Positions 1 through 64,000 of a DNA stretch of 64,000 nucleotides are shown here, in pieces (the stretch's first letter is position 1; each line of letters opens with the position of its first letter). The notes under the pieces were generated by a model. The model was not told the DNA's origin, did no database searches, and saw nothing but the letters and a program-made list of their open reading frames with translations. The DNA lies in NCBI GenBank assembly GCA_963674735.2, contig CAXXQS010000001.1, forward strand, positions 2,560,001 to 2,624,000. The letters run 5' to 3'. The DNA is from Myxococcota bacterium. Lineage in GTDB: Bacteria > Myxococcota_A > SURF-8. The translations under genes were made by a program, and so were the position numbers.

Positions 1-87
1 GTGCGGCTGGGGCCGTTTCGAACAAGCAGCCAACCCCAATAACAACAGCAACATACAAACACCCGTACATGTTTTATGAATCCACAT
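1..87 (-). CDS. Lipoprotein, N-terminal part only (runs off the window edge)
   Basis: Reverse strand reads GGAGG RBS, then ATG at 87: MWIHKTCTGVCMLLLLLGLAACSKRPQPH, with a hydrophobic stretch and an LAAC lipobox. Confidence 0.65.
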   Translation of the reverse strand, partial: MWIHKTCTGVCMLLLLLGLAACSKRPQPH

Positions 88-290
88 TTCAACCTCCTAC
101 TTCGGTTCGTTCGACAATAGTTGTTCAAACCGGCGAAGTCAACGCCGTCGTTTGTCTAAGACCGTTCGAAGCGATCGATTGTCGGAATCCAACCAAACAG
201 GCTAAGTCTTCCTCGCGTGAATATGCTTGACCGAACGGGGCCTCCGCATTAGAGTGGTTTGGCACGGCAGCCAGATCGCGGGAGGTACTC

Positions 291-1259
291 ATGACCAAGC
301 TTTGTGTTGGAATCGACATCGGTGGGACAAATCTGAAAGCGGGTTTGCTCACCAACCGGGGCACCATGCTCGAACAGTACATGCTCCAACTCGAAGAAAA
401 AGATAAAAGCGAAGACGGCATTCTGAAAGCTACGCACAAAGCCGTGAAAAAGCTGTTGTCAACATCCGGTTTTGGCAACGAATCCATCGTGGGAGTCGGA
501 ATCGGATGCGCCGGTGTCATCGACGAGCAGGCGGGCATCATCACGAAAAGCCCGAACTTCCCGCTTTGGACCGATTTCGCCCTGGCCAGGCGCCTCACGG
601 AAATGTCCGGCTTGCCGGCGGTAATGGAGAACGACGTCAACGCCGTGGCGCGTGGCGAGCAATGGTGTGGAGCCGCTCGCGGCGAAGCCAATTTCCTGTG
701 CATGGCCATCGGCACCGGACTCGGCGGCGCGCTCTGGTTAAACGGCAACATCTGGAGCGGCATAAACGGGATGGCCGGAGAAGTCGGCCACCTCTGCATC
801 GATCCCGATGGCGCAGCCTGCAATTGCGGAAGCCGGGGTTGTCTGGAAACCGAGGCCTCCGCCACCGGTCTGATCCGCCATGTGAAAGAAAACCAATTCG
901 AAGAAGTCCTGTCCAAAGTCAAAAACGACGCCGGTATTCCTTATGAATTGGCCCTCCAAGCTCAAGAAGGAAACCCCAAAGCCCAAGAATACTGGAACCG
1001 CTTCGGTCGCGCGATCGGATTGGCCTTGGCGGGCCTGCTCAATACACTCAATCTGAAACTGGTTCTACTGGGCGGCGGGCTGGCCAAGAGTTTTTCCCTG
1101 TTCTACCCGGCCCTGGAAGAAGAGTTGCAAAGTCGGGCCTACCCGGCCGTCTGGCGGGGAGTCGAGTTCCGCACCAGCCAACTTTGGGAGGAAGCGGGTA
1201 TTTACGGCGCTGCGGCCAACATCCTCAGCAAAATCGAACAAAAAGAGAAAGCCCGCTAG
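291..1259 (+). CDS. ROK-family sugar kinase (glucokinase-like)
   Basis: GIDIGGT, ENDVNA, GTGLGG, AGEVGH and CNCGSRGCLE motifs; GGAGG RBS. Confidence 0.92.
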   Translation: MTKLCVGIDIGGTNLKAGLLTNRGTMLEQYMLQLEEKDKSEDGILKATHKAVKKLLSTSGFGNESIVGVGIGCAGVIDEQAGIITKSPNFPLWTDFALARRLTEMSGLPAVMENDVNAVARGEQWCGAARGEANFLCMAIGTGLGGALWLNGNIWSGINGMAGEVGHLCIDPDGAACNCGSRGCLETEASATGLIRHVKENQFEEVLSKVKNDAGIPYELALQAQEGNPKAQEYWNRFGRAIGLALAGLLNTLNLKLVLLGGGLAKSFSLFYPALEEELQSRAYPAVWRGVEFRTSQLWEEAGIYGAAANILSKIEQKEKAR

Positions 1260-1304
1260 ACGAAGACCTTTCGCCGATGCCCGTCAGTCGGGTTCAAGGA
1301 GAGC

Positions 1305-1745
1305 GTGCAAATGGCGATACAAACAACAGTCGACAAGGTTCTGGTGGGCCGTCTCAAACCCGGTGGGGACTTGGCAAACGAAGTCAACCGTCTGCTCGCC
1401 GAACACAAGGTGCGCTTCGGGATGGTCTCGATTATCGGCGCACTGGAGCGAGCCACCCTTGGAGCCTACAGCTTCAGCGAAGCCCAATATCATACCTTCG
1501 AGCTTGACGAGGAAGTGGAGATTCTGCACTGCACCGGCAACATATCCGTCATGGCCGACGGATCCACCTTCGCGCATCTGCACACCACCGTATCGGGACA
1601 CAGCGGTCAGGCACTGGGGGGGCATGTTTTCGAAGGTTGCGTCGTAAAAGTAGCCGAATGCATCGTCCAGGCTTTCGCTGGAGAACCGCCCGTACGCGAG
1701 GAAGATCCTCAAACCGGTCTTAAACTGTGGAAACCGGAGGATTGA
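1305..1745 (+). CDS. PPC/DUF296 domain protein
   Basis: RLKPGGDL, IIGAL, EILHCTGNIS, HLH...GGHV pattern typical of DUF296. Confidence 0.85.
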   Translation: MQMAIQTTVDKVLVGRLKPGGDLANEVNRLLAEHKVRFGMVSIIGALERATLGAYSFSEAQYHTFELDEEVEILHCTGNISVMADGSTFAHLHTTVSGHSGQALGGHVFEGCVVKVAECIVQAFAGEPPVREEDPQTGLKLWKPED

Positions 1746-1764
1746 GCTCCCGTCTTTCGATGTG

Positions 1765-4227
1765 TTAGCCGATCCCGATCAGCTTCAAACGTTCGCGCCA
1801 GCGTCCTTCCAATTCCCGACGTAGATCGGCATGCTCCGCCAAACCTAGGTCCGGATCACGCGCCACCAGATCGAAAGCCAGCTTGCGCGCCAAAACCAGC
1901 AGCGACTGGTCCCGCACCAAGTTGGCATGCTGGAAAATCGGGCTCCCCGTCTGGCGCGTTCCCAAAATGTCTCCCGGTCCGCGTATTTCCAGATCGCGTT
2001 CGGCAATACGAAAACCATCGGTAGTTTCTTCCATCACCGACAAGCGCTCGCGCGCCTCTTCCCCCACCTTCTCGCACATCAGGAAACAATACGACGAATG
2101 CTCGCCACGACCGACACGCCCCCGAAGCTGATGCAACTGCGAAAGCCCGAAACGTTCGGCGTGCTGAACGACCATGACCGTGGCGTTGGGCACATCAATG
2201 CCGACTTCAACCACGGATGTCGCGACCAGAACATCATAGACGCCCTCCAGAAAAGCACGCATCACCCGTTCTTTCTCATCGCGCGGCATGCGTCCATGTA
2301 AAAGTCCGATCGGGGTATCGGGCAACTCGACTCGCAGCCGTTCGACCTCTTCCTCCGCGCCGGAAACGTCCAATTTTTCCGATTCGCGGATCAGCGGCGT
2401 AATCACATAAACCTGGCGGCCCGCACGAATCTCCGTCTGGACGACGGTTTTCACCTGTGGCCACTCGTTGATCCAATGCACCTGCGTGACGATGGGGCGT
2501 CGTCCTTGGGGCAGTTCATCGAGTATCGAGACATCGAGGTCGCCGTAAACCGTCATGGCCAGCGAACGCGGTATCGGAGTGGCCGTCATCACCAGACAAT
2601 CCGAAGCCGGTCCTTTGCCGGCCAGCATCACCCGCTGACGCACACCGAAACGATGTTGTTCGTCAACGATCACATAACCGAGATTTTTAAAACGCACGCC
2701 TTTTTGTATCAGGGCATGCGTGCCGATCACCAAATCGATCTCACCCGATTCGATACGCTCGTAAACAGCCCGCTTATCGGCGCGTCCCAGGTCCGCAGTC
2801 AATAGTTCGACCGTTACGCCACCGAAATCACACAAGGCTGAAATCGTGCGAAAATGCTGTTCGGCCAGAATTTCGGTGGGGGCCATGAGCGCCGCTTGTC
2901 GACCGTTTTCCACAACCATCAGCGCACTGAGAACGGCAACGATGGTCTTGCCCGATCCCACGTCGCCTTGCAGAAGACGATTCATGGGTTTGGAATCCAT
3001 CAGATCGGCCACGATTTCTTTCAGCACCCGCCGTTGGGCATCCGTCAATGTATGCGGAAAACGCTTGTAAAAGCGGGTGGCCAGGTCGGTCTTGCGTTCA
3101 TGCGCAAAACCTGCCTGACGCACGGTGCCTTCCCGACGCTGGGCCAAAGCGGTCTGAACGAAGAAAAATTCATCGAAGGCCAGTCGCTGATGGGCGGCGC
3201 TGCGACCTTCATTCAAATGATCGACTTCAGCCGACTCAGCCGGACGATGCAAGGCTTCAAGGGCCGTCACCAAATCCGGAAGACCGGCGCCTCGCAAGAT
3301 CGCTTCCGGCATCGGATCTCGAACCAACGGCAGGTAAGCGTCGACCGCCGCGAGAACAATGGCCGCCAGCCGCCGGGTCGTGACTCCCTTTATATCGGGA
3401 TACAAAGGCCGGATCGAGCGATCAGGCTCGTCTGCTTCATCGCCGTTGTCGGGTGACAAATCGGGATGAACAATTTGAAGGCGGTTACGGAAATGGCTGA
3501 CTTTGCCGCTGAAGCGGACCGGGTCGCCGACTTTGTAACGCGCCGACACCGCTTGTGCACCATAGTGGAACCAGGATAGTGTCACAACCCCGCTGTCGTC
3601 CTGCACCACCACTTCGAATGGCCGCCGCCCGAAACGGGGTCCGCTGGACATCGCGGCAATCACGCCCCGGGCCTGTCCCACCACACCGACCTGGAGATCG
3701 GCGATGCGGCCCACGCGGCGACGGTCTTCAAAGCGTCGCGGTAAAAAGTAGAGTAAGTCTTCCACCGTGACGATGTCGCGCGCAGCGAGTTCCGCCGCCA
3801 CACGAGGCCCCACCCCTTTGACGAACTGAACCGACATGTAAAGCGGACGACGATCGGGATAGGCAACCTCCCGAAGTCCCTCCGTCGATGAAACCGACTC
3901 GGATTCGGCCTTCGGAGCCAATTTGGCTTCCAGCGCATCCAGCAGCGCTAAAGCGGACAGGAGTCGTTTACGCTTCTCGTCGACGGTGGCTGCCGGATAA
4001 TCATTCATCAACTCAGCCAATTTGGCAAAGCGTTCGCGAATCGGTTTGGGAAAGGAATCGGGCTGGAACGTTTTCAGCAGGTGCAAGATACGTCGGTCAA
4101 GGCCTGTAATACGTTCCAAACCACCGAAATTATTACGGACGGCCAACACCAGCGGCCGTCGTAATTCGGGCAGCAGTTTTAGTGTCCCGGCCCGGTCGGA
4201 CCCTTTGGAAGGAGGACCGCTCATCAA
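1765..4227 (-). CDS. recG: ATP-dependent DNA helicase RecG
   Basis: RLLQGDVGSGKT, DEQHRFG, MTATPIPRS, QLHQLRGRVGRG, DLEIRGPG. Confidence 0.97.
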   Translation of the reverse strand: MMSGPPSKGSDRAGTLKLLPELRRPLVLAVRNNFGGLERITGLDRRILHLLKTFQPDSFPKPIRERFAKLAELMNDYPAATVDEKRKRLLSALALLDALEAKLAPKAESESVSSTEGLREVAYPDRRPLYMSVQFVKGVGPRVAAELAARDIVTVEDLLYFLPRRFEDRRRVGRIADLQVGVVGQARGVIAAMSSGPRFGRRPFEVVVQDDSGVVTLSWFHYGAQAVSARYKVGDPVRFSGKVSHFRNRLQIVHPDLSPDNGDEADEPDRSIRPLYPDIKGVTTRRLAAIVLAAVDAYLPLVRDPMPEAILRGAGLPDLVTALEALHRPAESAEVDHLNEGRSAAHQRLAFDEFFFVQTALAQRREGTVRQAGFAHERKTDLATRFYKRFPHTLTDAQRRVLKEIVADLMDSKPMNRLLQGDVGSGKTIVAVLSALMVVENGRQAALMAPTEILAEQHFRTISALCDFGGVTVELLTADLGRADKRAVYERIESGEIDLVIGTHALIQKGVRFKNLGYVIVDEQHRFGVRQRVMLAGKGPASDCLVMTATPIPRSLAMTVYGDLDVSILDELPQGRRPIVTQVHWINEWPQVKTVVQTEIRAGRQVYVITPLIRESEKLDVSGAEEEVERLRVELPDTPIGLLHGRMPRDEKERVMRAFLEGVYDVLVATSVVEVGIDVPNATVMVVQHAERFGLSQLHQLRGRVGRGEHSSYCFLMCEKVGEEARERLSVMEETTDGFRIAERDLEIRGPGDILGTRQTGSPIFQHANLVRDQSLLVLARKLAFDLVARDPDLGLAEHADLRRELEGRWRERLKLIGIG

Positions 4228-4709
4228 CCCCGATACTCGACTTCGACAATTTCCAGAACACGTGTTCCTTTGGGGGCTTTGACCCGCACTTCATCGCCCT
4301 GAATCCGACCGATCACCGCACGCGCGATAGCCGAGTCAACGGAGATAAAACCGGTTTGGGGATTGGACTCTTCAGCCCCGACAATGGTAACCGTTCGCTC
4401 TTCTTCCGTTTCCAGATCGAAAAGCGTGACCGTGGCCCCAAACATCACCCGCTCACCGCTTAGCTTGCTCGGATCGATCACCTCGGCACGACCGATTTTA
4501 TCTTCCAGTTCGCGAATACGTGCTTCGATCAGTCCCTGTTGATCTTTGGCATACTGATATTCGGCATTCTCCGACAAGTCGCCATGGGCGCGTGCAACTT
4601 CGATTTCTTTCACGATATTCGGACGCTCATTCGACTTCAGGTGATTGAGCTCATTCTTCATCTTGGCCAACCCATTGGGGGTAATGGGCATGCGTTTCAC
4701 GGAGTTCAT
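4224..4709 (-). CDS. greA: Transcription elongation factor GreA
   Basis: ARAHGDLSENAEY signature; ISVDSAIARA. Confidence 0.96.
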   Translation of the reverse strand: MNSVKRMPITPNGLAKMKNELNHLKSNERPNIVKEIEVARAHGDLSENAEYQYAKDQQGLIEARIRELEDKIGRAEVIDPSKLSGERVMFGATVTLFDLETEEERTVTIVGAEESNPQTGFISVDSAIARAVIGRIQGDEVRVKAPKGTRVLEIVEVEYRG

Positions 4710-5833
4710 TGAGGGGTCTCCTTCAATCGCCGATCATAGGGCTTGTTTCGTTTCTGTAGTCGTTTCGCCACGCCGTTGAGTTCCTGGGGCAGTTTGTCCA
4801 GTTGTCGACACATTTCCGTCATCAACGTCACGCCATTTTGCAGATCTTTCACATGAACCGTTTCTTCTTTCAATTGCGCTTTTCCATCGGGACCGGGTTC
4901 ATCTCCCATATTATGGTAGTTACCCAACGGAAAAGCAATTCCACCGGTTGTGAAACCGTGGGTGATGAAAGCGGTGGCTTCGCAGGCTCCGCCATCCATC
5001 ACACGGCGTTGAAATTTAAAACGCTTGTCGCTCTTCTTGCAAGCCTCGGCACAAACTTCCATGTAGCGACAAAGATCGGATGAGAAGACGGCCATACGGT
5101 CGCCCAGACGAATCACCGGTCCATCCCCCTGAGCCGTGCCGGGAAGATGTTTGGAGGTTTCCAACGACACCAAGGCCAAGTCTTTGGGCAACACCTCATC
5201 CTTCAACATGGAGAGCGCTCCGCAAAAACCCTGTTCTTCCGCACGCGTAAAGATCAGCCAGACTTCATGCCGCACTTTCGTGCGACTCAATTCCCGCATC
5301 AACGCCAACTGGGCGACCACCGAAACCAAATCGTCGGCCGCCCGGGTGACAATCAACGAGCCGTCCATGCGAAACGCATCCAGATCCCATTGCCCGAAAG
5401 CACCGACCGGAACCGGAGCATCGAGCTTGAGTCGCATGGTCTCCACTCGCTTGGGAGCGTCTTTGGGCGAAAAGGTGCGTGTCACCCGCCCCCGGACGCC
5501 GCCCTCGTGGTGAACCAGCACCTTCGCCTGGCGGAAAAAGGGCTTCCATACCCCACCCCACCACTGAGCGGTAGCCGTCTTTCCCTTGGATTCGATGATC
5601 TCGAAGCCGGGGTGGTCCATGTGGGCCACAAAGCCGATGCGACCTTTGCGTGGGCGACCCTTGGGTTTCGCCACCACGATCAGATTCCCGGCCGCATCCG
5701 CCGCCACCGGCAGTCCGGCTTCTTCCGCGTGACGCCGGACCACCCGAGCCACCGCCGCTTCATAAAAGGGAGCGGTGGGACAAGTCAGCACCTCTTTCAG
5801 AATTTTCCGTAGTTCCATTCGATTGATAGCCAT
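4706..5833 (-). CDS. Zinc metallohydrolase (M20/M28/M42-like peptidase)
   Basis: AHMDH, RAADD, RAEEQG and C-terminal NYHN metal ligands. Confidence 0.8.
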   Translation of the reverse strand: MAINRMELRKILKEVLTCPTAPFYEAAVARVVRRHAEEAGLPVAADAAGNLIVVAKPKGRPRKGRIGFVAHMDHPGFEIIESKGKTATAQWWGGVWKPFFRQAKVLVHHEGGVRGRVTRTFSPKDAPKRVETMRLKLDAPVPVGAFGQWDLDAFRMDGSLIVTRAADDLVSVVAQLALMRELSRTKVRHEVWLIFTRAEEQGFCGALSMLKDEVLPKDLALVSLETSKHLPGTAQGDGPVIRLGDRMAVFSSDLCRYMEVCAEACKKSDKRFKFQRRVMDGGACEATAFITHGFTTGGIAFPLGNYHNMGDEPGPDGKAQLKEETVHVKDLQNGVTLMTEMCRQLDKLPQELNGVAKRLQKRNKPYDRRLKETPQ

Positions 5834-5855
5834 AACCCCAAAACTCCCCTGCCGC

Positions 5856-6251
5856 TCAGCCGGGCGGCAGATTCAGATATTTGATGTCGCAGGCTTCGGT
5901 TGTAACAAAGATTTCCATTTCCTGTACACCGCAAACACCGGTAAAGCGCATCACGTTTTTTCCCGCAGGACTCGTTGCCGAAAAGGTTTCATCGCGAGCG
6001 GCCAACCCATCGGTAAGCGTTTTGTAGAACCGGTTGCCGTTTGCACAATACAAAATATCCAAGAAACGCGCCAAATCATCCTGTCCGCAGAGTTCGAAAG
6101 GCGAATCGGCGCTGGTGTCCAATTCCTCGACGAACACTTTGGGAGAGCGTTTCTGCGGGTTCAGAACGTAGGCATTGCGCTCCAGACAACCTCCGACAAG
6201 CAAGACGATCATGAGAACGCTGATTGTCGTCCAATGGCTCAACAATTTCAT
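5856..6251 (-). CDS. Hypothetical lipoprotein
   Basis: ATG at 6251 gives MKLLSHW...LLVGGC lipobox; co-oriented with the downstream operon. Confidence 0.6.
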   Translation of the reverse strand: MKLLSHWTTISVLMIVLLVGGCLERNAYVLNPQKRSPKVFVEELDTSADSPFELCGQDDLARFLDILYCANGNRFYKTLTDGLAARDETFSATSPAGKNVMRFTGVCGVQEMEIFVTTEACDIKYLNLPPG

Positions 6252-6585
6252 TGGGTTTGTACACCTTATAAAAACGTGAAAAGCCGTCCGCAAAGCCATA
6301 CGCAACAGGACGGCTGCCCGCATTGTAATGAAGCCCTTCCGCGAGGTCAAGCTTCCTTGCAACAAGATCTGAACTATCCGGTTTTTATCTTAAATTACAA
6401 CTAGTTACCAGCTCAGCCGACATTAAAATAGCTCTAACTATCACCATTTTTTAACAATTTAATGCTTGATCTTTTACGGGAAACCCCGTATGTCATGCTT
6501 GACATTCGATCCTTAGACGGCCCTATCGCGTTAGAATATGAGATAGTTGCGGGACACAAACGAGATCGCTGGAGAAGGCGGATTG

Positions 6586-7722
6586 ATGGAACAGAAGCAA
6601 AGCTGGTCATGGGAAACACTGATGCGGATCGGATTCTTTCTGCTCTTACTCTACGTATTTTTCATTGCCATCGGCCTAATGGGAACCGCTTTCAAGCTCC
6701 TGGGAACCGGAACGGCCGAAGCCTTGATCACCGCGACCTCGAATCCTTTCACCGGCCTGATGATCGGCATTCTGTCCACCGCCATCGTCCAAAGCTCATC
6801 CGTCACCACGTCGATGGTCGTCGGTCTGGTTTCCGGTGGAGGGTTGAACATCGCCAACGCCGTCCCCATCATCATGGGCGCCAATATCGGAACCTCGGTT
6901 ACAAACGTCATCGTTTCCATCGGGCATATTCGCCAGAGCAAGGAATTCGAAAGAGCCTTTGCGGGTGCCACGGTTCATGATCTGTTCAACCTCATGACCG
7001 TCGCGATTCTGCTGCCCCTTGAACTGGCTACCGGTTATCTGGAAAAAGTCGGAGGTCTACTAGCCCACTTCTTCACCGGGGCCGAATCCGTCGCCTTTCA
7101 TAGTCCGTTGAAACTGATCGTCAAACCGGCCACCGGTCTGATCAAATCTTTCTTCACGCAATCGCTGGATATCCCGGATTTCGCCGCAGGCATCATCATG
7201 GTTGTGCTGGCGTTCATTTTGTTGTTTAGCGCCTTGGTGCTGATCGTGCGGACCATGAAAGCCCTGATGTTGCATCGATTGGAAGTCGCCATCGACCGGA
7301 TGTTCGGTGCGAAGCCGATTTTCGCCATTCTGGCCGGTGCCGTCATCACCGCAACCATCCAGTCAAGTTCGATCACAACCTCGCTCCTGGTCCCGCTCAT
7401 CGGTGCGGGTGCGATGAGCCTCGAAGCGGCCTTCCCCATCACCATCGGAGCCAACATCGGCACCACCATCACCGCACTTCTGGCTTCGCTGGCCGGTGAT
7501 GTAAACGGGCTGGCCATCGCTTTCGTCCATCTGATGTTCAATCTGTCGGGCATGATGATCATCTATGTGTACGAACCGATTCGACGCATTCCGATTAAAG
7601 CGGCGCGCATGATGGCGCATCTGGCCGTTATCAATAAAAAGTTCGCCATCGCATTCATTCTGGGCATGTTTTACCTGCTGCCCCTGGCGGGATTCGCCAT
7701 CTCGGAATGGATTATGAACTGA
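6586..7722 (+). CDS. Na/Pi cotransporter (NptA/SLC34-like)
   Basis: Two QSSS repeats and two GANIGT motifs; multiple TM segments. Confidence 0.93.
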   Translation: MEQKQSWSWETLMRIGFFLLLLYVFFIAIGLMGTAFKLLGTGTAEALITATSNPFTGLMIGILSTAIVQSSSVTTSMVVGLVSGGGLNIANAVPIIMGANIGTSVTNVIVSIGHIRQSKEFERAFAGATVHDLFNLMTVAILLPLELATGYLEKVGGLLAHFFTGAESVAFHSPLKLIVKPATGLIKSFFTQSLDIPDFAAGIIMVVLAFILLFSALVLIVRTMKALMLHRLEVAIDRMFGAKPIFAILAGAVITATIQSSSITTSLLVPLIGAGAMSLEAAFPITIGANIGTTITALLASLAGDVNGLAIAFVHLMFNLSGMMIIYVYEPIRRIPIKAARMMAHLAVINKKFAIAFILGMFYLLPLAGFAISEWIMN

Positions 7723-7767
7723 AAATCTCTCGGCAATTCGGGTATCGGATGAGAGAGGAGAGTTAGC

Positions 7768-8484
7768 ATGCCAAAGAATAAAACCATATTCAGCCGCGCA
7801 TTCTGGACAAAGTTCTTCGGGATTTTCACCGACGAACCGCTCACCAATCAAGCCCAGCATAACTTCGAAAAAATGCTCTCTTTGGCTCAGGATATGTATG
7901 TCTCTCTCACCTCCGTTCTGATCGACCCGGGTGAAACCACCCTGGATTCCATCCGCGAGGGCTTTTTCGCCACCGACGTCAAAATCAACAAATTGGAAAC
8001 TCAGATCCGACGCGAGATCTTGGTTCATTTGGCCGTGTCGGGCGAACAGTCGGCGAAAGTCCCCGGTTTCCTGTTGCTGCTGAATCTCATCAAAGATGCC
8101 GAACGCCTGGGAGACTACAGCAAAAACATCTTTGAAATCTTCGAACACGGCGCCGACAAGGTCAACGGGGAATATTTGGAGCGGTTCAAGGAAGTGCGGG
8201 ATACCACCATTCGCCTGTTCAGCGAAGTCCACACCTCCATCATCATGATGGACGCCAAACTAGCCCAGAAAGCCCGTGAAGACGCGACAGCCGCCATCAA
8301 AACCTGTGCCGGGATTACCGATCACCTGATCGATAACCCGAACTCATGTGAGAATGCCGTCGCCGTTGCGCTGCTGTTCCGCTATCAAAAACGCATTCTG
8401 AGCCACCTGCGCAAGATCGCAACAGCGCAATTCTCTCCCTTCGACCGCTTCGGTTCGGTGGGAAAAACCGAGGATCCGCAGTAA
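7768..8484 (+). CDS. PhoU-domain protein
   Basis: D..INKLE..IRR and KDAERLGDY motifs; follows the Na/Pi transporter. Confidence 0.82.
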   Translation: MPKNKTIFSRAFWTKFFGIFTDEPLTNQAQHNFEKMLSLAQDMYVSLTSVLIDPGETTLDSIREGFFATDVKINKLETQIRREILVHLAVSGEQSAKVPGFLLLLNLIKDAERLGDYSKNIFEIFEHGADKVNGEYLERFKEVRDTTIRLFSEVHTSIIMMDAKLAQKAREDATAAIKTCAGITDHLIDNPNSCENAVAVALLFRYQKRILSHLRKIATAQFSPFDRFGSVGKTEDPQ

Positions 8485-8509
8485 TCCTCACACCTTAACG
8501 TGTTAATAG

Positions 8510-8546
8510 AAAACGGGCGATTCGCATGAACCGCCCGTTTTTATTT
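8510..8546. terminator. Bidirectional intrinsic terminator
   Basis: AAAACGGGCG...CGCCCGTTTTT hairpin between the convergent PhoU-like gene and pyrC. Confidence 0.8.
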
Positions 8547-8561
8547 GGATATCGATTTCAA

Positions 8562-9827
8562 CTAGAGTTGATGGACGATCTTCCCTTTCGCCAGGGTCAA
8601 ATCCACTCGACCGACCAGCGTCTGGTTTAGCCAGGGACTGTTCAGGCTCTTCGACCGCACCTGATCGGGGGTGTAGATCCACTCGGCCTCGGGATCGATA
8701 ATGGTTACATCCGCATCGGCACCCACGGCCAGAGTCCCCAGATCGAGACCCAGAATCTTCGCCGGGTTGACCGTCAACTTGGCAATCAGATCCAGGGGTT
8801 CCAGCACCTGCTGCCGAATCAGATCGAGCGCCAGTGGCACGGCGGTTTCAAGCCCGATAATGCCGTTGGCCGCCAACCCGAACTCGACTTTTTTATCGAC
8901 TTCGGCGTGGGGAGCGTGATCGGTGGCGATCACGTCGATGGTGCCGTCCTTCAAGCCACGCCGCACGGCCTTGACATGCTCCTCGGACCGGAGCGGGGGA
9001 GCCATTTTAAAGTTGGCGTCATACGTTGACAGAGACGCATCGGTCAAGGTCCAGTGATGCGGTGCAACCTCGCAGGTTACGCGCACTTGGCGTTTCTTGG
9101 CCTGACGCACCAAGTCGACCGATTGGCGCGTGCTGATGTGCTGTACGTGATAGGCCGCGCCGGTGAGTTCCGCCAGATGCAGATCGCGCGACACCATGAC
9201 GCTTTCAGCCGCAGACGGAATCCCCGCCAATCCGAGACGTGTACTCATCTCACCTTCGTGCATGTGGCCGCCGTCGCTGAGATGGTGATCCTCGGTATGC
9301 GCACAAACCGTCAAACCGAAGTTACTCGCATATTCGAGGGCCGCTCGCATGATGGCCGCACTCATGATGCCTTTTCCGTCATCAGTGATAGCCACCGCAC
9401 CGGCTCGCTGCATGTCGCCGATCTCGGCCAGTTCCTCGCCCTTGAGTCCTTTCGACACGGCTCCCATGGGTAACACGGTGACGCCGTTGGCCGCTTCGGC
9501 CTTGCGCAAAACGAAATCCACCACCGCCGCATTGTCGATCGTCGGGTTGGTGTTGGGCATGCAGACGATCGTGGTGAAACCACCGGCCGCCGCCGCGTCA
9601 CATCCGCTCGCGATGGTTTCCTTGTATTCGAAGCCCGGCTCTCGCAGGTGCACGTGCATGTCGATCAGCCCCGGTACGACCCATTTGCCTTTGGCGTCGA
9701 TCACCTGGACTTTCTGCCCTTTGGCCGCCGACGCGGCCACGATTTTGTTGCCCTTGATATAGAGATCGGAGACCTTGTCGAGTCCGCTTGCCGGATCGAT
9801 CACCCGGCCGCCTTTGATGCGAATCAT
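8562..9827 (-). CDS. pyrC: Dihydroorotase
   Basis: PGLIDMHVHLREPG, MPNTNP, KMAPPLR, IATDHAPH. Confidence 0.96.
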   Translation of the reverse strand: MIRIKGGRVIDPASGLDKVSDLYIKGNKIVAASAAKGQKVQVIDAKGKWVVPGLIDMHVHLREPGFEYKETIASGCDAAAAGGFTTIVCMPNTNPTIDNAAVVDFVLRKAEAANGVTVLPMGAVSKGLKGEELAEIGDMQRAGAVAITDDGKGIMSAAIMRAALEYASNFGLTVCAHTEDHHLSDGGHMHEGEMSTRLGLAGIPSAAESVMVSRDLHLAELTGAAYHVQHISTRQSVDLVRQAKKRQVRVTCEVAPHHWTLTDASLSTYDANFKMAPPLRSEEHVKAVRRGLKDGTIDVIATDHAPHAEVDKKVEFGLAANGIIGLETAVPLALDLIRQQVLEPLDLIAKLTVNPAKILGLDLGTLAVGADADVTIIDPEAEWIYTPDQVRSKSLNSPWLNQTLVGRVDLTLAKGKIVHQL

Positions 9828-9828
9828 A

Positions 9829-10758
9829 TTACTTGCCTCCTCCCATCAGTAGGTAAATCAGAGCCATACGAACGGCTACGCCGTTGTTGACCTGCTCCAG
9901 AATGACCGAGCGCTCCCCATCCGCCACATCAGGCGTCATTTCCACGCCACGGTTGATGGGACCGGGATGCATGATGATGGCCCCGGGTTTGGTAAGACGC
10001 ACATTCTTTGCATTGAGCCCGAAGGTCATGGCGTATTCCCGGTTCGAAGGGAACAGGTGCTTGGCCATGCGTTCTTTCTGGATTCGCAGCATCATGACGA
10101 CATCCGTATCGCGAATCGCATCTTCCAATTTCGGGTAAACCGTCACATTCGGGCCCAAGCGCTCGATAAAGCGCGGAATCATGGTGAAAGGCCCGCAAAG
10201 TCGCACCTGCGCGCCAAGCTTGCTCAAACCGATGATGTTGCTCAGTGCAACCCGGCTATGGGCGATATCGCCGACCAGGGTGACCGTCAGGCCCTCGATG
10301 GTTTTTTTGTGTTCGAGGATCGTCATCATGTCCAGAAGCGCCTGCGTGGGATGCTCGTGGAAACCATCCCCGGCATTGATGATCGGAGCATCGATATGTT
10401 GCGCCAGAAAGTGCGGCGCACCCGATTGCTTGTGCCGCATGACCACCAGATCGATGCCCATGGCTTCCAGGTTGCGAATGGAATCGAGCAGGGTCTCGCC
10501 TTTGACCACCGAGCTCCCGCTGGCACCGATGGCGTAAGTGTCGGCCGAAAGACGTTTGGCGGCCATTTCGAACGACAGCTTGGTACGGGTCGAAGGCTCC
10601 CAGAAAGCCATCACGATGGTCTTACCGCGCAAGGTCGGAACCTTTTTGACCGAGCGGGTGGAGATTTCCTTGAAGCTCTTGGCCGTATCGAGAATGAAAT
10701 GGATATCATCGGCCGAGGCGTTCTCCAGCCCGAGCATGTTCTTGTGCACAAAGGCCAT
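9829..10758 (-). CDS. pyrB: Aspartate carbamoyltransferase catalytic subunit
   Basis: EPSTRT, HEHPTQALLD, MHPGPINRG; start placed at ATG 10758. Confidence 0.96.
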   Translation of the reverse strand: MAFVHKNMLGLENASADDIHFILDTAKSFKEISTRSVKKVPTLRGKTIVMAFWEPSTRTKLSFEMAAKRLSADTYAIGASGSSVVKGETLLDSIRNLEAMGIDLVVMRHKQSGAPHFLAQHIDAPIINAGDGFHEHPTQALLDMMTILEHKKTIEGLTVTLVGDIAHSRVALSNIIGLSKLGAQVRLCGPFTMIPRFIERLGPNVTVYPKLEDAIRDTDVVMMLRIQKERMAKHLFPSNREYAMTFGLNAKNVRLTKPGAIIMHPGPINRGVEMTPDVADGERSVILEQVNNGVAVRMALIYLLMGGGK

Positions 10759-10759
10759 C

Positions 10760-11317
10760 TCAACCCTCCTCATCCGGGGTGATATCGTAAATGACGACCC
10801 GGTCGTCGTGTCCCTCTTCCTTGAGCAGCACTTCCACCCGTTCATCCTCGCTGGTGGGGATCATGCGACCCACGAAGTCGGCGTGAATCGGCAGTTCACG
10901 CAGCCCCCGATCGACCAATACCGCCAGTTGGATGACCTTGGGTCGTCCGAAGTCGATCAACGCATCCATTGCGGCGCGGATGGTACGGCCGGTGTAGATG
11001 ACATCGTCGATCAACACCACACGCTTTCCGGTGATGTCGCCTTCGATTTCGGTGGTACCCACCTCCGGCGTATCCAGCGAGAACAGATCGTCCCGGTAAA
11101 GGGTAATGTCGATGATCCCGTAGGCCGGGACTTCTCCCTCCATTTTGGTCAGGCGCTTTTTCAACCGCGCCGCCAGATGCATGCCGCCGGTACGAATCCC
11201 GACCAGCAGCAGGTTCTCGACACCCCCGTTGCGTTCCAGAATCTCGCTGGCTAGCCGGTCGATCGCCCGTCGAATCTCCTGGCTGGTCATCACCTGCAGT
11301 TTCTCTTTCAACGTCAT
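10760..11317 (-). CDS. pyrR: Pyrimidine operon regulator / UPRTase PyrR
   Basis: DITLYRDD, VLIDDVIYTGRTIRAA, VDRGLRELPI. Confidence 0.95.
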   Translation of the reverse strand: MTLKEKLQVMTSQEIRRAIDRLASEILERNGGVENLLLVGIRTGGMHLAARLKKRLTKMEGEVPAYGIIDITLYRDDLFSLDTPEVGTTEIEGDITGKRVVLIDDVIYTGRTIRAAMDALIDFGRPKVIQLAVLVDRGLRELPIHADFVGRMIPTSEDERVEVLLKEEGHDDRVVIYDITPDEEG

Positions 11318-11344
11318 CTCATGCCCTCGCTGCATCTTTTTCAC

Positions 11345-11377
11345 AAAAAAAACCTCCCCTACATCAGCAGGGGAGGC
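11345..11377 (-). terminator. Leader (attenuator) terminator upstream of pyrR
   Basis: Reverse strand GCCTCCCCTGC-TGAT-GTAGGGGAGG followed by T8, about 30 nt before the pyrR start. Confidence 0.8.
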
Positions 11378-11458
11378 TGGAATCAGATCTGATTTGCTCA
11401 TCTCGAATGGGTATCATCACATTCCCGCTCGTTGGCGTTCGCACTCGAAGCTTGCTGG

Positions 11459-11487
11459 GGTTTATCAGACACTCTTGAGCTTGTCAA
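11459..11487 (-). promoter_or_regulatory. Putative sigma70 promoter of the pyr operon
   Basis: Reverse strand TTGACA, 17-nt spacer, TAAACC (weak -10). Confidence 0.45.
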
Positions 11488-11642
11488 GCCAAAAACGCCG
11501 TTCTTACCCGGCTTTTTCGACCAAACCCACTTCGCGAACCTGCGCTTTTTTCTTGAATGCAGGCGCGGCATCTGATAATCCCTATGCCAGTAATCAAATT
11601 TTCCACATACACCGCCAATGGCGGAGTCGACAAGGAGCACCT

Positions 11643-12419
11643 ATGGACAACCCCCGACCGGTCGATCTGGAAGAATCGCTCGACGAAACCGTCCCTCGGG
11701 CTCCCATCCTGATTCTGGGTGCCGGTCAGAACGTCGGACTCTACCTTGCCAAACGCCTGATCCAAGACAACCAGCCGGTTATTCTGAGCTTTCGCAGCAA
11801 ACCCGACGATGCGGTGGGCCTGCAACTCGACTTTCCCAAGCATGTTCTAGGAGCCTTTCCCCTCGACGCCCGCACACCCAGCGCCGTCACCCGTTTTTTC
11901 GAACAGGTCAACGGCATTACCGATCGCCTCTCGGGCGTAGTGAATTGCATCGGACCTTGGTTGAAAAAGCCGTTGATGGACACCGACGACACGGCTTTTG
12001 AGGAACTGGTACAGGGAAATCTCGTTCAGGCCTTCAGTGTCGCCCGCAACGCCTTTCCTTTGATGAAGGCCAACATGAGCGGTCGCCTGATTCATTTCAC
12101 TTTCGCCGGAGTGGAAAAAATCGGAGCCTACGGCGAAATCGGGGCCTACGCCGCAGCCAAGCTCGGACTTCTCTCCCTGACTCGTTCGCTGGCGGTGGAA
12201 TGGGCTCCGCACCGGATCACCGTCAACGCAATCGCCCCGGGGGTGGTGGACACCGCCGCCGAGGAGGAACACCAACGTGTCGCCCACATCCCCAGCGGCC
12301 ATCTTGCCAGTGGCGAAGATATTTATCAGGCGGCGAAGTACCTGCTTTCGGATGCCGCCGCGCAAGTTACCGGCACCAACCTGACCGTCTCGGGCGGCTT
12401 CGGCTGGCAGTATCCGTAA
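11643..12419 (+). CDS. SDR oxidoreductase (FolM/pteridine-reductase-like)
   Basis: ILGAGQNVG, YAAAK, VNAIAPG, VTGTNLTVSGG; AAGGAG RBS before ATG 11643. Confidence 0.85.
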   Translation: MDNPRPVDLEESLDETVPRAPILILGAGQNVGLYLAKRLIQDNQPVILSFRSKPDDAVGLQLDFPKHVLGAFPLDARTPSAVTRFFEQVNGITDRLSGVVNCIGPWLKKPLMDTDDTAFEELVQGNLVQAFSVARNAFPLMKANMSGRLIHFTFAGVEKIGAYGEIGAYAAAKLGLLSLTRSLAVEWAPHRITVNAIAPGVVDTAAEEEHQRVAHIPSGHLASGEDIYQAAKYLLSDAAAQVTGTNLTVSGGFGWQYP

Positions 12420-12499
12420 AAGGTTGATCAGCGGCTGAACCCGCCTAGCCCTTTTGAGGATGGAAATCTCGAAACCGATCCGTAAAGGAGAACCTGATC

Positions 12500-13051
12500 A
12501 TGCAACGTACCGTTTCCCTGTTGATTCTCGGTGTCTTTCTATTTGGCTGCGGCAGTGGAGACGACGAAGAGGTGAACGTGCCCGGCAGTACGCTCCTTTG
12601 TCAGGAAACCTGCACCACGATCATGCGATGTGACACCGCTCTGAGCGTTACCGAAGATGAACTCCGCCAGTGCAACGCCGCCTGCGCCGATCCGAGCTTA
12701 GCGGCACCGGTCAAAGCCGACGCCATCGCCATTGCCTGTCAGCAACAGGGCGACCAATGCGATGTATTCATGACCTGCGTCGAAGAAGCCCGTCCCGACG
12801 GCGACATTTCTTATGACGACTGGTGCACGGCCTGGTGCACCCGCTGCAGCGAATGCTATGAGAATGTCACGGGTTTCGGCGAAGGAATGTGCCAGGACGG
12901 CATCGAAGCCGATTGTCTCGAAAGCTGCCAGCCGCACCTGGACAGTCCGGACGAGACCTGCCAGCGCCTGTTCGATCTGTTCAACCCTGAAACGGCCACC
13001 TGCGACGAGATCGACCACAACAACCCCTTCGATTCCAACGCGGGCTGCTAA
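12500..13051 (+). CDS. Cys-rich acidic lipoprotein
   Basis: FLFGC lipobox; repeated CxxxC motifs; AAGGAG RBS. Confidence 0.75.
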   Translation: MQRTVSLLILGVFLFGCGSGDDEEVNVPGSTLLCQETCTTIMRCDTALSVTEDELRQCNAACADPSLAAPVKADAIAIACQQQGDQCDVFMTCVEEARPDGDISYDDWCTAWCTRCSECYENVTGFGEGMCQDGIEADCLESCQPHLDSPDETCQRLFDLFNPETATCDEIDHNNPFDSNAGC

Positions 13052-13074
13052 AATCGCGTTTATGTTAAAAATGC

Positions 13075-13359
13075 CTACTCGCCTCGTCCCCAGCGTGGGC
13101 GATTGTCCCACAAAAACCGCGCCACCTGTCCGGGATTTTGTCGCGTGGAGGGCCGCAGCCAGTCGATCAGGAAAAACAGGGGCAGGAAGACCGCCATCAA
13201 TAGGTGGAATAGCGCATACCAGAAGGCAAAGGCAAGCAACGCCAAGGCCAGCGACAAACGCGCCACAGGCGCCGCCCAAGCATAACCGCGCCCGAACCTG
13301 CGACGCTCGGTCCGCTCTACAGCGCCGTCGTCCGGGCTATCCGGAACCATGATCATCAA
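13075..13359 (-). CDS. Small hypothetical membrane protein
   Basis: Start overlaps the gcvPB stop; long hydrophobic segment. Confidence 0.4.
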   Translation of the reverse strand: MMIMVPDSPDDGAVERTERRRFGRGYAWAAPVARLSLALALLAFAFWYALFHLLMAVFLPLFFLIDWLRPSTRQNPGQVARFLWDNRPRWGRGE

Positions 13360-14849
13360 GCGTCCGACTCGGGGGTCCAGCGCAACAGCGGTTTACGCGC
13401 CGCCTGCACTTCGTCGAGCCGCCTCCGGAAGGTCTTGCGCGGATAGTCGGCGAAGGCCTCCGGATTGCTTAGCGCTTCGGCATGAATGCGTCGCATGGCG
13501 GCGATGAAGGAATCGCAGCTTTCCCGGCTTTCGGTTTCAGTGGGCTCGATCATCATGGCGGCATGCACCACCAACGGGAAGTAGACCGTCGGAGCGTGGA
13601 AACCCTGTTCCAATAGACACTTGGCGACATCCATCGTGGTAACGCCCGCTTCCTTGAGAAGCTTGTCGGTGAACACCACCTCGTGCAAGGTATCGGTGGC
13701 ATAAGGCAGGTGGTAGCTGTCTTTCAGCGAGTGGCGGACGTAGTTGGCATTAAGCACCGCATATTGGGCGGCGCGCCGGATGTTGTCGGGTCCGAGTTCG
13801 CGAATATAGGTATACGCGCGTACCATCACGCCGAAATTACCGAAAAAGCCCTTCACTTTGCCGATGCTTTGCGCCCGGTCATGCTCGAAAGCATACACGC
13901 CATCCTGCTCGACGATGCGAGGAATCGGCAGATAGGATTCGAGAATCGCCTTGACGCCCACCGGCCCGCTGCCCGGTCCGCCGCCGCCATGCGGCGTGGA
14001 GAAGGTCTTGTGCAGGTTGTACTGGATCACGTCGAAGCCCATATCACCGGGACGCGCCACGCCCATCAAAGCGTTCATGTTCGCGCCGTCGCAATACATC
14101 AAGCCGCCTTTAGCGTGCACGATCCGGGCGATCTCCTCGATATGCCGTTCGAAAATCCCCAGCGTGTTGGGGTTGGTCATCATCAACGCGGCCACCTGGT
14201 CGTCCATAACCTTTTCGACGTCTTCCGGCAGGAGGTAACCGTCGGGACCGGAGGCCACCTGCACCACATCGAAACCGCACAACGCCGAGGAAGCCGGGTT
14301 GGTGCCGTGGGCCGAATCGGGGACCAGAATCTTCGTGCGCTTGCCACCGTGGTCGGCGTGGTACGCCCGAATCAGCATGAGGCCGGTCAGTTCCCCGTGC
14401 GCCCCCGCCGAGGGCTGCAAGGTGGTGGCGTCCATACCGGCGATTTCACTGAGATAATCCTCCAGCTTGGACATCAGTTCCAAACAGCCTTGCACCATGT
14501 CGTCCGGGTAGACCGGATTGGATTGGGCGAAACCGGCCAAGCGCGACGTATCTTCATTGATTTTCGGATTGTATTTCATCGTGCAGGAACCGAGCGGATA
14601 AAAGCCGGTGTCCACACCGTAGTTCCATTGCGATAGACGCACGAAATGGCGCATGACATCCACTTCCGACACTTCCGGGAACCCCACGATCTGATCGCGA
14701 ACGAGATCCGCTCCCCACAAAGCCGCTGCATCCACAGGCGGAACGTCCGTTTCGGGCAAGCTGAAACCTTCGCGACCGGCGCTGCCGACCTCGAAGATCA
14801 GGGCTTCTTCCATCACGAGTCCGGTGGTTCCGGGTGCTTTATATTCCAT
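13356..14849 (-). CDS. gcvPB: Glycine dehydrogenase subunit 2
   Basis: YPLGSCTMKYNP, NLHKTFSTPHGGGGPG, MIEPTETES. Confidence 0.96.
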   Translation of the reverse strand: MEYKAPGTTGLVMEEALIFEVGSAGREGFSLPETDVPPVDAAALWGADLVRDQIVGFPEVSEVDVMRHFVRLSQWNYGVDTGFYPLGSCTMKYNPKINEDTSRLAGFAQSNPVYPDDMVQGCLELMSKLEDYLSEIAGMDATTLQPSAGAHGELTGLMLIRAYHADHGGKRTKILVPDSAHGTNPASSALCGFDVVQVASGPDGYLLPEDVEKVMDDQVAALMMTNPNTLGIFERHIEEIARIVHAKGGLMYCDGANMNALMGVARPGDMGFDVIQYNLHKTFSTPHGGGGPGSGPVGVKAILESYLPIPRIVEQDGVYAFEHDRAQSIGKVKGFFGNFGVMVRAYTYIRELGPDNIRRAAQYAVLNANYVRHSLKDSYHLPYATDTLHEVVFTDKLLKEAGVTTMDVAKCLLEQGFHAPTVYFPLVVHAAMMIEPTETESRESCDSFIAAMRRIHAEALSNPEAFADYPRKTFRRRLDEVQAARKPLLRWTPESDA

Positions 14850-14864
14850 GCCGTTCTCCCTTGC

Positions 14865-16211
14865 CTAAAGCGAGGCCAGCGCGTCGACCAGGGTGTCGAT
14901 CTGCGGCTTGGAGTGAATTTCGGTGACGTTGAACAATAAGTGCGAATCGAGTTCGGGATAGTCGTTTTTCAGGTCCACTCCGGCCAGGATGTTCTCGCCG
15001 TAGAGGTCGCAACGCACATCGGCCGCCGTCTTGCGCTCGCAGCGCAGCACAAATTCGTTGAAGGTCGGTGATGCAAAGGCCAACGAGTAGCCATCGAGTC
15101 CGGCCAGACGCCCCTTGAGGTACTCGGCTTTCGCCAGGTTCAGTTCGGCCAGCTTGCGCAAACCGTTTTTGCCCATCAACGACAGCAGCACCGTGGCCGC
15201 CAAGGCGCATAAACCCTGGTTGGTGCAGATGTTGCTCGTCGCTTTCTCACGGCGAATATGCTGTTCGCGCGTGCTGAGGGTCAACACGAATCCGCGCCGT
15301 CCCTCGGCATCGACAGTCTGTCCGCAAACGCGACCGGGCATCTGACGGATAAACTTGTTGCGCGTCGAAAAGATCCCCAGCGATGGTCCGCCGAAGTTCA
15401 TCGCGCCGAGGAAACTCTGCCCTTCGCCCGCGATAATGTCGGCTTCGGCACGACCCGGTCCGGGCGTGATGCCAAACGCCACCGGTTCGGAGAACGTGAC
15501 GACCAGCAGCGCACCGGCGGCGTGCACCGCCTCGGCCAAGGCCGGTAGATCTTCCAGGATACCGAAATAATTCGGATGCCCGACGACCAGACAGGCGACA
15601 TCGTCGCCCAAGGCCGCGTCCAGCGCGGCACGGTCGAGACGGCCTTGTTCATCGAAAGGCAGCTCGACCAGATCGTCGATATTGTTGACCATATACGTCT
15701 CGGTTACGCGCCGGAACTCCGGGTGGACGCTGCGCGCCATCAAAACCTTGGATCGCTTGCGACCCAGACGCCGCGCCATTAAAACCGCTTCGGCACAACC
15801 GGTCGCGCCATCGTACATGCTGGCATTGGTCACCTCGGCTTCAAGTAACAGCGAGATCAAAGTCTGATACTCGAAAATAGCCTGCAATGTACCCTGGCTG
15901 ACTTCGGGTTGGTAGGGCGTATACGCGGTATAGAATTCAGAGCGGCGCAGGATATGATCCACCACAACCGGCGCGTAGTGGTCGTACATGCCCGCTCCCA
16001 CAAAGCTTGTGAAGCCCTGCACTTTATTGGCATCCGCCAAACGTCGCAGTTCGGCCAGCAGATCCCGCTCCGCCAACGGGGGAGGCAGATTCAACGGACG
16101 CTTGAGCTGCAGATTTTCGGGAATGCAGGTGAACAGATCTTCCACACGCTCAACGCCTATCACGTTCAGCATGGCGCGCACATCTTGATCCGTGTGCGGT
16201 AAATACCTCAT
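14865..16211 (-). CDS. gcvPA: Glycine dehydrogenase subunit 1
   Basis: MRYLPHT start, YTPYQPEVSQG, REQHIRREKATSNICTNQ. Confidence 0.96.
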   Translation of the reverse strand: MRYLPHTDQDVRAMLNVIGVERVEDLFTCIPENLQLKRPLNLPPPLAERDLLAELRRLADANKVQGFTSFVGAGMYDHYAPVVVDHILRRSEFYTAYTPYQPEVSQGTLQAIFEYQTLISLLLEAEVTNASMYDGATGCAEAVLMARRLGRKRSKVLMARSVHPEFRRVTETYMVNNIDDLVELPFDEQGRLDRAALDAALGDDVACLVVGHPNYFGILEDLPALAEAVHAAGALLVVTFSEPVAFGITPGPGRAEADIIAGEGQSFLGAMNFGGPSLGIFSTRNKFIRQMPGRVCGQTVDAEGRRGFVLTLSTREQHIRREKATSNICTNQGLCALAATVLLSLMGKNGLRKLAELNLAKAEYLKGRLAGLDGYSLAFASPTFNEFVLRCERKTAADVRCDLYGENILAGVDLKNDYPELDSHLLFNVTEIHSKPQIDTLVDALASL

Positions 16212-16236
16212 GTCCGACCCCTTGCGTTCCGGGTGC

Positions 16237-16623
16237 TTACTCGGATTCCGCGATGAATTTTTCGTAGGCTTCCGCCGACAGCAGGCTCTCCAGCTCGGCC
16301 TCGTCGGAGATTTCCATCTTGACCAGCCAGGCATTCTCGTAAGGGTCGGCATTGATCGCGCCGGGATCGTCCACCAGCGGCTCGTTGACTTCCGCCACGC
16401 GGCCGGAAACCGGAATGAAGAGATCGGAGACGGCCTTGGTGGATTCGACCACGCCGAAGGTGTCGCCCTTGTCGAGCTGGGTGTCCACATCGGGCAGTTC
16501 GACGAAAACGATGTCGCCCAACTGTTCGGCGGCATGCGCCGTAATACCGACGGTCACCAATTGGCCTTCCACACGGGCCCACTCATGATCTTCAGTATAG
16601 AGGAGTTCCTTCGGAATGCTCAT
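16237..16623 (-). CDS. gcvH: Glycine cleavage system H protein
   Basis: HEW, LGDIVFVELP, VESTKAVSD (lipoyl-Lys), INADPY. Confidence 0.96.
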   Translation of the reverse strand: MSIPKELLYTEDHEWARVEGQLVTVGITAHAAEQLGDIVFVELPDVDTQLDKGDTFGVVESTKAVSDLFIPVSGRVAEVNEPLVDDPGAINADPYENAWLVKMEISDEAELESLLSAEAYEKFIAESE

Positions 16624-16689
16624 TTAATGCTCCTTTGGCCTGAGAGTCCAATCACTCGGCCCGCCCGCTCGTCGGGCGAGTTCGAGGCG

Positions 16690-16717
16690 ATGATAACGCA
16701 AGCATCGGATGGGTCAA
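16690..16717 (-). promoter_or_regulatory. Putative sigma70 promoter of gcvH
   Basis: Reverse strand TTGACC-16 nt-TATCAT. Confidence 0.5.
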
Positions 16718-16769
16718 GAGAAAACACGGGAATTTCAGCCCGACCATTTGCTTTTTCATGCACCCACAC

Positions 16770-16795
16770 AAAAAAACCGGCCTGTGAGGGCCGGT
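16770..16795 (-). terminator. Intrinsic terminator
   Basis: Reverse strand ACCGGCC-CTCACA-GGCCGG followed by a T run, downstream of the 16820 gene. Confidence 0.8.
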
Positions 16796-16819
16796 CGGAA
16801 AGTCGTCGGGCATCTTCGA

Positions 16820-17602
16820 TCATTCGGCTTCGGCGGCGTCGGCCTTTTCAGCGGCGGTTTCGGCCTCTTGCTTCATTTGACCGGCCTGCTCATCGATCGC
16901 GGCTTCATCGACGGCGGGGGGAGCCGTATCGGGCGCGGGGGCATCGGCTGCCGGGGGCGCATCCGCTGCGGGAGCGCTCGGAGCGGTCTTGGCTTCAGCC
17001 ATTTCACCTTCGGCCGACCGCCAGGTGTCCACCTGACCATCGCCGTCCACATCCATCCCGATGCGGTCGAGGGAGCCGTTTTCATAGTACTCCCAGTAAT
17101 CGATACGCCCATCGTTGTTTCGATCGCGTTCCTTCCGTACAAGCTGCCCTTTGAGATAATATTTGAACATATCCGGCTTCTCGTCGAAAGCGAAGTCGAT
17201 GGATTTCTTAATGATTTGCCCTTTGGCATAGTGATCGATCAGGTCGATTCGGCCATCGAAATCGAGATCGTACGACTCGGTGTCCAGTTCCTCATCCGCG
17301 TTGTAATTGGAAACCACATCGATGCGGCCATCTCCATTCAAGTCGAGTTCACGCTTCACCAGCACCAACTCGGTCTGGCCGCTTTCCTCGTTTTTCTCAA
17401 AACGATAGTATTTGAAAACATCCGGTTCCTGGTCCATGTTCAGATCGAATTCCTTCACCTTCAGGCCCATGGCCTCGGCGTCGGCACTCCTCATCGTGGA
17501 CATATCCGAATCGACAGCCGTCTTCTGCTGCTCAGCGCAAGCTCCCAAACAAACCAACAGCGCCGCAACGATCCCGATGGGGACGATGGTCCTCATTGTC
17601 AT
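16820..17602 (-). CDS. Lipoprotein with Dx[DN]xDG-type repeats and an Ala/Pro-rich tail
   Basis: LGAC lipobox; DLNGDGRID, DLDFDGRID, DRNNDGRID, DVDGDGQVD repeats. Confidence 0.8.
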   Translation of the reverse strand: MTMRTIVPIGIVAALLVCLGACAEQQKTAVDSDMSTMRSADAEAMGLKVKEFDLNMDQEPDVFKYYRFEKNEESGQTELVLVKRELDLNGDGRIDVVSNYNADEELDTESYDLDFDGRIDLIDHYAKGQIIKKSIDFAFDEKPDMFKYYLKGQLVRKERDRNNDGRIDYWEYYENGSLDRIGMDVDGDGQVDTWRSAEGEMAEAKTAPSAPAADAPPAADAPAPDTAPPAVDEAAIDEQAGQMKQEAETAAEKADAAEAE

Positions 17603-17665
17603 GCCACCCTCTCCTTATTTTGGTAGAAGGGCCGGTCGCGCCGTGCCCTGTTCTTCGTGGCCGAT

Positions 17666-17694
17666 AGTATACTGCATCACTAAGGGTTTGACAA
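17666..17694 (-). promoter_or_regulatory. Putative sigma70 promoter
   Basis: Reverse strand TTGTCA-17 nt-TATACT upstream of the 17602 start. Confidence 0.55.
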
Positions 17695-17814
17695 TACTTT
17701 GAAAGTGTAAAAGCATTGCCCCTTTGGGGACAGATTTGCTATGATAAGTGGAAATTGGATGGATTAGCCGATCGGAACACAACTCGCCACCTGCTGCGAT
17801 GATTTGAGGATACG

Positions 17815-20442
17815 ATGAAGCGACGAGGATCGAACATCCGCCGCCTGACGGCATGGATGACACTGATGGTACTGCTGCCGGTCTTATGGGCCTGCGGTGG
17901 AAGTGAAACCGATGGGACCGATGGAGACCGCGACCCGGAATTCACCCCCGAATGCTACGAGGATTCCGATTGCCCCACATCCCAGCTTTGTGTCGACCAG
18001 GTTTGTGTGGCTCCCGATGGAGACGTCGACGGCAACGCGCCGATCGACTGTCAGTCCAATCTCGATTGCCCCCCCAGCATGCGCTGCGACCGCGGGCAGG
18101 GGGTCTGTATTCCGCTGAACGGCGACGGCGACGATGAGGACGGCGACGACGACCGCGAGGACGATCGCGACGCAACCGAACAAGTGGACGGCGATCCGGA
18201 TGACGAGATGGAAGCGGAACCGGAAGAGGAAGAAGAGGAGGCTCCGCCTCCTCCCATCGATTTGAGCTTCATCGCACCCACCGACTCCCACGCGGTTGAC
18301 GGTGAGGTGGAGATCGAGCTGCAGATCGTCAGTGATCTCACCATCGACAAAGTGGAAATCTACGCCTTCGGGTCGCTGCTGGCCGAATTTGTCGCTCCGC
18401 CTTACAAGGCATTCTGGCAAACCGCCGGTTTCGATGAAGGGCCCGTGGAATTGCGTGCGGTCGCCTACTCGGGAGAGGGCGCCGTGGCCGAACGGCTGAC
18501 CGCAATCGTGGACCACAGCGTGCCCGAACTGACCGTGTTGAGCCCCGAACCCGGCCAACAATACGGCTACGAAGACACCATCGAAATTCAGCTTGAGGCG
18601 GGAGATAATCTGGAAGAGGTCACCTTGACTCTCAACGGGGAAGAACTGGCCACCATCACCGAATTCGACGACTCGGGCGATGTATCGTATACCTTTGCGG
18701 CATCCGATCTCCAGCCGGGCTCGTATGTCCTCGATATCACGGTGTACGACCAGGTGGAGGCGCATACGGAAGCGACGGAAACCGTTTTGTTCGGGATCGA
18801 CAACGAAGGCCCGCAACTTGTTCTGACGAATGTCGTTTGGTCGGATATCAACCCGAATGAAGGTGAAATCTTCGCTGAAGACCTGATGGAGGTGTACTTC
18901 GACGATCTTTCGGGCCTCAAACAGGTTTACCTCGAAATCAAAGACGATTACAACCACACCTTGATTCTCAAAGAGGCGCGCGGCGACTTTCCCTTAACAA
19001 TCGATGATTTCGATGATCTGCTGCACCCCTTCACGGAATATCGTTATCCCATGGTGCTCAACATCGTAGCCAACGCCACCGATAACTACAACCAACAATC
19101 GGTTTTCTTAAAAAAGCTCACGGTCCGCCGCTTGAAGTGGCAGTACGATCCACAGGTCGCCGCACCGGTCAACTTCGTTCAACGGGCGGGAGCCGCCGCC
19201 AATCAGGTGCGCGGGGATATCTATATCGCGATTTACGACGAACTCCAGTCCATCACGGCCGACGGTACGCATCGCTTTAGCTGTGAAATGACCAGCCCCT
19301 TCGCCACAACTCCGGTCGTCGCCGAGCGCGACGGGTACCCGGTCGTGGTGTTTTCCGCCACGAATGACGCCGCCCTGGTGGCCCGTGTCGATGACAACGG
19401 GGCCGGTCCCTGCGACCGCTTCGTGGTTGAAAGTGCGTTGACCGATCCGGCCGCACCGGCGGTCGGCCCTATCGAAGGCGAGCCGGACGACTTCTATGTC
19501 CCGCTCTATTATTGCGCGCGCAGCGATCTCAATACGCGCTGTTTTGAAATTCACTATCACGTGGCGCTCGACCAGGAACGCAACGGCGACTCTCCGTTCA
19601 GTATCGCCTGGTCCACCACCATCACCGGTTATGCCCCCCCGACCGCGCCCATCCATCCCATCGAATCCGGCGGATCACGCAACCTGACCCTCGGCGCAGG
19701 CCGGGCGGTCGTGCAACTCGATCTGGACAGCAACGGAGCCTGGGTAGCCTCCGAGTATTTCAACCCATACCAGAAGCTGAAATACGTCCTGGCCAGCCCG
19801 GTGCAAAACAGCATCTACGCCACCTCGGATAAGGAATTCCACAGCTATAAATACGATCTCTTCCCCCGTGAACAGATCGTCTATTCCACCGCCGAAAACG
19901 GCGACTGCCTTGAAAATTACCAATGCGATTCAGGTGAAATCTGCAATGACGACGAGAAATGCGTCTCGGCCGATGAATTCCTGGATGCCGAACCCGTGGC
20001 GGACCGCCTGGGAACGCTGTTTTTAAGCACTCAGCTTGAACGTAACAGCGCCATCCGGGGTGTTTTGATGGCGATCAGCTTCAGCGGCTCCTTAATCGAA
20101 GGCAGCGTGTGGGAATACATTACGGAAGGACTCATCGGCGGAAGCCCGGCCGTCGGCATGGACGACATTCTGTATGTCCCCGGCAGCAACACAAACGGCA
20201 ACCTCTACGCCCTCGACATCTACGCCGACGTGGACGGGGGAGAACGGCGCAAACGTTGGCAGGTGAAACTGGCCACTCCGCTTCTGGCTCCCCTTCTAAT
20301 CACGCCGCTCGGCGACCTGATCGCAGTCGGTAAAAACCGCCAGGTTCACGCCATCGATGTACGCGGAGAAGCCCCACCCGCCGATGCCTCCTGGCCCATG
20401 GCTCAGGGAGACCCCATGCGTAGCGGCGCGTTCATACCTTGA
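17815..20442 (+). CDS. Large surface lipoprotein with Cys-rich modules, Ig-like domains and a PQQ-like beta-propeller C-terminus
   Basis: LWAC lipobox, DGD linker, CxxxxDC..C..C modules, PPY..W.T Ig pattern, SPAVG/APLLI repeats and WPMAQGD..RSG ending. Confidence 0.75.
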   Translation: MKRRGSNIRRLTAWMTLMVLLPVLWACGGSETDGTDGDRDPEFTPECYEDSDCPTSQLCVDQVCVAPDGDVDGNAPIDCQSNLDCPPSMRCDRGQGVCIPLNGDGDDEDGDDDREDDRDATEQVDGDPDDEMEAEPEEEEEEAPPPPIDLSFIAPTDSHAVDGEVEIELQIVSDLTIDKVEIYAFGSLLAEFVAPPYKAFWQTAGFDEGPVELRAVAYSGEGAVAERLTAIVDHSVPELTVLSPEPGQQYGYEDTIEIQLEAGDNLEEVTLTLNGEELATITEFDDSGDVSYTFAASDLQPGSYVLDITVYDQVEAHTEATETVLFGIDNEGPQLVLTNVVWSDINPNEGEIFAEDLMEVYFDDLSGLKQVYLEIKDDYNHTLILKEARGDFPLTIDDFDDLLHPFTEYRYPMVLNIVANATDNYNQQSVFLKKLTVRRLKWQYDPQVAAPVNFVQRAGAAANQVRGDIYIAIYDELQSITADGTHRFSCEMTSPFATTPVVAERDGYPVVVFSATNDAALVARVDDNGAGPCDRFVVESALTDPAAPAVGPIEGEPDDFYVPLYYCARSDLNTRCFEIHYHVALDQERNGDSPFSIAWSTTITGYAPPTAPIHPIESGGSRNLTLGAGRAVVQLDLDSNGAWVASEYFNPYQKLKYVLASPVQNSIYATSDKEFHSYKYDLFPREQIVYSTAENGDCLENYQCDSGEICNDDEKCVSADEFLDAEPVADRLGTLFLSTQLERNSAIRGVLMAISFSGSLIEGSVWEYITEGLIGGSPAVGMDDILYVPGSNTNGNLYALDIYADVDGGERRKRWQVKLATPLLAPLLITPLGDLIAVGKNRQVHAIDVRGEAPPADASWPMAQGDPMRSGAFIP

Positions 20443-20642
20443 TTGTTCGCATTTGAAAAATTCTCGACCCGAGAAGCGAAAGGCTACCTCTAAAAATAGC
20501 TGTTCGTTACGAGAACGAAGGATTTTCGAGACCTGGCGATTTCCACAACCACAGGCATATCAATAGGATACGTCGAGGATTGGGGGAAGCGATCCGACTA
20601 GAAAAGAATCGTTCGCAGTAGAATATGGATTTTAGAGGCAGC

Positions 20643-23402
20643 CTAAACTTTGTCCAAGCGAGCGCGGCGTGCCTGAACTTGTTCCAACAAGGCCGGTAAA
20701 AGCGTAAGTCCGGCCAGGGATCCGATCAGCGTTCCCAAAATGGCCACCTGCCCGATGATCGCCACCCCCTTGGCGTCCACCAAGGCCCAGCCGCTAAGAT
20801 TCAACACCAGCGACAGCACCATCAAGGCGACCGACGGGGCGGTGAGTGTAACCGCCTGCAAAGCCCCGATTTGGCCGACCTGCCAATAGCGCAACCACAT
20901 GCGCAACGCCGTGTCAAAACCGACGCCGACTACAACGGGTATCGCCATATAGCTGTAGATATTCCAGCTTGTCCCGAGCCCCGCCATCCCCAATACCAGC
21001 CAGAAGGCCGCAACGACCTGCACGATCAAGACCAGCGGGATATGGCGCGAACGTCTCAAGGTCACCACGAAGACCGTTCCGGCCACCAGAAAAGCCAGCA
21101 GCATTAAAAGCGGCCCCGATTCACTCACCCGGCGAATCATGACAGCCAGATCCAAAGCCGATCCCGTCACCGAAATATCGCGCTGATCACCGACCCAAAC
21201 GACAGACTGTTCTTCGAGCCGTTTGGCCACCGGAGCGAAATAACCGTCGTGGCTCGGATACACGAACGCCACACATCCTACATAATGCTCGTCGAACTCC
21301 CGGATGGCCCTGTAAAGCGCTTCGCGCGGATCACGCGAACGGACGTTACGGGTCACGGCGGCGAGCCGGTCGTCCTCGCTCAGTCCATCCAGAATCTGCT
21401 TCACCCGCTCATCCGGCATTCGATCGAGCGTCTGCCGCAACACCTGCTCCCGCAACTCGGGTGATAATCCGGGAGCCTGTTGAGCCAATGCCCGCTGCAA
21501 AACATCCAACAATGCTTCGCTGCCTTTGGGTTGCAAGCTGAAGATCTGTATCACGCTGCGAGGAAGCTGGTACAAGCCGACTTGCGGCGGATGGAGGATC
21601 GGACGCACATCGTCGATGCGCCGTCTCACCCGACTGTCGAGAAAACCGATATTCTCTTCCGTCGCCAAGGCGTCGATCCGCCGCAAAATGGCGCGCTTTT
21701 CCTCCTGCTCGGTCGGCAGAAAGGTGAAAATCGAACTCTTGGTTTGGATAACCGAGTCGGGTTCAGCCTTCGATGCCTCGATTCTTTGGACCACCTGCAA
21801 CAAGACCTCGCGCGAAGGCGCGACAATCGTAAGCGGATCCTGCGACAAAGGCGAAATACGGGATATTTTTTCCCGCACTTCACGTGCGGCCGGCAAGCGC
21901 GTACGAATTTCCGAGAAATCCAGATCACGATCCAGAAATGGATCGCAGCAGGGGGTGTCCGGGCAACAGCGCATCAACGCCGAACACCAAGGTTCCCTTA
22001 AGCAGGAAAAACTCTGCAAAAGGATAAGTGCCCCCAAAGCGGCACCGATGAAACCGATCGCCAGCACCGCTCGTCCGCGGGCCATGCGTCGCGGTAACGG
22101 CTGGATCAAACGCACGGCCGTGGAAATGACCATCAGCCGCCTGCGTTCCGTCAGCGCCAAGACGGCAGGCAAGACCGTCGTCATCATGGTAGCCATGATC
22201 AGGACACCCGCTCCCCCCAACAGGCCGAATTGCCGGAAATCGAGCAAGTCAACTCCGGCCAAGGCGAACATGCCGCAGGCGGTAACGAAAGCGCTCAGAA
22301 TCGCCGGACGGCCGTCCTGGCGCATGGCGTCCGACAGAGCATCGTTGATATCGAGATTTCGGGAGCGCGCATTGACGTAGCTGTACAGCATCTGGATTCC
22401 GTAAGCCAGTCCGAAAGCCAAAGCCAGGGGAAGCGACAACGCCCCCATCGTGCTGAGAGCCCCGAAACCGGCTCCGGCCAAGCCTAAAAGCAGGAGAACC
22501 CCGCCCGACACCGACAACCACAGAAGCCATAAAGGTCGTATGCGCCTGAAAACAAGCAGAACAATCAGTGAGACACCGAGAAAAATCATGGCCGCATAGC
22601 CCGTTAGGGCTCGATCCAGTTTCTGCGTTTGCGCAATCCGCTCGAAATACGTGCCGCCCAGTAAAAACGAAACGTCCTTGAACTCGGATCGTGCGAGCAG
22701 ATCCCGGCCTGCCTGGCGGATCATCCGCAGGGTCTCGAGTGCCTTTTGACGCTGGTAAACGGGATACTCGGGTTTGAAGAGCGCTGCGAATACGCTGCCG
22801 TCCGCGCTGCTGAGGTACTCATGAAAACGCTGGACGCCATATTTGTGTTGCAGATCTTCGAAAGCGATGTCCACTTCCGGTTCTTCTTCGTCCTCAAGAT
22901 TAAAATAAAACGGGTTGTTTTTGAGGCGCTCTTGTTCCAACCGCCGAGTCAAGCGCTGCTCGATATCGAGCAGATCGACCTGTTTCAGATAAAGCAGCCG
23001 CCGGTCCTCGAAAAAACGCATCGGCAAGCGATAATAGCTGTAACGCAACAGCGGATCCTGACCGACCGCCAGGCGGCTATTGCGTTCCACATCAAGCGCC
23101 TGCACCCAGGCATCGACGAACCGCTGCCGGGCGGCGTAAGCTCCACCCTCGACGATACCGACGAGGAAATCACTCCCGCCAAGCTGCGTATCCAGGCGAG
23201 TCCGTTCTTCGATCGACCGCTCACCCGAGGCCCAGAACAGGGATTCCTGCTCGACGACGGTCAGCTGACGCGCCGGCCATAGAGCACCCACCATGCACAG
23301 CAACGCGACCCAAACGATGAGACCGGGGCGACGCAGAACCAGCCACGCCAGAGCGTCGAAAAGGCGATCGAGTCGCGTGGAGTCGGGATTGAGATCAGTC
23401 AT
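20643..23402 (-). CDS. MMPL/RND-family transporter
   Basis: Two TM bundles separated by large periplasmic loops; FRQFG, VTGS and LTLLPALL motifs. Confidence 0.85.
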   Translation of the reverse strand: MTDLNPDSTRLDRLFDALAWLVLRRPGLIVWVALLCMVGALWPARQLTVVEQESLFWASGERSIEERTRLDTQLGGSDFLVGIVEGGAYAARQRFVDAWVQALDVERNSRLAVGQDPLLRYSYYRLPMRFFEDRRLLYLKQVDLLDIEQRLTRRLEQERLKNNPFYFNLEDEEEPEVDIAFEDLQHKYGVQRFHEYLSSADGSVFAALFKPEYPVYQRQKALETLRMIRQAGRDLLARSEFKDVSFLLGGTYFERIAQTQKLDRALTGYAAMIFLGVSLIVLLVFRRIRPLWLLWLSVSGGVLLLLGLAGAGFGALSTMGALSLPLALAFGLAYGIQMLYSYVNARSRNLDINDALSDAMRQDGRPAILSAFVTACGMFALAGVDLLDFRQFGLLGGAGVLIMATMMTTVLPAVLALTERRRLMVISTAVRLIQPLPRRMARGRAVLAIGFIGAALGALILLQSFSCLREPWCSALMRCCPDTPCCDPFLDRDLDFSEIRTRLPAAREVREKISRISPLSQDPLTIVAPSREVLLQVVQRIEASKAEPDSVIQTKSSIFTFLPTEQEEKRAILRRIDALATEENIGFLDSRVRRRIDDVRPILHPPQVGLYQLPRSVIQIFSLQPKGSEALLDVLQRALAQQAPGLSPELREQVLRQTLDRMPDERVKQILDGLSEDDRLAAVTRNVRSRDPREALYRAIREFDEHYVGCVAFVYPSHDGYFAPVAKRLEEQSVVWVGDQRDISVTGSALDLAVMIRRVSESGPLLMLLAFLVAGTVFVVTLRRSRHIPLVLIVQVVAAFWLVLGMAGLGTSWNIYSYMAIPVVVGVGFDTALRMWLRYWQVGQIGALQAVTLTAPSVALMVLSLVLNLSGWALVDAKGVAIIGQVAILGTLIGSLAGLTLLPALLEQVQARRARLDKV

Positions 23403-23555
23403 GGAAACGGACGCTCCGGACCTGGGGCGATGGCACATGCAAAGGATGTAACATAAACGCCCGAGGCCTTGTCAAGCATCGAAGATTGAAGAAGACGGCA
23501 CGGCCGCCCTGGATCGGGAGCCGTGCCCTTTCAAGAATTCCGACCGAAAGCCGGT

Positions 23556-26500
23556 CTATTTGCAGAACTGATGGCAATTGTTGACCGGACCGCACTTGTA
23601 GGGTGCCTCCCAAATACCGTTGATCCGGCGCAGATGGATGAACCAATCGACGTCGATCAGGTTGTCGTAGCAATGCGTGCCACGCCACCATTCGACATCC
23701 GAACCATCCTTGTGCAAACGCACATCGACCGCCTCGCCGAACAGGCTGCTGATGCCAACGGCCGTCACTTTGATGATGTATTCGCCATCCAGGTCTTCCA
23801 CGTAATCGTCCTGCTGATCGGCATAGTCCCAAATGATAAGCGAGCCATTGTCGTTGCCGCCGATTCCTTCGCAGCGGCCGGAATGGATCGGCCCCCAGTC
23901 ACAGGCGTATTGCGCCACATCGGGAGGTCCGCAGACTTCGTCTTCGGGATTCGTGAAAATCAAGTCGTAACCCAGGAAACCGCCCAGGCAAACGTTGATG
24001 CCGTCGAGGAAGATGGACAGCGTCTCCGGTTTCTCGACCGGCACCACAACCGAGGCCCAATCGCTCCAGACCGCCTCATCATCCATCACCCGACCGCGAT
24101 ACGTCCACGACCCCACCTTGTTGGGACGGTTGACGGCGGATGCGCCATTGGCGTTGAGCGTCGTGTCGCCGAAAGGAGGAGCGGAAACCACTTCGAACTG
24201 CCAGTTCTGGATGTTGCCACCGTCGGGATCGTAGCTGTCGAGCAAATCGAGCAGGGTTTCGGCCCCGGCCTTCGGGTTAACCATATCGGCCGGAAGTTGG
24301 CCGTTGACCTTCAGAATCGCCACCGGACGCGTCACGGCCGAAACGCGGATCGTATCTTTCACACTCCAGAGATCGTGCGAATCTTTAACGCGCAGGCTGA
24401 AAATCCAATCGCCCGGCATGTTCACCACGACAGTTGCGGAGCTGTCGGCCAGCACCAGATCGCCATGCCCCGCCGGGGCGGAATCGATGGCGTATTCCCA
24501 TTCGACGATCGTGTCATCGGGGTCGGATTCGTAGCTACCGGTCGTATCGTTGTAAACCTGATCGTCGTCCAAAAGTACCAGGCTATCGACCGGAGCGCTG
24601 ATGTCGAAGGTGGATCCGTTGGCCTGGATTTCCGCCACCGGCGGATGATTGATGGGTCCATCCGCATTCAACAGAATGAAGGCCTCGGTGCGATCGGAAT
24701 CGCCGGGCTGGAAGAGATCGTAATCGTTGTGGGTGATGCTGATGGCGCCAATCGCTTGTCCGCCGCCCAGCGGCTCGTACACCGCATCAAACGTCATGGT
24801 CTGGCTCTGTTCCAGTTCCACCGGCAGCGTCACCGTTGCCCCCGCCTTTTCGAAGTTTTCGACTCCGAAATACGGGCTGCTACCGATATCGATATTCACC
24901 GAAAAAATGGTCAGCGAGCCGTTTCCGATATTTTTGAGGGTGACATGCTCCACGCTGCGATCGTTCAGTTCAACCGGCACGAAATCGATTTCTTCCGGTT
25001 GCATGAAGAAAATCGGGTTGGACGACGTCGCTTCCATCATCAGACGCACCGAGCCGTCTTCTTCGGAATTGCCGGCATTCGAGAAAATATCCGCCGCACT
25101 GCGATTGCCCCCTTCGTCGAACGCATAGGTGAAATCGATATAGCGCGACTGACCGGGGAAAATCGGTTCATAGATATCGGCCGCTTCCGTATACCCGAAG
25201 TCCGCACTACCCACCGGGTCCATCTCGATGGAACTGATCACCAGGTCGTCGGTGCCGTCGTTGAACACGCGCACACTCTCGACAGCCGTTTCCATATTTT
25301 GCACGACGCCGAAGTCGATTTCTTCCGGTTCCAGCCGAATCAAGGCCTGCTTGCCGCTTCCCAGCACTTCCACAAAGTAATCGGGTTTGGGATCTTCCCC
25401 TTCCATCTGACCGCCCTGAATCCATAGCCGATCAGTGGTTTCCGGAATGGCGGTGGGAGTAAAGCTCAACGTCACTTGCCCCCCTTCATCGGGAGCGAGC
25501 ACCCACGGCAACGCCGGATCGGCACTTACAACGGCGAACTCCGGATTTGAATCGAACAAGGCAATCCCATCGATGGGGAATTCATCGTTTCCGACATTGA
25601 GAATCTGGACGTCCAGGGTGTGCGTCTGGTCCACGATCTGGGCGCCGAAATCGATGGGGAACGGCGTTACCGCCAGATCGGCCTGTGACCCCAACCCCGT
25701 AATGGCAAAACTCATCATGGGGCCTTGGTCGGGATCGTTGGTTTCGACATACAGGATGTTGCTGTAGTTACCCATGCTGCGCGGCGCGAATTCGAGGCCC
25801 ACTTCGATGGCCTGACCGGGAATCAGGAAAACAGGCTGCTGCTCGTTGATGGTCTGCGGGGGCGTCAGAACGAAGCCGCCATCGACCAACTGCCCGTTCT
25901 GCAACGATAATCCGCTGATTTTCAAAACGCGGTTGCCATCCGGATCGGCCGGTTGGTTTTTAACCTGAAGCATGATTTTGGCGGTGGTATAAACCGGAAC
26001 CTCGCCAAACTCGATGGGAGACGGTTCGATCGCCAGATTGGCCTCGCCTTTGTACTGCGGGGTCAGGTCGACGCGCACAATAGGGGCTTCATTGTCGTCG
26101 CTGGTTACCAGGATCTGCTCACCGTCGTCATCGAGTTCATCGTAGGGAGCATAGGTAATACGCAGAACGAAGGACTCATCCGGGGCCAACACCACCGGCG
26201 GCGTGATTTCCTCCACCATGTCATCAGCCAAGGTGATGAAAGTGAAGTCAAGCAGACCTTCGTTCAAGAACTGCACGCTGGTTACGGTAAGGTCCGCCGT
26301 CGCGGCGGCCGCGTTGCGGATAATGACGTCCTTGGTGCTGGTGCGTCCCCACTGAACGCTACCGAAATTGACGTTTTGCGGAATCACTTCAAGACGTCGG
26401 CCATCCGTATCGTCGCTTTCCGCCTGCTCGTGGTCACCGTCGGCTTGATCGCCGTCGGGGTCATCTCCATCAATCTGATCGCCGTCGGGGTCGGGTATGC

Positions 26501-26729
26501 AGATATCACTGGTCGGACTGCAGATGTAGCCGTCGGGGCAATCGTCGTCCGATTCGCAGGGCGTGCAATCTTCTCCGGGCGGACAAAACGCGGTATCGCC
26601 ATCGCTTCCCGCGCTATCCAAATCGCCATCCGGCTCTCCCTGGGAACCGCTATCCGAGCAACCCAGTGCGAAAAGAAACAGAAAGATCACACACCAAACC
26701 GTTAAAGCCCCCATACCGCGAGCCGACAT
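23556..26729 (-). CDS. Lipoprotein with about five ASH/choice-of-anchor-D Ig-like repeats plus PKD-like domains
   Basis: ALGC lipobox; repeats of P..(I/V)xFG.V...N.G...L.I; SYDPDG...W PKD-like motifs; AAGGAGG RBS before ATG 26729. Confidence 0.82.
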   Translation of the reverse strand: MSARGMGALTVWCVIFLFLFALGCSDSGSQGEPDGDLDSAGSDGDTAFCPPGEDCTPCESDDDCPDGYICSPTSDICIPDPDGDQIDGDDPDGDQADGDHEQAESDDTDGRRLEVIPQNVNFGSVQWGRTSTKDVIIRNAAAATADLTVTSVQFLNEGLLDFTFITLADDMVEEITPPVVLAPDESFVLRITYAPYDELDDDGEQILVTSDDNEAPIVRVDLTPQYKGEANLAIEPSPIEFGEVPVYTTAKIMLQVKNQPADPDGNRVLKISGLSLQNGQLVDGGFVLTPPQTINEQQPVFLIPGQAIEVGLEFAPRSMGNYSNILYVETNDPDQGPMMSFAITGLGSQADLAVTPFPIDFGAQIVDQTHTLDVQILNVGNDEFPIDGIALFDSNPEFAVVSADPALPWVLAPDEGGQVTLSFTPTAIPETTDRLWIQGGQMEGEDPKPDYFVEVLGSGKQALIRLEPEEIDFGVVQNMETAVESVRVFNDGTDDLVISSIEMDPVGSADFGYTEAADIYEPIFPGQSRYIDFTYAFDEGGNRSAADIFSNAGNSEEDGSVRLMMEATSSNPIFFMQPEEIDFVPVELNDRSVEHVTLKNIGNGSLTIFSVNIDIGSSPYFGVENFEKAGATVTLPVELEQSQTMTFDAVYEPLGGGQAIGAISITHNDYDLFQPGDSDRTEAFILLNADGPINHPPVAEIQANGSTFDISAPVDSLVLLDDDQVYNDTTGSYESDPDDTIVEWEYAIDSAPAGHGDLVLADSSATVVVNMPGDWIFSLRVKDSHDLWSVKDTIRVSAVTRPVAILKVNGQLPADMVNPKAGAETLLDLLDSYDPDGGNIQNWQFEVVSAPPFGDTTLNANGASAVNRPNKVGSWTYRGRVMDDEAVWSDWASVVVPVEKPETLSIFLDGINVCLGGFLGYDLIFTNPEDEVCGPPDVAQYACDWGPIHSGRCEGIGGNDNGSLIIWDYADQQDDYVEDLDGEYIIKVTAVGISSLFGEAVDVRLHKDGSDVEWWRGTHCYDNLIDVDWFIHLRRINGIWEAPYKCGPVNNCHQFCK

Positions 26730-27116
26730 TGCATGCCTCCTTGGGATAACCCCTCGCATTTTCAACTACTTGCCATTCTTAATATTTGTATCGCGGCCCA
26801 CTGCCAATGTCAAGATTTACCCCGAATCGCCAAAGAATTCACTTGTGGTTATCAAAACACAAACTGCCGATCATGCGCAAAGACAGTCGACAAACGGAAA
26901 GACTCTTTGTGTATTTGTGGTTGCGTTTCCGGTATCCTTGCCAAATATCACAGGACTAAAGCGAAAATCCCAACAAAGAAAACCGGACTGGCGAACACCC
27001 TGCCCTACAAATCTGCGAAAAGTGTTGAAACCATACGGAATTCGGTCTACAAGTAATGGGGCGATCTGTCGAACAGTCGCCAATGGTTTTGGGGGTTTAG
27101 CTAGAGGCACAACAAC

Positions 27117-27515
27117 ATGCGTTACAAAATCGCGATTATCGACGATGAGGAAAAGATCCTTTCCAGTCTGCAACGGTATTTCTCCTTGAAAAATTTCGAT
27201 GTCGAAACATTCTCGGATCCACTCCAAGCCTTGTCGGCGATCAGACGCCAACACATCAAAGTGGTCCTGACCGACATCAACATGCCCGGTCTGGACGGCT
27301 TGCAATTACTGAGTCGATTGAAAAAAATCAATCCCCTGATCCAGGTCGTCATTATGACAGGCAATGCAACCGCCGAAACGGTGCGGGAATCCATTCAGAA
27401 CGGTGCGGCCGGTTTTATCGTGAAGCCCTTCGACTCCTTGCAGATGGTGGAGTCGCTGGTTGAAAAAGCGGTGGGAATCGTCGAAAAGAAATTGATGGGG
27501 CGCCACGGATCATGA
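27117..27515 (+). CDS. Single-domain response regulator
   Basis: IIDDE, DINMPGLDG, MTG, KPF receiver motifs; no output domain. Confidence 0.92.
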   Translation: MRYKIAIIDDEEKILSSLQRYFSLKNFDVETFSDPLQALSAIRRQHIKVVLTDINMPGLDGLQLLSRLKKINPLIQVVIMTGNATAETVRESIQNGAAGFIVKPFDSLQMVESLVEKAVGIVEKKLMGRHGS

Positions 27516-28054
27516 CCAATCCGCCATTGCCCGATGCGGGCTATATCCATCTTTACACCGGTGACGGCAAAGGCAAAACGACCGCCGCGTTGGGGCTTGC
27601 CCTGCGGGCGGCGGGATACGGGTACCACGTCTTCATCGGACAGTTCATGAAAGGCATCGCTTACAGCGAACTGGCGGCGATCGAGCGCCTGGGCGAAGCC
27701 GTCACCCTCGAACGCTTCGGCGAAGATCAGATGGTTCACCCCCAAGCCCCGCGCGAAAGCGACCGCCAAAGGGCTCGCGACGGTCTCAAACAAGTGGCCG
27801 ACGCCATCGATTCCGGGGATTATCAGTTGGTGATTCTGGACGAAATCAACGTCACCGTGGCCTACGGGCTGCTGCCCGAAACCGAGGTTCTGGCTCTGCT
27901 GGATGCCAAGCCCGCCGGAGTCGAACTGGTGCTCACCGGCCGGGATGCGCCTGAAAGCTTTTTCAAACGCGCCGATCTGATCACCGAAATGCGGGAAGTA
28001 CGTCACTATTACGCCGACAAGGGGGTTTTGTCACGCCCGGGAATCGATCGCTGA
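27512..28054 (+). CDS. cobO: Cob(I)alamin adenosyltransferase (CobO/BtuR)
   Basis: YTGDGKGKTTAALG, QFMKG, ILDEIN, LTGR, ADLITEM. Confidence 0.93.
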   Translation: MTNPPLPDAGYIHLYTGDGKGKTTAALGLALRAAGYGYHVFIGQFMKGIAYSELAAIERLGEAVTLERFGEDQMVHPQAPRESDRQRARDGLKQVADAIDSGDYQLVILDEINVTVAYGLLPETEVLALLDAKPAGVELVLTGRDAPESFFKRADLITEMREVRHYYADKGVLSRPGIDR

Positions 28055-28242
28055 AACAGAGGTTCATTCGGATCGGCTTGATTTTTGGTCGTTTTCTGGC
28101 ATGATAAGGCATCTGTCAAGCGTATACGGCCATCGTCGGACTTCCCCGACATGCACCGTTCGTCCAATAGCCGCCATTTCCCGTCGCCCTCATTCGGTAC
28201 GTTCAAGGGTGACACGGAGGCAGGCAAGGGAGGTTCCAAAAC

Positions 28243-29811
28243 GTGACCCCAGGTAGCGACGTTCAGTTCGGTAAATTCCGGCTTCTGACCAAGTTGGCCA
28301 CCGGCGGCATGGGTGAAATCTTTCTGGCCCGCCACATCGACCAGACCGACGCCCGTCCTCCCGTGGCCCTCAAACGCATTCTGCCGCATTACGCCAAAGA
28401 CCCGCGCTTCATCCGCATGTTTTTGCGCGAGGCTAAAATCATATCGGAAATCCGTCACCCCAACGTGGTGGGCACCCTCGATTTCGGCAAAGAGCAGGGC
28501 ACCTTCTACATGACCATGGAATTTGTGGATGGCGTCAACCTCGACCTGCTGCTTGACAAAGCCACCCAGGCCAGCGATCAGTGGTCCATCCCGGTCGCCA
28601 TCGAGATCGTCTCCCAAGCCCTGGCCGGGATATCGAGCGCACATACCCGCAAAGACGCCGAAGGCCGCTCGCTGAACATCGTTCATCTGGATCTGAGCCC
28701 GCACAACCTGGTGGCCTCTTTTAACGGCAATGTCAAAATCCTCGATTTCGGGATATCGAAAGCCATTTACCAGGACGACCAGAAGGCCTACAACGCCCTG
28801 CGCGGCACGTATGCTTATATGTCGCCCGAGCAGTGCCGTGAAGAAGAAGTCGACCCGCGTTCCGATCTCTTCACCCTCGGCGTTCTGCTTTACGAACTGG
28901 CGACTTTACAGCCGTTGTTCCGCAAACAGCAATCGGAATTCCTGATTCTCAAGGCCATCACGGAAGGCTCCGTGCCCTCACCCGGCGACGCCATCAAGAA
29001 TTTTCCCGACGACCTCGCCGAGGTCATCGCACGTGCGCTCGAAAAAGATCGCGACCGCCGTTTCGATTCGGCCGACGAATTTAAAAAAGCCTTACAGGAC
29101 GTGGTCGCCCGGCACCACTACGAGTCCGGGCCGGAATTGCTGGCGCGCACGCTCAACACCTTATTTCCCAATCACGTCAGCGTGCTCGACGAACTGCCGC
29201 AGGACCCGCAGAGTCCAACCGGCGAAATCAAAGCCGCCAAAAAGCCGTCCACGTTTGTCGAAGACCTGTTCGACGACCTGGAAGACGACGAACCCGAAAA
29301 ACCGACACACAAGAAACGCCACAAGCCATCGGCAAACAAACGCCGCCGCATGGATGCGGAGGAGCGCCCTCAGCGTTCGCGCAACCAACTCAAATCGGCT
29401 CTGTTGCCCGACGTCCTCCCCCCGGCCGAACAGATCGAAGTCATGCTGAATGCGCGCCAGCAGACGCGCAAAATGCTAAGCGTTTTTATTACGTTGATGC
29501 TGGTGATCGTCGCGGTCTTCGGATTTCAATACATCGAGAAAACGGGCTGGATGCAAGAAACGGTGGGCAGCACGTATTATATGCCCGAAACGGGGAAACT
29601 GTACATCAAAACCATCCCTGAAGGCGCAACGGTTTTCGTGGAACTGAAAAAGCAAGAGACACCGACTCCCCTGTTGATTTCCGATCTGCCGTTCGACGAA
29701 AGCCGGACGGTGGAAATCGTGATGGAAGGCTACGAATCGGTTCAGCGCCGGATCAAACTCACCCATCAATCGACCCTCGACGCCATTTTCGTGGAACTCA
29801 AAAAGAAATAA
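28243..29811 (+). CDS. Membrane Ser/Thr protein kinase with C-terminal PEGA-like domain
   Basis: GGMGEIF, VALK, HLDLSPHN, DFG, YMSPEQ; one TM; T.PEGATV...TP PEGA pattern. Confidence 0.92.
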   Translation: MTPGSDVQFGKFRLLTKLATGGMGEIFLARHIDQTDARPPVALKRILPHYAKDPRFIRMFLREAKIISEIRHPNVVGTLDFGKEQGTFYMTMEFVDGVNLDLLLDKATQASDQWSIPVAIEIVSQALAGISSAHTRKDAEGRSLNIVHLDLSPHNLVASFNGNVKILDFGISKAIYQDDQKAYNALRGTYAYMSPEQCREEEVDPRSDLFTLGVLLYELATLQPLFRKQQSEFLILKAITEGSVPSPGDAIKNFPDDLAEVIARALEKDRDRRFDSADEFKKALQDVVARHHYESGPELLARTLNTLFPNHVSVLDELPQDPQSPTGEIKAAKKPSTFVEDLFDDLEDDEPEKPTHKKRHKPSANKRRRMDAEERPQRSRNQLKSALLPDVLPPAEQIEVMLNARQQTRKMLSVFITLMLVIVAVFGFQYIEKTGWMQETVGSTYYMPETGKLYIKTIPEGATVFVELKKQETPTPLLISDLPFDESRTVEIVMEGYESVQRRIKLTHQSTLDAIFVELKKK

Positions 29812-31110
29812 TCACGATAAAAATACCGGATCCGATTCGGAACGCCAGGCGACACGCCCCGCCTGCACGACCGTCCAGGCATGGTTGCGACCGACGTGGT
29901 ACACGAGGTACTCGGGACGCGGAATGTCGAGCAGCAGGACATCGGCGCTCAGCCCTTCCACCAGCGACCCGGTCTCGTACTCCAGCGCCAACGCCGCCGC
30001 CGCATGGCGCGTCACAGCCAGTACGACCTCCTCAAAGCTCATACGGAGTTGAGTGCAGCCCATATTGGCCACCCATTGCAGATTGCTGAAAACCGCCGAA
30101 CCGGGATTGAAGTCGCTGGCCAGAGCCACGCGCACCCCCGCCTCGATCAACGCGCGCGCCGGAGCATAACGTTGCAGCCCCAGATAATACGAGGTCGCGG
30201 GCAAGAGCCCGGCCACCACGTCCGACTGATGCAGGGCGGCCATACCCTCGGGCGAAACCGCCATCAGGTGGTCGGCGGCGATTGCACCCACTTCGCAGGC
30301 CACCAGCGCTCCACCCGAATCGACGAACTCGTCCGCGTGCAGGCGCAGCCCGAGCCCATGTTCGGAAGCCGCGATCAGGATGCGACTGGTTTGGGTGAGA
30401 TTGAAAACGCCTTCCTCGCAAAAGACATCACAGAAGCGCGCGATGCCCTGCTCCACCACCGCCGGGAGCATTTCGTCGATAACCAGATCGACATAGCCTT
30501 CGGGGTCGTTTTTATATTCGGGGGGAAACTCGTGCGCGCCCATGAACGTCGGCACCACGCGCATCGGCAGGGTATCGCGCAGCCGCCCGATCACGCGCAA
30601 CTGCTTCAGCTCGCTCTCGGTGGTCAATCCGTACCCGCTTTTGGCTTCGACGGTTGTCACGCCCAAGCGCAGCATGTCCTCCAGCCAGGCCCGGCTACGC
30701 CGATAAAGCGCGTCTTCGTCCGCCGCGCGGGTGGCGCGCACGGTGGCATTGATCCCGCCCCCTTCGGCGGCGATCTGCATATAGGGTACGCCGCTTATGC
30801 GCCGGGCGAATTCTTCCTCGCGGCTGCCGCCGAAAACCGGGTGGGTATGGCTGTCGATCAATCCGGGCATGGCCACCGCGCCACGGGCGTCGAGCGTCGC
30901 TTTGGCGTCGCTACGCCGTTGGGCATCCACCCCCGCTTCCGGTCCCACATACACCAGCCGGTCGCCACGCACCCCGATGGCCGCGTCGGCGATACGTCCC
31001 AACGCATCCTCTTGGGTGGCGCGTGCGGGATCGGCGGTAAGGCAGACGGAAAGGTTGTGTATCAGCAGATCGAAGGGCTGATCGCCGTTGCGGGTGGAGT
31101 GGTCGCACAT
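29812..31110 (-). CDS. hutI: Imidazolonepropionase
   Basis: PGLIDSHTH, GGGI..TV.ATR, EAKSGYGL, DVFCE, ASDFNPG. Confidence 0.96.
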   Translation of the reverse strand: MCDHSTRNGDQPFDLLIHNLSVCLTADPARATQEDALGRIADAAIGVRGDRLVYVGPEAGVDAQRRSDAKATLDARGAVAMPGLIDSHTHPVFGGSREEEFARRISGVPYMQIAAEGGGINATVRATRAADEDALYRRSRAWLEDMLRLGVTTVEAKSGYGLTTESELKQLRVIGRLRDTLPMRVVPTFMGAHEFPPEYKNDPEGYVDLVIDEMLPAVVEQGIARFCDVFCEEGVFNLTQTSRILIAASEHGLGLRLHADEFVDSGGALVACEVGAIAADHLMAVSPEGMAALHQSDVVAGLLPATSYYLGLQRYAPARALIEAGVRVALASDFNPGSAVFSNLQWVANMGCTQLRMSFEEVVLAVTRHAAAALALEYETGSLVEGLSADVLLLDIPRPEYLVYHVGRNHAWTVVQAGRVAWRSESDPVFLS

Positions 31111-31143
31111 GCTCGCCTCCCCGTAAGGAATCGAATAAATCGT

Positions 31144-31170
31144 AAAAACGCCCCGGTTAAAGCCGGGGCG
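31144..31170 (-). terminator. Hairpin/terminator between hutU and hutI
   Basis: Reverse strand CGCCCCGG-CTTTAA-CCGGGGCG followed by T5. Confidence 0.6.
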
Positions 31171-31191
31171 GATACGTTGAAGTCAGGCGGC

Positions 31192-32847
31192 CTACCAGGT
31201 AAGGCCGGGAATCTTGACGCCGCGCTCGCGGGCCACCTGTTGCGCCTCTTCGTATCCGGCATCGGCGTGGCGCATGACGCCCGTTCCGGGGTCGGAGGTC
31301 AACACGCGCTCCAGCCGGACCGCCGCCGCCTCGCTTCCGTCGGCCACGATCACCATCCCGGCGTGCAGCGCGTAACCGATACCCACCCCGCCGCCGTGAT
31401 GATAGCTCACCCAGGTCGCGCCGTTGACGGCGTTCGCCAGCAGGTTGAGCACCGGCCAGTCGGCCACGGCATCGGAGCCGTCCTTCATGGCTTCCGTCTC
31501 GCGGTTGGGCGAGGCCACCGAACCGGAGTCGAGATGATCGCGTCCGATGACGATCGGCGCCTTGACCCGCCCCGAGGCCACCAGGTCGTTGAACAGTTTA
31601 CCCGCCTTGGCCCGTTCCCCGTAGCCCAGCCAGCAGATGCGCGAGGGCAAGCCCTGAAAATGCACCTGTTTCTGCGCCATCTTGAGCCAACGCACCAGCC
31701 CGGTGTTTTCGGGGAACAGCGCCATCAATTCGCGGTCGGTGGTGTAGATGTCTTCCGGATCGCCCGAGAGCGCCACCCAGCGAAACGGTCCCTTGCCTTC
31801 GCAGAACAAGGGTCGGATGTAGGCGGGAACGAAGCCGGGGAAGTCGAAGGCGTTTTTGACTCCCGCCTCCAAGGCCACCTGCCGGATATTGTTGCCGTAA
31901 TCGAAGGTGACGGCTCCGGCCCGTTGCATGGCCAGCATGGCTTCGACGTGCCGCACCACCGAGGCACGCGCCAGTTCGACGTATTTGTCCGGGTCGGCGG
32001 CGCGTAATGCCAAGGCGCTCGCGTAATCCATGCCGCCGGGCACGTAACCCAGCAGCAGATCGTGAGCCGACGTCTGGTCGGTCAGGCTATCGGGGGTGAA
32101 ACCGCGTTTGACCATTTCCGGCAGAAGCTCGCAGGCATTGCCCAGAAGCCCGATGGAATAAGCCTCACCGGCGGCAGCCTTGGCCTTGGCCAGGTCCAGC
32201 GCTTCATCCAGCGACTCGGTCCAGGTATTGAGGTAGCGGTGTTCGATGCGCCGCAGGATGCGTTCGCGGTCCACCTCCACGCACAACGCCACGCCTTCGT
32301 TCATGGTAACGGACAACGGCTGCGCGCCGCCCATGCCGCCCAGTCCGGCCGTCAGCACGATGCGGCCTTTGAGCGTGCCGCCGAAGCACTGGCGCGCCTG
32401 TTCGCCGAAGGTTTCGTAGGTGCCCTGCAAAATGCCCTGGGTGCCGATATAGATCCAGCTTCCGGCCGTCATCTGGCCGAACATCATCAGGCCTTTTTTG
32501 TCCAGTTCGCGGAAATGCTCCCAGGTCGCCCAATGGGGGACGAGGTTGGCGTTGGCGATCAAGACGCGCGGAGCGTCGGGATGGCTTTTCACCACACCCA
32601 CCGGCTTGCCGGACTGCACGAGCAGGGTTTCGTCGTTCTCCAGCTTTTTCAGGCTTTCCAAAATCAGCTTGAAGGCTTCGACGTTGCGCGCGGCTTTGCC
32701 GCAGCCCCCGTAAACGATCAGCTCTTCCGGTTTCTCGGCCACCTCGGCATCGAGGTTGTTTTGAATCATGCGGTAGGCGGCCTCTTGCAGCCAGCCCTTG
32801 CAGGTCAGTTCGGTGCCGCGCGGAGCTTTGATATGACGCAGATCCAT
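31192..32847 (-). CDS. hutU: Urocanate hydratase
   Basis: [47 protein letters not shown]. Confidence 0.98.
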
Positions 32848-32870
32848 GTGACTCTCCCCAAAACAAGCGA

Positions 32871-35345
32871 TCAGAAGATGAGCGTCACCACCTGGTCGGT
32901 TTTCAGGTCGATGACGTACACGATTTCCTCGGACGAATCGACGGCGTACAGACGCGGGAAATTTGGATAAAGATCCAGCAGCGCGGCATCTTCGAGCAGC
33001 GATCCCACGAAACGGTCGGCGCTGTCGGTCAGTGAAATCGCCTGGATTTCATTCGTTCCGCTGAAGGTTCGGAAGGAATACAGGAAGGTGCTTTCCTGCT
33101 TGGCCTGGATATCGACGCTGCTTTCGTCCTGGCAGATCGAGAATTCGATCAGGTCGTTTTTGAAGCTCGCCGGGTAGTCGCCGTCGTCGGATTCGCTGTT
33201 GCGGCAACGGATGCCGTTCACCGATTCCGCCTCTCCCGACAGCGTCATGTCGGTACGGAAACGATACTCCTTGTAAGTCTCTTCCTCGTCGTTGGTCTTT
33301 TCGATGGTGCAGATATAATCCTGCCAGTCATCCTGGTCGAACACCAGCGATTCGAACTGTTCCTGTCCCTGAATCACGTCGCTCTGGCGGAATTCCCCGT
33401 TGACCGCGCGCCCCTGGTAGAGGGACGAGCTGAGACGATTGCCGCCCGAATCCAGCTCGGTGAGACTGACGATGTAGTTGTCGTTGGCGCGCACCAGGTA
33501 TTCCACCGAGGTGCTGAAGCACCGTTTCAGGTCGACGCCACGCGGATCGAACACCAGATATTCGGGGGTGATGTCGATGATCTCCAGACGTACGCTGTCA
33601 AGTTCCACCAGCCGCGTCTCACCGTCGTCCCCGACGATTTCCTCCACGCAGCCCAGGGAATCGCCCTCCGGCGGGTTGGGCGTATCGCGGATCACCAGCA
33701 GATCGCCCTTCAACGCGAAGGGATCGTCCGGATCGCTCGAAGTCGGACGCGCCAGCAATTCCTCGAACAGGGTGAAATCCACTTCCGGATCGTAGAACCG
33801 GTTGTTGGCGAAATCGAAGCGACCCGCAATCGAGCCGTCGCTACCGGGAATCACGCCGTTATAGTGCAGTTCCCACAAGGCATCGGGCGTTCGTTCGGCA
33901 TAAAGGGTGGTATCCAGAGAGGTCAGGCACAAATTGTTGTCGATGGTCAATTCATCATCGCGCAGGTAGCTCAATTCCGGTCCGCTGTCGGGGTTGCTGT
34001 CGTACAACTGATGCAGGTTGCGGTTGAGGTCGATGATCTGGATGTTGCCGTTGTAGCCCACCGAATAGCCGTAGAGCAGAAACTCCAGGTCGTCGGCGAT
34101 CGCGGAATCGTCATCTGAAGCTTCGACTTCGGCATCACCATCGACATCGCCGTCGCCGCTCTCTTCGGCGAACAGCCGCCGCCCGCTCTCGGAGGCGTCC
34201 GTTTCCCCTTCCCCTTCCGACTCGCCCTCCGCCACCTCGCCGTCGCTATCGCCGTCGACTTCGAGATCCTCATCCCCATCCGTCAGCGTCGCGTCGTCAC
34301 CATCGGTATCGCTGTCGTCGGGTTCGGGGTTGGCCTTGTCGAGCATGGCAAACACCACCGTGCGCGGCACCGCCTGCAATTCGATATCGTATTCGAATTC
34401 GTCGCTGGGAGCCGGGGCGTTGTAGTGGCTGGGCAGTTGGGCGTTGGTATCCAGGTAGCGATCGTTGATGAGGTCGTAAACCGCCACCTTGCGCTCGTCC
34501 ACCTTCGAGAGGTAGAGAAAGCGTCCATCGGGGGTTACCGCGACATTGCGCTGGGGACCGTATACATTGCGCACCTGGGCCGGGTAACCCGGATTTTCGA
34601 GATCGACGATGTGGAAGTAGTCATAGGCCATGTCCGCCACATACAGATAGCGGCCATTCGGATGCACGGTCATACCGCTGGGGACCGGTTCGGGCGTAAC
34701 GCCGGTATCGAGCACCGCAAAACCGTCCTCCACCCAACGCTCGCTCTCGTCAGCTCCCTGTTTCACCACCCGCGCCAGCCGGTGCAGATCGGGTAGCGCG
34801 ACCCAAACCTCTCCCTCGGAAGCCGCTTCGCTCGGAGCCACGACCAGCGAGGTGGGACGCGCCGACAAGGGCACGGTATCGCGCAGGGTACGGGCCGATT
34901 CGGTCACGATCACCGACAGGCTGTTCTCGCCCCCGTTTGAAACGAAGGCGCGGGTATTTCCCTCATCGAGGGAAATCGCCACATCCACCGGGAAGCGCCC
35001 GACGGGAATGTGGCTGAACACGAAGGGATTTCCCTTGATGTTCGAATTGACCACGGCGCCGTTGCACAGGTCGATACGCGCCACCGAGTCTCCGCCGGAA
35101 TTGGCGACGAACGCGAATGGCCGCTTGGTTTTGCCTTGGCACTCCTCCCAAACACCCGTCGCGAGTTGCTCGGCATACTGCAGCTCGGCATCCGACGGCG
35201 TCCAGTCGATCACGGCCACGGCAATGGCCACGGGCCGGTCGAGGGTGGAAACGGTGGTATCCGCATCGCCGCTGTCCGAACAGGCAAACAAGCCCAGGCA
35301 AAGGGTCAGGCAGGCAATCCAAATCGCTGAAAAGCGCATCATCAT
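32871..35345 (-). CDS. YncE/YVTN-like beta-propeller lipoprotein with an acidic insertion
   Basis: LFAC lipobox; [28 protein letters not shown] repeats. Confidence 0.78.
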
Positions 35346-36988
35346 CAGTACTGATCCTCACTATAGAGCTTGGCCCGATTTTCGATCTTGCGATCCACTT
35401 TGTTGATCGGTTCCCCGTTTTCGTCGAATAGCCGCAAAACGGCCACTTCGTGGGCTTCGAAGTTGGAAACCAGCCCCCACACTCCGCCTTGGTTCTCATA
35501 GATCGCGATGTCGTAGGGCTTGGCCTCCTGACGAAAGATTCCCGGCTCCTGAATAAACGCCTCGGGCGCCACGTCGATCACGTCCACCACCTGGCGTAAC
35601 GTCAGATCGATCACGTAAATTTCGTCGGTATCGTAGATGGGGACATACAGCATGTCCTTATAAATCGCCACGTTAGCCGGTTCCGGGGCCAGTTCGATGA
35701 AATCCACCTGTTCATTGCGCTCGCAACTGGTGCTGTCTCCGACGGTCTGATCCTTGCCGCAGGTTTCGTAGCCGAGCGTGGTGTCGAGCACCATGATACC
35801 GGGCAGATCGGCCTTTTCCACGATCAGGTTGCGCGCCGCGACATACAGCCGACTGCCGTCGGCGTTGAAGGCCATGCCACGCGTATCGACGCCTTCCATC
35901 AGCAGAATCTGTTCCACCCGCGCCTGGTAGCCCAGCCCGGACGTGTAATACGGACGCAAAACGCCGAGCAGATTCGAATCGCGGTGGCTGACATACACCG
36001 AGCCGGTCAGGGGCGAAATCACCGCCTGATTGCCGCCGCGCGAGAACTTGCGCTGGGCGATCATGCGGATGGGTCGCACCACCTCGCAACGGTACCCCGA
36101 CGGACAGCCCTGCCGCACCACCTCGCCGTCCTCGTTCAGCACGGTTTCGTCCACTTCGCAGTAAGTGGCACAATAGTTAGAATCGATACGCCGCGGATCG
36201 CTAAGACAGGTGTTTGCCTCTTCGCGCGGTAGTCCGCCGCCATCGCCCGCCACCACGAATTCGGTGGTTCCGCAGTCCAGGTTGGCGTCGCAAGCGCCGC
36301 ATAACGCCCCAGCCGCCGCCCCGCTGGGGCACGACAGATTCTCGGGCAGGCAGCGCCGGATCACTTCGCCGCTTTCGCGTCGCAGGTCATCGGCCGGTTC
36401 GACGAAACGGGCCAGATCGTCTTCCAGCACCGTCATTTCGCCATCGGAAATGTGCGTGACGTAAACATAGCGATCATTGGCGTCCACGACCACACCGAAG
36501 GGATTGGGAGCCACCCCGAAGGCCTGGCGCGTGTCGGCGATGAAAAACGGCTCGTCGCCCTTGGGAGCGGCCGCGACGCGCGCGTCTACGTCGATAGCCA
36601 GCAGAAGATCGGCCGGTTCCTCGGTGATGCCGTCCTGCTCGAAAAACGGACCGCGTGTGGTCACGAACAGGCGGGTTCCGGCATGGTTGAAGGCCACCTC
36701 GCCGCCGAAGCTACCGATGGGCAAAGTCCACTCGGGCACGATGCGATAGGTGGACAGATCCACCACGACCACCGAGCCGTTGCGGTAGGCCTGATTGAAG
36801 TTGGCATTGACCACCGCCGCATAGCGTCCCGCCGGATGAACGGCCACTCCGATGGGGAAATGGATGATATCGGGCGGGGCATCCACACCGGGACGTTCGG
36901 TGATACAGCCCGAGGCGGCCGTCACGATCGCAGCCAGGGTTAAAATTGTCAGAAACAACCGTAATATCGAATGGTTTTTCATGTCCAC
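35345..36988 (-). CDS. YncE-like beta-propeller lipoprotein with a Cys-rich insertion
   Basis: ASGC lipobox; FPIGVAV...NANF, GTRLFV, DGSRLYVA repeats. Confidence 0.78.
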   Translation of the reverse strand: MDMKNHSILRLFLTILTLAAIVTAASGCITERPGVDAPPDIIHFPIGVAVHPAGRYAAVVNANFNQAYRNGSVVVVDLSTYRIVPEWTLPIGSFGGEVAFNHAGTRLFVTTRGPFFEQDGITEEPADLLLAIDVDARVAAAPKGDEPFFIADTRQAFGVAPNPFGVVVDANDRYVYVTHISDGEMTVLEDDLARFVEPADDLRRESGEVIRRCLPENLSCPSGAAAGALCGACDANLDCGTTEFVVAGDGGGLPREEANTCLSDPRRIDSNYCATYCEVDETVLNEDGEVVRQGCPSGYRCEVVRPIRMIAQRKFSRGGNQAVISPLTGSVYVSHRDSNLLGVLRPYYTSGLGYQARVEQILLMEGVDTRGMAFNADGSRLYVAARNLIVEKADLPGIMVLDTTLGYETCGKDQTVGDSTSCERNEQVDFIELAPEPANVAIYKDMLYVPIYDTDEIYVIDLTLRQVVDVIDVAPEAFIQEPGIFRQEAKPYDIAIYENQGGVWGLVSNFEAHEVAVLRLFDENGEPINKVDRKIENRAKLYSEDQY

Positions 36989-37112
36989 GCATCTCTTGAA
37001 AAAGATAAATTCAATCCATGAAGCTATCCCAGCCCCCCTTGGCTGTCAATTGTTTTCCTAACCTTATAGGTACGAGGAAACATCTTCGCAGCCGGGCGAC
37101 GCTCCGCCCGGT

Positions 37113-37143
37113 AAAAAAAACGGGGCCGGTGTATCCGGCCCCG
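37113..37143 (-). terminator. ppdK intrinsic terminator
   Basis: Reverse strand CGGGGCCGG-ATACA-CCGGCCCCG followed by T8. Confidence 0.85.
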
Positions 37144-37168
37144 CAAACGACACAGTCGCTAACCAAGC

Positions 37169-39928
<2,760 letters not shown>

Positions 39929-40045
39929 TGTTCATCCCTCCTTAGAATTTATTATCAGAACAAGATGGCCGGCAGATTGCCAATCGAGAATTACAAACCT
40001 ACCGTTCACTTTTTAAGATCGGCCAATTGCCGAAAAAGTTGGCAC

Positions 40046-40073
40046 ATCTTAACAGAAGCTTTTCCGCTGTCAA
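40046..40073 (-). promoter_or_regulatory. Putative sigma70 promoter of ppdK
   Basis: Reverse strand TTGACA-16 nt-TAAGAT with an extended -10 TG. Confidence 0.55.
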
Positions 40074-40290
40074 TCCTTTTCAAGACGGAATTATTATCGG
40101 GTTTTATTTCTCAAACTTAAGGGATAACGATTGACTTTTTCATGGAAAAACAGGACGATTTTAGGATAAACTAAGTTTGCGCACGACCGATTTAGTAATT
40201 GATACGACAAAAACGGGGTTCCCGTTCTCGGAAAACCTTCCTGAGCCTAGAAAGAGTGTTCGGGGCGGAAGCAAAAAAGGAGGCTGATCC

Positions 40291-42345
<2,055 letters not shown>

Positions 42346-42380
42346 CCGACATCCGCCACCGGGCGGCAGGAGACGCATTC

Positions 42381-43505
42381 ATGGCGCATGTGTTGTCCAT
42401 CGATAAGGACCATAACCGTTTCAAGCAGATCGTGCGCGGCCGCATCAAGCAGGATCTGCGTAAATACATCACCAAGGGCGAAATGATCGGCCGACGCGGC
42501 AAGGACACGATTTCCATTCCCGTGCCGCAGATCGAAATGCCGCGCTTCCGCTTCGGCTCCAAGGAGCAAGGCGGGGTCGGCCAGGGCGACGGCGAGGAAG
42601 GCGATTCCCTGGGCCAGGGCGAAAACGAAGGCCAGGGCAGCGGCAAGGGCGAAGCCGGGGATCAGCCCGGCGAGCACACGCTTGAAGTCGATATCACCTT
42701 GCAGGAGCTGGCCGAGATTCTGGGCGAAGAGCTGGAATTGCCGCGCATCGAGCCCAAGGGCACCGACAAGCTGCGCTACACGGTCGATAAATACCGGGGC
42801 ATCCGCAAAGTCGGACCCGAGTCGCTGCGGCACTTCAAGCGCACCTTCAAAGAAGCGCTCAAACGGCAGATCAGCATCGGCGCTTACAACCCCGACAGCC
42901 CGGTGATCATCCCCACCCGCGAAGACAAGCGTTACCGCTCGTGGAAGACCATCCCCGAGCCGCAGTATAACGCCGTCATCTTCTACATCATGGATGTCTC
43001 GGGCTCCATGGGCGACGAGCAGAAGGAGATGGTGCGCATCGAATCGTTTTGGATCGACACCTGGCTCAGTTCCCAGTACAAGGGCATCGAGTCGCGCTAC
43101 ATCATCCACGACGCCACCGCGCGCGAGGTCGACCGCGAAACCTTCTTCAGCACCAAGGAGAGCGGCGGCACCGTGATTTCGTCGGCCTACAAGCTGTCGC
43201 TGGATATTCTCGACGCGGATTATCCGACCAGCGACTGGAACACCTACTTCTTCCAGTTCTCCGACGGCGACAACTGGTCCAACGACGACACCGCCCAGTG
43301 CATCGATCTTTTGCGCGAGCAGATTCTGCCGCGCGTCAACATGTTCGGTTACGGGCAGGTGCGCTCGTTTTTCGGCTCCGGCCAGTACATCATGGATCTC
43401 AAGGCCGGCTTCGGCGAGGAGACGGAAAACCTGATTCTCTCGGAAGTGCCCGACAAGGACGCGATTTACGAATCGATCAAGGACTTCCTGGGCAAGGGAA
43501 TGTAA
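42381..43505 (+). CDS. yeaH: YeaH/YhbH (DUF444) vWA-like protein
   Basis: PRFRFG, Gly-rich linker, EELELP.I.PK, MDVSGSM, FSDGDNW; sits between prkA and spoVR. Confidence 0.9.
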
Positions 43506-43572
43506 GGGTTCGCCATCAACCGACACCGCCGGAGCGGCGGACAATCCGCCCCGGCGCAGCAACGAGGATACG

Positions 43573-45108
43573 ATGCTATCTCCCGAATTGCAGCAGTTGA
43601 AAACGGAAATCGAGGGCTACGCCCGCGATTACGGCCTCGATTTCTTCGAAACCATTTTCGAGATCGTGGATGCAAAACAGGTGAGCGAAATCGCCGCTTA
43701 CGGCGGCTTCCCCACCCGCTATCCGCATTGGCGCTTCGGCATGGAGTTCGACAAGCTCGATAAAGGCTACACCTACGGCGGCCAGCGCATCTACGAAATG
43801 GTCATCAACAACAATCCCTGCTACGCCTATCTAATGGCCTCGAATCCCATCTTCGATCAGAAAACCGTCATGGCGCACGTCTTCGCGCACAACGATTTTT
43901 TCAAGAACAACCTGTGGTTCTCGAAAACCAACCGCAAGATGATGGACGAAATGGCCAACCATTCCGCCCGCATCCGACGCTACCAGGATCGTTTCGGCGT
44001 CGATGAGGTGGAGACCTTTTTGGATATCGCGCTGTCACTCGAAAACCTGATCGATCCGCACGCGCCCTTTATCGAGCGCGAAGCCAAGCCGATGAGCGAA
44101 GAGGACGAACGCGCCGAGCTCGACGTGCCCATGCTCAAAGCCAAGAAGTACATGGAGCGCTACATCAACCCGAAGGAGTACGTGGACGAGCAGAAGCTGC
44201 GCCTGGCGGAGAAGAAGGCGGCGCGCGAGAAGCGTTTCCCCGAAGAGCCGGTGCGCGACGTGCTGCAATTCCTGATCGCCCATGCGCCCCTCAAAGAGTG
44301 GCAGCAGGATCTGCTGTCGATCGTGCGCGAGGAAGCCTACTATTTCGCCCCGCAGTGGATGACCAAGATCATGAACGAAGGCTGGGCCACCTACTGGCAT
44401 TCGAAAATCATGACGCAAAAGGCCTTGGCGGACAGCGAAATCATCAATTACGCCGACCACTACGCCGGGGTAGTGGCCACCAGCAAAGGCTCGCTCAACC
44501 CTTACAAAGTCGGCGTAGAACTGTTCCGCCACATCGAAGAGCGCTGGGATATGGGGCGCTTCGGGCGCGATTACGACGAATGCGACAACATGGCCGAAAA
44601 ACACAGCTGGGACAAAAAGCTGATGCTCGGCCGGGAAAAAATCTTCCTCGTGCGCAAGCTGCACAACGACGTCACCTTCATCGATGAATTTCTGACGCCC
44701 GAATTCTGCATCGAACACAAGCTGTTCACCTACGGCTACAACCCCAAACGCGACCAGTGGGAGATCGTCTCGCGCCAGTTCGAGGACATCAAGCAAAAGC
44801 TGTTGCAGAATCTCACCAACGCGGGCAACCCGTTCATTTCGGTGCTCGACGCGAATTTCGAAAACCGCGGCGAGCTGCTTTTACGCCACCAGCACGAAGG
44901 GGTGGACCTGAATATCGCGCATGCCACCGAGACGCTGTCCAACCTGTATCGCGTCTGGTCGCGTCCGACGGCCATTTTGACCATGCTGCAGGACCGGCCG
45001 GTGATGATTCGGTTCGACGGCACGGAGCACGCCGTTTTGGAACTGGAACGCGATGCGGATCAGGAAGCGCCGCCCACCCCGGAAGTCCCGGACCCGGACA
45101 CACCGTAG
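43573..45108 (+). CDS. spoVR: SpoVR/YcgB family protein
   Basis: [39 protein letters not shown]. Confidence 0.94.
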
Positions 45109-45195
45109 ACGCGGGGGGAACCGCTTTACACGGTGGCCATCGCCCGTTTAAATAGGGGTGTCATCCTCGCACGAGTGAAGCTCGGGCTGTGTTGC

Positions 45196-45233
45196 AGGGC
45201 TCTGTCCTGTTCCGCATGTTTGTCTCGATCTTT
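45196..45233 (+). repeat. REP-like element family B (degenerate)
   Basis: Reverse complement matches 57581-57615 (CATGCGGAACAGGACAGAGCC core). Confidence 0.7.
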
Positions 45234-45323
45234 CATCACAAACGGCCCAGCCGAAACGATAACGTAACGTATTATGCGCACTTTGAGATTTGAATAGCGG
45301 AGACTCTCCAATCTATCGATAAT

Positions 45324-45510
45324 GATTGTGACAGCAATAATTTACGATTGAAAGGAGAGCTCCATGTCTAAGGGTACGAGTACGAGCAGTGCAGGTCAAG
45401 GCGAAATCGTCCGTATTGACGAGGGGATCATCAAAGAGCAACTCGGTGAGATGGTTCGCGGTACGGTCGAGGAAACATTGAACGCGATGCTTGATGCGGA
45501 AGCCGAGGCC
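45324..45510 (+). pseudogene. IS256-family transposase 5' remnant
   Basis: AAGGAG RBS, then an ORF start containing VRIDEG.IKEQLGEMVRGTVEETLNAMLDAEAE, resembling IS256 N-termini; similarity ends just before a REPIN. Confidence 0.7.
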
Positions 45511-45522
45511 CAGCTAAGCCAA

Positions 45523-45595
45523 GTAGGTCGGACAAATTCTTTGTCCGACAATCATAATCTCCCTTTGTGTCGGACAGAAAATCTGTCCGACCTAC
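45523..45595. repeat. GTAG-tagged REP doublet (REPIN) family A
   Basis: GTAGGTCGGACA...TGTCCGACA-spacer-TGTCGGACA...TGTCCGACCTAC; 73 bp, inverted copy at 57473-57545 with 2 mismatches. Confidence 0.9.
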
Positions 45596-45660
45596 ATGAC
45601 TTTTTCACCACAACCAGCCCCGCCGGAAACAAGGCAGGAGCCTTGTTTGAAGACAAACGA

Positions 45661-45689
45661 ACAGAGCAGGACGGGAGCCCTGCTCCGAC
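45661..45689 (-). repeat. REP-like palindrome related to family B
   Basis: Reverse strand GTCGGAGCAGGGCTCCCGTCCTGCTCTGT resembles GTAGGAACAAGGCTCTGTCCTGTTCCG (57599-57625, reverse strand). Confidence 0.5.
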
Positions 45690-45754
45690 ATCGCCCCTCT
45701 TCCACCGGTGTTCGGCGGGTGGCCGTGACAAGCCCCGAACGTTGAAAACTGGAT

Positions 45755-45843
45755 GGGTGCCATGGGCTAAGCGCAGCTTGCCCATGTGCAGGATCTTCGA
45801 ACACGGGCAAGCTCTACTTCATTCCGCTTGGCCCGTGGCACCC
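45755..45843. repeat. GGTG-type REP-like inverted doublet
   Basis: GGGTGCCATGGGCTAAGCG.AGCTTGCCCATGT ... ACACGGGCAAGCT...CGCTTGGCCCGTGGCACCC inverted arms. Confidence 0.72.
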
Positions 45844-45867
45844 GTTACCCAAGGCGCCCGACCGTTT

Positions 45868-45928
45868 GCCCTCTCCACAAAATGGAGAGGGTCCGCGAAG
45901 CGGAGGGGTGAGGGTTCGAGACCTGGAG
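45868..45928 (-). repeat. CCCTCACCCC/CCCTCTC-GAGAGG dispersed palindromic repeat, copy 1
   Basis: Reverse complement aligns with 50251-50309. Confidence 0.8.
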
Positions 45929-45957
45929 CCCGTCGGGAAACGCGCCAACAGGGATGC

Positions 45958-47451
45958 TTACAGCGGCGTGTTGCGATGCTTGCGCGGCAGCAGCAGTTCC
46001 TGCTTGTTCTTGATGGTTTCGAAGGCGCGGATCACCACCTGCCGGGTCGAATCGGGGCTGATGACGTCGTCGAGGAAGCCGTATTCGGCCGCCATATAAG
46101 GCGTTAAATAAGTGGCCTCATACTCGGCGATCAGATCGGCCTGCAGCTGCTTGAGCTCCTCCGTTTTCCCTTCGGCCTTGAGCGCCTTGAAGGCGCGCGA
46201 ATGCAGGATTTCGACCGCTCCCTGTGCGCCCATAACGCAGATTTGGGAATTGGGCCAGGCGAAGTTGTAATCGGAGCCCACATGTTTGGAGCTCATCACG
46301 TCGTAGGCGCCGCCGTAATTCTTGCGCAGGGTGACGGCGATCTGGGGGACCGTCGCTTCGGCGAAGGCGTAGAGAATCTTAGCCCCATGCATGATAATCC
46401 CGCCGTGCTCCTGGCTGACGCCCGGCAAGAAGCCCGGAACGTCCACAAAGGTGAGCAGCGGCACGTTGAAACTGTCGCAGGTGCGGATAAAGCGCGCGCC
46501 CTTGCGCGAGGCGTTGATGTCGAGGGTGCCCGCCATGACGCTCGGCTGGTTGGCCACGATGCCGAAACTGTGGCCGTTGAGCCGCGCGAAGCCCACCACG
46601 ATGTTTTGCGCGTAATCGGGATGGATTTCCATGAAGGAATCCCGGTCGACGACCGATTGAATCACGTTGCGCACATCATAGCCACGCTTGGCGTCCTCCG
46701 GGACCATGTCCAGAAGCTCCGGGCAGATGCGGTTGGGGTCGTCCTCCGGCTCGACGTAGGGGGGCTTTTCCTGGCTGTTCTGCGGCAGATATGAAAGCAG
46801 ACGCCGCACGCTGTCGATCGAATGGAAGTCGTCTTGACACACCAGATGACACACCCCGGATTTGCCCGAGTGCGCGCGTGCGCCGCCCAGATCCGATTTC
46901 GAAACGGCTTCGCCGGTGACCGCTTTCACAACTTTGGGACCGGTGATGAACATGAAGGCCTGATCCTCGACCATCAAGATAAAATCGGTCAAGGCCGGGG
47001 AGTAAACCGCGCCGCCGGCGCAGTGGCCGCTGATGATCGAGATCTGCGGAATTACGCCGGAACAGCGCACGTTGCGGAAGAAGATATCGCCGTAACCGGC
47101 CAGCGAAATCACGCCCTCCTGCAAACGCGCCCCACCCGAATCGTTGAAGCCGATCACCGGCGCCATTTCGCGTGCGGCCATATCCATCAACTTGCATACT
47201 TTTTTAGCATGCGCTTCACCGAGCGACCCGCCCATGAATGCGGCGTCTTGGGAAAAGGCGTAAGTCGGACGGCCGTTGACCATGCCGAAACCGGTGACGA
47301 CGCTGTCGCCGGAAACCTTTTTGTTTTCCATGCCATAGCCGGTGATGTGATGCGTCACATAGCGGTCGATTTCGTAAAAGGTGCCCGCATCGAAAAAATG
47401 TTCCAAGCGGTCGCGTGCCGATAGTTTCACCCGTTCATCGCTGTTGGACAT
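45958..47451 (-). CDS. Acyl-CoA carboxylase beta (carboxyltransferase) subunit
   Basis: DSGGARLQEG, CAGGAVYSPALTD, VDVPGFLPG, YGGAYDVM, RKHRNTPL; AAGGAG RBS. Confidence 0.95.
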   Translation of the reverse strand: MSNSDERVKLSARDRLEHFFDAGTFYEIDRYVTHHITGYGMENKKVSGDSVVTGFGMVNGRPTYAFSQDAAFMGGSLGEAHAKKVCKLMDMAAREMAPVIGFNDSGGARLQEGVISLAGYGDIFFRNVRCSGVIPQISIISGHCAGGAVYSPALTDFILMVEDQAFMFITGPKVVKAVTGEAVSKSDLGGARAHSGKSGVCHLVCQDDFHSIDSVRRLLSYLPQNSQEKPPYVEPEDDPNRICPELLDMVPEDAKRGYDVRNVIQSVVDRDSFMEIHPDYAQNIVVGFARLNGHSFGIVANQPSVMAGTLDINASRKGARFIRTCDSFNVPLLTFVDVPGFLPGVSQEHGGIIMHGAKILYAFAEATVPQIAVTLRKNYGGAYDVMSSKHVGSDYNFAWPNSQICVMGAQGAVEILHSRAFKALKAEGKTEELKQLQADLIAEYEATYLTPYMAAEYGFLDDVISPDSTRQVVIRAFETIKNKQELLLPRKHRNTPL

Positions 47452-48413
47452 CCAGCGTCTCCTTCCGATTGCGGACACGGTGCGCCCCGTGCTTCGGTCG
47501 TGTTTATAGGGTCGTAATGCTGTGGAAAGTCATACAACAAGACGGACGAAAAGGCAATAGTTGTGCGACGCGCGAAAATCGCAACCGAGTTTCTCGGTTT
47601 TTTTTCATACATTTGTATCTATTTTTACGATACGGAGAATGACTTCGCGTTCTCTCTGGGGTCGCCGTCGGGAAGCTCGGGACCGGTCCGCCACCGAGAG
47701 CCTCGGAGGCGCTGCGAACCAGCATTCGTCTGCCCTTGCAGCTTGGAACTAGCTGTAATAACAAAGCAATTATCGATATTTCAGATTATTTTCGGCCGTC
47801 GGTCGTCGCCGCAGGACCGAAACCAACTATCCCTTGTAATATCAACAAGATAAGAGCCTATACATGAATTAGTGGAAGTGTATTATATTAAATATACTAC
47901 TCTATCGAATTTTTTTCGCGTCTGGCCAGCGCCTCCCACCCGCGTCTGGACTTCCGGAATAAGGGGTCTACAAAGTTCTAAGTAACTGTGATTACACGAA
48001 TAATTAGATCTTTTTTTCAATGCGGGATTTTCCTGTGGGAACGCGAGCGACCGTGCGCCGCTCTCGCCCTGCGGTCGTCGGTGTGACGTATTACGCCCAA
48101 CCTAGTTTTCCCCGTGGTTTCCTACTTTACCCCTCGATTTCAGGCCGAAAAACCCAATGATTTCACGAAAACCGAAAAAGCCCCCCGGAAAACGGCGCAA
48201 CGAGCGCTTTGAGCGAATCGAGACCAGGGCAGGTAAAACGGCAAAAATTGGGTCTGTCCACTTGATTTTGCCGAAACGACCCTTTTCGCTTGTCACGGCC
48301 ACTTGCCGCAACGGCGCAGGGAGCGAAAAACGGGCGTGAAGCCTGAAGCCCGTCGGAGACGCGCTCCAACATGGAAAAGCCTGATTCGAGGCCATCAGGC
48401 TGATTGCTGTTCA

Positions 48414-50093
48414 TCATTCTTCCCGAAATGCGTCAACCAATCGCTCGCAATCGACCGGCACAGCGCCTTCCGGATTTTTGAATGGGGAGGCGCAATAGCT
48501 GAACAGGTATCCCATTGCTTCCACTCCCACCCTGTAAATCCGAAGCTCTTCTTCATCGAGGTCATAATCGGAGGGTAACCAGTCGTGCTCGCCGTCCGGC
48601 ACACTATCCGACCAAAGATTCCAGTTTGCGAAAGCTGAATATTCGTCCACGCCGCGGCTGAAGTATTCTTGAATACGACGAACCTCATCGCTCGTCAGCG
48701 GATAACCCGCCCCGGCGGCTTGAAGCTTATTCATATACCAGTCTCGTTCCCAGCGCTCCACCGTGGAATTGACCTTGCTCATATCCAAACTTATATCGCG
48801 CTTAAAGCGTTCCTCCAGACCATCCAGTGAATGGCGCGCCAAATCGTTAAAGCCGCGAACGAGCGCCCACTTGATTGCCGAAATATGGAAGGCGCGCATG
48901 ATGTGACTGTTGGGTGCGTTATTTTGGATCGAGAGTTTTTCATACGTGAGATCGCCTCCGAAATCGCTGCACACAACATCGCGTGGCGACTCGTATGCCA
49001 AGATTTCGGCAACAAGCTTATTGTTGCATTCGGCATTCGGGAAAACCTGGTCCCAGAACACAAAACTCGCCAGATCGCCGCCCCGCTCCGGATCGTACAT
49101 GGTTTCTTTATCGAAGATATAGGGTTGCCCTTCGTCGTCTTTGGTACGAATCTGGTAGCCGCTGTCGACGATGTCTTGGGTGAAGGCTTTCAACAGGTCG
49201 AAGGTTTCGCCGCAGGCCTCAAGCACAGACTCGTCTGTTGCCCGTAACGAGGCATACAGAACCGCCGCCGCCGTATCGAACAGGTAGCCAAGGCCATCCT
49301 TCGAACGCACGCTGGTGACCCACACTTCTCCCCAGTAAGGATTGTTTTCATATTTGAAGCGAGCGCAATTCCACCGATCGTAGGCATGGTACCAGTTGGA
49401 ATAATCGATGCCTTTCTCATAGCCGTCTTGCGTGGTGTATGTGTGATTGCTGGTGATGACGTTTCGGGCCATAAGGTGGGGCGCCGGGTCGTTTTCGTCG
49501 TAGACCATGCCCAGCATCGTTTGCGAAATACCTTTGCAGTACTGCTCGGTCAGGGTGCCGAGAACGGTGTCGCCCGTAAGCAGATACCCTCCGATCACAC
49601 TGGCTAATATGGTCGAATTCACCTTAAGGATATTATGGCCGCCATGCTCTTCCGACCAGTCATGCACGATGCTGACGGTGTTGTCCTGTTTGATCGCGTG
49701 GGTATCGCGCCACCACAGACGATAGTCGCGCATGCCGCTTGAAGCGTCCATGCCGTGGCTCATCCTCAACAGCCAATCGAAATAGTGTTTGCTTTGATAG
49801 AAGTCGATGAGATTCCGGGTAAAATCTGCCAGCTCATCGGTGCTTTGCGGTTGACCATCATCTTCGCGGGAATAGCTGAAGGGCAATGAATTCGGCAAAC
49901 CGTCCCCTGCGAGCTCCGCCTCGATTTCCGAATCGTTTTCCGAAGGATCGGCATCCGGGTTCGTGTCGTCGAACTCGCGATCCGCGTCGCCATCCGGAAG
50001 TTGCGAGGAAGAAGAATCTCCATCCGAACAAGCGAAACCGAACAGAATTGATAGACCGACTACGGCCAAGTATGAAAATGTGCGATACGGCAT
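48414..50093 (-). CDS. Hypothetical lipoprotein (possible secreted enzyme)
   Basis: GFAC lipobox, PDGDAD linker, 559-aa Trp/Tyr/Asp-rich body; no family recognised. Confidence 0.75.
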   Translation of the reverse strand: MPYRTFSYLAVVGLSILFGFACSDGDSSSSQLPDGDADREFDDTNPDADPSENDSEIEAELAGDGLPNSLPFSYSREDDGQPQSTDELADFTRNLIDFYQSKHYFDWLLRMSHGMDASSGMRDYRLWWRDTHAIKQDNTVSIVHDWSEEHGGHNILKVNSTILASVIGGYLLTGDTVLGTLTEQYCKGISQTMLGMVYDENDPAPHLMARNVITSNHTYTTQDGYEKGIDYSNWYHAYDRWNCARFKYENNPYWGEVWVTSVRSKDGLGYLFDTAAAVLYASLRATDESVLEACGETFDLLKAFTQDIVDSGYQIRTKDDEGQPYIFDKETMYDPERGGDLASFVFWDQVFPNAECNNKLVAEILAYESPRDVVCSDFGGDLTYEKLSIQNNAPNSHIMRAFHISAIKWALVRGFNDLARHSLDGLEERFKRDISLDMSKVNSTVERWERDWYMNKLQAAGAGYPLTSDEVRRIQEYFSRGVDEYSAFANWNLWSDSVPDGEHDWLPSDYDLDEEELRIYRVGVEAMGYLFSYCASPFKNPEGAVPVDCERLVDAFREE

Positions 50094-50250
50094 GGTTGAT
50101 TTCTCCGCATTTCGTGTTGGTAGAGTCCAGTCCGATTTATCATCCGCGGGAGGGTAGCATATTGTATGAAGCAGTCAAGAAATGGCAGATTTCCATATCC
50201 AGTTGATGACGGATGGGTGGGGTTGCGGATTGAAAGGTGGCTGCAACGTC

Positions 50251-50309
50251 CTCCCGGCCTCGAATCCTCACCCCTCCGCTTCACGGACCCTCTCTCATTG
50301 GGAGAGGTC
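50251..50309 (+). repeat. Dispersed palindromic repeat, copy 2
   Basis: CTCGAATCCTCACCCCTCCGCTTCACGGACCCTCTC...GAGAGG, homologous to 45868-45928. Confidence 0.8.
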
Positions 50310-50656
50310 GCCGACCGAAGCTCGGCGGGTGGAGGGGCAACCGGTTGCCTATCGTTCGGTCAATGGCGTAACCCTATTTGCATTATGGAGTATTATACGC
50401 TCACCCCGAATAGGCGTTTGAAAAACGGTGTATCGAGGGAACCGGATGTCGGGATAGTCAATCGAAATGATCGATGGCCATGATTTTTGTTTATCAACCC
50501 ACCCCAACCCGAGCATCCCAGCGATTTGCAAACAGCATCCCGCAAAAAATAATAGGTCCATCGGGAAGAAGTGGGCCGCTGAATCGATCTATGCCTAGAG
50601 GTAACCGTATAGTCCCTGACCGTTGGCGTTCCGACGGCACAACAGAGGATGATGCG

Positions 50657-50986
50657 ATGTCCGATTTGACCACGCTGTCATGCATTCCCTGCAAAGGGGG
50701 TGTTCCGCCGCTCACCGGCCCCGCGCTTTCGACCCTGATGGCGCGGTTGGGTCCGGGCTGGCGACTCGACGGCGAGCATCACATCGAAAAGGATTTTGCC
50801 TTTCGGGATTTCAACGATGCATTGGCATTTACGAACCGAGTCGGGGCGCTGGCCGAAAAGGAAGGCCACCATCCCGATATTCACCTGAGCTGGGGCAAGG
50901 TGACGTTGACGATTTTCACGCACAAAATCAACGGACTCAGCGAGAGCGACTTCATTCTCGCGGCGAAAACGGACCAACTGCTGTAG
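50657..50986 (+). CDS. Pterin-4-alpha-carbinolamine dehydratase
   Basis: CIPCKGG, AEKEGHHPDI, THKINGLSESDFILAAK. Confidence 0.93.
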   Translation: MSDLTTLSCIPCKGGVPPLTGPALSTLMARLGPGWRLDGEHHIEKDFAFRDFNDALAFTNRVGALAEKEGHHPDIHLSWGKVTLTIFTHKINGLSESDFILAAKTDQLL

Positions 50987-51064
50987 CGCTTCCTCTTTCT
51001 CACCCGTTGCCTCCCCGACCGGCCCTAACCGGCTCAACACGATCATTCAACAGGAGGCCCGACC

Positions 51065-51508
51065 ATGACAACCATCCGCGAAATTTTGAACGATAAAGGA
51101 CCGATTGTCGTTTCGATCCAGGAAAACAGCCATCTGCTCGAAGCCATCGACCGCCTCAACGAATTCTCCATCGGTTGCCTGGTGGTGATGAACGCCCAGG
51201 GACGCATGACCGGCGTGCTGACCGAACGCGACATTTTGCGCAACCTGCACCGCTACGGCAAAACCCTCGACGAGGTGCCCGTCTCCGATGTCATGAACCG
51301 CATCGTCTACACCGGCCGCCTCGACGACAACCTGGACGCGGTGATGGCGACCATGACGGAACGGCGCTTTCGCCATCTGCCGGTGGTCGATCACAACGAG
51401 CTGGTCGGTTTGATTTCCATCGGCGACGTGGTCAAACGGCTCAGCCATGAGCACGCCCGCGAAAACGCCATTCTGAAGGACTACATCAGCAGTCCCTACC
51501 CGGCGTAA
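51065..51508 (+). CDS. CBS-domain protein
   Basis: GVLTERD, RFRHLPVV, GLISIGDVVK; AGGAGG RBS. Confidence 0.93.
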   Translation: MTTIREILNDKGPIVVSIQENSHLLEAIDRLNEFSIGCLVVMNAQGRMTGVLTERDILRNLHRYGKTLDEVPVSDVMNRIVYTGRLDDNLDAVMATMTERRFRHLPVVDHNELVGLISIGDVVKRLSHEHARENAILKDYISSPYPA

Positions 51509-51580
51509 CCGGCTGTTTTCGGGGGGAACCGAGCCGAGATGAGCGGGTAATGGCGGATTAGGATGGGTGGAGTTTCAGGG

Positions 51581-51655
51581 GTAGGATGGGCAACAAGTTG
51601 CCCATCGCGTCGTCAAGTAAAGCTTCAAGAAGATGGGCAACAAGTTGCCCATCCT
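51581..51655. repeat. GTAG-tagged REP doublet family C, second arm interrupted by IS110
   Basis: GTAGGATGGGCAACAAGTTGCCCATC ... GATGGGCAACAAGTTGCCCATCCT; the terminal AC reappears at 52832 after the IS. Confidence 0.88.
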
Positions 51656-51669
51656 TGTATTATCCCTTT

Positions 51670-51872
51670 CAAGCGACTGTCATCGTTTGTGATGATAAGA
51701 TGAAACGACCTCCCGTAGCAAGCGGGAGGCCGTGGTGGGCGGCGAGATCGTCCCATCCTGGGGCCTGATGAGCCCGTTTTGTAGCCGGATCCGCCGTCCG
51801 TTTCGTCCGGGAAAACCCGAACAGTCGCAGGGGCCATTGTAATCGAAATGAGCCCGTATTGGCAAGGAAGGG
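51670..51872 (+). ncRNA. Putative IS110 bridge RNA
   Basis: Target loop CCCATCCT (51752-59) plus GTAG (51781-84); donor loop ACAGTCGC (51821-28) plus GCAAG (51862-66); each guide pair flanks an inner stem. RNA ends are approximate. Confidence 0.88.
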
Positions 51873-51878
51873 TGCGCC

Positions 51879-52814
51879 ATGAAGAAATGGATCGGGATCG
51901 ACGTCAGCAAAGCCGTTTTCGATGTCGCCGTCGACGGCGAAAGCACGTGCGTCCGCTACGCTTACACCAAAGCCGGCATGACACGCTTCGTCCGTTCGTT
52001 GAAGCGGATCGAGGTGGAGGGCGTCGTGATGGAAGCCACCGGCGGCTACGAACGGGAGCTGTGCAAACGTCTTCAGAAAGCGGGTTGGCCGGTGGCGGTG
52101 GTCAATCCCCGGCGCATCCGGGATTATGCCCGCGCCGTCGGCGTGATGGCGAAAACGGATCGACTCGATGCGGGCATCATCGCACGCTACGCAGCCGCCA
52201 TGCGTCCCGCACCGAACGAAACGCTCGGCGAAACCGCCCTCCTGTTAAAAGCCCTGTCTTCACGGAGGCGGCAGCTGGTCGCCATGCGCACGATGGAGAA
52301 AAACCGCACCGAACACGTGGGCGATCGGACGATCGGACAAAGCCTGCACCGCATTCTGGAGGTGATCGAACGGGAAATCGAGCGGCTGGATCGGGCCATC
52401 GCGGCGGCCATTGCATCGGATCGGGAGCGCAGCGACCGGGCCGCGCGGCTCCAAACGATGCCGGGCGTCGGCGCGTGCACGGCGAATCTTCTGGTGACGG
52501 ATCTGCCGGAGCTGGGGATCTACAACCGGCGGCAGATCGCGGCGTTGATCGGCGTGGCGCCCATGAATCGGGACAGCGGAACGTTTCGGGGTAAACGCAT
52601 GACCGGCGGCGGTCGTCATCGCCTGCGCACGGCGCTCTACATGCCGACGCTGGTGGCGATTCAACACAACCCGGTGATTCGCGGACACTACCAGCGGCTG
52701 GTCGGACGCGGCAAACCGAAGATGACGGCGGTGGTGGCCTGCATGCGAAAATTGGTCCTCATTCTCAACACGATGATGCGGAAAAACGAAGCCTGGAACC
52801 CGAATTTCGCTTGA
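51879..52814 (+). CDS. IS110 recombinase/transposase
   Basis: DEDD residues in GIDVSK, MEATG, KTDRLDA; PGVG; RDSG catalytic Ser loop; GGR..LR.ALY. Confidence 0.96.
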   Translation: MKKWIGIDVSKAVFDVAVDGESTCVRYAYTKAGMTRFVRSLKRIEVEGVVMEATGGYERELCKRLQKAGWPVAVVNPRRIRDYARAVGVMAKTDRLDAGIIARYAAAMRPAPNETLGETALLLKALSSRRRQLVAMRTMEKNRTEHVGDRTIGQSLHRILEVIEREIERLDRAIAAAIASDRERSDRAARLQTMPGVGACTANLLVTDLPELGIYNRRQIAALIGVAPMNRDSGTFRGKRMTGGGRHRLRTALYMPTLVAIQHNPVIRGHYQRLVGRGKPKMTAVVACMRKLVLILNTMMRKNEAWNPNFA

Positions 52815-52892
52815 CACCGATAACAGTCGCTACTTTTTTTTCTACGATCAACAAACCCAGTACCCGCCGGAAACGCACTCCGACACCCCCCT

Positions 52893-53672
52893 TCACCCCA
52901 TAAACTGCTCGCGCGCGACCGCGGCCAGCAGCAACACCAGAACCGCAATCGTCAAGGGGCGGATGATCCGTTCGCCGTTGCGCAGCACCAGACGCGACCC
53001 GAGCAGGTTGCCCGCAATACCGCCGCAAGCCGCGTAAATCGCCAGGGGAAACAGCACTTTGCCGTTGAGCAGAAAAATCGTTAGCGAACCGAGGTTGGAG
53101 GCCAGGTTGGCCAGGCGGGCATTGGCGGCCGCCGTCACCAGGTCGAAACGCAGAAGCAAGTAGAACGCAATCGCCATAAACGCCCCGGTGCCGGGACCGA
53201 AAAAGCCGTCGTAGCCGCCGATCAACCAGCCGATGCCGAAAGCCGCCAGCCATTGCCCCCGACGCGACAAGCGCAGCCCCGGCCCCCGCAACCAGCGGTC
53301 ACGAAACCAGAATGCCGCCGCCACGATGGGCACCAGCACCAGCAGCACCTGGCGCACGATCTCCGGGGGAGTCAACAGCGCCAGCTTGGCCCCCAAGGAC
53401 GCCCCAATCAGCGCCCCACCTGCCGCCAGCAAACCGAGCACCAGTTGCACGCGTCCCGCGCGGGCATAGCGGACGACCGCCGTCACCGTTCCCAGGCTGG
53501 ACGAGAATTTGTTGGTGGCCAGCGCCGTGTGCGGCGGCAGACCGAAAGCGAAATAAGCCGGTAAGCTGATCAAGCCGCCCCCGCCCGCAATCGAATCGAC
53601 AAATCCGGCCAGAAAGACCAGCCCCGTCAGCGAGATGATTTGAAGCGTGGAAAAATCGAGCGTTTCATACAT
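52893..53672 (-). CDS. TSUP (TauE/SafE, YfcA-like) transporter
   Basis: AGFVDSIAGGGGLI, ALATNK, YDGFFGPGTG. Confidence 0.93.
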   Translation of the reverse strand: MYETLDFSTLQIISLTGLVFLAGFVDSIAGGGGLISLPAYFAFGLPPHTALATNKFSSSLGTVTAVVRYARAGRVQLVLGLLAAGGALIGASLGAKLALLTPPEIVRQVLLVLVPIVAAAFWFRDRWLRGPGLRLSRRGQWLAAFGIGWLIGGYDGFFGPGTGAFMAIAFYLLLRFDLVTAAANARLANLASNLGSLTIFLLNGKVLFPLAIYAACGGIAGNLLGSRLVLRNGERIIRPLTIAVLVLLLAAVAREQFMG

Positions 53673-53724
53673 GAAGGCGTTGATCCGACGTTAAAGGAGG
53701 GGCCGATAAAAGCACACGGGAGAC

Positions 53725-54441
53725 TCAGTCGGCCGGATTATCGGGAACCGGCTCCGGCGCCGCCTCATTCGGTTCCCCGACATCGCCGCCATCGGGCGGA
53801 TCGATATTAATGTCCCCGTCCTCATCCCAACCGCGGTTATACATGGTTTGCAGGCAGGTCGAAAAGCGATCGCAGCTCACCGCCTGTACGCAGTCCAGGG
53901 AAATCTCGGGCACCCATCCGTAAAGCAGATCCTGCGCGCATTGTTCCTGACAAGACGGCACGTCCAGCGGCGCGATATAGTCGCAAGCGAGCATGCGACT
54001 GCAAACGCCGGTGCAACTCGCCTCGTAGTCGTCCAGATCATCCGTATCGGGGTCGATGGCGTTGCAGGAATAATCCGCCTCGCCGCCCAGCAACAGGCAC
54101 AGGCGGTAATCGTCGCAGTCGTCCGCATCGGCGCAGGCCAGCGGCGCCATGGACACCGACACGCCCCAGTCGGTATCCCCGATCAGCGCGCAGCCCTCGC
54201 GGCACTGCTCGACGCTGAAATCGAAGCTGTCGCCTTGCGCTTCGCAGGCTTCCTGGCGGTCGCACAGAACCTCGCAGCGCTCGGGACACTCCCCCGGTCC
54301 CGGTTCGCCCGACGGCCCCTCGCCATCTCCGCAGGCACAGAGCAGCAGCCCCATCGTCCAAACAAATCCGCCGACGACGAGGACCCGCCGCCATGACCGA
54401 CTCCCGGTTCCAATCCGTCGCACTCGAACAGGCAAGCCCAT
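53725..54441 (-). CDS. Cys-rich acidic lipoprotein (paralogue-like to 12500-13051)
   Basis: LCAC lipobox; two CxxxCxxxxxC...CxxxC...C modules; GGAGG RBS. Confidence 0.72.
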   Translation of the reverse strand: MGLPVRVRRIGTGSRSWRRVLVVGGFVWTMGLLLCACGDGEGPSGEPGPGECPERCEVLCDRQEACEAQGDSFDFSVEQCREGCALIGDTDWGVSVSMAPLACADADDCDDYRLCLLLGGEADYSCNAIDPDTDDLDDYEASCTGVCSRMLACDYIAPLDVPSCQEQCAQDLLYGWVPEISLDCVQAVSCDRFSTCLQTMYNRGWDEDGDINIDPPDGGDVGEPNEAAPEPVPDNPAD

Positions 54442-54460
54442 CGCGAACCTCCCTCGTGTC

Positions 54461-55552
54461 TCAGACGACCTGGCCGCTCATCTTTTGAAGTTTGCGGATA
54501 TCGTTCATTTCACCCAGACAGATCAGGGTCATCCCCGGCTCCAAAACAAAACCGGCATCGGGATTGAAATCGTATTTGCGTTTCTTTTTGATTTCGATGG
54601 CCATAACGGTCAGGTTCATGGTGCGCCGGAAATTCAGTTCCATCAGCGTTTTGCCCGACAAATGCGAGCCTTCCGTCACCGGTACTTCCTCGATGCGGAT
54701 GTCCTGAGTCTGCTCGCGCATCATTTTGTCGAGAAAGGTGGTAACGGTGGGGCGCAGCATCTCGGAGGCCATCCGCAACCCGCCGATGAAGGTGGTCGTC
54801 ACCACGCGGTCGGCTCCGGCACGACGCAGTTTGCGCTCCGACTGCAGGCTGACGGCCTTGGTCACCACACGCAGCTTGGGGTTGATCTGCTTGGCCGACA
54901 CGATGATGAAGGCGTTGTCCTTGTCGTCGGTACAGGCAGCGATCACCCCGGAGGCCCGCTCGATACCCGCCGCCAACAGGGTGTCGTCGTCGCTGGCATC
55001 GCCGACGATGTACGGCACTTCTACTTCCAGCGATTCCATCGCCCGCTGCAACCGGTTTTCGTTGAGATCGATCATGACGAAAGGCTTGTGGGTGGCCTTG
55101 AGTTCCTCGGCCACATGCAGACCGGTCTCGCCCATACCGCAGATGATGATATGATTCTCCATCTTTCCCAACCTTTTCAGCATGCGCCGCCGGAACAGAA
55201 TGTCCCGCAGCTGGCCCTCGACGATGAAAGCCGTCAAAGAAGAAATGAAAAACAGAATGGAACCCATGCCCATCAAAATCAGGACCATGGTGAACACTTT
55301 GGCCGACGGATTGTGCCCGATGTCCAGCACTTCGCTGTAGCCGACGGTGGTCAGGGTGATGACGGTCATGTAAGCGCAGTCGAGAAGCGACCAGTGCCCT
55401 TCGCCTAAAAGCGAATATCCGACGATTCCCAAGGCGAACATGGACAGCATCAGCCCACCGGCTAAATACAGTTTTTTCACCGGATCGGCAAAATCGACCG
55501 ACTTGCGAATCCTGTGGGGCGTGTTCGCGCTCTTGGTGCTATTAATCCTCAT
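54461..55552 (-). CDS. Potassium channel with TrkA-N/TrkA-C (RCK) domains
   Basis: Two TM segments with TTVGYS pore motif, IICGMGETG, GDAS, AGAD. Confidence 0.92.
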   Translation of the reverse strand: MRINSTKSANTPHRIRKSVDFADPVKKLYLAGGLMLSMFALGIVGYSLLGEGHWSLLDCAYMTVITLTTVGYSEVLDIGHNPSAKVFTMVLILMGMGSILFFISSLTAFIVEGQLRDILFRRRMLKRLGKMENHIIICGMGETGLHVAEELKATHKPFVMIDLNENRLQRAMESLEVEVPYIVGDASDDDTLLAAGIERASGVIAACTDDKDNAFIIVSAKQINPKLRVVTKAVSLQSERKLRRAGADRVVTTTFIGGLRMASEMLRPTVTTFLDKMMREQTQDIRIEEVPVTEGSHLSGKTLMELNFRRTMNLTVMAIEIKKKRKYDFNPDAGFVLEPGMTLICLGEMNDIRKLQKMSGQVV

Positions 55553-55748
55553 CTACACTTTCAGCCATTCTCCTACGAGCGATTGAGCTCCCGTTCAAAT
55601 CGGATTTTCCGCACATTATACATGGAAGCAGGAAAAAAAGCGCCGATATCCTGTATGGTCACATGGCTTCTGCGAAAAAATGCATCGCTGTCCGTATATA
55701 TTCGCTATAATGGAATGGTTTGTCAACCCGAAGTATGAAGGAGACGTT

Positions 55749-57431
55749 GTGCTCACCGCCCTCGATCTCGGCATCGTAGCCGTTTACCTCGTCTTTTTAT
55801 TGGGGCTCGGCCTGTTTCTGCGGCACAAAGCCAACCGCGGGGTCAGCCACTATTTTCTTTCGGGCCGCTCCCTACCTTGGTGGGTGGCGGGGACTTCCAT
55901 GGCCGCCTCGGCTTTTTCGGCCGACACGCCGCTGTACGTCACCGACATCACACGCGCAGGCGGAATCGGGGCCAACTGGGAGTGGTGGTGCTACGCCATC
56001 GGCGGCGGCTTTTCGGTGTATTTCCTCGCGCGGCTGTGGCGACGCGCCGGTGTTCTGACGGACGTCGAGCTGACCGAGCTGCGCTATGACGGCCGGGGGG
56101 CGCGCTGGCTGCGGGCGCTGCGGGCGCTGATTATGTCGGTTCCCGTCAACTGCATCGCCATGGCGCTGGTGATCAAAGCCATGACCACCATCCTCTCCGA
56201 CTCCCTCGGAGTCGATCCCGCCTGGCTGATTCCCGTGTGCCTGGCGGTGACGCTGCTCTATTCGCTCTTGTCCGGTTTCTGGGGCGTGGTGGTTACCGAC
56301 TTCATCCAATTCATCCTGGCTTTCGCAGGTGCGTTGATTCTGGCGGGGGCGGCGGTGGCGGCCGTGGGCGGACTCGACAGTCTGGCCACCGAGATGCACG
56401 CGTTACCACCCGAGCGATCCCCGCTGAACCTGCTCCCGCGTGGTGGAGACGGTTTCTGGAGCAGCCTGCCCGCCGCTTTGGCGCTTTTGTTCGGGGTACA
56501 GTGGTGGGCCTTCATCAACGCCGACGGCGGCGGCAAGATCATCCAACGCCAACTCGCCTGCCGCGACGAACGCGAGGCGGTGCGCGCCACCATGTGGTTC
56601 ACCGTCACCCACTACGTCCTGCGCACCTGGCCCTGGATCGTGGTGGCGTTGGCCTCTCTGGTGCTGCTGCCCGACCTGGCCGAAGGCACGCGCGCCTATA
56701 CCGCCGTGATGCTGGAGGTGCTTCCGAGCGGCTGGCGCGGCTTCATGGTCGCGACCTTTCTGGCGGCGTTCATGAGCACCATCGACACCCAACTCAACTG
56801 GGGCTCCAGCTACTTCGTCCACGATTTCTACGCCCGTTTCGTGCGACCCGCGAGCAGCGAACGCCACCTGCTCAAGTTGTCGCGCCTGACAGGCATCGCC
56901 GCGCTGGTTCTGGCAGGCGTTTTCACCTACTTCAGCGACTCGGTGACGTCCATCTTCCGTTTTCTGCTGGCCATGGGCGCGGGGGTCGGGCCGATCTACC
57001 TGCTGCGCTGGTTCTGGTGGCGCGTCAACGCCTGGACGGAACTCGTGGCCATGCTCGCCTCCATGGGCGTCGCGACCGCCTGCCGCTGGGCGGGACTGCC
57101 GCTCGCACCCTCGCTGCTGATCACCCTGGCCGTCAGCCTGCCGCTCGCGCTGGCGGCGACCTTTCTCACCCGCCCGGTATCGGAGGAACACCTGCGCCGC
57201 TTCGTCATGCGCACGCGTCCCTTCGGAGCCTGGAGCCGTTTCCGCAGCGCCGACACGATCCCCGATCCGCTGTGGCCCGCCATCGGCGGCTGGCTGGCCT
57301 TTACGGCTGCGCTCTTTCTGCTGCTGTTCGGCACCGGCTGGCTGATTCTGGGTCCGACCGGCTGGGGTGTCGCCGCCCTCGCCGCTGCCTTGCCGCTGGG
57401 TTATTGGGCGTTACGAACCGCCGAAAGCTGA
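55749..57431 (+). CDS. Sodium:solute symporter (SSS family)
   Basis: YFLSGRSLPWW..GTS, GVVVTDFIQ, AAFMST; GTG start after AAGGAG. Confidence 0.92.
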   Translation: MLTALDLGIVAVYLVFLLGLGLFLRHKANRGVSHYFLSGRSLPWWVAGTSMAASAFSADTPLYVTDITRAGGIGANWEWWCYAIGGGFSVYFLARLWRRAGVLTDVELTELRYDGRGARWLRALRALIMSVPVNCIAMALVIKAMTTILSDSLGVDPAWLIPVCLAVTLLYSLLSGFWGVVVTDFIQFILAFAGALILAGAAVAAVGGLDSLATEMHALPPERSPLNLLPRGGDGFWSSLPAALALLFGVQWWAFINADGGGKIIQRQLACRDEREAVRATMWFTVTHYVLRTWPWIVVALASLVLLPDLAEGTRAYTAVMLEVLPSGWRGFMVATFLAAFMSTIDTQLNWGSSYFVHDFYARFVRPASSERHLLKLSRLTGIAALVLAGVFTYFSDSVTSIFRFLLAMGAGVGPIYLLRWFWWRVNAWTELVAMLASMGVATACRWAGLPLAPSLLITLAVSLPLALAATFLTRPVSEEHLRRFVMRTRPFGAWSRFRSADTIPDPLWPAIGGWLAFTAALFLLLFGTGWLILGPTGWGVAALAAALPLGYWALRTAES

Positions 57432-57472
57432 TCACGGCATTTTCCGGGAGCCCGTCGGAGTATTGTAGTATT

Positions 57473-57545
57473 GTAGGTCGGACAGATCTTCTGTCCGACA
57501 CAAAGGGAGATTATAATTGTCGGACAAAGAATTTGTCCGACCTAC
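57473..57545. repeat. REPIN family A, copy 2
   Basis: Reverse complement of 45523-45595 with 2 mismatches. Confidence 0.9.
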
Positions 57546-57580
57546 TGAAGACTATTTCGTTGGAGATGAGCTTTAACGCG

Positions 57581-57625
57581 AAAATCAAGACAACCATGCG
57601 GAACAGGACAGAGCCTTGTTCCTAC
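57581..57625 (-). repeat. GTAG-tagged REP family B
   Basis: Reverse strand GTAGGAACAAGGCTCTGTCCTGTTCCGCATG; homologous to 45196-45233. Confidence 0.75.
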
Positions 57626-57837
57626 TTTTAGAAACCTCACCCACCCGCCGTTTAGTGATATCCCTCAGGTTTGACAACCAGTAGAATAAACTTACTTCTT
57701 TTGGCGGCCTCCAACACGGGAACAGCCGAAAGCGGATCCGTTTTCGCCCCTTTCCCTTGCCAGACACGGATAGGATGGTTAGGTTAGAGGTGGACGCTCA
57801 CGAAGCCGTCGTCACTCCACCGCGAAAGGAGACACGC

Positions 57838-58284
57838 ATGGAACCCACAGATACCAACACCTGCGAAATGCCGGATGCCAATCCGCCCTCGGACGAGATT
57901 CGCCAGCTATTGGAAAGCCACCGCGTCATCGCCATTGTCGGCCTCTCGGACAAACCCGAGCGCGACAGTTATCGCGTGGCCAAATATATGAAAGAGAACG
58001 GCTACCGCATCATTCCGGTCAATCCCACCCAAGACGAAATTCTGGGAGAAAAAAGCTACGCCAGCCTGAATGACATTCCCGAAGCCGTGGACGTAGTCGA
58101 TATCTTCCGCAAGCCCGAGGCCATCCCGGCCGTGGTGGACGACGCCATCGCCATCGGGGCCAAAGCGGTGTGGATGCAATTGGGGCTGGCCCATCACGTA
58201 TCCGCCGAAAAGGCGCGCCAGGCCGGGCTTCAGGTGGTGCAGTCGAAATGTATCAAGGTGGAACACGCCCGGCTGAAGGCCTAG
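57838..58284 (+). CDS. CoA-binding protein (YccU-like)
   Basis: IAIVGLS.KPER.S, PVNP, VDIFR, VWMQLG, CIKVEH. Confidence 0.93.
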   Translation: MEPTDTNTCEMPDANPPSDEIRQLLESHRVIAIVGLSDKPERDSYRVAKYMKENGYRIIPVNPTQDEILGEKSYASLNDIPEAVDVVDIFRKPEAIPAVVDDAIAIGAKAVWMQLGLAHHVSAEKARQAGLQVVQSKCIKVEHARLKA

Positions 58285-58308
58285 CGGTCCGGTCGTTTTT
58301 CGGGTCCG

Positions 58309-59457
58309 CTACCGGAACTTGTAGGTCAAGTCGTAGATGACCTGATTCAGCATGTCGAAGCTGTAGTAGATCACATAAGCGGTCGCCAGCACCATCAAAC
58401 CCGCCAACAGCCAGTAAATCAGTTTGCCCCGCCCGGTAAATGTGGCGCTGCGCAGAAAAACGCCGTTGAGCCAGACAAGAACCAGCGTGGCGACATTCGC
58501 GGTCAAGATGAGGGGAAACATGGCGCGCCCGGAAGGCCCGCCCAGAAAAAGCGTCGCCGCAATAAAGGCGATCACGACGGCCAGAAGCGGCCAGAATTCC
58601 ACCGGTGGCGGCCACGCGGACAACGGAGTCTGCGCCGATCGTCTGATTCCGATGAAAGATAGGGGAATCATCACGATCAAAAACAGCAAAGCCACCCAGA
58701 AAAACGTCTGCTGCTGCCCGGCTTCACCAAGTTGCTTGAGATAGGTCTGGGCCGTCTGCAAACCATAACCTTCGCTGGCCGCCAAGCTTCGCAGAATTTT
58801 CGTGGCCTCGGCTACGCTGCCCAATTCCATCAGGGCTTCCGCCTCGCCCAGCTTGCCGCGACGCTCCTTGTCGGTTCCCGGATTTTCCCGCGCGATTTCC
58901 TCGAAAACTTCCACCGCCTCCGCATATTCTCCGGCGCGCCGGTAATAATTGGCCAGCCAGATCTGGGCGTCGAAACGATAGGGAAAGGTCGGGAACTCCT
59001 CCAGAACGCGCTCGATTTGCGCTTTGGCTTTTTCTTTGCCGAGTTTTTCGGTGTGGGTACGCGCCGTTTCGTACAGGGCCAGCGGCTCCGCACCCGCACC
59101 CAGTCCCTGCTTCAGATAGTCCAGACGCATCCCGATCCGGCGCACCAGGCGGCTGCTCGGGAAACGGGATTGGAATTCCTTGTAAAAGCGGACGGCCGCC
59201 TCGTAATCGGTCTTCTCTTCATCCGCAATCCGGCCCATCTCGTAGAGGGCATCGTCGGCGAAACGCCCTTCCGGCGCTTGCTCGGCCAGCTTACGTAAAA
59301 CTTGATTCGCCTCATCGAACTTGCCTTCGCGCCCCAACGCCACCCCACGGTAGTATTGCTCGCGTCCGCTCGACTCCTCCTCCTGGGAAAAGACGGGAAC
59401 CGCGAGAAGGGCAATCAACAGAAAAGTCGTCAAACATCGGAGAGTTATCCGCAACAT
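58309..59457 (-). CDS. Exported TPR protein with a C-terminal 4-TM anchor
   Basis: Signal peptide, ADDALYEMG and FPSS TPR motifs, hydrophobic C-terminus. Confidence 0.8.
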   Translation of the reverse strand: MLRITLRCLTTFLLIALLAVPVFSQEEESSGREQYYRGVALGREGKFDEANQVLRKLAEQAPEGRFADDALYEMGRIADEEKTDYEAAVRFYKEFQSRFPSSRLVRRIGMRLDYLKQGLGAGAEPLALYETARTHTEKLGKEKAKAQIERVLEEFPTFPYRFDAQIWLANYYRRAGEYAEAVEVFEEIARENPGTDKERRGKLGEAEALMELGSVAEATKILRSLAASEGYGLQTAQTYLKQLGEAGQQQTFFWVALLFLIVMIPLSFIGIRRSAQTPLSAWPPPVEFWPLLAVVIAFIAATLFLGGPSGRAMFPLILTANVATLVLVWLNGVFLRSATFTGRGKLIYWLLAGLMVLATAYVIYYSFDMLNQVIYDLTYKFR

Positions 59458-59558
59458 ATGTCTACTCCAGTTCATGCATCATCTTGACAGAACCTCGCGT
59501 TCTGGTAGATTATCATTGTTTTCAACCGAATAGCAACAGGTGTCAACGAGGAAACACA

Positions 59559-60392
59559 ATGCTCAAAAGCGACCCGCGGGCAAACACGGGGCTCAGGGAA
59601 CTCGAAGAATTGGAAGATCGCATCGAAAAACTGCGCCATTCCTACGATCTTTTCTTCGCGGGAATCGACAATATCGACCCCACCGATAAAAAGGCCGCCA
59701 TCCGACGCTTGATTTCCAAATTGAACGAAATGCGTCTGGCCAACCCCCGTGCGCGCTTTCGTTTTCAGTCGCTGGCGGGGCGCTTTGTCTCGCTCAACCA
59801 ATACTGGACCCGCGTCATGCGCGAAATCGAAAACGGCAATTATCGACGCGACATCTTCCGTTCGCGGATCAACAAACCCGAGGAACCCAAAGCTTTTTTC
59901 GGCAAGGAAGCCCCGATTCTCGAAACCGAAAACGACGAAGGCGAGAGCAAGCGCACCGCATTGAAGGCGGCCACGGAAATGGCCAAAGAGCGTGACAAAA
60001 CGCGCCGTTACGATGTTCGTGTGCGGGAAATCAGCGAAGACGAAATCGATAAACTTAACCACAAACGTCCCCTGCAAGGCCCGGAGCAACCCGCGCCTCG
60101 CACCGCCCCCCCGGCGACTCCGCCCGCAGCCAAACCGACTCCCAAACCGGCGGCCGCCTCCAACGGGTCGAACGGACCGGATATGAATCGCATCTACGAC
60201 GATTACGTGAGCGCCCGCAAACGAGCGAGCCAAAACACCGGCAATATCGACAAGGAAACCCTCCGGCGCGAAATCGACCGCCAGACGCAAACTCTGAAAA
60301 AGCGCTATAAAACAGACCACATCGACTTTCGCGTCGTCGAAAAGGACGGTCGCGTGGTGTTGCGCCCGGTCGTCAAGAAAGGAAGCCGGTAA
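59559..60392 (+). CDS. MXAN_5187 C-terminal-domain-like protein
   Basis: YDLFFAG...RFRF...YW.R.MREIE.G N-terminal block; YDDYVSAR...DFRVVEKDGRVVLRP C-terminus. Confidence 0.7.
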   Translation: MLKSDPRANTGLRELEELEDRIEKLRHSYDLFFAGIDNIDPTDKKAAIRRLISKLNEMRLANPRARFRFQSLAGRFVSLNQYWTRVMREIENGNYRRDIFRSRINKPEEPKAFFGKEAPILETENDEGESKRTALKAATEMAKERDKTRRYDVRVREISEDEIDKLNHKRPLQGPEQPAPRTAPPATPPAAKPTPKPAAASNGSNGPDMNRIYDDYVSARKRASQNTGNIDKETLRREIDRQTQTLKKRYKTDHIDFRVVEKDGRVVLRPVVKKGSR

Positions 60393-60396
60393 GCCC

Positions 60397-60909
60397 GTGG
60401 CAACCCGTTATCCTCTCGCACCAAGCGGCGTCATCATGGTGCTCGGCTCCCCCAGTCTGGACGATGGCCGGGCCTCTCCGGTGCAAATCAGCCGTTGTGC
60501 GCAAGCGCTGGCCGTCTGGCGGCGCGATCCGCAGCCGCTCATCGGTCTGTTGGGTGCGGCGGTGAAAAACGAACACCCGGAATCCGTCACCATGGCCGAT
60601 TGGCTGAAACGCGCGGGCGTGCCCGCCGACCGCCTGTGGACGGAAACCGCCACCCGCACCACCCGTGACCAGGCTCTGCTGATCCGTGATTTCATTCAAG
60701 AAACGGACACGCCCAACGTGACGGTGGTTAGCTCGTCGGCACACTTGCGGCGCACACGCATGCTGTTGACACGCGCCAAAGCCGACCTGTCCCGCATCGG
60801 CTTCAGCTCCACAGAAAAACCCCGGCCCTGGCGACAGTTGCGCGATTGGATCTATGAGGCCACGGCCTGGAGCAAAGACTGGACCCGCACCCTGGTGGGA
60901 CGCTGGTAG
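60397..60909 (+). CDS. YdcF/DUF218 family protein
   Basis: IMVLG, ES..MA.WL...GVP, T.DQA, VVSSSAHLRR. Confidence 0.82.
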   Translation: MATRYPLAPSGVIMVLGSPSLDDGRASPVQISRCAQALAVWRRDPQPLIGLLGAAVKNEHPESVTMADWLKRAGVPADRLWTETATRTTRDQALLIRDFIQETDTPNVTVVSSSAHLRRTRMLLTRAKADLSRIGFSSTEKPRPWRQLRDWIYEATAWSKDWTRTLVGRW

Positions 60910-60996
60910 ATCATCCAGTGTAAATAAAAGGTGTTGACCCGGAAGCCGTGCGCCGCTACGCTTCCTTCAGTTTTGAAATCAAACACGAGGACACCC

Positions 60997-62454
60997 ATGC
61001 TGCGCCGTATCCATGATTGTTTTCCGATTTTCCTGCTTCTGATTCCCTTTGTCGCCCTCGCCTGCTCGTCCGGCGGCGATTCCGATCCCGGCGACGGCGA
61101 CCGCGAGCTTGCCGCCGAAAACGACGAAGCGGAGACCGGCTGCCTCGATGGCGAAGTGGATTGCGACGGTTCCAAGGCGATCCTGTGCCGCGACCAGGCC
61201 TGGGACGTGCTGAAAGACTGCGCCGATTCGGATATGCAGTGCGACAATGGGCGCTGTATTCCCATCCCGGTCGACGGCGACCCCGATCAGACGGACCATG
61301 ATACGGAAGAAAGCGACCAGGAAGCGCCTCCGGACAACACCGCCCCCGAGGTGATCGGCACCTCGCCTGCCAACGGGTCGAGCGGCATCGATTCCGAAAT
61401 CGGCGAAATCCGCATCAATTTCAGCGAAACCCTCGACACCACGGGATTTTTACCGGCACGCGACATCTCCGTGATCGGCGGCTGCCGCCAGATCGTGTTC
61501 ACCGCCTCCTTCGAAAATGACGACAAGCAAATCGAAATCACCCTGCTCGACCTCCTGGAAACCGGCATTACCTATACCGTCTCGATCGTGGCCGACAAAC
61601 TGCACGATCTCGCCGGAAACCCCTTCGCGGGAATCAGCTTTTCCTTCACCACGTCCGGCGACGTGGACGGCGATTGCGAAGCGGATTGGCAAGACGATCA
61701 AGCGCCCTACATCACCCTGACCAATCCCTACAACGGCCAGTTCGGCGTCGCCACCGACCTCGACGGCATCCAGATCGTGTTTTCGGAAGCCATCGATACG
61801 TTGCTACTGAACACCCAAACGGCGGTCGGCATCCAAGGCGACCCGGCAGACAGCCCGGCCTACACGCCCTCCTGGGTGGCCGACGACACCATCCTCAACC
61901 TCGACCTGGATGACGCACTCAATGCCGATACCGCCTACACGGTGAGTCTGAGCGCCGACTTGATCGACTTGGCGGGCAATCCGCTGGTTCCCACCCAATT
62001 CACCTTCAGCACCCAGGATCCCCCCGATGGCGATTTCGACCTGCCGGAGATCGAGGCCGAACTCGAAGCGGAAGCAACACCCGATGGCGATCTGGATACC
62101 GGCATCCCCAATTCGGGCATTCTGGGCGACACGTCCCGCAGCCAATGCCTGGCGCAAGGCGGAACGGAAACCCTGACGGCCACCGGCAGCAGCGACACCA
62201 TCGGCTATAAAGTCCAGGTCAGCCATGATAATGCGGTTTACGGGGACTGCATCACCAATGTCCGCGTGGACTTTACGCAAGATGGCAGCCTGCTCGAATT
62301 TTTCGAGACGCCTCAGTCCAGTTACACCTGTTCCGCCACCTGTCCGTACGATCTGGATATCACCGTCAACCGGCTCTTCGCCGCCACCTATACCGTGCGC
62401 CTGTGGCCTTTCGAAGCCGCCCAGCCCATCGAAACGACCGTCACGGTTCCCTGA
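60997..62454 (+). CDS. Lipoprotein with two Big_5-type Ig-like domains
   Basis: ALAC lipobox; two AP.....P.NG...FSE.(L/I)D...YTVS...DLAGNP repeats; DGD linkers. Confidence 0.82.
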   Translation: MLRRIHDCFPIFLLLIPFVALACSSGGDSDPGDGDRELAAENDEAETGCLDGEVDCDGSKAILCRDQAWDVLKDCADSDMQCDNGRCIPIPVDGDPDQTDHDTEESDQEAPPDNTAPEVIGTSPANGSSGIDSEIGEIRINFSETLDTTGFLPARDISVIGGCRQIVFTASFENDDKQIEITLLDLLETGITYTVSIVADKLHDLAGNPFAGISFSFTTSGDVDGDCEADWQDDQAPYITLTNPYNGQFGVATDLDGIQIVFSEAIDTLLLNTQTAVGIQGDPADSPAYTPSWVADDTILNLDLDDALNADTAYTVSLSADLIDLAGNPLVPTQFTFSTQDPPDGDFDLPEIEAELEAEATPDGDLDTGIPNSGILGDTSRSQCLAQGGTETLTATGSSDTIGYKVQVSHDNAVYGDCITNVRVDFTQDGSLLEFFETPQSSYTCSATCPYDLDITVNRLFAATYTVRLWPFEAAQPIETTVTVP

Positions 62455-62526
62455 AAAGGGGTTGTTAAACCCTATTCAAACAAACACGCGGCAGCGGTAG
62501 GTTTTTCAATGCATTAGGAGAATCAG

Positions 62527-63732
62527 ATGCAGGCGCAACATCCCCGGCGACACCCCGACCCGATTCGGTCGACCCGACCGCTGGGCCGACTCGCCCTGCT
62601 TGCCTTTCTCGCACTCGCAAGCCTTGTGCTGGCGGCCTGCGGCGGCGACGCTGACAGCGCCCTTGATGGCGACGTGGATGACGACCGGACGGAAGACCCG
62701 CAGACCGACGGCGACAACGACACCCCCGACGGGGACAACGACGCCTCCGATGACGACGGCGAAGAAGCCCCCATCGACTATACCTTCAATGAATTCGATT
62801 GGATGGACACGCCCCCGGACGTCGCCCAGCGCATCTGCGAGGAAACCGCCGCTCCGGAAAACCTCGAAGACCCCGTCAATATCCACTGCACGATCGAAGG
62901 CGAGCATTTCGCCCCGGACAACGTGGCGGCTAAAAACGAAATCGTGGTCATGGCTTACAACATCGAGCGCGGCTATCACGTGGACGAACAGATCGCCGCC
63001 ATTCGCGACGACCCGGCGATTCCCGTCCCCGACGTAATCCTGATCTCCGAAGCGGACCGCGGCTGCAGCCGGACCGACTCGCGCTATGTCATTCGCGAAT
63101 ACGCCCAAGCTTTGGAGATGAACTACGTCTACGCGGTCGAGTTCGTCGAGTTGCCGCGCCAGGCCGGTAGCGGCGGACAGATTTCCGGTGCGTGCGAACA
63201 CGGAAACGGGATTTTGTCGCGCTACCCCATCGGCAACGTCCACCCGATTCGCCACACCACCCAGCGCATCTGGTACGAAGACGAAGGCGAGCCGCGCCTC
63301 GGCGGGCGTATTGCGGTGCGAGCCGACATCCAGGTGGGCGAACGCATCCTGCACGTCTACGCCGTCCATTTCGAATCCGATATCGGTGAACTCATCCGTG
63401 CAGCTCAGGCCGAAGAATTGATCGCCGATGCGGCCGCCCTGCCCTTCACCTCGGTGGTCGGCGGCGACCTCAACAGCGGCTACTATGTCGTTGATCTCAC
63501 TTACGAAACCGATAGCGATCAAACCATCCGGCCCTTCCTGGAAGCCGACTGGGTGGACGCCCATGCGGCACTGCCGACCGAGCAGCGCGTCACCGCCCCC
63601 CACAGCGGGTTCATCCTCGATATCCTGCTGGCCGACGACAATGTCTTCAGCCAGCCGGGAATCGGACCCGAGGATTTATGCGGCGACCTGTCCGACCACT
63701 TGCCGGTCTGGGCCAGCGTCGCACTGCCCTGA
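62527..63732 (+). CDS. Endonuclease/exonuclease/phosphatase-family lipoprotein
   Basis: LAAC lipobox; AYNIERG, SEAD, GNGILSRYP, GGDLN, SDHLPV. Confidence 0.9.
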   Translation: MQAQHPRRHPDPIRSTRPLGRLALLAFLALASLVLAACGGDADSALDGDVDDDRTEDPQTDGDNDTPDGDNDASDDDGEEAPIDYTFNEFDWMDTPPDVAQRICEETAAPENLEDPVNIHCTIEGEHFAPDNVAAKNEIVVMAYNIERGYHVDEQIAAIRDDPAIPVPDVILISEADRGCSRTDSRYVIREYAQALEMNYVYAVEFVELPRQAGSGGQISGACEHGNGILSRYPIGNVHPIRHTTQRIWYEDEGEPRLGGRIAVRADIQVGERILHVYAVHFESDIGELIRAAQAEELIADAAALPFTSVVGGDLNSGYYVVDLTYETDSDQTIRPFLEADWVDAHAALPTEQRVTAPHSGFILDILLADDNVFSQPGIGPEDLCGDLSDHLPVWASVALP

Positions 63733-63958
63733 CCCTGGCGCGCCGACCTAATTACGACATAAACACTTGTTTTCAATCCTTTTTTAACCGGCACCAGGTT
63801 TCTCGAAATCTCGGCGTCTTTTTGTTGCCATCCGCTTTTAAACGACTATAATCCGGCGTGAAACGCACCGTTTCACGGTGTGGGATGGTTTGACAGGACC
63901 GCTCAGGTATGCGACCCTGTGAAATGTGAGTTCGGCTGGTCTGAAAAGGAGAAATCCG

Positions 63959-64000
63959 ATGGCACAACCCAAAGGCGATAAGTATGGATTGCACCGCGTC
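63959..64000 (+). CDS. kdd: Probable L-erythro-3,5-diaminohexanoate dehydrogenase, N-terminus only
   Basis: AAGGAG RBS, then MAQPKGDKYGLHRV, resembling the KG.KYG.HRV N-terminus of Kdd; only 14 codons visible. Confidence 0.55.
   Translation, partial: MAQPKGDKYGLHRV

Follow-up and report, generated by a model that had tools for sequence, protein, structure and literature searches.

The insertion sequence at 51656-52831 of the window (the whole 64-kb stretch of DNA that was analysed, whose numbering is used throughout) is an intact and probably recently active element of the IS110 subgroup, which very probably moves by bridge-RNA-guided recombination in the manner of IS621. The bridge-RNA interpretation is supported because the guides and handshake bases sit as they do in IS621 and covary with target and donor. 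It is a clean new example of the mechanism described in 2024, for which thousands of orthologues have been predicted (PMC11208160), and not a new kind of system; REP-targeting IS110 elements with bridge RNAs are already established, IS621 itself targeting a REP (PMC11208160), and the present element leaves existing knowledge unchanged. Its usefulness lies in being very compact, with 1176 bp in all, an enzyme of 311 aa and a right end of 17 nt, and in having eight identical copies alongside 17 free identical target sites in one genome. With relatives whose guide variants match their own REPs, it is therefore a convenient orthologue for the study of guide rules, handshake pairing and target hairpins. 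The features of the element and its site are collected in Table 1.

Table 1. Features of the element and of its insertion site, in window coordinates.
Feature	Position	Strand	Description
Neighbouring REP copy, opposite orientation	51581..51606	-	GTAG head 51581-84, palindrome 51585-51606
Target REP hairpin	51632..51655	+	GATGGGCAAC-AA-GTTGCCCATC followed by core CT (51654-55); in 8/8 copies
Insertion sequence, IS110 family	51656..52831	+	1176 bp; a CT core at each junction; terminal inverted repeats absent
Right donor and putative -10 box	51656..51663	+	Right donor TG 51656-57, then TATTAT 51658-63 (putative -10 box); first TAT is the sub-terminal repeat
Leader arm of inverted repeat	51672..51685	+	14 nt, 13/14 against right end 52818-31
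5' stem-loop	51709..51729	+	CCTCCCG-TAGCAAG-CGGGAGG
Target-binding loop module	51736..51800	+	Outer stem 51736-49 with 51788-51800; inner stem-loop 51761-75
Left target guide (LTG)	51751..51759	+	TCCCATCCT; 8/9 match to target top strand GCCCATC-CT
Right target guide (RTG) and handshake	51781..51786	+	GTAG 51781-84 pairs with CT-AC; handshake CC 51785-86
Donor-binding loop module	51816..51872	+	Base stem CCC 51816-18/GGG 51870-72; inner stem 51831-33/51853-55
Left donor guide (LDG)	51821..51828	+	ACAGTCGC; identical to right-end 52823-30
Right donor guide (RDG) and handshake	51858..51868	+	AU 51858-59 and GCAAG 51862-66; handshake GA 51867-68
IS110 recombinase, 311 aa	51879..52814	+	PF01548 and PF02371; catalytic residues aligned with IS621
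TTGACA	52811..52816	+	Overlaps stop codon; 17 nt upstream of TATTAT on a circle
Right-end tip	52820..52831	+	ATA sub-terminal repeat, left donor ACAGTCG 52823-29, core CT 52830-31
Right target AC	52832..52833	+	Completes REP end CTAC; in 8/8 copies

Borders, copies and the REP target

The genome carries eight copies of the element that are 100% identical across exactly 1-1176, thus the borders at 51656 and 52831 are set independently of any reading of the ends. On the left the junction reads GCCCATC (51647-53), CT (51654-55) and TGTAT (51656-60), on the right ACAGTCG, CT and ACTTT (52832-36), with removal of 51656-52831 restoring GCCCATC-CT-ACTTT as a preliminary description of this DNA had it; every coordinate given in that description was correct when the sequence was read again. 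The point of insertion is the same in all eight, GCCCATC-CT, then the element, then AC, within one REP-like hairpin, and in agreement with what had been expected of the other genomic copies none sits elsewhere. Each 25-mer of the element was counted in the assembly and occurs exactly eight times, these counts revealing no partial or decayed copies there.

The hairpin has the GTAG head and imperfect palindrome of a REP, exists in 32 copies with at most two mismatches, and here forms an inverted doublet with the neighbouring REP copy. Its 3' arm is the left target GCCCATC. The restored uninterrupted site, CCCATCCTAC, occurs 17 times in the genome, every time inside the same hairpin, and at 25/25 exact sites it is the 3' arm that provides the left target. 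That a REP is the target, as had been proposed, is apparent from the eight occupied and 17 free sites, all in this REP.

It might be supposed that the copies spread passively, carried in duplicated segments that contain the REP or moved by a REP transposase (RAYT), without any recombination of their own. There are RAYT-like genes in the genome, and two copy pairs do have 54-59 nt of common flank, with a further 54-nt repeat in one pair. However, in the other 26 of the 28 copy pairs the flanks have no more in common than the REP (24-28 nt) on the left side and 2-6 nt on the right side, and in every case the cut falls precisely at the CT core. A RAYT gene flanked by the target REP was not found in the genome, where the palindrome that flanks the two RAYT-like genes is another GTAG one, and passive spread is extremely improbable. 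Segmental duplication of the copies was rejected on the grounds that the flanks of most copy pairs are unrelated beyond the REP.

Whether the copies still move is a separate matter, as they may be structurally intact but now silent or immobile, with the eight insertions the trace of one past burst and the RNA not made from the integrated state. The 40-mer expected at a circle junction is absent from the assembly, and three contig sets that were compared with the stretch contain no joints, no empty site and no circle. Among the sequencing runs listed as containing the stretch, none was of RNA. Such silence would also be in keeping with the integrated copy having only a weak -35, TGGGCA, contributed by the REP, and with the report that genomic loci of IS621 give only weak expression of its bridge RNA and that its excision is inefficient (PMC13626964). 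Set against this, none of the eight copies has decayed over the 1176 bp, the reading frame and catalytic residues are intact and the guides still fit target and donor, which makes copies that are now silent or immobile an unlikely explanation. In view of this intactness, the identical copies and the fit of the guides, the element is probably functional; it may also be active at the present day.

In the contig sets the unitig of the element has a depth figure of 79-91 compared with 9-15 for its flanks, a difference that fits many copies and is not a copy count. Those loose ends of contigs that were checked, three to the right of the element in X1/X2 and two to its left in X3, correspond to DNA that flanks other copies; further loose ends lie at 52642 and 52715 (X1, X2) and at 52419, 52834 and 52964.

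The recombinase and the left-end RNA

The preliminary description spoke of a compact recombinase of 311 aa, and the gene is indeed an intact open reading frame with two IS110 domains, PF01548 (the RuvC-like DEDD domain; E 3e-22, 79.5 bits against a cut-off of 29) and PF02371 (the Tnp domain; E 8.3e-19, 68.2 bits against a cut-off of 21.3). Amongst PDB chains it matches IS621 with an E of 1.3e-34 (phmmer, residues 4-300) and ISCro4 with an E of 3.2e-37. Alignment to 8wt6_A places D8, E52, D94, D97 and S233-G234 opposite D11, E60, D102, D105 and S241-G242 of IS621, where D11, E60, D102, D105 and S241 have described catalytic roles (PMC11208158), and the five catalytic residues are invariant among 33 relatives.

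Upstream of this gene is a left end of 223 nt, whilst only 17 nt follow the stop codon at the right end. [quoted passage not shown] Both stems that had been claimed for the first internal-loop module are present, the inner GGGC/GCCC at 51761-64/51772-75 and the outer at 51737-44/51792-99. When 27 left ends were folded together with RNAalifold, 21 pairs were obtained, 15 of them with compensatory changes on both sides, and 92.9% of cells are paired, compared with 77.0% after shuffling (0/500 shuffles being as high) and with 31-54% after sliding of the partners. A covariance model of the RNA (R1) was searched against 95 sources, namely the window and 94 loci, with the redundant G008 and G009 copies, the loci of the element's own genome and two partial loci (L017, L018) excluded; it matched in 93 of the 95, always upstream of a recombinase gene. 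On the window the model gives a single match, at 51730-51875 (E 5.5e-30), and on the element's own genome eight matches, which are the eight copies and no others. A scan of 51000-53500 with Rfam 15 gave nothing above threshold, with sX15 on the minus strand (23.5 bits, gathering score 55) and STnc400 over the REP doublet (22.3 bits against 80) both treated as chance.

The internal loops carry the guides. In the element itself the two strands of the target are predicted to pair with the first loop and the two strands of the donor with the second, the core included. The left target guide has its one mismatch at position 1, a T against the G of the target, and the AU and GCAAG of the right donor guide pair with CT-TGTAT through one G:T. 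These guide assignments, the CT core and the wobble in the right donor guide had all been read in advance and stand. The handshake bases also fit, C51785 being complementary to the G at position 7 of the donor and G51867 to the C at position 7 of the target. The TT at 51779-80, by which the right target guide could be extended, fits position 3 beyond the AC in 0/8 of the element's own flanks and position 4 in 3/8, and the two bases together fit none of the eight occupied or 17 free sites, whereas all four right-target bases match in 43/71 relatives. This misfit and the mismatch at position 1 of the left target guide tell against the bridge-RNA reading.

Across 85 distinct relatives a different target or donor goes with correspondingly different guides, and the matches lie far beyond permutation controls. 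The guide table began with 94 model matches, from which three truncated ones (L048, the second in L058 and L106) were removed to leave 91 rows, which represent 85 distinct guide sets. The left target guide was compared with the left flank in 69 of the 85, the rest being without a TTGTAT-like left border or without a flank, and matched at a mean of 6.30 of 9 positions, with at least eight matches in 29/69; 2000 permutations gave a mean of 4.10 ± 0.14 and never more than 4.55. For the right target guide 71 of the 85 could be used, an exact donor match and an ungapped guide being required, and all four right-target bases match in 43/71 and the first two in 70/71 (permuted mean 1.24 of 4). In 71/81 guide sets compared, the right end contains an exact copy of the left donor guide 7-mer, each variant being matched by its own right end, and ACAGTCG is the commonest donor of the subfamily (31/81). 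In 71/71 the target-binding loop has a handshake base complementary to position 7 of the donor, and in 73/85 the donor-binding loop has one complementary to position 7 of the left target guide.

This covariation bears on a further possibility, that site specificity comes from recognition of the REP hairpin by the protein, with the left end no more than a promoter or 5' untranslated region whose guide matches are incidental. The left target does form a hairpin 3' arm in 25 of 40 relatives, compared with 2.3 expected at random places, and in ISPpu10 a target stem-loop 5' of the paired bases is an extra determinant according to a preprint. However, a gate of this kind would supplement guidance by RNA and not substitute for it. 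In close relatives the left target guide differs at exactly those positions where their REP differs (CCCATC compared with CCCGAC), relatives that sit in other hairpins have left target guides to match, and with guides and flanks covarying so far beyond permutation, recognition by the protein alone is very unlikely.

Joined ends and a possible control of the guide RNA

Bridge-RNA-guided movement of the element could proceed as follows. Excision would give a circle in which the right end meets the left end at the CT core, and the joined ends would bring TTGACA and TATTAT together as a junction promoter with a spacing of 17 nt. The same spacing is found in three relatives (G008, G009 and one from Terriglobia). 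From this promoter, and weakly also from integrated copies, an RNA of roughly 200 nt would be transcribed from the left end. Its second loop would read the element's own junction, the left donor guide pairing with ACAGTCG-C and the right donor guide with CT-TGTAT. A tetramer of the 311-aa DEDD/Ser recombinase, bound to this RNA, would then carry out strand exchange at CT.

The transcript may have a further property. The leader arm at 51672-85 is, in the RNA, complementary to the left donor guide and pairs with it in the minimum-energy fold, which would mask donor recognition. The sole ribosome-binding-like sequence of the recombinase gene, AAGGA at 51864-68, lies approximately 10 nt before the start codon and falls within the right donor guide, its handshake guide and the base stem of the donor-binding loop. 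The 14-nt inverted repeat is clade-specific, being found only in this element and its two closest relatives (L021, L022). It is conceivable, if rather doubtful, that in this clade one left-end transcript switches between guide RNA and messenger; such a switch would tie RNA folding and donor binding to translation of the recombinase, as a layer of control built into the element.

Comparison with known systems

Elements of the IS110 subgroup have a long left end, a short right end and an ATA/TAT sub-terminal repeat (PMC11208160), and all three are found here. As described in PMC11208158, the bridge RNA of IS621 has a left target guide of 9 nt, a right target guide of 4 nt, a left donor guide of 8 nt and a split right donor guide with a non-canonical G:dT12 pair, with handshake guides directly after the right target and right donor guides. 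The layout reported here agrees with that description segment by segment, as had been claimed at the outset; the likeness is one to published descriptions of the IS621 RNA and not of a model to its sequence. Shared with IS621 of Escherichia coli (PDB 8wt6) are both Pfam domains, the DEDD and Ser residues, the CT core, the right target AC, the REP target, the form of the ends, the 5' stem-loop with two internal-loop modules, the guide lengths, the split right donor guide with its G:T and the handshake guides. The proteins are only distantly similar (311 aa here, 326 aa in IS621), and the RNA is approximately 200 nt compared with 177 nt.

The two elements were also said to differ in specificity. 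This is so for the target, with GCCCATC here in place of ATCAGGC in IS621, whose wild-type target is ATCAGGCCTAC (PMC11208160). For the donor it is true of only two of 14 positions (P6-P7), which are CG here and AT in IS621, with the handshake guide correspondingly C here and A in IS621; the IS621 donor given at the outset is printed in the methods of PMC13396178. The element gave no match to E. coli genomes with blastn. A tblastn search of plasmids returned 2638 records with IS110 transposases, and none of the 60 matches listed was labelled IS621. In the literature searched neither the donor 14-mer nor the REP 22-mer was found, and matches to shorter words were unrelated primers.

The best match to a solved structure is the ISCro4 transposase (PDB 9t56), of the same family and distant in sequence. 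ISPpu9 and ISPpu10 of Pseudomonas putida are likewise described as multi-copy IS110 elements in repeated extragenic palindromes, a likeness by description and not by sequence comparison. Membership of the IS1111 subgroup, whose elements have a short left end and a long right end (PMC11208160), was rejected with a right end of 17 nt and an RNA model that matches upstream of the gene. IS1111 elements and their seekRNA do belong to the same recombinase family, and the 14-nt inverted repeat of the present element recalls their long sub-terminal repeats.

Borders, copies and the target repeat

Reading from 51400 to 53100 bore out every coordinate of the preliminary description, with the left junction GCCCATC-CT/TGTAT at 51647-51660 and the right junction ACAGTCG-CT/ACTTT at 52823-52836. 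The element between them (51656-52831, 1176 bp) is present as eight copies in the 5.26-Mb genome, identical (100%) across exactly the full length, and each of the eight is preceded by GATGGGCAACAAGTTGCCCATC-CT and followed by AC. Outside of the repeat the flanks are unrelated, the match ceasing 24-28 nt leftward and 2-6 nt rightward, with the exception of one pair of copies that have a 59-nt REP doublet in common on the left and another pair that have a 54-nt repeat in common on the right. The eight copies are therefore separate insertions, and segmental copying was rejected on the same grounds. Neither a partial copy nor a circle junction of the element turned up in the assembly, and three contig sets showed no joints. 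The 54 nt shared by the right flanks of copies L006 and L007 are a short further repeat adjoining the REP, containing a palindrome-like GGAGCG(T/C)GTCTCC motif; a third copy, L004, which shares the repeat in part, also has this motif on its right.

The target repeat has the form of a REP, a GTAG head with a palindrome, and is frequently found as inverted doublets such as that at 51581-51655. Its 22-nt palindrome occurs 32 times in the genome with at most 2 mismatches, and CCCATCCTAC has 17 exact occurrences, each being the 3' arm and CTAC end of the hairpin. An identical arm stands at the 8 occupied sites, so that insertions take up 8 of the 25 exact sites in this genome, all of which lie within the repeat. 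Both of the genes found to resemble RAYTs (REP transposases) lie beside a GTAG palindrome other than the target repeat, so it is by its form that the repeat is called a REP. These two genes (C1:276756-277121 and C2:350140-350490; L126, L127) give weak PF01797 matches of 28 and 26 bits and are each bordered on both sides by another REP family, GTAGGTCGGACAGATTTTCTGTCCGAC; a RAYT bordered by the target REP was not found in the genome. A further two PF01797 matches, identical to each other and strong at 108.9 bits (150-aa frames; C1:107653-108018 and C1:1746961-1747326; L124, L125), are probably IS200/IS605-type transposases. Across the subfamily the left target is a hairpin 3' arm in 25 of 40 distinct loci, compared to 2.3 at random places, which agrees with a REP habit and with the preprint abstract on ISPpu10.

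The left end is 223 nt and the right end 17 nt, with the donor flanked by ATA/TAT; a long left end, a short right end and ATA/TAT beside the donor are IS110-subgroup traits in the legend of PMC11208160. There is also a 14-nt inverted repeat (13/14), with one arm at 51672-51685, 17 nt within the left end, and the other at 52818-52831, where the element ends on the right. In the RNA the left arm complements the left donor guide, and the two pair in the minimum-energy fold. At 10-14 nt this repeat occurs only in this element and the loci L021 and L022, with a shorter GCGAC motif in a few near relatives.

The predicted left-end RNA and its guides

Full-length relatives came from three sources: related genomes (G008 with 8 copies at 62%, G009 at 54%, G001 and G004), named genome contigs and 80 metagenome loci. 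The RNAalifold consensus of 27 aligned left ends has four helices, two of them (outer and inner stems) enclosing the first internal loop and two (base and inner stems) the second; in 15 of its 21 pairs both partners vary. In the MAFFT alignment 92.9% of cells are paired, a level reached by none of 500 shuffles (77.0% when shuffled), and pairing falls to 31-54% once the partners are displaced by 1-3 columns. The covariance model made from the alignment matched in 93 of 95 sources, always immediately upstream of the recombinase gene; in the 64-kb window it has a single match (51730-51875) and in the whole genome it matches the 8 copies only. The proposed inner stem GGGC/GCCC and outer stem GGGCGGCG/CGCCGTCC are both present. 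In the metagenome locus L058 a second, cut-off match at the contig 3' end (1478-1529), with an identical left target guide, suggests another copy of that element nearby. On the minus strand, antisense to the bridge-RNA region, 51733-51865 gives a sub-threshold match to the Xanthomonadaceae sRNA sX15 of Rfam (23.5 bits against a gathering score of 55), probably by chance.

Guide segments in the left-end RNA of the element
Segment	Position	Sequence
Left target guide (LTG)	51751-59	TCCCATCCT
Right target guide (RTG)	51781-84	GTAG
Target-binding loop (TBL) handshake	51785-86	
Left donor guide (LDG)	51821-28	ACAGTCGC
Right donor guide (RDG)	51858-59, two bases skipped, 51862-66	AU, GCAAG with a G:T pair
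Donor-binding loop (DBL) handshake	51867-68	

Direct reading found the four motifs proposed as guides in place, with the LDG sequence identical to 52823-30; position 1 of the LTG is a mismatch to the target. The TT before GTAG would require AA after AC, which is seen in no occupied or free site; this leaves an effective RTG of 4 nt, the length in wild-type IS621. The stretch 51862-51878, in which the RDG, handshake guide and base stem (GCAAGGAAGGG) lie, doubles as the sole Shine-Dalgarno-like sequence, with the start codon 4-8 nt past the base stem here and in the relatives inspected.

In IS621 a 9-nt LTG has the sequence of the target top strand (7 plus core), a 4-nt RTG leads into handshake guides, and the LDG has 8 nt; the RDG comes in two parts (A157-U158 and C162-G165), has two bases flipped out and forms a non-canonical G161:dT12 pair, and two handshake bases come after it (PMC11208160, PMC11208158). 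Each of these segments recurs in the element, in unchanged order, and the element would be expected to work alike. Donor positions 6-7 are CG here but AT in IS621, whose donor is printed in PMC13396178, and the TBL handshake base is C rather than A, which is the compensating change that the handshake model predicts. Judged by sequence, every testable defining feature of IS110-subgroup bridge-RNA elements is found, and the IS1111/seekRNA layout does not fit.

Covariation of guides with targets and donors

The closest relatives show the correspondence directly, as G008 and G009 occupy a hairpin ending GCCCGAC-CT/AC and have TCCCGACCT at the LTG position, compared with TCCCATCCT for the element at GCCCATC-CT. 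Guides were counted across 85 distinct guide sets. The LTG agrees with the left flank at a mean of 6.30 of 9 positions (at least 8 in 29/69), the permuted control giving 4.10 ± 0.14 with a maximum of 4.55 in 2000. The four bases before the AG of the RTG fit the right target fully in 43/71, at three or more in 59/71 and at the first two in 70/71 (permuted mean 1.24). The exact LDG 7-mer is at the right end in 71/81, with variants (ACAGTTG, ACAGCCG, ACGGTTG, ATAGTCA and others) each paired with their own right end. The base following the RTG is complementary to donor position 7 in 71/71 (67 C:G, 4 T:A), and that following the RDG to LTG position 7 in 73/85, plus 3 G:U. For the Terriglobia relatives to fit, the register has to be shifted by one base, and a mismatch at the core T is left. 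In the Terriglobia MAG (L010-L015) five copies, 95-99.7% alike, carry two LTG variants, ACCGCCCC and ACTGCCCC; the guide has A where the core has T, and their sites fit only with the one-base shift.

The proposal of a bridge-RNA element is thus supported by the IS621 guide layout, the RNA covariation and the fit of guides to target and donor across relatives. From intactness, identical copies and guide fit we infer transcription, RNA-protein binding, circles and present activity. Elements of this kind, their REP habit and the rules for the guides have all been published before, with 5,511 RNA-target pairs used in PMC11208160.

Recombinase and predicted junction promoter

The sole long ORF (51879-52814) encodes a 311-aa recombinase carrying PF01548 and PF02371, its best solved relatives being the transposases of ISCro4 (E 3.2e-37) and IS621 (E 1.3e-34). 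Aligned to 8wt6_A, its D8, E52, D94, D97 and S233-G234 lie opposite IS621 D11, E60, D102, D105 and S241-G242, which are essential (PMC11208158), and are invariant across 33 aligned relatives. Among 5.8 billion clusters the closest protein has 64% identity, and as nothing in this large collection exceeds that the element would rank as a new IS. In the same search 311 aa proved to be the usual length for the subfamily.

TTGACA at 52811-16, which overlaps the stop codon, would lie 17 nt from TATTAT (51658-63) once the ends are joined, a predicted IS110-type junction promoter such as PMC11208160 describes. G008, G009 and the Terriglobia element share this arrangement. For an integrated copy the REP provides TGGGCA only.

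Follow-up and report, generated by a model that had tools for sequence, protein, structure and literature searches.

The locus carries an insertion sequence of 1176 bp (positions 51656 to 52831, counted with a single copy of the CT core), which lies after a REP hairpin within the window, that is, the whole 64-kb stretch of Myxococcota DNA that was analyzed. The features of the element and its target are listed in Table 1. The genome contains 8 copies of this element with 98 to 100% identity, and all 8 are preceded by a flank ending in ...GCCCATC-CT, start with TGTATTATCC, and end with ...ACAGTCG-CT followed by AC; there are also 14 empty REP sites with the sequence GCCCATC-CT-AC. Because the 8 copies agree and are matched by the 14 empty sites, the ends of the element, its CT core, and the excised junction sequence are secure. 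The core is found at both junctions and once in the empty site, the pattern expected for site-specific insertion in the IS110 group. The REP targets at positions 51583 to 51655 and at other loci of the same genome (L001 to L030) form inverted pairs of the type GATGGGCAAC-AA/TT-GTTGCCCATC, and the element is always inserted into the REP unit that ends in ...CATC-CT-AC. The recombinase matches both PF01548 (3e-22, 79.5 bits, cut-off 29) and PF02371 (8e-19, 68.2 bits, cut-off 21.3), the domain pair of the IS110 family. Its stop codon, TGA, shares bases with the −35 box of the junction promoter (positions 52809 to 52816, GCTTGACA), an overlap kept in nearly all relatives.

Table 1. Features of the element and its target site (positions in the window)
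Feature	Position	Strand	Evidence or detail
Target: REP hairpin with left target GCCCATC at its end	51632-51653	+	8/8 copies, hairpin arms
Target-side core CT	51654-55	+	8/8 copies, 14 empty sites
Left-end start: right donor TGTAT	51656-60	+	8/8 copies
−10 box TATTAT	51658-63	+	Read from sequence
Spacer between inverted arms, 12 nt	51658-69	+	
Left-end short sub-terminal repeat TAT(C)	51661-64	+	ATA/TAT repeat of Durrant 2024
Arm 2: inverted copy of right-end terminus, core, and first 2 nt of left end	51670-51685	+	
Rest of leader: small predicted hairpin, 51679-84 with 51691-96	51679-51701	+	Fold
Extended −10-like box TGaTAAGAT directly 5' of stem-loop	51693-51701	+	Consensus match alone
Bridge RNA 5' stem-loop	51705-51733	+	11-nt arms, 91%; folds
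Target-binding loop	51737-51800	+	Left target guide CCCATCCT, 51752-59; right target guide GTAG, 51781-84
Donor-binding loop	51801-51878	+	Left donor guide ACAGTCGC, 51821-28; right donor guide CAAG, 51863-66
Recombinase gene, 311 aa, DEDD RuvC-like and Tnp domains	51879-52814	+	ORF, Pfam
Right end: −35 box TTGACA overlapping the stop codon	52811-16	+	
Arm 1: (G)ATA, left donor ACAGTCG (52823-29), core CT (52830-31)	52818-31	+	

The noncoding left end (positions 51656 to 51878, 223 nt) contains a predicted bridge RNA in the published layout. The guides of the target-binding loop match the flanks of the element in the 8 copies and the 14 empty sites, the donor guides match the joined ends, and the predicted fold shows both loops, as is characteristic of IS110-group RNAs. 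In relatives, the target guides covary with the flanks: CCCGACCT is found with GCCCGAC-CT and GCTCAG with CT-GAGC. The 3' strand of the donor-binding loop holds the ribosome-binding site. An Rfam search returned three matches to the left end, all of them far below the thresholds. Joining the two ends would create a sigma-70-type promoter across the joint, as judged by the two boxes and their 17-nt spacing, a geometry shared with the junction promoter of IS621 from E. coli W. The circle joint was not found in contigs of three DNA runs searched over positions 51400 to 53100, although assembled contigs say nothing either way. On the minus strand, a promoter-like site at positions 51721 to 51692 (TTGCTA, 18 nt, TATCAT) points away from the element at its left end; RNA initiated there would cross arm 2 in the antisense direction and continue into the REP hairpin.

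By all mechanistic criteria, the element belongs to the IS110 group of elements with a left-end bridge RNA (Durrant 2024; Hiraizumi 2024, 2026). It shares with IS621 and the group the DEDD and Tnp recombinase, the CT core, the REP target, a left end beginning with TGTATTATCCCT, the order of 5' stem-loop, target loop, donor loop, and guides, and the ATA/TAT repeat that flanks the donor. This 3-bp repeat covaries in relatives (ATA/TAT, AAG/CTT, and ATC/GAT) and is distinct from the inverted copy described below. In the literature, including the text of Durrant 2024, the group is described as having either no sub-terminal repeats or short imperfect ones of 2 to 3 bp, whereas this element carries an additional repeat of 14 to 16 bp; it is still filed under the IS110 group because the absence of repeats is a descriptive rather than a mechanistic trait.

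The additional repeat is an inverted copy of the element's own circle junction. The segment at positions 51670 to 51685 matches the reverse complement of the sequence formed by joining 52818-52831 to 51656-57 at 15 of 16 positions, the sole mismatch being C51681 opposite A52822. A repeat search recovers it as a pair of 14-nt arms (51672-51685 and 52818-52831) with 93% identity. When the 14-mer at 52818-52831 is searched against the window with up to 2 mismatches, there are 3 matches (itself, the minus strand of 51672-85 with 1 mismatch, and 57961-74 with 2 mismatches), compared with 0.31 expected, and none of 100 shuffles reaches 3. Within the copy, GCGACTGT (51673-80) is exactly antisense to the left donor guide, and it is antisense to the left donor as well. 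Read on the minus strand, 51666-51680 gives ACAGTCG-CT-TGAAA. The copy begins 7 nt past the −10 box, at the predicted 5' end of the RNA. The first-pass annotation had described this inverted copy, the −10 box in the 12-nt loop between the arms (51658 to 51669), the antisense match to the guide, and the minus-strand donor-like site, all of which are upheld by the sequence, the repeat search, and the shuffles. When the joined 90-nt junction is folded alone as DNA, its top strand forms a hairpin of −15.6 kcal/mol (z = −4.9; none of 200 shuffles is as stable) and its bottom strand one of −17.9 kcal/mol; in this element, the bottom strand is the more stable one because the sole mismatch is an A-C on the top strand. 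Thus, the inverted copy is real and far above chance. The autoregulatory role proposed for it in the first-pass annotation is plausible, and its function is unproven.

The known systems provide partial parallels. In IS621, small-RNA sequencing places the RNA directly after the junction promoter (Durrant 2024). It begins at the 5' stem-loop with no leader, and only CCAG at the transcription start is shared with the element described here. The left donor of IS621, ACAGTAT, has no complement in its left end (TGTATTATCCCTCCAGTGCAG...) or anywhere else before the target loop, whereas this element has a leader of ~35 nt with a 16-nt inverted copy. The repeats of the IS1111 group are 11 to 13 bp long, compared with 14 to 16 here, and in both cases one arm lies near each end and the two meet at the circle junction around the promoter. 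However, the IS1111 repeats are reported to lie on either side of the donor, at distances of 7 bp (left end) and 3 bp (right end), with the RNA downstream of the gene (Partridge and Hall 2003; Siddiquee 2024). In this element, the right arm is the terminus itself (0 bp from the end), including the left donor and the core, and the left arm is set 14 bp in from its end; the symmetry axis falls ~9 bp to the right of the core, and the RNA region is upstream of the gene, with only 17 nt following the stop codon. At the sequence level, the long inverted repeat departs from the description of the IS110 group and is not of the IS1111 kind, so that the distinction from IS1111-type repeats drawn earlier stands and extends to the published 3-bp repeat of the IS110 group, and the suggested absence of the feature from IS621 is upheld. 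The text passages of the IS110-group literature covered by the search describe no anti-guide, leader, or long or junction-spanning inverted repeat; Extended Data Fig. 10 and the orthologue tables of Durrant 2024 may bear on the short repeat. A further parallel is ISPpu9, an IS110-family element of REP sites whose expression is governed by leader RNA pairing before the recombinase gene: translation is blocked by a 5' untranslated structure until an antisense RNA of its own, Asr9, opens it, and the passage covered (a figure legend) describes no link to donor or guide. Unlike in ISPpu9, the ribosome-binding site here is not predicted to respond to the leader. Accordingly, a ribosome-binding-site switch was considered and rejected, there being no consistent change in accessibility (in this element, 0.36 compared with 0.45 after leader shuffling; among the 22 rows shown, 5 had an incorrectly placed start codon and hence wrong intervals).

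Relatives of the element were gathered at several taxonomic levels, with matches in 5 of 10 genomes of its class and in 9 of 401 genomes of the phylum. Ten loci in named genomes show at most 46% identity over the full length, and 80 of 310 metagenome relatives, with 48 to 56% identity, were used. The resulting 93 sequences included 71 with a recognizable left-end start, which were grouped into 57 clusters; tests based on the right end used the 52 clusters in which that end was recognizable, and the left-target-guide control used the 55 with a located target-loop anchor. The CCGAACAGTCG-type guide motif is found in 90 of the 93 sequences, and the right end ...ACAGTCGCT is near-invariant, as are the left donor and its guide. 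As the guide is invariant, only one-sided changes are available for a helix between leader and guide. The two nearest full-length relatives of the same layout outside this genome are L043 (59% protein identity) and L044 (57%). The left ends of all three elements are near-identical from +1 to +25, including CARGCGAYTGT, and then diverge until the target loop.

Across the family, a core C-A-R-G-C-G-A-Y is found at +15 (+10 in five clusters) in 30 of the 57 clusters, a count that is set in part by the search pattern. In an unbiased test for duplexes between the leader and the donor-guide window, calibrated with shuffled leaders, 19 of the 57 clusters had p ≤ 0.05. A repeat run gave 22 of 55 clusters, compared with 5 for the reversed guide, 4 for a sense copy, and 3 for the left target guide, although all such counts overstate independence because the clusters are related. 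The excess of leader complementarity is specific to the donor-guide window. [quoted passage not shown] Thus, the presence in relatives that was proposed as a check on the feature is seen for the core of the repeat, with the whole +1 to +25 segment kept in L043 and L044. The proposed covariation with donor and guide finds almost no variation to draw on in this family, whose left donor hardly changes. The two variable bases that follow the guide show no covariation with the motif: in a fixed register, 31 distinct motif/guide pairs from 42 elements gave 63 of 93 pairs, compared with 60.3 on average in permutations (p = 0.196).

Several other arrangements were seen in these left ends. In L093, L118, L074, L121, L083, L097, L104, and L116, the 5' stem-loop, at about +50 to +90, is a near-copy of the right-end terminus (...CACAGTCGC) paired with GCGACTGTG..., so that the RNA region of this group contains the donor sequence three times. 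Most metagenome loci have a conserved GTTCGGG before the 5' stem-loop, which is the exact complement of a CCCGAAC located ~110 nt downstream, in front of the donor guide, and the two may form a long-range helix; a local partner, GTCCGGG, is found instead in this element and its nearest relatives. In L042 and L081, positions +27 to +45 contain a second TGTATAAT / GGTATAAT box followed by (C)GAGCGAC, which resembles the left-end start and the motif repeated in tandem in degenerate form. In L031, from a Gemmatimonadales genome bin, the right end ...CAGTCGCT is directly followed by a second left-end start in a tandem or junction-like arrangement. Extended −10-like boxes are found in 13 of the 57 clusters, compared with 5.0 expected; TGnTAnnnT is seen at +38 to +41 in L044, L045, L073, L075, and L079 and at +27 in L081, and in this element the box lies 7 nt before the 5' stem-loop. 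Judging from its consensus match, the latter could give rise to a leaderless bridge RNA from the integrated element. An alternative assignment, GCGACT as the −35 box of an internal promoter, was rejected: the spacing is 17 nt here and 18 nt in L043, but it does not fit in L044 (20 nt), L045, or L042 (aligned by eye).

The same 8 to 9 bases occur in the guide RNA and in the right-end DNA, so that both are candidate partners of arm 2. In this element, the arm fits the junction at 15 of 17 positions and the guide at 11 of 17 (z = −5.8 and −2.8, respectively). The junction is also the better partner in L043 (z = −3.9 versus −2.7), L044 (−6.0 versus −2.2), L042, L072, and L075, whereas in the group with the motif at +10 the guide is better. 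Family-wide, after shuffle calibration, the guide is better in 18 and the junction in 16 of the 52 clusters (p = 0.25). Two other comparisons were set aside. Raw duplex energies gave 34 clusters for the guide and 15 for the junction of the 52, a composition effect that vanishes on shuffle calibration, and flanking bases in the 15 clusters with at least 7 of 8 core pairs gave 40 matches for the guide and 33 for the junction of 75 upstream and 41 and 35, respectively, of 60 downstream. Where the complement is imperfect, the changes are mostly C-to-T and A-to-G in the transcribed sense, so that G-U or G-T pairs are kept, and the top strand forms the more stable hairpin in 31 of 52 clusters, compared with 14 for the bottom strand (mean difference, 0.33 kcal/mol). 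Taken together, these substitutions and the top-strand stability point to pairing within a single strand, of RNA or of the DNA top strand, and not to a site read by a protein in duplex DNA. The earlier suggestion of an operator bound by the recombinase is without basis, since these enzymes read DNA via RNA, and the suggested cruciform is unlikely, as a 12-nt spacer disfavors extrusion in duplex DNA.

Our leading interpretation, held tentatively, is that the inverted copy serves as an RNA anti-guide that masks the donor loop. From the promoter geometry and the homology with IS621, we infer that transcription starts at 51670-72, because the −10 box ends 7 nt earlier, at 51663; IS621 has the homologous CCAG after the same −10 box and at an equal distance. 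The segment would then make up the first ~15 nt of the RNA transcribed from the junction promoter of the excised circle and open a leader of ~35 nt between the transcription start and the conserved 5' stem-loop. GCGACUGU would pair with the left donor guide, ACAGUCGC, located ~150 nt downstream, and the resulting helix would close a large multiloop and hold the donor-binding loop shut in the free RNA. Donor binding would then require either the opening of this helix by the recombinase or a leaderless RNA, which could come from processing or from the internal −10-like box. In the integrated state, RNA is supplied by upstream read-through, as reported for IS621 (Hiraizumi 2026), and such transcripts would carry the leader. 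In both minimum-free-energy and centroid folds, the 5' 8-mer pairs with the guide (51670-51880, −89.6 kcal/mol, z = −3.8; 51671-51890, −90.4 kcal/mol, z = −3.2; in either case, none of 200 shuffles is as stable). The predicted unpaired probability of the guide is 0.07, compared with 0.39 when the first 22 nt are shuffled, and the corresponding values are 0.00 and 0.37 in L043 and 0.00 and 0.25 in L044. In most relatives, the motif spans only 5 bases of the guide and no masking is predicted (0.55 versus 0.56 and similar values), and in the five clusters with the motif at +10 the junction transcript would lack most of it, as the motif starts upstream of the predicted transcription start. Masking of the guide also leaves unexplained the 7 extra matches to the junction, and the two variable bases after the guide lend it no support. 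The folds, the conservation of +1 to +25 in L043 and L044, the family-wide excess of leader complementarity, and the substitutions that keep G-U pairs speak for the anti-guide; formation of the helix in cells and any regulatory effect are inferred.

Those extra matches are the starting point of the closest rival to the anti-guide, a reading that we consider somewhat doubtful, in which the top strand of a single-stranded circle folds back so that arm 2 pairs with the right-end terminus. Such pairing would make the left donor, the core, and 2 nt double stranded again, supplying the missing "bottom strand" to the left donor guide, and the 12-nt loop would keep the right donor single stranded. The complementarity spans the joint and reaches the right-end-specific bases 52818-22, which are absent from the guide RNA, and fold-back is alone in explaining both the joint-crossing copy and these bases. 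It is further favored by the better fit of the arm to the junction than to the guide, the stability of the joined-junction hairpin noted above, and the slightly greater stability of the top strand across the clusters. In the right end, the 11th base before the core differs between this element and L044 (G to A), and this difference is matched by a C-to-T change opposite it in the arm (by-eye alignment with one bulge allowed). Two preprints report single-stranded circles of IS110 elements, and according to one of them, a top-strand single-stranded donor recombines ~20-fold more poorly than a duplex at the junction on the left-donor side (10.1101/2025.10.25.684509; 10.64898/2026.08.31.748434). 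On the other hand, the more stable fold in this element is that of the bottom strand, a bulge is required for the distal matches in L043 and L044, and most relatives have arms of ~8 bp with G-T pairs and loops of 7 to 12 nt, which are marginal for DNA. In addition, IS621, for which a single-stranded circle is reported (10.64898/2026.08.31.748434), has no such arm. The more specific proposal that the element encodes its own substitute bottom strand, to be read by the RNA guide in the folded single-stranded circle, is less probable again; if true, it would be the first RNA-guided recombination site presented as a folded single DNA strand. Reconstitution of a duplex by fold-back of one strand, with strand-specific tolerance of mismatches, is familiar from integron attC sites, the ends of IS200/IS605 elements, and single-strand origins of rolling-circle plasmids. 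Such folded sites are read by proteins and not by an RNA guide, and their likeness to this element is an analogy.

It is improbable, in our estimate, that the copy has no present function, being either a by-product of fold-back repair or duplication at the joined ends or a conserved start that complements the donor by chance. The motif opens with CCAG, which IS621 also has, there without a complement, and the true donor-complementing core of the family is only GCGAY, which could be due to chance (estimate, ~0.05). The bases flanking the guide show no detected covariation, and the identity of all 8 genomic copies conveys no information on selection. Against the lack of function, positions +15 to +25 are kept at 57 to 59% protein identity although the adjoining leader is unalignable, the complementarity is specific to the donor-guide window (22 versus 3 to 5 of 55 clusters), and complements of at least 8 nt to the left donor recur in L078, L147, L069, and the L093 group. 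An inverted half-site, consisting of a minus-strand left donor, CT, and TG, which would act as a decoy near the promoter or allow inversion of the element body with the right end, is quite unlikely. The minus-strand ACAGTCG-CT-TG does match 8 of 8 nt of the left donor guide and 4 of 4 of CAAG, and a donor half-match is reported to be enough for recombination by IS621 (10.64898/2026.08.31.748434). Yet in most relatives the minus-strand core would be CC and only 4 to 5 donor bases match, the genome contains all 8 copies in one arrangement and none that is inverted or rearranged, and the site lies 16 bp from the true core, probably too near for synapsis. Less likely still is an RNA hairpin formed by transcription around the circle, in which both arms would be present only in joint-crossing RNA and would form a 16-bp stem; this stem, with UUUGU after it, would end transcription before a second lap while leaving fresh starts unaffected. 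The junction folds as RNA (−25.5 kcal/mol, z = −3.2), the arm is followed by TTTGTG, and the plus strand of the right end has no other terminator-like site. However, although the stem is adequate, the loop has 12 nt and the U run is shorter than the at least 5 residues expected of an intrinsic terminator, which should also have a short loop; neither is conserved in L043 or L044, whose arms are not followed by a U run, and relatives with 8-bp arms would not terminate.

The feature is real and partly conserved, with the anti-guide and fold-back readings standing close together. Bridge recombinases are under development as programmable genome editors, and their natural control raises the questions of the direction of the reaction, of single- versus double-stranded circles, and of side reactions at half-matches. 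Guide masking, if true, would offer a ready-made switch for the donor loop, and fold-back, if true, a design rule for single-stranded donors. Either masking or presentation of a duplex donor, if true, would explain why this subfamily has a leader while IS621 has none. Even if functionless, the inverted copy corrects the textbook view of the IS110 group as lacking long inverted repeats.
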